Below, one piece after another: positions 1-50,410 of a stretch of DNA of 50,410 bases. Made by a program: the position numbers and the translations under genes. A model generated the notes under the pieces. That model did no database searches and was not told the origin of the DNA. It saw only the letters and a list, made by a program, of their open reading frames with translations. Every line of letters starts with the position of its first letter. The first letter of the stretch is position 1. Source of the DNA: Octopus bimaculoides. Its lineage: Eukaryota. The stretch spans positions 137,932,169-137,982,578 of the forward strand of contig NC_068983.1 of NCBI RefSeq assembly GCF_001194135.2, given 5' to 3'.

Positions 1-11760: not shown

Positions 11761-13939
11761 ATATATAGTTTGGATTCACGTGAATCTGTTTTTACTCCAG
11801 CTGAAAACTAATGCGGGTAATGAAACAGGAATAGTGAATATATTTTTTATATGACTGTACTATTAGAGATTTATTATTTCCATATATTTAAATTCATTTA
11901 AGCATCACTCACAACCCCTATGAATTCTTAATTTGTTACAGAAAACGCAGAGTAAACAGCTTGTTTAGACGAATCAAGATGTGTTTGAGCTGTGTGTGTC
12001 CAGTTATGAGGGAGAGTGAGAGAGAGGGAGAGTTAAGGCAGGAGATAGTTGCAAAGCAAATGTTTAGTTGCCTCTAGAATGTTTTCCTAAACTTCTGGTT
12101 TGATATTTACATAGCGTATATTTAAATAATAACCGCATCAGGGTTAAGATGCATTTCCCACAAAGGATGTTGAAATAGCAATATAATGATACTTATGAAA
12201 CTATATTGCTCTTCCAATAAAACATAAACGAAAAACAAAGGAGAAACGCGTACACACAAAATCAAAACAATATTTCTACTTATTAATGAACAGGCCCTTG
12301 TTCTATTTGGGGCTTGTAATTCACAAATTACTTTAGAGTAAGGTTCTGAATATAATCTTTTATGGAATTAACTCGCATGTTCTGTGGTGTGTTACATAAT
12401 TTTCTTGTGCACTAATTGACAATTTTAATTCCCGGATGATTTATTCTGGATATTGATTGATATATAAACAGTTTGACTGAAAGGGCCTGGTGATTCTAAT
12501 TGCAACGAAGCTTAATGAGAATCTTCGCTTGTTAGATCCGCGTGTTCTCTATAGGAGTGAAACGCTAAAATTGCTTTACAATAACGCTTGAAATATATTC
12601 TTATGCAGAATTAATTAATTCATACACACTATGGCATGTTACGTAATTTCCTTATTGTGTGAGAGCTTTGCATTTATGTCCGGTTAAATACACAAATGGA
12701 GCGCCTTTTGATGAAATTTATGTTATGTTGTTCGCACTTTCGAATGACTTGTTGAGTTAGTGGGAGCTGATGGAGAATCTATAAACGTTCCGAAGCTAAG
12801 TGTTAAGAAGCTGCTTAATGTCTTCAGGTACCGTTATTAGATTAAAGAAGTTCCATATGATGTCTTGATACGTGTCTTCACAAGTAGCATTCGAATTCTA
12901 ACACCAACATGTAAGTTAAACACTTCATAACAATTACCCAGAAGACCAGATATTATATTCCTTTGAAGAGTTCCCTTCACACATACAGAAAACTTTATTA
13001 GGTACAAGCTAACGAGAATCTTTACACGTTCTCTAAAAGCAGCAACCAAATTTTCCTTAAATTCCACCTAAAAACCTTTATAAAATGCAGGACAAACTTG
13101 CTTAATATACTCCGAGATACACTGTCCTAGAAAACATCTGGACAACCACGTCTACATCAAAACTGATCTTGAAGCAAATATATAAATTAACCAACAAATA
13201 TCAAATAAACAATGCAGAACCTTCCCTGAATACTTACATAGCAACACAACTGAAACCAATCTAAAGAAATTAATTTACAACAAACCAGGATTAACTATTA
13301 GTTTGTCGTAACCCATGAGTTATATACTGGTACACTTGTACACAGCATACACAAACGGTATAACTAAGAATGAAAACATTCACTTGCCAGAAAACTGTAG
13401 CTCCATTATCTGCGTAAACATTTTATAATAAATTTTACATTAGCTGTATCAATCAATTCGTTCAAGACGATTTCAAGTTGAATCAGGTGGAAAAGAGGAG
13501 TGCTGTCTGAATTGCAAAAGAAACTGTAGAAAACTTCCAATAATGTGACAGTTTGTTTCTGGTTATATATAGGAATATACGTGTAGGCATATATAGATAC
13601 ACTAATATGTGAAATTAGATAGAAAAATACAAACTCTTACGAAACCCAGTAGGAATTCATATATACACATACTAACACAATAAATACATAGGCTTTTTGA
13701 ATATACGGATATGTTTATGGTTGATGTAAATAAACCACAGCGGACTCTCACTTGCTATAAAATGCATTTTCAATACTATATTCAGTATCTCAAGTCCAGC
13801 AGACAGAAGTGCATAAGTTGAATAAGATAAACAAGATAAGATAACAGTAGAAAGTAATTTGTTAAAAAATGAAGATGAAGTAAATATAGGGCCATAAGAG
13901 ATGCTTGGGACTACAAGGCGTCCACTAATATAACATAAC

Positions 13940-14190
13940 ATGTTTCTTAATAATTTGAGTAGTTCTGTTGTGCCCCATGTTGCCATGTCCATTTACTCCC
14001 TTTGGCAGGCGCTCCTCTACTTTATTAAGACAAATTTTTTCTATACAATATCTCGTCTGCATTTGTTACTCTTGCCAAGTGTTTATTTGTTCTGTGTCTA
14101 AATCGATTCCACTGGTATGTTCTGCGCTGCACTTATTATTTCATTTCCACAATGCTCTCTACCATCACAACTATTTCTTTCACACTTAAT
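13940..14190 (-). pseudogene. Possible very old Gypsy-type integrase (zinc-binding region) remnant
   Basis: A minus frame reads ..NADEILYRKICLNKVEERLPKGVNGHGNMGHNRTTQIIKKHVMLY, loosely like the ILYR...GHxGxxRT..I..xYW integrase N-terminus. Confidence 0.3.
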
Positions 14191-14499
14191 TTCCTCCCAG
14201 ACTACACAAGTGGCTGAGCATCATGCCCACTGAAACCTGTACCAGCGTATTACAGAAAGCGTTTCCTCTTTTAAATTTTCTCGGCTGTTGTATAACAGGC
14301 CGATGGAGTTTTGCTGTTAAGTTTTAGTCAAGCCTAGCGAGAAACCGACTATCCAGTTGATATCTTATATATTTGGAGAAGCCTTAAGATCCTGAGAAAG
14401 AGATCATGTTAACACAACATCTTAAATTTCCATATTAAACCCCAGCTGTCAAACAGAAATCTGTAGTACATACATACATACATACATACATGCATAAAT

Positions 14500-15787
14500 C
14501 TCCCTCTCTCTCTCTTGGTTTCGCTTCGCAAGCGAAGATTTACGGAGTGGGGATGTCCATGTTTGTTGTAACTTGCTGATGCCCCACGAATTCAATTCAG
14601 GACAAACAGGTATGACTGCAGAGGCTGCATGGGAAGGTAGGATGATCAGGGCTGGTTGTAATGTCCCCGTTATTCCTCCTTTTTCTCTTGTCTGCTAGGA
14701 TAGTCCGGTGGGTATCTTCAAAAGAGGCTGTTGCCCGGTGGATAGAGGAGACGTCAGGCTTCACGGTCAGCAGCAATAACAGACCACAGGTGGTGAACAA
14801 CGTGGCAGGCATCAAGACAGTTCTTTAGAGAGTCCTTGTACTTTTTTGGTACTCTTCCACCACTTTGACTAGAGGAGAGTTCGTCATACAGTGTGATCAT
14901 GAGAAGTAGATGATCCGCCATTCTGGTAACGGGTTTTGCCCAGCATAACTGTGTCTTCAGAAGACGTATTTCGATGCTGATTAACTTCACCTGCTCTAGG
15001 ACCTTGACAAAGTCACTCCAGAAGATGCTGAGGAGGATATGAAGGCAGTTCTGATGGAATTGTTCAAGTCGTAGACGGTGCCGATGGATGCCAAATGACT
15101 CTGAGCTGCACAAGAGGGTGGTCAGAAGGATGGCTCTGTGTTCATTGATCTTGGTCTCTTCCCTCAGATGGTTATTGTTCAAGACTCCGGTGTACAGTCT
15201 GCCGAATGTACTGTTTGCCTTGGCCAGTCTGTTATCAATTTTGGCGTCTGACATATTGGTACACCCTAGTTAGGTGAATTGGCTTGTATTCGTTTAGTCT
15301 GCCCGATGGTGATGTGAGGGAGCGGTATTCATGCTGTAGTGCAGGTTGATGGATAACATCTGTTTTCTTTAAACTGATTTCTGGACCAAAGAATCGAGCA
15401 GCTTCTGCAAAGCAAGTGGCGATGCGTTGCAGAGCTGCATCGTTTGCGAAAAGTAATCCATGGATGGGTTGCTTTTTGCGTTTTGGTGTGAGTTTGTAGG
15501 CGCCTCAGGTTAAAGAGGCTGGCGTCTAAACAACACCGAATGTAGATGCCATTTTTATTATCAGGGTCTTTAGTGGTCTGCTAGAGGATTATACCGAGGA
15601 CGATGGTGAAAAGGGTCGGTGCGAAGACACAGCCTCGCTTCACACTGCTGGCAATAGGGAAGGGCTCGGAAAGGTCGTTGTTATAAGTGACCTGGTACAA
15701 CTGGTTTTCATGCAGCTGGATAATCACGTTGAAGAATTGGGGTGGGAACATCCAACACGTTCCAAAAATTTGCACGAGACCTTTTCT
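14500..15787 (-). mobile_element. 5'-truncated RTE-clade LINE (RT domain to 3' end)
   Basis: SSVKRGCVFAPTLFTI (QG motif), LLFANDAAL (FADD-like), IDNRLAKANSTFGRL..FHQNCL..LYDELSS..KKYKDSLK, a terminal CSLC..CLS motif, then an (AG)n/(TATG)n tail at about 14465-14515. Confidence 0.92.
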
Positions 15788-16379
15788 GCTTATATACATG
15801 ATTAGATAGATAGATACATACATACATGCATACATATGTATATAGTTCATAGATGACAATCAAATATTCTCCGTATAGAACATACTTAGTAGTGCTCAAG
15901 AGGTTTAAACTTGAACGGGTAGAGAAACGAATGTAAGGATAAGCAAGTTAGGCAGGTCAAAATACAAAGTATATTAAATACACGAAATACAAAAAAATAT
16001 ATGTACGTTTACATAGAAAAAGGTATGACTTATACAGAATAGAAATGATATCAAGAATTAAAGGGGCTGAAGAAAAGTATTGCAAATGCAACTGCTGTTT
16101 CTGGGTAGTCCAAAATAATGTTTGTAGATTGATTCCATCGTCGGATTAGACGAGCCTCCGTTTTCAGAGAAAAGATCTTACATTTGAAGTGTTGACAGAA
16201 GGAAGTTCAATGAACTTCGATAGCTGCAGATTTTCAGCATGCCATCCACTGACCCATTTTGTCGACCACATGATTTTTCCCTCATAAGAAACGTTTGACT
16301 CAGTTTATAGCACACATGTTCAGAAGATGCCTATTATGTTTTTACAAATGACCAACCTTGATGTGAGGAGCATGTCTAT

Positions 16380-16660
16380 AATGGCATCAAAAGGGAAGGT
16401 ATTGTTATTGGAACAAGACAAGAAAATATTTAAGAATGCATGAAAATTCAAATTAATAATATCGTAGACATATTACTATTGTATTTAAGAAAGGGTAATA
16501 TCTAAATCGATGATAGACTTTGTAAACAACAAAGGCAAATATCTACATAGTATACTTACAAGATTTGGATCTAAGATGCATGAGACTGAAATATGCAGCT
16601 TGGCTAAGTGAACGGTTTTGAAGAGATTTAAATCCTTGTAGACAGCAGGAACTTACTATT
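16380..16660 (+). pseudogene. Possible hAT (GTF2IRD2/SPIN-like) transposase remnant
   Basis: One frame reads YYCI*ERVISK..IDFVNNKG..HETEICSLAK*TVLKRFKSL, resembling HCIIHQE..VNFI..HTEVRWLS.G.VLKRF. Highly decayed. Confidence 0.4.
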
Positions 16661-18530
16661 AACATCAATGTAGTTTACTATGAAGAAGGAAAACATCTTA
16701 TAAAACAATAAGCAATTGTTTTATAAGATGTGCTGAATTCTGTTTTAACTATGCAGTGTTAAGAGACTCTAGCTTATTGTAAGGGATTAGCTGATAAAAT
16801 TTAGAGAATAAGTTACATATACAACATCATAAATACATCCCATGCATTTGTGAATGGTAAGAATAGGGGAAAGAAGAAAAACATATAAGTGAGAAATGGC
16901 TGAATGTATAGTTTGTAAAAAGAAATCATGTACTGCTATGAAATCCAACTTCTATAATTGATAGAGTAGTAAGGTGGAAGCTAAGAAAAACCGAAGCAAT
17001 ATATACAACACACGCTTGGTGAAAACTCAGTAAGCGAGCGCTGACATCAGCTTAACACAACTAACTTTAATGAATAAGAAATTTAAATATCTTAAAAATG
17101 TAAACCTATATGTTCGTGCATGAGTAGCGTTGCGTTACTATATTTGTATCGACGAGTGCACTGTAGCTGCATATATTAAAAAGAAATCTTAGTATCAGTT
17201 TAATAGTCCGAAACATTACAATCTTATAAACAGTAACTAAACATTCAAGGTCTAACGATTCTGAATTTTTATAAATTCATTAAAATATTAATTAACAGGT
17301 TTCCACTATCAGTAGACATTTTAGATATATAGTCTTCATGAGCTTTATGAGTTTTTCTTCATTTATTCAGATATGGGTATTTCAAGTTCCTAGATTTTTT
17401 AAGGATATTTTTTCATTCTTAAGAGTTTTATGAAAGCGACTCTTGCAAATGAGTGGAATATATTTCCGGTGACATTAATCGTTAAAAGGTTAACTGTACT
17501 AGAGAGAGGAGAAGGGAGAAATTTGACATTATCGCCTAGGCTTCTCTCAATGTCTTGTCTAGTGACATGTTTAAATATAATAGCTGCTCTGGACAGTTAT
17601 GAAAGTCAGTTGGCCATTTAACATAAATTCAATTAAGATTTATACAACGAGTTGTTTAATCCGCCTTGAGCCATCATGGGTGAATTATATTCACTGAAAA
17701 AACGTAACATGCCTGTGTGATTCATAAACTACATAACATTGAAAATGATGACCAGAACAAAAGTCCCACTCTGTTTTTACTATTTGTTTTTAAGCTTGTT
17801 CACCGAGTAGGAGATTGGTTTACAGAGGCACTGCAACTATAACCAAGAAAATCATTTATGCAGACACATGAATCGGCTCACAAGTTCATATGTCCCTCTA
17901 CCACTCTCTCTCTTCCCTTTACACCGGCGTGGTCACATGCTTCCGGTCAATAATCCTTTCCTTCCTTGGCTATCGCCGAGCAAACGCACGCACCACTCGT
18001 CCCCTTCAAGTTCGTGCTTCACAGCGTTCATACACACATAATTTTTCTCGTCTGGCCGTAAAGCCTTTTCTGTTTGTTTTCCTGCCTTGTTTTTTGTCCG
18101 CCACTACATTCCTCCATGGCTAGATTTAATTTGCGTATACAAATTTAATCTGCGGTCCATGGGATGAGCCGTTGTAACGATGCGTCCTGCCCGAAGCTCG
18201 TNNNNNNNNNNNNNNNNNNNNNNNNNNNNNNNNNNNNNNNNNNNNNNNNNNNNNNNNNNNNNNNNNNNNNNNNNNNNNNNNNNNNNNNNNNNNNNNNNNN
18301 NNNNNNNNNNNNNNNNNNNNNNNNNNNNNNNNNNNNNNNNNNNNNNNNNNNNNNNNNNNNNNNNNNNNNNNNNNNNNNNNNNNNNNNNNNNNNNNNNNNN
18401 NNNNNNNNNNNNNNNNNNNNNNNNNNNNNNNNNNNNNNNNNNNNNNNNNNNNNNNNNNNNNNNNNNNNNNNNNNNNNNNNNNNNNNNNNNNNNNNNNNNN
18501 NNNNNNNNNNNNNNNNNNNNNNNNNNNNNN

Positions 18531-18597
<67 letters not shown>

Positions 18598-19339
18598 AGT
18601 GAGTGTGTGTTATTGTGCATGTGTGTGTGTGTACGTGTGTGTGTGTGTGTTTGTATGTATGCCTGCGTGTTGTTATGCATCTGAGTTTTCTGTCCTAGAA
18701 CAGGTTCAATACAATGAAAATTAATACGCAAATTAATACACACAAGCAAGAAGTAAACAATTCCAAAATTTGTAGCGTATTTCCCACGCACCCATAAACT
18801 TTTAATTGTTGAAGAAGACCATTAATATCAGTAAATCTCATTGATCTTTAAAGAATTAAGAAGACCCTGGGCAGAGTTCCTTTCCTCAAGACCAAACCAA
18901 TAAAAATTCTTAAAACACTTTATTTCCTTTCACCATACCTCGTTTCTGTACACATTTGTCGTTTTGCTCTAATATTGTAATTTTTCATTGTTCATTTTTA
19001 TTTTTCTTTCTTTTGTTTTGTTTTTAAAGACTGTCCAATACTCGACGACTTAAACATTTTATAGATAGACATTTCTGAAAAACAAAATGAACAGAACAAA
19101 TACCAATATTTTGACAGAAATAGAATCTAAATACTCACAATAATCCAGTCAAGAAGATAATTCGGTGTAAACACACACACACACACACACACATGCACAC
19201 AAACACGCACACACACACATGCACACAAGCACACACACACGCACGCACGCACACACACTACACATACACACACTACGCACACATATACGTAGACACACAC
19301 GCACGCACACGCACACACACACATATACATATATTGTCT

Positions 19340-19900
19340 TAAACAATGATGATGGTAATGATGATTAAGTAGACTAGAAAGAAAACGATGTATTATCGTG
19401 CTCAAACACGAAGCAATGAGGAAAGTAAGAAAAAAAAAGAAGAAAAAAACTATGAATTGATTCATAAGAAAAATTAATTGAAGATGAAAACTACGAAGAT
19501 ACAAAGAAAGAGAAAATAAAAGGAAGAGAAAAAAGAAACGAAGATGAATAATATTAATAATAATAATAAATTATGATTAGAGTAAAAAAGAAAAAAAAAC
19601 ACAAGACAATTAAAAATAGATTCAAGAGAAAAATTAGCATTAGAGGATAGAAAAGAAACTAAGGAAGAAAAGTGACTAGGAAAAAAAAAACAATAAATTT
19701 TTCTTAAATATATAAAAATTATAAAAATATAAGAGAAAATATAGAAGGACAAAAAATAAAATAAAATAAAGAACACGAGAAAAAGTGAGAGAAAAGAAGA
19801 TTGGAGAAAATAATAATAAAGTATGTTGGAGGTGACAAGGAGTTTGAGAATATAAAAGAGGTGAGCGTAGAAAAGAAAGATCTATATAAGAATTTTGATT
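19340..19900. repeat. Purine-rich (A/G-biased) low-complexity tract
   Basis: Long run of degenerate GAAA/AAAG/AAT units with very few C on the plus strand. Confidence 0.75.
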
Positions 19901-22900
19901 TATTCGGAAATAACAATACATTTAGACGTATCGCTTAAAGATTGCTTCTTAGAATAATTAGGTTCTACTCAACTAACGAGGTGATTTATTGAGGCATTCC
20001 AAGGTGGTTGAATTACTAGAGAATTTAACGGTTAGTCAAAGGTCGACAGTTCGTATGTTCCCAATTATGATGCGTGGTATAATTAGCCGAGGTATTTAAC
20101 TCTTGATTGCTTAGATCATATATATTCAGAGATCCTGCATACATCAGTATATCACTCTAACCAGCATTATAAAGAGCAAAGATCTGATAATACTGTATAC
20201 ATAACTTTAGCACTTTATAATTTGTTCATATTCACGGCGTAAGTTTTCACTGGTAGCATCGAACTAGAGCACGATACATTGGTATGTTAGACATTTGAAG
20301 AGTGGCTTAATTTTCTAAAGAATTATCAGTGAAGCACAGGAACATTTGAAGGAACTAATTGGAGTTTAGGGAATACCAGATACTATGTGGTGTAACTGTG
20401 TGCAGTACCAGGTTTTTGGTACGTGTGCCTAGTTCAATTAACGGTCGTTTTCTCCCTCTCATACTCAAAGTAGTTGATTGTAATATCTAATATCTAATAA
20501 CGTGTAGAAATGGTGTTTCGTAAGCTTACTCTGATAAGTACGTGTTCCTTTGGAGGGCATAGTAGTGAGGAAGACAACACGATTCTACTATTCTAGGGGA
20601 ATAGAAAGTATGAGGATGAGTTTATTAAAGAAATACATCATAAATATTAATATTTTTCTGCTACGAATTAAGGTGATATTTAATGGGGGAGATTTAATGA
20701 CGTCCACCGTCAACACACACGAATACATATAGCAGTATGTATACCTGCACAATCTGAAAAGAAAGGGCAGTGTCCCCAACACTAGAAACCTATTTCACAA
20801 TACAGAACTGTATGCAGCTGATGTTTTGCTTGTACATTCATAGACTGGCGCATCGACACGGCATAACTAAAGAGGAAGGCGGTAGCTGTATCACGTAGTT
20901 TGAACAGTACATATACTGATATCATGTTTTGATAAAAATAGTAGAAATAAAATAGTCGTAGATGTAAAAGAAACAAAAATAAGAGACACTTCATCTGGAA
21001 CTAATATTTTTAATGTGCCAGAAGCCCTCTTTTTCGTTGTCATTTTGAATAAGCGCATATTTTAGTGTATAATTCTGCAAATATGTTATATACAAAAAAG
21101 TTTTCTTTCTGCAAATATCAATTTTATATCACACAATAAGAAGTGTGTATTAAACTAAGCAACCAATCATAGTCGGCGCAGATATAGTTTATTTTTCTTT
21201 ATTGTGAAATAGCAGAAAATGAATACAAAAACATATTCTACATGTTGAATAATGCCTGAAGGTAATATAAACAAATATATAAAATAAACTAAACTTGAAA
21301 ATGTGTATTTAAAAAAAAATGCTTATTATTTATGCTGTTGAAGTTGTTTTTCGAGATGCTGTTGGAGGAGTTACTGTTGTCGATTACGAGATTCAGTCGT
21401 TGTTCTAGCTGTTAATGATATATGATAAAATATATTTGCTTGCTGAATCATAGAAATCCAATAGGAAGAAAAAGTTGCCCATCTGCCAGCTTGCAATATC
21501 TATGACATCGACACGCAATAACTAATGCCAATCATACATGGCAATTAAAATTCTTCCATATTGAAACTAACTAAATTTACTGCGTATATCTCAGCATAGG
21601 CAGATGAAAACCATCCCATTTCGATCAGATTCGTACAAGGAGTGAGTACATGAATGCAATTATGCCAAACAATTGAAAGAAAGTGGAAATTTGATAGCTT
21701 TCGCGTTGTGTTGCCCTGATAGGTTTGTTTAGAAATGTGAACCTACCCTTTAGTGGATTGTTGGACGGACAATCATTAATAATATATCTGCCAAGATGTA
21801 GTTGAATTAATGGCTAATATATAGAAGGAAGTAAAGTATATACATTATTCAAAAATTCTTGATTATTGTAATTTGTTTTATATTTAATTCTATCGAATGT
21901 AGATTCCAGAAATGAACATATAATACTGTAATGTCAATAACAAAGATAAGTTTTATAGCAATGCATTGCATCGTAAAATAAAAGAAATTGCTTAGTAGAA
22001 AAAGATCATAACTAAAAACAGAAACAAAAAACAAAGGATCCTATATGTTATAAAAACTTAAGTACAGGGAAATGGTACGCCTTAGTGTGGGCGAAAAATA
22101 TTCGACGTATCTAATCACTGACTCTAGTTCGATTTTCTGTTGTAGCTATGTCACTTTCTTTCAAGAAAGCTGGAATATTAGAAGTATCTTTTTACTAGTC
22201 GAACGTCAAAAGATGCATTAGCATTAATAACAAAAGAGTTTAAATAGTTTCTTAAAAACACAGATCTTCATCGAGTCAGTGATGTATGCAATAGGTTCTC
22301 TAGAGGGATTTCTTGCAAACTTTCTGTGGATTGTGTTTTTATTCACTCCTACAAAGATATAAGAGGAACTGGATTTACCAGTGCAAGCTAACAGAACATT
22401 AGTCATTCACACAGAACTCTTGCTGCTTCACACAGTGAGTATGCAGTCAGGAGCAGCGAGACTTAAGTGCAAAACACTGGTGACAAAATTTGAACCATCG
22501 ACTCTTTAGCCGAAACAATCACATTAGCCTACAACGAATGTCTATCAAATGTAGTCTTTAGATTGGCATGAGGCTATTTTTATAGTTTGTACTTAATTAA
22601 AAAAATCCCCGATAAGTATTTGGATTTTAAAATATTTAAAAATATATTTATTAAATACATTGCTTTTAATAAATTTACTTCGAAATTGATTTTAAAAATT
22701 TGCTTAATTTTGTGCTTAGAGGGTACATAGTTATTTTTTCTTTATTAGGAAAAGAGTTTTTTTTTTAATTATTTAGTGAAAACTTATTGGTTTCCAGAGG
22801 TAAATATTATTTTCCGAGGTGTACAATATGTTGGGCACGCTACAAAGGCAACTTATTTAGAGAAGTAATTTAAATATAATGGTGCCTTCTGGCTAAATCT

Positions 22901-23249
22901 AGGTGGTGTTTTCAGATACAATACAATCATATTGAAAATGTGGTGGTTATAATATCCACACTCACACGCGCTCACATTTACACACATATATAACATATAC
23001 AAATCGTGCATTTCTGATGTTACCTATGTTAATAGTTACACACATGTATATAATTATATGTATTTGTGCGCGTGCGTATGCGTGTGCATGTGTGTGTGGA
23101 AGCGTCTGTATGCGAGTGTGAATATATGTAAAGTTACAGACTTGTTTTCAATATACATATTTGATATATAAATTTGGATGTTAAATGCATAGCGGGGTGT
23201 ATGCATTTATCTCTCAATCTTTGTCTTGTCCTCCTACATTCGCTCTCGC

Positions 23250-23462
23250 TATATATATATGGGGGTCTTAAAAGACATGTTAGGATCCACAATGAGCAGA
23301 ACTTACTTGCAGGTATTGGTAGTGCAAATCAGAGGTGCAATCTGTGTGGGTGTTTTTTCAAAACACTGTCTGGTTTAAAAAGCCACATCAGACGCCATGA
23401 AAGGGCTAAGGTGTAGGTGCAGGAGGTGGTCAAACTCTTTTTAAGGAGTAGACAACCACCAT
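23250..23462 (+). mobile_element. Extreme 3' end of a LINE (probably RTE-type) encoding terminal C2H2 zinc finger(s), with a microsatellite tail
   Basis: GLKRHVRIH...CNLCGCFFKTLSGLKSHIRRH (exact C-X2-C-X12-H-X3-H), stop at 23416, a short 3' UTR, then (TA)n/(TATG)n. The 5' side starts abruptly after a (TA) run. Confidence 0.6.
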
Positions 23463-23471
23463 ATGTATATA

Positions 23472-23504
<33 letters not shown>

Positions 23505-23747
23505 AATATATGTAGCAGCGTCAGTGTCAAGCAGTAATGAAAAATAAACGAGCTGTAGGTTAGTTAAAATATGTTTGTAACATTTTAACTTTTAAAGGCA
23601 AATTCACAGCAGTTGCCCTGGAAAAGTTCTTCTCTCTTATGGTAATATATATATATATAAAGAATCTTTCATCTTTTTATAACAGACAAATAAATTATTC
23701 ATACATCTATTTCTTCTCCCTTTTCTTCTTGTTTTTCCCTCAATATA

Positions 23748-24625
23748 TGCAAGGTGTCCCAAAAGACACTGACGGGATTTAATTTTTTATGACTTCCTTA
23801 ACTTTACAAATAAATGCATGAAATTTAGGTACAATATAAAGGACATTTTAAAAATTAATATGCACAAGTCAAATTTTGCAACACAACTACATCACATATG
23901 AAAAATGACATAGCTTAAATGGCAGCCATTTCCGGCTTCGCACGCCCGTGCTCTTTCCAAAACTTGCACCATAACACCCTCAAGAGTTTCAGACCCCATT
24001 TCTATGATTTCTGTATTGTTGTTCCCCTCCAGTTGCACCAGGGTCTCCTGTTTGTTGATGTAAACCCTCTCTTTCAATTATCACCACAAGAAAAAATCCG
24101 GGCTGGTCAAGTCTGGGGAACGTGAAAGCCATTCAAAGTAGACCTCACACATGGTTCCAGCAAGATAGGGCAACTTCTCATACCGCAATAGAAACAATGC
24201 AGTTGCTACGACAGTACTATGGAGCGAGAATAATCTCACGCTATGGCAATGTCTACTGGCCTTCACGTTCCTCAGACTTGACTAGCCCGGATTTTTCTTG
24301 TAGGGATACCCGAAAGAGAGGATTTACTTCAACAAATCGGAAGCCTTGGTGCAACTGAAGGAGGACATCAATAGAGAAATCAGGAAGTCGGGTCTGAAAC
24401 TCTTGAGGGTGTTATGGTGCAAGTTCTGGAAAGAGCACGAGTGTGCAAAGCCGAAAATGGCTGCCATTTAAGCTATGTCATTTTTCATATATGATGTAAT
24501 GGTGTTGCAAAATTTGACTTGTGCATATTAATTTCCATATATCCTTTATATTGTATCAAAATTTCATGCATTTATTTGTAAAGGAAGTTATTAAAAATTG
24601 AAACCCATCAATAACTGTTGGGACA

Positions 24626-24630
<5 letters not shown>
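23748..24630. mobile_element. rosa/DD41D-derived element with two inverted copies of the transposase 3' end plus TIR
   Basis: The left arm (~23748-24138) is the reverse complement of the right arm (~24252-24630). The centre and right arm read WFQQDRATSHTAIETMQLLRQYYGARIISRYGNVYWPSRSSDLTSPD (41 aa between the Ds). Ends are TA-TGCAAGGTGTCCC and GGGACACTG-TA. Confidence 0.88.
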
Positions 24631-24668
<38 letters not shown>

Positions 24669-25107
24669 CTGGTAAAAATGTTTGCAGGCGGCGAACATAA
24701 AAAATTCATCTTACCTGTTGGAAGAACATTAAATAAATGTACAACTCAGATGTAGATAATCTAGAACCTAGGTTTCGAACTTTCCAAATTACGTTTGTTA
24801 ACGTAAATTTGATTAGTTCTCATCGGCTAGATTCATGTAGACAAAATTTCAAATATCGCTACATCAATGCCAGTATTTACTCGTCTGAACGCCTAGCCGT
24901 TAACAGACTGAAAACAGTGAAAAGTTAAAAAAAAAAAAAAAAATTAAATAGTGCAATACAGTAGTATTGCTTCCCAGCAAAAGAAAGCACCATCAGGTTA
25001 AAGTATAAGTATAGGATAGTGATACAACAATGCACCAATATTTATGGAAATAGCAGTCGATAATATACGACGCTATAGTAAAGATTCACTGTATAACATT
25101 TTTGGTA

Positions 25108-25153
<46 letters not shown>

Positions 25154-25502
25154 AGTTTCAATCTCATGGTCGTATTGTTCAATCGCATCTTTAACTAAGG
25201 TATAGTGATTGAACTCGTTAGTGCAAATCGAATTCCCTAACCATAAAGCCATGACAGTATGTATGTATGTATGTATGTATGTATGTATGTATGTATGTAT
25301 GTATCTTGGTTGCATTAGAAGTACACATTTTTAAAGATTTCTTTAATGAATGAAAGATTAGAAACATTTCTACAAATATTACTGATCAGGTCTGTAACAT
25401 TTACATCATGGATGCTGATTAGGGAGGGTTGTAAGTAAACTAAACAGTATGTCTAAGAGTCACGTTATTGAGATTGGTAGTTACAGTGATGCTAAGTCTT
25501 AG

Positions 25503-25503
<1 letters not shown>

Positions 25504-25594
<91 letters not shown>

Positions 25595-25617
25595 TACACA
25601 CACACACACACACACAT
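25504..25617. repeat. (CA)n microsatellite
   Basis: Directly visible; (TA)n at 25110-25150 and (TATG)n at 25256-25304 lie nearby. Confidence 0.95.
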
Positions 25618-25979
25618 GTATGTGTGTTTATGTGTATGCGCCTATATGCAAACATAACACATATACATACACACACACTGCATAATGCATTTATGCATTC
25701 ATGTGGAAGAATGTGATTGCAGTCTTTTTCGCTTGGAGCCGTTCTTTGTAATCATAAAATTAATATCAAATGTAGTCAAACATACGTTATCAATAAATTG
25801 AAAAATTTTATAATTGAAAAACATTTATTTATGTTAATAAGTGTCTAACAAAAATATATTACCTTGATTTAACTTATACGTTGAGTGATTTAGTTTTTAA
25901 ATTTAGAGTTACAAGCCCTATTTGGATGCCCGAATAACGATCAGTATATAGCAGACTAATTAGGTTGCATATGTCCACG

Positions 25980-26905
25980 TCGTTATAAGAACAAGACAAA
26001 GAGTGCTGTACTAGTGGAGGAGCAGTGTGGTTTTAGGAGTGGAAGGGGGTGTGCAGATCATACATTTGTAGTAAGGCAGATATGTGAGAAGTTTTTGGCA
26101 AAAGAGAGGGAGATGTATTGGGCCTTTATGGACCTATAGAAGGCATATGACCGAGTCGATATGGATGCAGTGTGGCAAGTGTTGCGGTTGTATGGAGTAG
26201 ATGTTAGATTGTTGAGAGCTGTTCAGTTTTTATAGAGAAAGCCGGGCGTGCGTTAGGGTGCGTGGTGAAGTAAGTGAGTGATTTGATATGAATGTGAGGT
26301 TAAGACAAGGTTGTGTGATGTCTCCGTGGCTGTTAATTTAAATATGGATGGCGTGGTGAGAGAGGTAAATGCTAGAACCTTTGGTAGGGGAGCCCAAATA
26401 GTGGGAGAAAATAGAGAGAAATGGCAGGTGAGTCAGTTGTTGTTTGCTGATGATACAGCACTGGTGGCGGATTCGGAAGAACAACTGAGGAGACTGGTGG
26501 TACAGTTTGGAAGAATGTGTGAGAGGAGGAAACTGAAAGTGAATGTAGCTAAGAGGAAGGTGATGAGATGCTAGAGAGATGGAATGGCTGGTAGGATGGA
26601 TGTGAGTATAAATGGTGAGACGTTAGAAGAGGTGAGTGTTTTTAAGTATCTGGGATCACATGTGACGGCGCATGGGGGATGGCTGAGGAGGTGGGATACA
26701 GAGTGAGGGAGGGGAGCAAGATACATGGAGTTGGGAAAGGTATGCTGAGAGGTAAAAGGTTGAGTGTGAAAGTGAAAAGAGGTGTGTATGAGGGCACGAT
26801 TGTGCCGACCTCGGGGCTGAGAGAAGCAGAAAGGAGGCGACTAGGTGTGTTTGAGATGAGATGTCTGAGAGAGGAAAGCTTTGAGAGTTTGTGGACGAAT
26901 GAGTG
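25980..26905 (+). mobile_element. RTE-like LINE reverse-transcriptase fragment (second family)
   Basis: EEQCGFRSGRGCADHTFVVRQICEK..AFMDL*KAYDRV..LRQGCVMSPWLFN..LLFADDTALVA..FKYLGS..VFEMRCLR; frameshifts and stops present. Confidence 0.92.
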
Positions 26906-27194
26906 GATTTGATGTTGCTCAAAGGGGTACGGAACCAGCCTGATGCGGCGTGGGGGGGGGGAGAGCTAAATCAGCATGTGTTGTTGGGCCCCGCTGCTGA
27001 TATTGGGGGTTGCGTTCAATGACTTGACCCGAACATAGCTTATCGCTTTGAGCTGGGCAATGCTTGGTGTGTGTCTTGTGGCTACTTACTCCTAAAAAAT
27101 AGAGAATAGGCCTGGGTATATAAAAAAATTCAGTTATGATTTTTAGTATATATAAGGGCGTAAAACGAATACACAAAACACAGATGGAGCAACC

Positions 27195-27910
27195 GACGAG
27201 TTATCCTTTCATGAGATATTCCAAATAAAGAATGTAGAGTTTCGGAACGAAGGATAGTACTGTTTAGCTTTAACCGATAATCGAGAACGTAGTGTTAGAC
27301 CAGAAACAACAGCAGATGAAGTAACCATAACGTATGTACTTACTCGTATTCAACGGAGCCCAATTCAAAAAAAAAAAAAAACTATCTCAAGAAACTGGTG
27401 TCAACATGCATTCAATTCAGCGTATTTTAAAAATGCATGTTTTCCATCCGTATAAAATCCATTTTGTTCAGGAGTTATATGACGATGACAGACTATAGAA
27501 TGGAATTCTGTGATTGATATTTTCTAAAACCCAACAATTTATTAAAAACATTATCTCTTTTGATGTAGGTAGTATCTTTCATCGTACGGGATAGACGAAC
27601 AGGCATAATGCCCAGTATTGGTCAGACGCCAGTCCATGTTGGATAGATTACAACAATTCTCAGTACGACCCTCGGGTTATGGTGTGGGCTGGCACGAGAG
27701 ATGAAAGAATAATTGGATCCTACTTCTTCGACAGTACAGGGAATGGTGACATATTTACGAATACTCAAATCTTTTTTGATGCCTCTAATAAATGATTTAT
27801 CTACTGAAGAAAGAGCTCGCACATAGTTTCAGCAGGATGGAACACCGCCAATTTTTGCCAACGCTGTATGAAGTTTTTTAAATATTAATTTTGCCACTCG
27901 ATGCGGTGAC
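27195..27910 (+). pseudogene. Degenerate rosa/DD41D-type Tc1/mariner transposase
   Basis: LSQETGVNMHSIQRILKMHVFHPYKIHFVQEL..RMEFCD..HNAQYWSD..PRVMVWAG..IIGSYFFD..*FQQDGTPP, typical of this family. Truncated after the second D. Confidence 0.8.
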
Positions 27911-28005
27911 AGTACCAGGCTCAAACAAAGTAAGTACTGGGGTCGATTCGTTCATATAAAATTCTTCGAAACATGTCAAAGATAAAAGATACATTCACAA
28001 ATAAG

Positions 28006-28082
<77 letters not shown>

Positions 28083-28107
28083 ATACACACACAAACACAC
28101 ACACATA
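28006..28107. repeat. (CA)n microsatellite
   Basis: Directly visible. Confidence 0.95.
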
Positions 28108-28117
28108 CTACCTCTTT

Positions 28118-28250
28118 AGCGACGCAAATTTTAGAGCAAAAGTGAGAAATACCCACATCGTTGTTAAAGAAATACTGTATGCAGACGACAGCATGCTGGT
28201 TAATGATATGTGCTTAAAGAAATTTGGTCTGAAGATAAACATCAAAACGT
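28118..28250 (+). pseudogene. Short RTE-type RT fragment
   Basis: Translates to DANFRAKVRNTHIVVKEILYADDSMLVNDMCLKKFGLKINIKT (YADD motif and FGL.INIK, with an internal deletion). Confidence 0.65.
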
Positions 28251-29906
28251 TTACATACACACATTGCTGCATGAATATATACATACATATGTAGCTGGCT
28301 ATCTGTGTGCGTGTATTGAATATTCATTCCATTTGCATTCGATATTTAAACAAAAGAAGTTATTTAAGTTGAAATGGGTGCTTAAAATAAAGAATACATT
28401 GCANNNNNNNNNNNNNNNNNNNNNNNNNNNNNNNNNNNNNNNNNNNNNNNNNNNNNNNNNNNNNNNNNNNNNNNNNNNNNNNNNNNNNNNNNNNNNNNNN
28501 NNNNNNNNNNNNNNNNNNNNNNNNNNNNNNNNNNNNNNNNNNNNNNNNNNNNNNNNNNNNNNNNNNNNNNNNNNNNNNNNNNNNNNNNNNNNNNNNNNNN
28601 NNNNNNNNNNNNNNNNNNNNNNNNNNNNNNNNNNNNNNNNNNNNNNNNNNNNNNNNNNNNNNNNNNNNNNNNNNNNNNNNNNNNNNNNNNNNNNNNNNNN
28701 NNNNNNNNNNNNNNNNNNNNNNNNNNNNNNNNNNNNNNNNNNNNNNNNNNNNNNNNNNNNNNNNNNNNNNNNNNNNNNNNNNNNNNNNNNNNNNNNNNNN
28801 NNNNNNNNNNNNNNNNNNNNNNNNNNNNNNNNNNNNNNNNNNNNNNNNNNNNNNNNNNNNNNNNNNTATATATATATATATATATATATATATCTATATC
28901 TATAGTTAGCAATTCCATTTTATCCAAGAATATTTTCATTCCAAAAAGATATGTCTAGACAGTATGGCTGATACTTATCTGTGCGTGTGAATCATTGTAA
29001 TAAAGGGAAGAAAGAAAAGAAAGCTTCTCAATGTATTTAAGTTCATGAATCTGTCTCTGTATTTTCTTTTAAATATGATATCAAACTGGAACTCAAGTTT
29101 TTTTCCCATGAAATCGACAGAAATGATTTTATACAAATGTAATATACTTGAGAAATCTTGTCTGCTATGTTTTAATATTTTATGTCGGTTAACAGAAGTG
29201 ATATTAAAAGTATTTATAATCTTGTTTTCTGTCACAAAAATATGTCTTGCTAAGACTAATTATCAGCAAAAGTTTTATACAGAAGCACTCTTAATTCTCA
29301 ACAGCATTTTGTGTAAATATAACCTTGTTCTGTAGGTGTTTTACATTAATGCACCTAGAGAGTCTTTATCCGCTCTCTCGTCTTCCCACACGCTAAAATG
29401 AGTGTACACATATGTCACAAGAATCTTTTATCAATGTGGTCTTAGATACGTTGCGCCAGAAGAAATGAGAGGATAACCCGAGGGCTGGAACGTCATGGTC
29501 ATAAATCTGCTCGTTTGGAGCTGAACTCAGCAATATAAATGAGTTGTAAATCAGTTAATCGATTTTGACATAGATAAAGTATAGTCAGCTTCGTTGTAGT
29601 CAAAACTCTGCATTCTCATTTAATCAGGATGTTAACAATAAATGATTCAACGGTGTAGACTACACAATTAGCGTATCAAATGAATTGATTCAATGTCAAA
29701 ATCTACTAAAATATCTTTCTATTTCCCCCCATCTTCTCACGGTCTCATTCACAAAACTTCACGCTAATTACTCCTCTATCCGTATTCCCTAGGATTGCAG
29801 CGTTTTAAATACTTTTGAGATCCTCTCCTTATTTTCTTTGACCTTATATCAACTGTTAAATCTCCTTGGACTAAAGAAGAAAAATGTATTAATGTGAAAT
29901 TGAATA

Positions 29907-30030
<124 letters not shown>

Positions 30031-30599
30031 AACCATAATAAAACACAAAGGAGCTAATAGAAATCATTAAAAGTGGCTACTCGCAAATAATTGAACAAAG
30101 ACGACTGAGGGTATATTAATTAAGTATTAACTTTTTGAAATGAACTCCGCTATTAGAGTGGGTAGTGCAATAGCTTGATGGTATCAGTACCAGCTCCAAA
30201 TGAGAAGGGGAGATAATTTTAGTGATTAACCAAAATGGACATGCCATTAAGGGAAATGCTATTTGATTGTCTTGAGATATTGGGTCTGCCGTCATGTGCC
30301 GCTGAATCAGTAGGCCTCATCAAGACAGCAATTGTTCCACCCGGTCTCTAGCGAGCAGGACACTTAGATATGTGCAAAAGGAGAAGAGAAATAGGTCAGA
30401 GTGGTTAGTGGCATGGTTTGAGCATTAAGGACAAATAAAAGTATACATTAGTAACATACAATATAAATTCTTTCTTGAATTATTAAAACTTCGCTATCAG
30501 AACATACACATAGTAATCTTTTTGTATTTGAAAAGCCAAAAGAATGTGAGTTGTAAGAAAAACGAAACAAAGGAAATAAGATATAGTAAGAACCCTTCT

Positions 30600-30960
30600 T
30601 CAGGAAAAGTTTATCAGCGTTGTTGTGTGTTGGTTTCTAATTCGGAACCACTTGGGGAGAGTTCGGATAGTGCCAAACGTATAATCAATCTCTCCCATCT
30701 GACGGATTGCAGCAGTTGTTTTCTCATTAAAGTTTGGCATGCTATCATTTGATGTGTGGGTTTTCTTGAGTAGTCTGATGATGTCCTGAAAGAGTAGAGG
30801 TAGCCATTCTCTATTAAGACCTTTCGGAATTGCTTGGTGTTGGTCTTCTTTGTTTCCTGCGTCACTGCATTTACTGCTTATCCTGTGGATCTCATTTCTT
30901 ACGTATGTCATCTTGGGTCTGATGAGTTTGGATGACGTGTACTGTACAGACTAACCTTGA
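30600..30960 (-). pseudogene. Penelope-like element fragment (RT C-terminal region)
   Basis: Frames join as YSTRHPNS..YVRNEIHRISSKCSD..FRKVLIENGYL, resembling the S.HP..R..CS..L..NGYP motif series of Penelope-like RTs. Confidence 0.55.
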
Positions 30961-32447
30961 ATACTGCTGTTCTGTAGGGGTTAGAGTATACGCAAGGAGT
31001 CCATCACAACATACGAAAAATATATTCCTGATAACCACTTAAAATACGAAGAGATGTGCCTCGATTACGCTGCCCCCTCATCTTCGCTTGGTTTCGCACT
31101 AAAAATTCACAATAAAGGGATCCTTTTACACAAAGTTCATAGGAAAAGCAGAATACGAGGGCTTGAATGTATTAAGAATGAATGGATACATTACTGTTTA
31201 GGTTCTCGTTTTCTGCATGCCCCTTCTGAATTATTGTGTTTGTCGAGCAACAGCAGCCATCAGCAAATAATCTACTTATTGATTTCTATAAACAAAAGTT
31301 CGTACTTTTGTGAAATTCATCGATCCGGCGGGATAGATTTCTTGACAGAGGAGAAAAACAACAAGGTTTAAACACTGCGGAATCTCAAATTTCCTTGTTC
31401 AGGTGTTTTGCGTTTGCCATGAATACACATCGTCTAAAGGGAAGAGGTGTTGTGTTCTCCGATAACGAAAGCACAACAGCGATTAAATTTTCACATTCAA
31501 ATTTTCCAGATCATATTAAGAATGAGTAGATATCTCAATATAATATCTGAAAAATATATTGGCTCGTAAACAACGTCTGTAAAGTCATTTACCAAACATT
31601 CCAATACATATACACCAAAATTCTTATAAAAAGAACACACCAATATTCTTATAAAAAAAAAGGAACAAAATACACACACAAGACTTTGTAGTCTGTGAGT
31701 CATTAGACCAGACAAGAAGACATAAATTGTGCTGTCACTTCGCTAGCGGCCAACCAACGAATCTCTTAACAGCGACAATCAGCAGTTATTCAAAACCCAA
31801 AGTTCAGTTAGTACTGCCACTTGCCTATAGTTCCAGCAAAGATTCAATTTTTGTTTTTTAAACCAGCCTGCAGAACTTTACTAACTCAATTCGACAACAA
31901 TCTTAAAAACATACTATAATTCTGAATCCACTCACGATTCGCCTGAATAAAAATTTATTTCCTATGATCACTTTTTTTTCGTTAATACTTTCCATAGCTC
32001 ACAACTCACAGCTAAAGATATATGGGTATATAGTACAAACTACGCAATGGAAACCTCTAGGGATATATAAGTTAGAATCAAAGTTAAGAGTCACTGTAAG
32101 ATATATAATTACATGCTATGTTTGAGATGATGTATATATCAAAGGTAGCAATAAAGGTAACTGTGTACACATAAAAATGTATGTATATTTGATCTATTTT
32201 ACGAATAAGTATAATATATTATTAACTAAAAAAAGTTGAAACATTTTATATATTATAGCCATCGATTTGTATGAAAAAAGGATGTTACTTCCTTCACCCG
32301 ATATAATTTTTATCTCAACAACATATCCTAAAGAAAGTTTCTACTTTCTTAAGGAGGAAAACTGTTAAGCAGCTTACACTTTAAAATCAATCGTACCCCG
32401 TGGATTAGTGTTAGCTGAGGACTGTATTCATAAACGTTTAACTAAAT

Positions 32448-32508
32448 CACACACACACATACACACACACACGCACACACGTACGCACGCACGCACGCAC
32501 GCACGCAT

Positions 32509-32598
<90 letters not shown>

Positions 32599-32600
32599 AC
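32448..32600. repeat. (CA)n/(CGCA)n microsatellite
   Basis: Directly visible. Confidence 0.95.
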
Positions 32601-35004
32601 ACAAGTGTGTAAACAACCACCTTTTCTGCGTGACAATTTAACCATTTCAGTTTGCATAAAAACTGTTATATCCAGTTTTCATACACAACAAAATGGTCGA
32701 ACCTACTATTTCAAGATGTTTCGCCAGATTTCTGCACCTTCTCACTGGCACATTTCTATTGAATTCTGTCTGTGAGTGGCATTTAAGCTACCTGGGACAT
32801 TTCCGTTATTTAGACCTAAAACAAAGCAGTCGATTCTATTCGTAGCAAATCCAGGCACCAAATCAAAAGTGGGGCAACTGAACTTGTTTTTATTATTAGC
32901 TAGCATTGAAATTTCCTCATATCTAAACATAGTTAGATAAACACACCGGCAAACATGTATGCATGTATGTTTGTGTGTAAAGAGATATATTATTCTGGTG
33001 ATAACCGTGTTTTGTCTCAAGTCGATGCCGGCTAACCACAACGGTCCGTATATGGGACTCGAGCTAACAATAAGTTGTTAGGCTCTGGTAACTTTTCTTG
33101 CTGGGTAAATCCGAGTTTCCTGTTCAGGACTGCATATGTTCCGTAGAGTAAGTAACAGTAATAATAATAATAAGGAGAGCGGAGATTTTTTACATTCATA
33201 ATTTTATCTAATTGTTATCTGCAGCATCTTTTTGGGACTTACACTGTAACGACTGCTCACTGTTGGATATGCAACCGATGCAGTTTGATTAGGTCTGCCA
33301 TTTCAAAGTAAGACTGAAAGAATCAACAAACTGAATGAATGAAGTGTTTTGTGTGAGGTAGGGGTGCTACTATTAATAGTCGTAGGAATCCTCATCTAAT
33401 GTTCCCCTCTACTAAATGTGGTAGGTGATAGTTGTATAGCTCTGATAACACATAGCAATACACATTATTTACTTAGTAGTGTATTATGGTTACTAAATAA
33501 AATACAGATACCTTGCAAGCAACGAAAAAAGAATTATGGTTCAGGAATTTATATATATGTGCACGTGTATGTAGATGTGGCACGAAAAATACTCCTGTTT
33601 CAAAATAAACAATGTATTCAACATTATTTATACTCTGGGATTGCCACTTTCCAAACACCTTTTAGGAATGTACACAACGTCTTCCACACTTCAAAAGTGC
33701 TGAATAAATCTAAATGGGTGATTTTGTTTGTTTCTTTCTGTTGTTCCGTTTGTATAGCGTCTGCTGCTTGGAAGGTGCATTGGTCAGTCAAGTAGTGACT
33801 TAGTAGAAACACATTGGACGTTCATGTTTTTCGTGAAATTCTCCTAGCCAGCTCCGTAACCAATTCTGATAATGTAGGAGAGCCAGTGGACTGTTCGACG
33901 ACAGTCTTCGTGATATAAATTTACGAAATCTTTTGCTAGTGATTGGTCACTCTAAATGTTTATCACTCTGAATCGACACTCCACCTATCTTTAAAGTGGC
34001 CCTGTCACTGAAAAACCTGCGTTCAACAATAACAAGGTTGAACAAGGCCCTGATAAAATATTTCGAAGGTCACGGTTGCGGATGTGTCGAACTTAATGCA
34101 AAATTTATGTCAGGTATTGGCTAGAATTTCTCAATTATTTGAAAAAAACCGTAGGGCGTTTTAATACGTTAAAATACTTCCAGTAATATGTGAACGCGAG
34201 TAGATACCATGAAACGTATTTGCTGGTTGTGTGCAAATGATCAGCAGCTGCGCACATAATCCTGTTGAATAACCAACACTTGCAATCTGGGAACTATTTT
34301 TTGATGATACCTCGTGGAAATATATGTATGTATATATATATGTTTGCATGTATATATGCATGTATGCATGTATGTGTGTATGCATGTATATTTGTGTATA
34401 TGTATATATGCGTGTATGTATGTGCGTATGTAAGTTTTATAGAACAGTGAAAGAAAAAAAGTAAATACTTTTTTTTCCTCTGAACAAACGAAATAAATTC
34501 AGCGGCTTTTTTTTTGTAATACCAACTGATGATTTGTTAATGTACTTCAGTCAGACAACATTAGCTGCAGGAACCTGGCAGACCTGATAGCCTTTAGTGT
34601 CAGACTTCAATTCGCCATTTTTTAACCGCTTCAACATTTTTTTAGTTTGTTATGCTATTTTCTTTTGTATTTTGTATTATTTGTTTTTGTGTTGTCGTTT
34701 CTTTATTTTTTTCTACTTCTTTCATTGGATATAACAGTAAGAAAGTTATGTTTTTATGAGAGAAACTGCTTTTCTGTTTCTATTTAACTACGTGTCCGAG
34801 TTTAAAGAGAATAAATGGCGAGTTGTGAAGTTCATGCTCATCCCAATACTAAGTACAATAACGATTTATGCAGAAACAGCGGGTTTAATCATCTGAAATA
34901 ACATCTGTAGCTTAATGTAATTTATAGATATCAAGTAGGAAAACATTAAAAAAGAATCCCATCAGGATTTAAATATTAAGTATAAAAGTGTTTGGTTAAT
35001 TAAT

Positions 35005-35048
<44 letters not shown>

Positions 35049-35630
35049 GTAAGTTACCAGCACACCAAAGCTGTGATATGGTTTCAGTTTATCGTTAAAA
35101 TGAATTAAACTACTCTTGCCCTACTCCTTCAATCAGGAAAGATAACGACGTCACGAAATCCTAGTCGTCCTTCCTTTAAAATATGTTGAGACAAAAAGTA
35201 GCCTTCACTGATTTCGTTACGCGTGAGACATTTTTCAGTTGGAGAAACGACAGAGAGTTTTTGCTGCTTTAAAACTTATTGAACTGAATGTATTACTGGT
35301 ACTTAATTTGTGGACCATATTGAGATGAACATCAAATTTTAATCTAGTGGAATAAGAGTACAGATACTAACATCAACAACAACAACAACGACAACAACAA
35401 AACCCATCATTTTCTGTAATTCTTCCTAACGTTTCAATGTCTTTCATCTTTCTGACATACTGATGTAAACTTCATCGGTTACCATCACAAAGGGGTTCCG
35501 AGTTCAGTGTTACTACTTATGATGAACATCTGCTATGAATTAAACCAGCATCTATATTTATAATGGATAAAAGGTAAAAAAACAAACGCAACTAAAATCA
35601 ACAACATTCGTTCAAAATCCTTAGCAAATA

Positions 35631-35848
35631 CGATGGGGGTGTTAAAAAGATTTTGGCTTTAGGTAAAAGAAAATACAGGAGGATCACTTAATTATGATTT
35701 TATTCAACATATTCCCCTCTCAGATTCACACACTTATTGCAGCGGTTCTTCAGTTTTTCTAAGCCCTGTAAAAGAACTAGGATGTTTGGGTCTCTAAAAA
35801 GGCCTTTCGAGATACCCTTAAAGCCAGGAACTTTTCAGCGCCTCCTCC
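35631..35848 (-). mobile_element. Mariner-derived MITE (218 bp) with TIRs and TA target duplication
   Basis: Left TA-cgatgggggtgttaaaaagattttggcttt pairs imperfectly with right aaagccaggaacttttcagcgcctcctcc-TA. The interior minus strand encodes a mariner C-terminus, GLEKLKNRCNKCVNLRGEYVE*. Confidence 0.85.
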
Positions 35849-36139
35849 TATGTCTACATAAAAAAATACAATATGTAACATCCTGAGCATAACCTCGTAT
35901 AGTAAGGAACAACCGTCCTTCATTCGCGAGTGCATGACGAATAGTATTCTGGAAATATGTACCAAGCTCTTGTTAATTGTTTTAGGTGCCTATGTAGTCA
36001 CAAGGAGACATAGATAGTATTTTGGAGACCCCTTCCACTTTTGACTCAGCGGAACATCCAGGATACAACGGCTGGAAGAAAGAGAAAGGTCTGCACCAGC
36101 ATCTGATTAGTACTCACTGTAGCAGTGTAGATTGAAACA

Positions 36140-36245
36140 ATGTAAAACAAAATGTCTTGCTCAATGACACAACGCCTCATCCAGTTCAAGAATTGAACTA
36201 TTACCTTATGATTACGCGACAAACATCCTCACCAGTCCTTCCCAC
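36140..36245 (-). mobile_element. Degenerate SINE head fragment
   Basis: atgtcttgctcaatgacacaacg...gaattgaact...cctcaccagtcc resembles a reverse-complemented tRNA-like SINE head. Confidence 0.45.
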
Positions 36246-36534
36246 ATTGAATTATTCACTTGGTTTCTGTTTTTCCATCTATAATAATCTAAAACATCTC
36301 TATATTTGTTACAAGTTACCATTTCTGCTTGACAAGAAATTTTGAATTCGAAAGATCACATTAAGTAAAATGATTGTTATTTTATATGAAAAAACAAAAG
36401 AAAGAAAAGAAAAAAAACCTGCATTTCAGATACACGCACACACACACATACATACACATGCGTGCATATATATATGTGTGTGTATGTGTTAGCATGTTTG
36501 TGTGTGTATGTATATGTATACCTATATATACATG

Positions 36535-36607
<73 letters not shown>

Positions 36608-37351
36608 GTGTGTGTTTAGATAGGCATGTTTACATAAATATACATGCATAAATATACATACATAAATATACTTACATAAATATACACGCATGCATATCCA
36701 CACTGCTAAAGTAACAAGCGCATTTACTTAGAAAAGTTAAACCCAAAATTTACATTAACTGTTAAGACATTACAGGAATACGAAATAAATAAAATATTTA
36801 GAAACGCAACGATTTCATTTTTTTTTTATGAAGCATATCTCAAACAAAAACCAGCATGTTTGATAATACCATTCTTTCTACACACATAGAAAGCCACAGA
36901 AGCACTAATTCAAACATACACGCAGACAAACACACACACACACGTGCACACACATAAATATAAATATATTTTAGATTAAAAATAAAAATAAAATGAAACT
37001 ACATGGAAACTTTCATAAAAATCGGATAACATAAAAGTTTCATAATATTCCTACAAGTATTATGTAGTCGTATATGTCAGAAAATAATAGTGTTATGTAA
37101 TAAATCATAAAGTAAGTGATAAATATATACATGGATGTAAGCTAAGTAATTCATTAGAATTTTGCATTTACGATAACTCGCAGGGGAAAATTGAAGTCAT
37201 TTTGAGCAAAAGAGGAATTATAGTTTAATATAATACCTTGTTGAATACAAGATATTAAACATTATGAAACATAGCGAATCTACTGCTACTTTCATAGGTT
37301 ATTTTGATAGGGATATTAAAACTGGAAACATAAAAAAAATTCTAACTATTT

Positions 37352-37430
<79 letters not shown>

Positions 37431-38668
37431 CTTCCGCTTCTTGTGGAAGGGAAGCGTTCCGATGGTTAGGCGATCCATNNNNNNNNNNNNNNNNNNNNNN
37501 NNNNNNNNNNNNNNNNNNNNNNNNNNNNNNNNNNNNNNNNNNNNNNNNNNNNNNNNNNNNNNNNNNNNNNNNNNNNNNNNNNNNNNNNNNNNNNNNNNNN
37601 NNNNNNNNNNNNNNNNNNNNNNNNNNNNNNNNNNNNNNNNNNNNNNNNNNNNNNNNNNNNNNNNNNNNNNNNNNNNNNNNNNNNNNNNNNNNNNNNNNNN
37701 NNNNNNNNNNNNNNNNNNNNNNNNNNNNNNNNNNNNNNNNNNNNNNNNNNNNNNNNNNNNNNNNNNNNNNNNNNNNNNNNNNNNNNNNNNNNNNNNNNNN
37801 NNNNNNNNNNNNNNNNNNNNNNNNNNNNNNNNNNNNNNNNNNNNNNNNNNNNNNNNNNNNNNNNNNNNNNNNNNNNNNNNNNNNNNNNNNNNNNNNNNNN
37901 NNNNNNNNNNNNNNNNNNNNNNNNNNNNNNNNNNNNNNNNNNNNNNNNNNNNNNNNNNNNNNNNNNNNNNNNNNNNNNNNNNNNNNNNNNNNNNNNNNNN
38001 NNNNNNNNNNNNNNNNNNNNNNNNNNNNNNNNNNNNNNNNNNNNNNNNNNNNNNNNNNNNNNNNNNNNNNNNNNNNNNNNNNNNNNNNNNNNNNNNNNNN
38101 NNNNNNNNNNNNNNNNNNNNNNNNNNNNNNNNNNNNNNNNNNNNNNNNNNNNNNNNNNNNNNNNNNNNNNNNNNNNNNNNNNNNNNNNNNNNNNNNNNNN
38201 NNNNNNNNNNNNNNNNNNNNNNNNNNNNNNNNNNNNNNNNNNNNNNNNNNNNNNNNNNNNNNNNNNNNNNNNNNNNNNNNNNNNNNNNNNNNNNNNNNNN
38301 NNNNNNNNNNNNNNNNNNNNNNNNNNNNNNNNNNNNNNNNNNNNNNNNNNNNNNNNNNNNNNNNNNNNNAGAGAGAGAGAGAGAGAGAGAGAGAGAGCAC
38401 TTCGCTCTCATGTGTCTATTCCCTGCTGAGGTTACCATGGTCTTTTCCGTAGGCTTTTCTCTCCATGGATAAACCTAATGTTACCCCATTTTACACAATT
38501 GACATTTTCTGTGATATACGATACCCCACCCCCTTTTTTGTCTTTTTTCTTTCTTTTTTTTTTGCCCCGACCGATCCCTTTTGATCGGATTTTTGTTTTT
38601 TTAAAGAAAAGCTCTACAGTTGTATTTGTCCCCTCTGTGTGCAGCCCTGTGTGGCTAATAAAAGAAAG
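37431..38668 (+). mobile_element. 5'-truncated L1/Tx1-like LINE spanning an assembly gap
   Basis: Starts LFRFLWKGSVPMVRRS (post-RT F.W.G...V.R motif of L1/Tx1 ORF2). After the gap is a 3' UTR with a ccgatc-N6-gatcgg stem-loop and aataaaagaaagtt joined to (ATCT)n. Continuity across the N gap is assumed. Confidence 0.6.
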
Positions 38669-38704
38669 TTATCTATCTATCTATCTATCTACCTACCTAC
38701 CTAC

Positions 38705-38752
<48 letters not shown>

Positions 38753-39019
38753 GTGTTGACATTAATTTCTCCTATAATGAATAGTGACGATATACATATG
38801 TAATGACATACATACATACATCCAAACGAACCCGAATCGACAAGTTGCGTATTCGGCGTAGAAGACTATTTACCGAAAATACGATGAATATTATCTCTAA
38901 TTTTGAGGCCACAAATATCAACCCTATTAAATAACTGGTTAATCTTTAGATGAATTAACTGAGGGAGCCTTTTATTCACGATCGTAGTGATTTTCGACTG
39001 AAACTTGAATTTAGTATGC

Positions 39020-41440
39020 AGAGAGTTACTACAAAAATATGGTTGGACACAACATCAATAGGAACACAACCGAGGAACAGAAAGAAAACGAAGACAGAAG
39101 CTCAACAAGTAAACAGTTCTTTCTAGATGTAGTTATAGAAGAAACCGTAAGTACAAAACTTATTTCTCTTGGAGTCATGAATTGAAATACTGATCTATTT
39201 AACTGCCACAAGAAAAGCGAAACAAACCCCGCTGTGGATATGAATCGATTGAAATCACATTGGGAAGATCTGCATCCAGAATTAAATCGTTTTACTACGC
39301 CAACGAGCAACATTTGTAGAATATAGGAACAAAGTTAGTAACTGTAACTCTATTAAAAAATCGAAGATTAAAATTCTTTCTAACTCTATAAGCAAAAACG
39401 AAAACGTGAATGACGTGAGACCACCACATTCCAACAGATTCCGTAGTGCCTGCCAACCAAGCTACGTTACTGGCTAAAGTAACTGACCACTGTCCCCCTA
39501 CTACGACTATAGTAAATAGTAGGCACAACCGCAACGATTATTGTAGTTGTAGTGGTAGTTAGCATATACTGCTGAAATGTGCCCTTACTGAAATTTTCTG
39601 AGGAAAAAAAACTTTGGCTTTGAAGTACTCTCTCGAGGAGAGAATATTCTCTACCAAAGTAAGTAAAAAACGACCAGACACGGTACTAAAAGCTGTTAAG
39701 GAAATTGTTGGTGAGTATTTACAGCAGTGAGATGATAGATTAAAGCTGATAGATTAAAGCTTGTCTGTATGCTCTGGCTACTACTGCAAAGCAGTACATG
39801 AATGACATTCAAAAAGTGAACAAAACCGAAACAACAAAGAAACTACCACTATGGGTTTTGAAGACAGAGCAAAAAAATTACTGGTTTACAGAAGACCATC
39901 AGCGATGTGATGATGCTTATTGCGTGCGAACAAGCAAATTACTATACGTCTCACCAACAGAAACTAAAGAAGGAGATAGAAATGATGCTTGGAGACAGCA
40001 AAAAGAAGACACTCACTTGCAAATTGATTACCCTCAAGCAGGAGCTAAAAGCTCTCAGTGAGAAACTCCGACCTCAGAAGAGAATAACCGAGAGAAAAAC
40101 AATAAACAAACAAAATTTAACCGGAACCAAGCAGTAGTATGCAGAAACATGAGAGGAAGAGCAGTGAATATATGCTTAAACCACTTCCTCCGGGACAATT
40201 GTGAAATCAATAACATCCTCAACGCTGAACAAGCAGTTGGGAAGAACAGAGTCTGGGGATGTACCGAGCAATTGTTAATCAACAAAACTGTGATGTCAGA
40301 GTTGCGACAGCATAGAAGGAACCTAGTTTCAATGTGGCTAGACTACAAGAAGGCCTTTGATTCTGTTCCCCACTCATGGATGCTAGAAGCCTTTCAATTT
40401 GCTAAAGTTCCAGTGTGAACAGTCAAAGTCATAGCTGACTTGACTTCATCGTGGACTGCCATCTTAAAATCAAACACAAAGAGTGACTGTATTATCATTG
40501 ATAGAATATCGTATCGCAAAGGCATAGTCCAAGGGGACAGCCTCTTTATGATGTTCATTATACTTCCTGTAAACCCCTCATCATACATGTTAAGGAATTC
40601 TGAAGGATATCTCACTGGTTCACAAGGAAACAGGAATACCAACACTACACACTGTTTCTTTGTGGATGACTTAAAACTTTATACAAAGAATATCCATGAG
40701 ATGAAAAAGAGCCTCGACCAAGTTACAACATTCTCAAAGGATGTAAGGTTGGAGTTTGGTCAGGATAAATGTTCTTATATAGTTGTGAAAAGGGGGAAAA
40801 CTGTAAACCAGACTAGCAACATTTTAGTCAATGACTTGATTGTTTCACCTATATCTGACGAAGAATGCTACAGGTATCTAGGGGTGGATGAAAATATATT
40901 TTCCAATGGCGCCTATAATAAAACATGTGTCACTAAAACATATTACAGACAAATAAAGAAAATTTGGACCTCAGAACTCACTGCATTGAATGAAACAATG
41001 ACCCACAATGTGTTTGCAGTGTCAGTACTCGTACCAATATTTAGGCTGATTGATTGGACGCTCGATGAGATCCGAGTTATTGATGTGAAAACCCGGAAAA
41101 TACTAACAAGCACATATAATTTCCACATAAAAAGTGATGTAGACCGCCTCTACCTAAAAGGTAAACAAGGTGGCAGAAGCTTAACATCGATCCAAATGTC
41201 TTTGAATGTCGCATCATATCTCTTCGGCAACATCTTTTAACCACCAAGTGTCGAAGTGCACCCCTTTACCAAGTTTGCAAACATGAGGCTGATAACACCG
41301 TAAGATTTGAGCAACACTCTTTGTCTGATAACCTAGAATACATGCCCAAAGAAGTCGCATGACTCTACCGCAACGTGTTATCAGCTGAAAAGATGAGCGT
41401 GTACGAGCAGAAGACTATGCATGGATATGTTAGTAGAAGT
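39020..41440 (+). mobile_element. R4/Dong-like non-LTR retrotransposon, internally deleted and 3'-truncated
   Basis: N-terminal ..RLKSHWEDLHPE; RT motifs GCTEQLLINK..WLDYKKAFDSVPHSW, GIVQGDSL, HCFFVDDLKLY, FGQDKC, YRYLGV, DRLYL..GGRSL; ends near YEQKTMHGY. Multiple frameshifts. Confidence 0.88.
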
Positions 41441-42324
41441 TATTATTGGCACGAATTATGGCAGCGATGTGACTATTTTTATTCCTAATTGCCAAACCGT
41501 TTGCGTTTTGACCGCTAACAGGTTTCTTTCAACAAACAAGACATAAAGTTTAGTGTACATGCTAGCTTATTGATAGAATACAATCATTGTTTTGAAGATA
41601 GAATACACCATCGTTGTTGCGGTATATTTTGTTATTGACTTCATAACCAAATTTAGGTTTTGGAATTCTATATAAGGTGATATGTTTTCCTTCCATTTAT
41701 TTCGTTTTGTGTAATTAAAGGCGTTGCGATTGCTTCCTTTTCTAGATAAATTGCAAGACGGCGAGAGGGAGTGTGACTTGTCAAGAAAAAGTAAAAATAA
41801 TGAAGTTTACAACTTTTCATTTTAGCATATGATTTTGCAAAACAGAATTAGTCATTTGAAATTTATTCAGTGGCTTGCAGGCTTGTGGTTTCTTGTTGAG
41901 AAGTTTAGCATGCACTTTTATAATATATCATTTATGCATGTTTTATGCATGTTGTGTGCTGTTTGTCGGTTTTCTCTTTACCGATACTTTTTACTGAGAT
42001 GTTCGTCTATTCTGAAGCCTAGGTGCACTTGTTTCATATAATACAATTAGTTGTGGATTCTTTCTGTTTAGAGGATGTTTCTGTTGTTATTGTGTTGGAG
42101 TTTTTCTGTAGAGTATAGTTTGGTAACCAAATTATTTTTGCATCCATATTCACAAACATTAATCTATTTTAAGATCTTTTACAGCGGGTTTCATTTGTGG
42201 GGAGAGTTTAACAGTTCTTATGAGCGAGGATTTCACAAGTAACATTATATATCTTTACGAACACACACACACACACACACACANNNNNNNNNNNNNNNNN
42301 NNNNNNNNNNNNNNNNNNNNNNNN

Positions 42325-42374
<50 letters not shown>

Positions 42375-42609
42375 ATATTCATAAATGTATGCCCATTTAT
42401 TGTGGTTTTAGTTTAAACTAATGTGATATGTGTCTTTTCTTAACTATATATTTATAATTAAAATAGGGGCATGTGAGAAAAGGTCAACAAACTATAAAAT
42501 GAACCAAAAAATATCTTTGTTCTTCACTTTCATGTTCGGCATGTCTAAAGTAACAAGTCAAGTGACATAATGAACATGGATGTAAAACCATGTTGTTTGT
42601 TTTTGATTA

Positions 42610-42900
42610 CCGAGAGTTGGCGTGGAAAATCTTTCCACTGAGAGTTCCATTATTCGTCTTTTGAACGAAATTCATCCAAGAATGAGTGGAACTTATTACT
42701 GGAGTGATTTAGCGGCTTACGAAACATTTGTTGATTTTCTATATTTTTCTATCATTCACCAAGGTAAACCGTATCACGCTATTTATCTATAACTGACGAA
42801 GCGCATTAAGCTACAATGAGTATATTTGTTCGAAATAATAGAACTTCTTGGAACAGATTTACTCTGCAAAATTCATGTCCTCTGGCAGATAGAAATGGTC
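42610..42900 (+). pseudogene. Possible Merlin/ISXO2-like transposase remnant
   Basis: VENLSTES..FIQE*V[fs]GTYYWSDLAAYETF..TKVNR loosely follows V..RS.ETL..IQE.V.PGT.I.SD.W.AY..H.TVNH. Confidence 0.3.
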
Positions 42901-43211
42901 GCACCTCTACACAATTTCCGGTAGACTGAATATTTTATAAGTGTTGAATAAATGGAACTCTATGTAATGAACAAGACAAGAGAGGTAGGAAATAGATTCT
43001 GATTGCTGTTTGAATAAGATCCCCAAAAAGACACCGTTGACTATTTCACTTACATTATTAAAAATGGAAACGAATTCTTTCGATTAATGCGCTATGGAAA
43101 TGTATGATTTGCATAGCTAAAGTACTGGAGGTGGTTGATTAGAAGAAATGGTCTATCTGCGAAAGTGTATTTAGGATTGTTTTTAATGAATGTGATCATA
43201 TGTATTCAGTC

Positions 43212-43258
<47 letters not shown>

Positions 43259-43321
43259 ACACACACCGTATACTGATATGCTTACATACGTACATACATA
43301 CATGCATGTGTGCATGCATGC

Positions 43322-43359
<38 letters not shown>

Positions 43360-44354
43360 GAGAGAGTGTACGTGTGTGTGCATGAGGGTGTATGTATTTG
43401 CATCTATCGATATATACACATAGATATGCATATACATACTATTACAAACATACGCACACACATACGCACGCACACACACACACATATGTATATATGAATA
43501 CACCGGTATTCATTTATTTATTTTATTGGCGAACAAAATAGACACGTAATATTTAGTCTGGTTTGGACTAGACAAGTTTAGTAACAACGAAAGACTTCAT
43601 TCTCATCTGTTTTATTTTGAATAATACATGAACATCAAGGAATTTAGTTTTATATGGTTTCTTTTATGTTGATTCCTTTTTTCTTCTTACCTTTTCAAAC
43701 AATTACCTTAAACGACAAGAGAATCGGCTATAAAATAACACATCTAATAAGATTTCGGACCAATAAACTATGGTAATTTTTGCCAAGAGAAATATAATAG
43801 ACAAATAAAACGGTAGACTTTACTTACTATGAAACTACAATGCGTATAGGCTAAGTCGTAAAAAGCAACAAATGGTCACCATGATTTCATCTAGATTATT
43901 TATAAGTATAGATCGTCAGAAATGATGTTTGATAACCTATATGTAGATGTTTACGCAGTGTATATCAATCGGATGCGTATATACAGCTGTATATACGCAT
44001 AACAGACTCGTACGTATCCTCTGCCTCACACGCAAACATTTTACCTCATGTAGATATAGCTAATAACCAAAAAACATAATACTCCATCTATACATGTGTA
44101 CATGCATACACACACACACGCACACATAAAATACATACACATGTACAACCATATAACAGAAAGACCAACGGATAGACAGTGTGTGTGTATGTATGTGTTA
44201 GTGTGTGTGTATAGATATGTGTAAGTACATATATACGTTTACGAATACTTACACACATTTACACACACACACGCACACACACAAACACACACACATACAC
44301 ACACCTTGTCTATCCGTCCTTCCGTCTGTCCGTCTGTCTGTTTGTCTGTCTATC

Positions 44355-44835
44355 TTACCGAAGTTACTGAGCACGAAATCAACAGTATAATTAGGATAGT
44401 CAATGAACTCGAGGAGAGGTATGAAATAACATGTGATGCAGATATCTACCTAGGTGCATTGATAAATTCTATTATCAGAAGAACAAAATAATAAAAAAAA
44501 GTAGTGCATGGGTACCTGATACGAAAGACGCAAACCACAGAGAAAATAAGTCATATTGAAAGCTCGGCACGGTGTACCGATAAGTTTATGACATCTCATT
44601 TTCAAGGCTACCGCTTTGCAGTTTAAGAACAAAAGATCTCAGAGACGTACTTGCGACGTGAAAGACTGAAACATTTGACAGCCAACAAATGTAAGTTGTG
44701 AAAAAACTAAGGCTGTCGTCGTTCGCCATATCTTTGCCAACTGCAACAAATTGTCTTCCATATATCATCTTCCCATTAGGCATGATGAGGTGGTCAGAAC
44801 AATCTGGAACAAACTAAGAAAAAGAAATACCAACA
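44355..44835 (+). mobile_element. Second R4/Dong-like fragment (post-RT region with CCHC knuckle)
   Basis: VTEHEINSIIR..VHGYL..MTSHFQGYRFAV*EQ..CKL[C]KTKAVVVRHIFANC (C-X2-C-X8-H-X4-C with a frameshift)..PIRHDEVVRTIW. Confidence 0.8.
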
Positions 44836-45241
44836 GATGAAATTGACTGTATTGAGACTGTATATATATATATACACACACATACACATACACAGTTCAC
44901 AGACGATATCCAGAGATTCTCCGTATAGAACACAACTTAATAGTGACATAGCTCGCTTAAACTTCATACTGGTAAAAAGGGATACATATCCCTCTCTTGT
45001 ACATTTATTAATATTATATCGCCTGAAGATATATTATATCGCGCGTAGCAACGCATTAGATATTTGTAAATTCCATCCAAGGATTGTTGTTATCATTATC
45101 ATATTTATCCTACCTTATATCGGTACAGCTCGATGCAATCCCGAAAAACTGGCTCACTAGTCAGCATCATTAGACTATGGCCGGTATAATAAATTAAGGA
45201 GCTTTATTTGTATATTGAAAGCGTTTCCCATAAACAAATTA

Positions 45242-45281
<40 letters not shown>

Positions 45282-45551
45282 GTTTGTATAAAATTATATA
45301 CGATAGGAATAACCACTAAGTGGTCTCCCTACATGCCGAAAAGAGATGTTAAATCCCCAAACCACGAAAAAACATTTTTTGACAGAGGACATTTGAATTG
45401 AATTCACGATGTATAACGATAACACTCAATATGCACGTCTCTCTTTTGTGATACGGTATATATTCGAATTTTATAAATATATGGCCCCAGCAGTTTCTAC
45501 TGAAGATCCACAAATGATTAATTAATTAATTAATTAATTAAATCATTTTTT

Positions 45552-45674
45552 CCCGATCCCTTTTGATCGGAATTTAACTTTCTTATTTTTCCCCTTTTTT
45601 TCATTTTCGAAAAAAAATCTCTACATTTGTATTTGTCCCCTCTGTGTTCAGCCCTGTGTGGCCAATAAAGAAAG

Positions 45675-45676
<2 letters not shown>
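45552..45676 (+). mobile_element. Second copy of the Tx1-like 3' end, followed by (ATCT)n
   Basis: ccgatcccttttgatcgg...ctctaca.ttgtatttgtcccctctgtg..cagccctgtgtggc.aataaa.gaaagtt matches about 38571-38668; followed by (ATCT)n to about 45747. Confidence 0.75.
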
Positions 45677-45746
<70 letters not shown>

Positions 45747-45834
45747 ACGACAATCTATTGTACCGTTTCTGTCTTTTAACTTTTACCGAAAATATGTTGG
45801 TGAATCTAACCCACAGTCGAAAATATTTACACAC

Positions 45835-45900
45835 GCTGGCACACAGTGCAACCGAATGCGTAACGACATGGTTGTGAAGATAAATTCTTAACCATAGCGA
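45835..45900 (-). mobile_element. SINE head fragment (family of 47442-47925)
   Basis: ggcacacagtg...catggttgtgaag...ttcttaaccatagc resembles the reverse complement of the SINE head at 47445-47515. Confidence 0.45.
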
Positions 45901-46265
45901 TATGTACTGATTCAATTACTAGAGTTTGCGGTAACAAAACTTAATGTAGTGAACCAATAAACTTCAATTCGTTAAAACTATGCAAGTAGTGAGAAGAATC
46001 AATAATGATATTCATGAATACTCGTAAGCTTGGGAAACAATTCCAGGAATTTAAGTTAACCTTAATTAAAAAGTTACTCTGTCTTCCCACTACATTCCAT
46101 TCAAATAGAATGTTGTGGGAGTGACTACGTTAAAGTGTATGCGAACAACCCTCGCATAGTTTGGTCTTATTGGACATCATCAAAGAAAAGTTACTACCAG
46201 ATTTTTAAGCGTTAAATATATGTATATACACACAAGCATACATACATACAGACAGACAGAGACAG

Positions 46266-46315
<50 letters not shown>

Positions 46316-47441
46316 ACGCACACGCACACGCACACACAGATATTCAGGAATATGTCTGCACATAAAAATAGACATATATATATATATATACATATACATA
46401 TACATATATAATTATACATACATCTATCTATCTATGTATCTATCTATATATGTTTATATATTTATATAAATATGCATACAGATATATTTGAATATTAGCA
46501 TTGGACTTGTGCGTGTGTGTATGTGTGTGTATGTGTGTGTGTGCTTGCGTATGGTTGTGTAAGTGTTTGTGTGTATGTGTGTGGGTTCGTGTTTGTATCT
46601 ATATGTATTCGTATTTGCGTGTTGTTTCGTATCTCATATTCGAAATTCACATCTCAGCTACCGCTCATTCATCTGTGTATTCCTTCGCCCTTTCTATACA
46701 TCACTGAATTTCTATCTATTAGTTATTCGTGTTTTATCGAAGTTTCTGGTTGATGTGCCAGTGAATATTTATGTTTCTGAACGCAATCATTTTCATGAAT
46801 TTACGTTCAGACAATTCATGATGGACATTGCTATGCTTTTTAACAAAATACTTTCCATGGATTATTTTACACATAGATTGCATTTTATCCCTTGTCTTTC
46901 CCGCCTTCTTTAACAGGCATGTTATATATTCTAATGCATAGACAGTTACATGCAGGCTAATTAGAGGTCATAATAATTAAAGGTCATTTATTATTTTATA
47001 TTTCTTTTTCAGCTTTTACTGGCAAAATCTCTTTATGCGCTGTTCAAAGCGGTGCTCCATCATAAGCTTAGCTTGTGATAACTGAAACAAAGTAACTAAA
47101 GACCTACAGTCAGAAGGACTTACCCAGTGAAAAATAGCTATCTTGGATGTGCAGTATAGGAAGTAGGATGAAATCCGTTCATCGTTCTGCCAGTGACCCG
47201 ATAACATTCTAATTTTACCATGCTTATATTTTGCTAACAAATATTACGCTATTGAACTAAGCGCAAAGCTAAAAGATTCATAATATGGATTATATTATAA
47301 CGTAATCTAACATACAAGATTGCTAATAAGCCAATGTTGTAACAAAAAAAAAAAAATGCCTCGGTTCTACGCATGAGCCATTATGCGAAGTAGAAGAAAT
47401 GTGAGGCTTTATTTCTTGGAACAAAGACATAAAAGATATGC

Positions 47442-47592
47442 AGGCGTAGCTGTGCAGTAAGAAGTTTGCTTCTCAACCATATGATTCCGGGTTCAGTACC
47501 ACAGCATAGCACCTTGGGCAAGTGTCTTATGCTACAGCCTCGGGCCGACTAAAACCTTATGAGTTGATTTGGTAGATGGAAACTGAAAGAAG

Positions 47593-47661
<69 letters not shown>

Positions 47662-47925
47662 ATGCACACGCACACACACATATAAATATGCATATGTCCA
47701 TGTGTGGGTGTATTCGTGTCTGCACTTGTCCCCCACCGCCACTTAACAACCGGTACTGGTGCGCGTTCGTCCTCGTAAACTAGCGGTTCAGCAAAAGAGA
47801 CCGATAGAATAAGTACTTGGCTTCAAAAAAATAAATCCTGGAATCGATTTGTTCGGCTAAGACCCTTCAGGGCGGTGCTCTAGGATGGCCACAATCAAAT
47901 GACCGAAACAAAATAAAAATAAAAG
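47442..47925 (+). mobile_element. tRNA-derived SINE (second family) with an internal (CA)n expansion
   Basis: caggcgtagctgtgcagtaag (A-box-like), gggttcagtacc (B-box-like), gcaccttgggcaagtgtc core, (CA)n at about 47595-47680, 3' body and A-rich tail. Confidence 0.8.
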
Positions 47926-47994
47926 ATGAAAGATGTATAATATATATAAACACGCATACACATATATTTGGTTTTTATATTTAGCTTGCAGGAT

Positions 47995-48270
47995 TCTCAA
48001 TCTGGGTGGGAACCTCCTACAATTGATCCCGTACGTGTTGGCCTCAGAGGACGTAAAACTATGGTCGTAAAACTATGCCTTCCATCTCATCCGCCTTATG
48101 CGGTTAATCATTTTCTCTAGAAGCATTTTCCTATAAAGCTTGGAATATTCTTTGTTGAATAACCGATGTCGTAAAATTCCTTGATATCTGAGAGCTAGAG
48201 GCTTTCGTGAATATGTTGAAGCGCGTTGTGCTGCCACTGCATTTAAGCGGCACCTGTACAACCACAGGTT
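47995..48270 (-). pseudogene. Penelope-like element N-terminal ORF fragment
   Basis: LYRKMLLEKMINRIRRMRWKA*FY..NTYGINCRRFPP resembles the K.LI.K....IRRMRWKAFF....TYGFKS...PP segment I associate with Penelope-like ORFs. Confidence 0.6.
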
Positions 48271-48461
48271 CTCTTTTAGGGTTCCGGAAAAACGTTACGT
48301 TACGTCCAATCAATTACAATTGTACGTTTCTCCGATTAGCAAGTACAATTCTCGCCTTTGAAAATTTCACAGTATATTGTAAAAGAATATGTTATTCATA
48401 CATTATATACATAAATGAATTATATAATTTTTTTCATATTTATAATCCATAGTTTTTCATA

Positions 48462-50230
48462 TTTATAATCCATAATTCATCCACACGCGTTTATAATTCA
48501 TAATTCTTCCGATGAGCCGCTGTTGCTAAATGCAAAGATGTGTTAATTCTGCACCTAAATCGATCAATAATTCCTCAGAGCAACTACACTGCGAACAATG
48601 TAGGACAAAGAACTATCAGGGTATAGTACTAAACTGCCCACTTCTATTCAAAGCCAGTAATCGGTGAAAGGAAATATAGTACTTATAAAATGTAAATCAC
48701 ATAAGGTTGAGATGGTATTAAAACATGAAACGGCATGACTTTCTACTGTAGTTTTACTGTACTAGACTAAAATTGATAAAAATGGATGAGACAAATATAT
48801 TCCAAGTAGTACCAAAATATATCATCATTTAGGTCAGACATATTGCTTGCACTAATACCTATAGAGAAGTCATTGGCGTAGAAGACAGACTAGTTAATTA
48901 AAGTTAGAAAGAGAAAAATAATCTACGATTTAATTCTATTTATGAGACTGTAATCTGTTGATGAGAAAATATTTCAAAATTAAGCTAAGAAGAATTAAAT
49001 GAATTCAGTGTGTATGGTAGGATTTAAAAAAACAAAAAACAATTATTAAGAAAGAAAGAACTGAAAAGTTCCTCAATAAATAAAGTACAACTGATTAAAT
49101 TAATAAATCGATGAGAGAGAAGTAAAATGCTAGAAAATTAAAGATGTTTAAGTGTAGTAAGATAACTAAATGCATCGCTTTAAGAATTACTTATGATAAC
49201 GCACAATTTTAAAACCATTAAAACCAAGGATATTGATGAAAAGCAAATAAGAGAATATACTATGAGTAAAAGATAACAGTAATACTAGCGCTAGTATTAC
49301 TATCATTCTTATACCAGAAGGTACTGAATTTTAAAATTTAATTTAATTTCATTAATGATATAATGTTATTATTAATTTTTACTCATACTATATTCTCTTA
49401 TTTGGTTTTCATCAACATCCTTGGTTTTAATGGTTTTAAAATTGTTTGTATCTTGATTATCATAAGTAATTAAGGTGATGCATTTAGTTATCTTACTACT
49501 CTTAACTATCTTTAATTTTCTAGTATTTTAATTCTCTCCCATCGATTTATTAATTTAATCAGTTGTACTTTATCTATTGAGGAACTTTTCAGTTCTTTCT
49601 TTCTCAATCAGCGTTTTTTTTCTTAAATCCTACCATACATACTGAAATCATCTCATTCTTCTTAGTTTAATTTTGAAATATTTTCTCATCAACGGATTAC
49701 AGTCTCATAAATAGAATTAAATCACAGATCATTTTTCTCTTTCTAACTTTAATTATCTAGTCTGTCTTCTACGCCAATGACTTCTCTATAGGTATCAGTG
49801 TTAGCAATTTATCTGAGCTAAATGATAATATATTTTGGAACTACTTGGAATATATTTGTGTCATCTATTTTTATCAATTTTAGACTAGGACAAAAAAAAG
49901 TTTAGCTACAGTAGAAAGTCATGCCGTTTCATTTTGTAACACCACCTCAGCCTTATGGGATTTACATTTTATAAGAATTATATTTCCCGTTAAACCATTA
50001 CTGACTTTGGATAGAAGTGGGCAGTTTACTACTATATCCTGATAGTTCTATGTTCTACGATATTCGCAGTGTGGTTGCTCCGAGGAAGATGCACGAGCGT
50101 TGGTTTTCTAGATCTATGTAATACTCTTCTCGGTTAATTACAGGACGATTTAAGTGCAGAATTAACGCATCAGTGTATTACTTAACACCGGCACATTTGA
50201 AACGTGCGCAGGCGAATTATGGATTATAAA
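48462..50230. repeat. Long degenerate inverted repeat (fold-back palindrome)
   Basis: 48571-49271 pairs with 49377-50087 (e.g. catgaaacggcatgactttctactgtag vs ctacagtagaaagtcatgccgtttcat). Outer matches: 48541-48562 with ~50146-50167, and 48462-48478 with 50214-50230. Confidence 0.95.
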
Positions 50231-50410
50231 TTAAGAATAAAAAATATATAGTTCTCCATTCTTCTTTGTGTTTTAGATATGTATGTATGCATGCATGTAC
50301 TTATGCATGTGTGTATCTATATATGTATGAATGTATGTGTCTGTGTATATATATGTATGCATGTCTATATATACATATATATACATATACATGTATATAT
50401 ATATATATAT

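What the first reader, a model, noticed from the sequence alone, without database searches (positions are those of the whole stretch)
48462..50230. ~1.8-kb fold-back palindrome that may originally have had no spacer
Two ~700-bp AT-rich, non-coding arms (48571-49271 and 49377-50087) are about 85-90% identical by eye, with further matching blocks out to 48462/50230 and a weaker match to about 48416/50253. The apparent 105-bp spacer contains a perfect loop-less palindrome, agtaatactagc|gctagtattact (49278-49301, axis 49289/49290). The right arm has two blocks missing from the left (~75 bp at 49302-49376 and ~55 bp at 50088-50145). The simplest reading is one spacer-less inverted duplication centred at 49289/49290, later stabilised by deletions in the left arm, as expected from hairpin-capped break repair, fold-back replication or a hairpin-ended element. 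No TSD or transposase is evident. If transcribed it would give ~700 bp of dsRNA, a strong candidate ADAR-editing or endo-siRNA substrate, notable if the host is a coleoid cephalopod.
Basis: partly seen in the sequence, partly recalled or inferred. Interest (0 to 1): 0.75.

Follow-up and report, generated by a model that had tools for sequence, protein, structure and literature searches.

The report
Decaying 1.8-kb hairpin-forming inverted repeat
About 0.9 kb of non-coding animal (probably octopus) DNA is followed head-to-head by its own reverse-complement copy, now about 89% alike; it is real, but it looks like the worn remnant of one ordinary fold-back duplication, and nothing here shows that it is transcribed or has a function.

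Summary
Arms 48417-49289 and 49290-50254 align as an inverted repeat at 89% identity (732 of 819 aligned bases; core 48571-49271 / 49377-50087). A perfect 24-nt palindrome with no spacer lies at 49278-49301. The right arm carries extra blocks at 49302-49376 and about 50088-50145.

The arms differ mostly by substitutions (48 transitions, 39 transversions). They have no ORF over 52 codons, no Pfam match in any frame, no arrays of sub-repeats and no non-palindromic target-site duplication. No second copy occurs in the 50-kb window.

My best reading is a single old fold-back inverted duplication of non-coding DNA that is now decaying neutrally. I could not decide whether it arose in place or is a fold-back-type transposon. 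The run finder was closed, and every outside search for further copies came back empty.

A spacer-less origin is possible but not shown. A later break repair at the hairpin tip explains the 24-mer equally well.

A second inverted repeat in the same window (23743-24635) has the same layout and derives from a transposase gene. Published work reports that octopus genomes have an unusually high share of loci able to form long dsRNA. The structure is therefore ordinary. It would be a plausible ADAR substrate if transcribed, and an unlikely endo-siRNA source in a mollusc. Interest is low.

The parts
48417..49289 (.). Left arm of the inverted repeat. Well-aligned core 48571-49271; confident alignment ends at 49284. 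The last 12 nt are the left half of the central palindrome.
   Evidence: 89.4% identity to the reverse complement of the right arm. Identity rises from 82% at the outer end to 93-95% nearer the centre.
49290..50254 (.). Right arm, including the central block that the left arm lacks. Well-aligned core 49377-50087.
49278..49301 (.). Perfect 24-nt palindrome with no spacer, AGTAATACTAGC|GCTAGTATTACT, axis 49289/49290.
   Evidence: 0 of 2000 shuffles of the centre reach 12+12. It folds as a small stem within the multi-branched centre (DNA z-score -7.3 for 49240-49400).
49302..49376 (.). Single-copy central block present only on the right side: 62 nt (49302-49363) or 75 nt, depending on the alignment. 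It acts as the loop of the hairpin.
   Evidence: (75-column gap), plus direct reading of the sequence.
50088..50145 (.). Right-arm-only block, seen as 32-nt and 18-nt gaps in the left arm around a short matching GATC..A..AA segment.
48430..48475 (+). 23-nt tandem duplication (TTTTTCATATTTATAATCCATAG x2) present only in the left arm. The right arm has one copy at about 50215-50240.
   Evidence: family D4, 96%; TRF period 23, 2.0 copies.
48378..48416 (.). Possible weak outward extension of the left arm into (CATA)n-like low-complexity DNA, pairing with 50255-50307.
   Evidence: lenient local alignment only. Low-complexity sequence, so this is weak.
50255..50410 (.). Right flank: (TATG)n/(TA)n microsatellite running to the end of the window. 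Its first ~50 nt pair weakly with 48378-48416.

Best explanation
This is an old, non-coding inverted duplication made in a single event. About 0.9 kb of local AT-rich DNA, reaching into the edge of a (TATG)n microsatellite, was copied in reverse-complement orientation and joined head-to-head to the original. The likely mechanism is strand-switching (fold-back) DNA synthesis during repair of a break or a stalled fork.

Since then both arms have drifted neutrally to about 90% identity (K2P about 0.10 in the core). They have picked up small and medium indels, mainly at the slippage-prone outer ends and at the hairpin tip.

The centre is now a 62-104-nt asymmetric loop with a 24-nt perfect palindrome at its left edge. 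That palindrome is either the surviving original axis or the scar of a later break repair at the tip.

Shown: the structure, its co-extensive arms, the substitution pattern, the absence of coding capacity and its ability to fold. Inferred: the single event, its mechanism, formation in place and the lack of function. The only consequence I predict is that a transcript running through it would form about 750 bp of imperfect dsRNA. In an octopus such RNA would be edited by ADAR like the many similar loci.
For: The arms are co-extensive at both the outer and inner ends, at 89.4% identity. They differ by 48 transitions, 39 transversions and about 15 indels, with 12 of 87 mismatches of CpG type. That is evolutionary decay, not sequencing error.

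The arms have no ORF over 52 codons and no Pfam match in six frames, and there is no Rfam family in the window.

No non-palindromic TSD of 4 nt or more was found, and no sub-repeat arrays. The outer boundary is fuzzy: it fades into microsatellite-like DNA on both sides rather than stopping sharply as a transposon end does. No other copy or fragment of the arm occurs in 50 kb.

A single-copy asymmetric centre is what fold-back duplications leave behind (PMC3907307). Folding.
Against: The copy number in the host genome could not be measured, so a transposon family is not excluded. A transposon-derived inverted repeat with the same geometry lies 25 kb away. In animal genomes most kb-scale inverted repeats are built from repeats (PMC5625713). 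Identity is uneven along the arms (82% outer against 93-95% inner, Fisher p = 0.015), which a single event followed by uniform decay does not predict. It needs faster decay of low-complexity DNA or gene conversion near the centre. No empty-site allele or orthologue was available.
Confidence: 0.45

Rival explanations
1. It is a fold-back-type non-autonomous DNA transposon. Both arms would be inverted copies of one long non-coding end of a mobile element, as in Galileo or Foldback elements or in the transposase-derived inverted repeat at 23743-24635. The unit either inserted here whole or was rearranged in place.
For: There is a precedent in the same window: arms 23743-24143 / 24251-24635, 88.5% identity, 107-nt single-copy centre. 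Its spacer plus right arm encode a transposase C-terminus, 70% identical (E 3.5e-31) to a protein that UniRef names 'Transposase'. Geometry and arm divergence nearly match the target. The window is rich in transposon debris. Octopus genomes hold many loci able to form dsRNA, mostly repeat-derived (PMC5625713).
Against: No TSD and no recognisable terminal motif. The outer boundary is fuzzy rather than sharp, unlike the 23.7-kb element. There are no tandem sub-repeats, no transposase remnant in six frames and no second copy or fragment in 50 kb. Two arm-derived k-mers and the arm ORFs found nothing in the metagenome or protein collections, although those collections probably do not hold the host genome.
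Confidence: 0.3
2. It is two copies of one retroposon-like repeat lying head-to-head, each with a (TATG)n 3' tail at its outer end. They would come either from two independent insertions or from one insertion in which reverse transcriptase snapped back on its own cDNA.
For: Both outer ends run into (CATA)n/(TATG)n-like DNA. Another repeat in the window carries a microsatellite tail: 38590-38744 and 45597-45746, each ending in (TATC)n. LINE fragments are common here.
Against: Independent 5'-truncated insertions would not share the same truncation point, yet the two arms meet at one axis and are co-extensive. No reverse-transcriptase remnant is found in 965 nt. The microsatellite match on the left is only about 40 nt and weak. 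No TSD can be checked because the window ends inside the right-hand microsatellite. The snap-back variant is my own inference, with no documented family behind it.
Confidence: 0.12
3. It is a selected structured-RNA locus: a hairpin-RNA gene producing small RNAs, or a dedicated ADAR target or sponge.
For: It has strong folding potential: 752 inter-arm pairs and uninterrupted helices of 69-77 bp. Octopus shows the strongest hyper-editing signal among the species surveyed (PMC5625713).
Against: Arm divergence looks neutral, with mismatches and bulges along the whole stem and no sign of compensatory maintenance. There is no Rfam match. A survey of 32 mollusc species, including O. bimaculoides, found no dedicated endo-siRNA pathway (PMC12479628). 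Editing of such loci is generic rather than locus-specific (PMC5625713). Transcription could not be tested.
Confidence: 0.05
4. It is an assembly or sequencing artefact: a chimeric fold-back read, or a missed hairpin adapter.
For: The window is a gapped scaffold with runs of N, and the structure lies near the window's end beside a microsatellite.
Against: Artefactual fold-backs give near-identical arms, or arms differing by random 1-nt indels. Here there are 87 substitutions with transitions in excess, CpG-type changes, and blocks of 7-75 nt present in only one arm. There are no Ns in 48200-50410.
Confidence: 0.03

Closest known systems
Fold-back inversions (inverted duplications formed by intrastrand fold-back priming or template switching at a break; PMC3907307, PMC10622511, PMC7467729)
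   Same: Head-to-head inverted copy of adjacent sequence. A short single-copy asymmetric centre matches the expected fold-back loop. No TSD and no transposase.
   Different: The described cases are large (kb to Mb), recent, somatic or de novo, and usually tied to terminal deletions or dicentric chromosomes. This one is a 0.9-kb interstitial, fixed, roughly 10%-diverged germ-line example. The diagnostic inverted microhomology at the spacer edge can no longer be read.
Short templated fold-back insertions at repaired double-strand breaks, mostly about 5-34 bp (PMC11724301), and palindromic P-nucleotide tracts from off-centre hairpin opening (the latter from my own knowledge)
   Same: The 12+12-nt perfect palindrome falls in this size range. 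It sits exactly at a junction between arm sequence and loop sequence, next to a 62-75-nt arm-to-arm length difference.
   Different: In the yeast system the fold-back uses a pre-existing microhomology and leaves a loop; here there is no loop at all. No experimental link exists for this locus.
Foldback-like transposons (Drosophila FB; Galileo of the P superfamily) and palindromic MITEs such as the frog Harbinger-derived repeat mentioned in PMC5625713
   Same: The unit is made almost wholly of two long inverted arms with a short middle, is non-coding, and forms a hairpin.
   Different: No TSD, no tandem sub-repeats in the arms, no defined terminal motif, no other copies seen and no autonomous partner. 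The features given for FB and Galileo come from my own knowledge, not from a tool.
The transposase-derived inverted repeat in the same window (23743-24635)
   Same: Same architecture: two arms plus a single-copy centre of about 100 nt that is contiguous with the right arm. Nearly the same arm identity (88.5% against 89.4%).
   Different: That one has sharp ends beside (TA)n and recognisable transposase coding sequence. The target has neither.
Repeat-derived long dsRNA substrates of ADAR hyper-editing (PMC5625713)
   Same: A long, nearly perfect intramolecular duplex, in a genome type reported to be exceptionally rich in such loci.
   Different: Neither transcription nor editing of this locus was tested.

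Membership tests
Foldback / Galileo-type foldback transposons | Element consists mainly of two long terminal inverted repeats with a short middle | tested here: met
   Arms of 868-965 nt and a centre of 62-104 nt.
Foldback / Galileo-type foldback transposons | Target-site duplication flanking the outer ends (7-9 bp in the named families; from my own knowledge) | tested here: not met
   Scanning all boundary pairs with at least 10/12 terminal complementarity and exact direct repeats of 4-10 nt gave only self-complementary words (TATA, TTATAA, TTAA, AATT) that are part of the inverted repeat itself. Caveat: the locus is old and the ends are AT-rich, so a decayed TSD or a TA dinucleotide cannot be excluded.
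Foldback / Galileo-type foldback transposons | Arms built of tandem sub-repeats (FB proper) | tested here: not met
   The only tandem feature is one 23-nt unit x2, in the left arm only.
Foldback / Galileo-type foldback transposons | Multiple dispersed copies in the genome, with a related autonomous element | not testable with these tools
   No host genome was available. There is no second copy in the 50-kb window. Metagenome k-mer scans and a protein search of the arm ORFs were empty, and 7 exact-ORF look-ups were not on record.
Fold-back inverted duplication (break- or replication-based) | Inverted copy directly adjoining its template, with a single-copy spacer at the centre | tested here: met
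   49302-49363/76 is present once and is contiguous with the right arm.
Fold-back inverted duplication (break- or replication-based) | Short inverted microhomology at the spacer/duplication boundary (PMC3907307) | tested here: inconclusive
   The inner ends of the arms are AT-rich and about 10% diverged. The alignment end can be placed anywhere from 49272/49377 to 49284/49367, so any microhomology can no longer be recognised.
Fold-back inverted duplication (break- or replication-based) | An ancestral or orthologous site carries only one arm, contiguous with both flanks | not testable with these tools
   No related genome or population data could be reached.
   12+12 nt are perfect. By my own count on the sequence, the next 12 nt match at only 7 of 12 positions, after which 62-75 nt have no partner. 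This fits either an off-centre deletion or a later local event. At 89% identity, 12 straight matches have a probability of about 0.25 (my calculation).
ADAR hyper-edited dsRNA locus | Long, nearly perfect intramolecular duplex | tested here: met
   MFE -1022 kcal/mol, 752 inter-arm pairs, longest uninterrupted helix 69-77 bp.
ADAR hyper-edited dsRNA locus | Transcribed, with clustered A-to-G mismatches in RNA reads | not testable with these tools
Hairpin-RNA / endo-siRNA locus | Host has a dedicated siRNA pathway, and roughly 21-nt small RNAs map to the arms | not testable with these tools
   No small-RNA data could be reached. The literature reports no dedicated endo-siRNA pathway in molluscs, including O. 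bimaculoides (PMC12479628).

The most novel reading that the evidence does not exclude
The 24-nt perfect core is the surviving original axis of a truly spacer-less germ-line palindrome. That palindrome would have been made by replication of a hairpin-capped chromosome break and then made tolerable by a 62-75-nt deletion just off-centre. This would be a fixed natural example, in a cephalopod, of the palindrome formation and stabilisation pathway otherwise known from yeast, transgenes and tumours.
Probability: 0.3. Interest if true: 0.4.

Novelty: new member of a known kind. Interest (0 to 1): 0.2.

Why it matters
As it stands, very little. Long local inverted repeats are a common feature of animal genomes. 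Octopus is reported to have an exceptionally high fraction of loci able to form long dsRNA, and the strongest hyper-editing signal among the species surveyed (PMC5625713). This window alone holds two such structures.

The locus could serve as one clean case for two questions. First, do such inverted repeats arise in place by fold-back repair, or do they spread as fold-back transposons? Comparison with sister species and a copy-number count would answer that. Second, what happens at the tip of a long palindrome over evolutionary time? The perfect 24-mer next to an asymmetric block bears on that. Neither question is long-standing or uniquely testable here.

Tried and rejected

2. Independent assemblies and host identity through exact-protein look-ups of seven window ORFs: none on record.

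3. Other copies of the arm. Two conserved arm k-mers (22 and 25 nt) against JGI metagenome contigs gave 0 hits. A concatenate of six arm ORFs against 5.8 billion proteins gave 0 hits. These collections evidently lack the host genome, so the negatives say little.

4. Decayed coding sequence in the arms: a six-frame Pfam scan gave only sub-threshold noise (AcnX E 0.035, RnaseA E 0.023), which I rejected.

5. Rfam scan of the whole window: nothing.

6. TSD search: only palindromic words internal to the inverted repeat.

7. Direct identification of the second inverted repeat's coding part failed by Pfam, by PDB sequence search and by comparison with the window's mariner ORF. It succeeded only through the large protein search. 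Even then the family is named 'Transposase' by UniRef with only a sub-threshold DDE_3 match, so I do not assign it to a superfamily.

8. A look-up of the contig carrying the second-listed RT relative (P0002) returned an anonymous ENA assembly (ERZ25067561), which did not help with host identity.

9. A missed hairpin-adapter artefact was considered and rejected from the kind of differences between the arms.

10. Bacterial/archaeal genome, viral, phage, plasmid and E. coli collections were not searched, because they are irrelevant to an animal locus.

Full report
**Observation**

An ungapped scan of 47000-50410 found a nested series of complementary blocks, running from 49203-49287/49361-45 outward to 48421-48454/50215-50248.

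A gapped alignment joins everything into two arms, 48417-49284 and 49367-50254, with 732 of 819 aligned bases identical (89.4%) and about 15 indel events.

The perfect palindrome AGTAATACTAGC|GCTAGTATTACT lies at 49278-49301 with its axis at 49289/49290. It is the strongest symmetry axis in the centre, and 0 of 2000 shuffles of the 104-nt centre produced anything as good.

Both right-arm-only blocks are confirmed: 49302-49376, and 32+18 nt within about 50088-50145. The left arm has extras of its own: a 23-nt tandem duplication at 48430-48475 and a 16-nt block.

As RNA, 48417-50254 folds to -1022 kcal/mol, against -350 +/- 15 for shuffles. It forms 752 inter-arm pairs and uninterrupted helices of 69-77 bp. 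The tool's own fold of 48580-50079 gives the same long hairpin, with a multi-branched tip in which the 24-mer forms its own small stem.

**Nature of the arms**

The arms differ by 48 transitions and 39 transversions, and 12 of the 87 mismatches are of CpG-transition type. The A>G and G>A counts are balanced at 16 and 15. This is evolutionary drift (K2P 0.099 in the core). It is not the pattern of a chimeric read or a missed hairpin adapter, which would give identical arms or random single-base indels. The region contains no Ns. I therefore reject an artefact.

The arms are non-coding. The longest stop-free stretch is 52 codons. Six-frame translations of 49290-50260 match no Pfam family above noise, and Rfam finds nothing in the whole window.

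Apart from the single 23-nt doublet, the arms contain no tandem sub-repeat arrays.

A scan of all plausible boundary pairs found no target-site duplication of 4 nt or more. The only hits were self-complementary words belonging to the inverted repeat itself.

Identity is uneven along the arms: 82% in the outermost 100 aligned bases and 93-95% nearer the centre (Fisher p = 0.015). With lenient scoring the complementarity fades outward into (CATA)n-like DNA at 48378-48416 / 50255-50307. The outer boundary is therefore fuzzy, not sharp.

**Context**

The window is a gapped animal scaffold, full of microsatellites and transposon debris:
- mariner-type transposase fragments (PF01359, E 6.6e-24 at 2684-3037)
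- a reverse-transcriptase fragment at 40440-41240 (RVT_1)
- a G-rich stretch at 26000-27000 that reads to me like another RT fragment on the + strand; I did not test it

The best named relative of the 40440-41240 RT fragment is an Octopus sinensis protein at 54% identity. An octopod host is therefore likely but not proven. No other copy or fragment of the arm occurs in the 50 kb, although the window has very few internal repeats of any kind.

**A second inverted repeat in the window**

Arms 23743-24143 and 24251-24635 are 88.5% identical around a 107-nt single-copy centre. Read on the + strand, the centre plus the right arm encode, across frameshifts, the C-terminus of a transposase. It is 70% identical (E 3.5e-31) to a crab protein that UniRef names 'Transposase'. 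The Pfam evidence for that protein is only a sub-threshold DDE_3 match.

The left arm is thus an inverted copy of the 3' part of a DNA transposon, coding sequence included. The 'spacer' is simply the stretch of original sequence that was not copied. This element has sharp ends beside (TA)n.

It shows that fold-back derivatives with centres of about 100 nt form in this genome. It also shows what a transposon-derived one looks like, and the target lacks both of its hallmarks: sharp ends and coding remnants.

**Origin**

Four boundaries coincide: the two outer ends, and the two inner ends meeting at one axis. One event therefore made the structure. Two independent insertions would not share truncation points.

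What I could not decide is whether the copied DNA was ordinary local sequence or the end of a mobile element. That needs the copy number in the host genome.

On the internal evidence I favour an in-place fold-back duplication at 0.45. That evidence is the fuzzy boundary running into a microsatellite that continues on the right, the absence of a TSD, terminal motif, sub-repeats and coding remnant, and the asymmetric single-copy centre of the kind fold-back events leave (PMC3907307). A fold-back-type transposon gets 0.30, a retroposon pair or snap-back 0.12, a selected RNA gene 0.05 and an artefact 0.03.

**The centre**

Every left-arm base up to the axis aligns to the right arm if one gap of 62-75 nt is placed 12 nt from the axis. 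At 89% identity, 12 straight matches have a probability of about 0.25 (my calculation).

Three things keep it from being the preferred reading:
- Documented fold-back duplications, and the neighbouring transposon-derived inverted repeat, have a single-copy loop from the start (PMC3907307).
- Short templated inverted insertions, mostly about 5-34 bp, are a known product of break repair (PMC11724301). The tip of a long hairpin is a likely place for breaks. The 12-nt inverted copy and the adjacent length difference could therefore be one later repair event.
- Isolated perfect palindromes of 20 and 28 nt occur elsewhere in the window with no larger symmetry around them (6907-6926 and 43973-44000). 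Some local process makes such palindromes in this genome. At about 2 per 47 kb, one landing by pure chance in a 104-nt centre has a probability of about 0.4%, so the 24-mer is linked to the inverted repeat one way or the other.

I put the spacer-less origin at about 0.3. Only an outgroup can settle it. The direction of all the indels is likewise unpolarised.

**Function**

Nothing indicates selection. Mismatches and bulges are spread along the stem, and the divergence looks neutral.

If a transcript runs through the locus it would form long imperfect dsRNA. Porath et al. report that in metazoans most hyper-editing sits in such structures. They also report that Octopus bimaculoides has both the strongest hyper-editing signal and an exceptionally high fraction (4.4 x 10^-3) of loci able to form long, nearly perfect dsRNA (PMC5625713). 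The locus would therefore be one of very many ADAR substrates, not a special one.

A survey of 32 mollusc species, including O. bimaculoides, found no dedicated endo-siRNA pathway (PMC12479628). Transcription, editing and small RNAs could not be tested here.

**Verdict**

This is an ordinary, old, decaying inverted duplication: a new member of a known kind and of low interest. Its one mildly interesting open detail is the perfect 24-mer at the hairpin tip.

Noticed in passing
window 23743-24635: A second long inverted repeat: arms 23743-24143 / 24251-24635, 88.5% identical, with a 107-nt single-copy centre. The centre plus the right arm encode a frameshifted transposase C-terminus, 70% identical (E 3.5e-31) to a Petrolisthes cinctipes protein that UniRef names 'Transposase'. 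The left arm is an inverted copy of the element's 3' end, coding part included. The ends are sharp and lie beside (TA)n.
   Followed up: yes
window 6907-6926 and 43973-44000: Two isolated perfect palindromes with no spacer and non-repetitive sequence: TGATTCAATC|GATTGAATCA, and a 28-mer with half-site ATGCGTATATACAG. Neither has any larger symmetry around it. They may be scars of hairpin-mediated repair or transposon excision; their origin is unknown.
   Followed up: partly
window 38590-38744 and 45597-45746: A direct repeat pair, 155 nt at 90% identity. Each copy is a conserved ~75-nt unit followed by a (TATC)n microsatellite, which looks like the 3' end of a retroposon with a microsatellite tail.
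   Followed up: no
window 2684-3037, 11295-11687, 40440-41240, 26000-27000: Transposon debris: mariner-type transposase fragments (PF01359, E 6.6e-24 and a weak 0.0027); a reverse-transcriptase fragment (RVT_1) whose best named relative is Octopus sinensis LOC115227337 at 54% identity; and a G-rich stretch (GC 0.48, GC skew +0.59) that I read as another LINE RT fragment on the + strand but did not test.
   Followed up: partly
window ~7419-7691, ~18200-18530, ~28400-28866, ~37480-38370, ~42284-42324: Runs of N (assembly gaps), each bordered by (AC)n, (TA)n, (AG)n or (TCTA)n microsatellites. The window is a gapped scaffold whose gaps sit in simple repeats. These runs also create spurious long 'repeats' and 'ORFs' in mechanical scans.
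   Followed up: no
L001 (ENA ERZ25067561, contig ctg54374_33x_l, 716,906 bp): The contig carrying the second-listed relative (P0002) of the window's RT fragment is a large contig in an anonymous ENA assembly, with bacterial-style ORF calls. It is probably eukaryotic DNA filed among metagenome assemblies. The organism is not stated.
   Followed up: no
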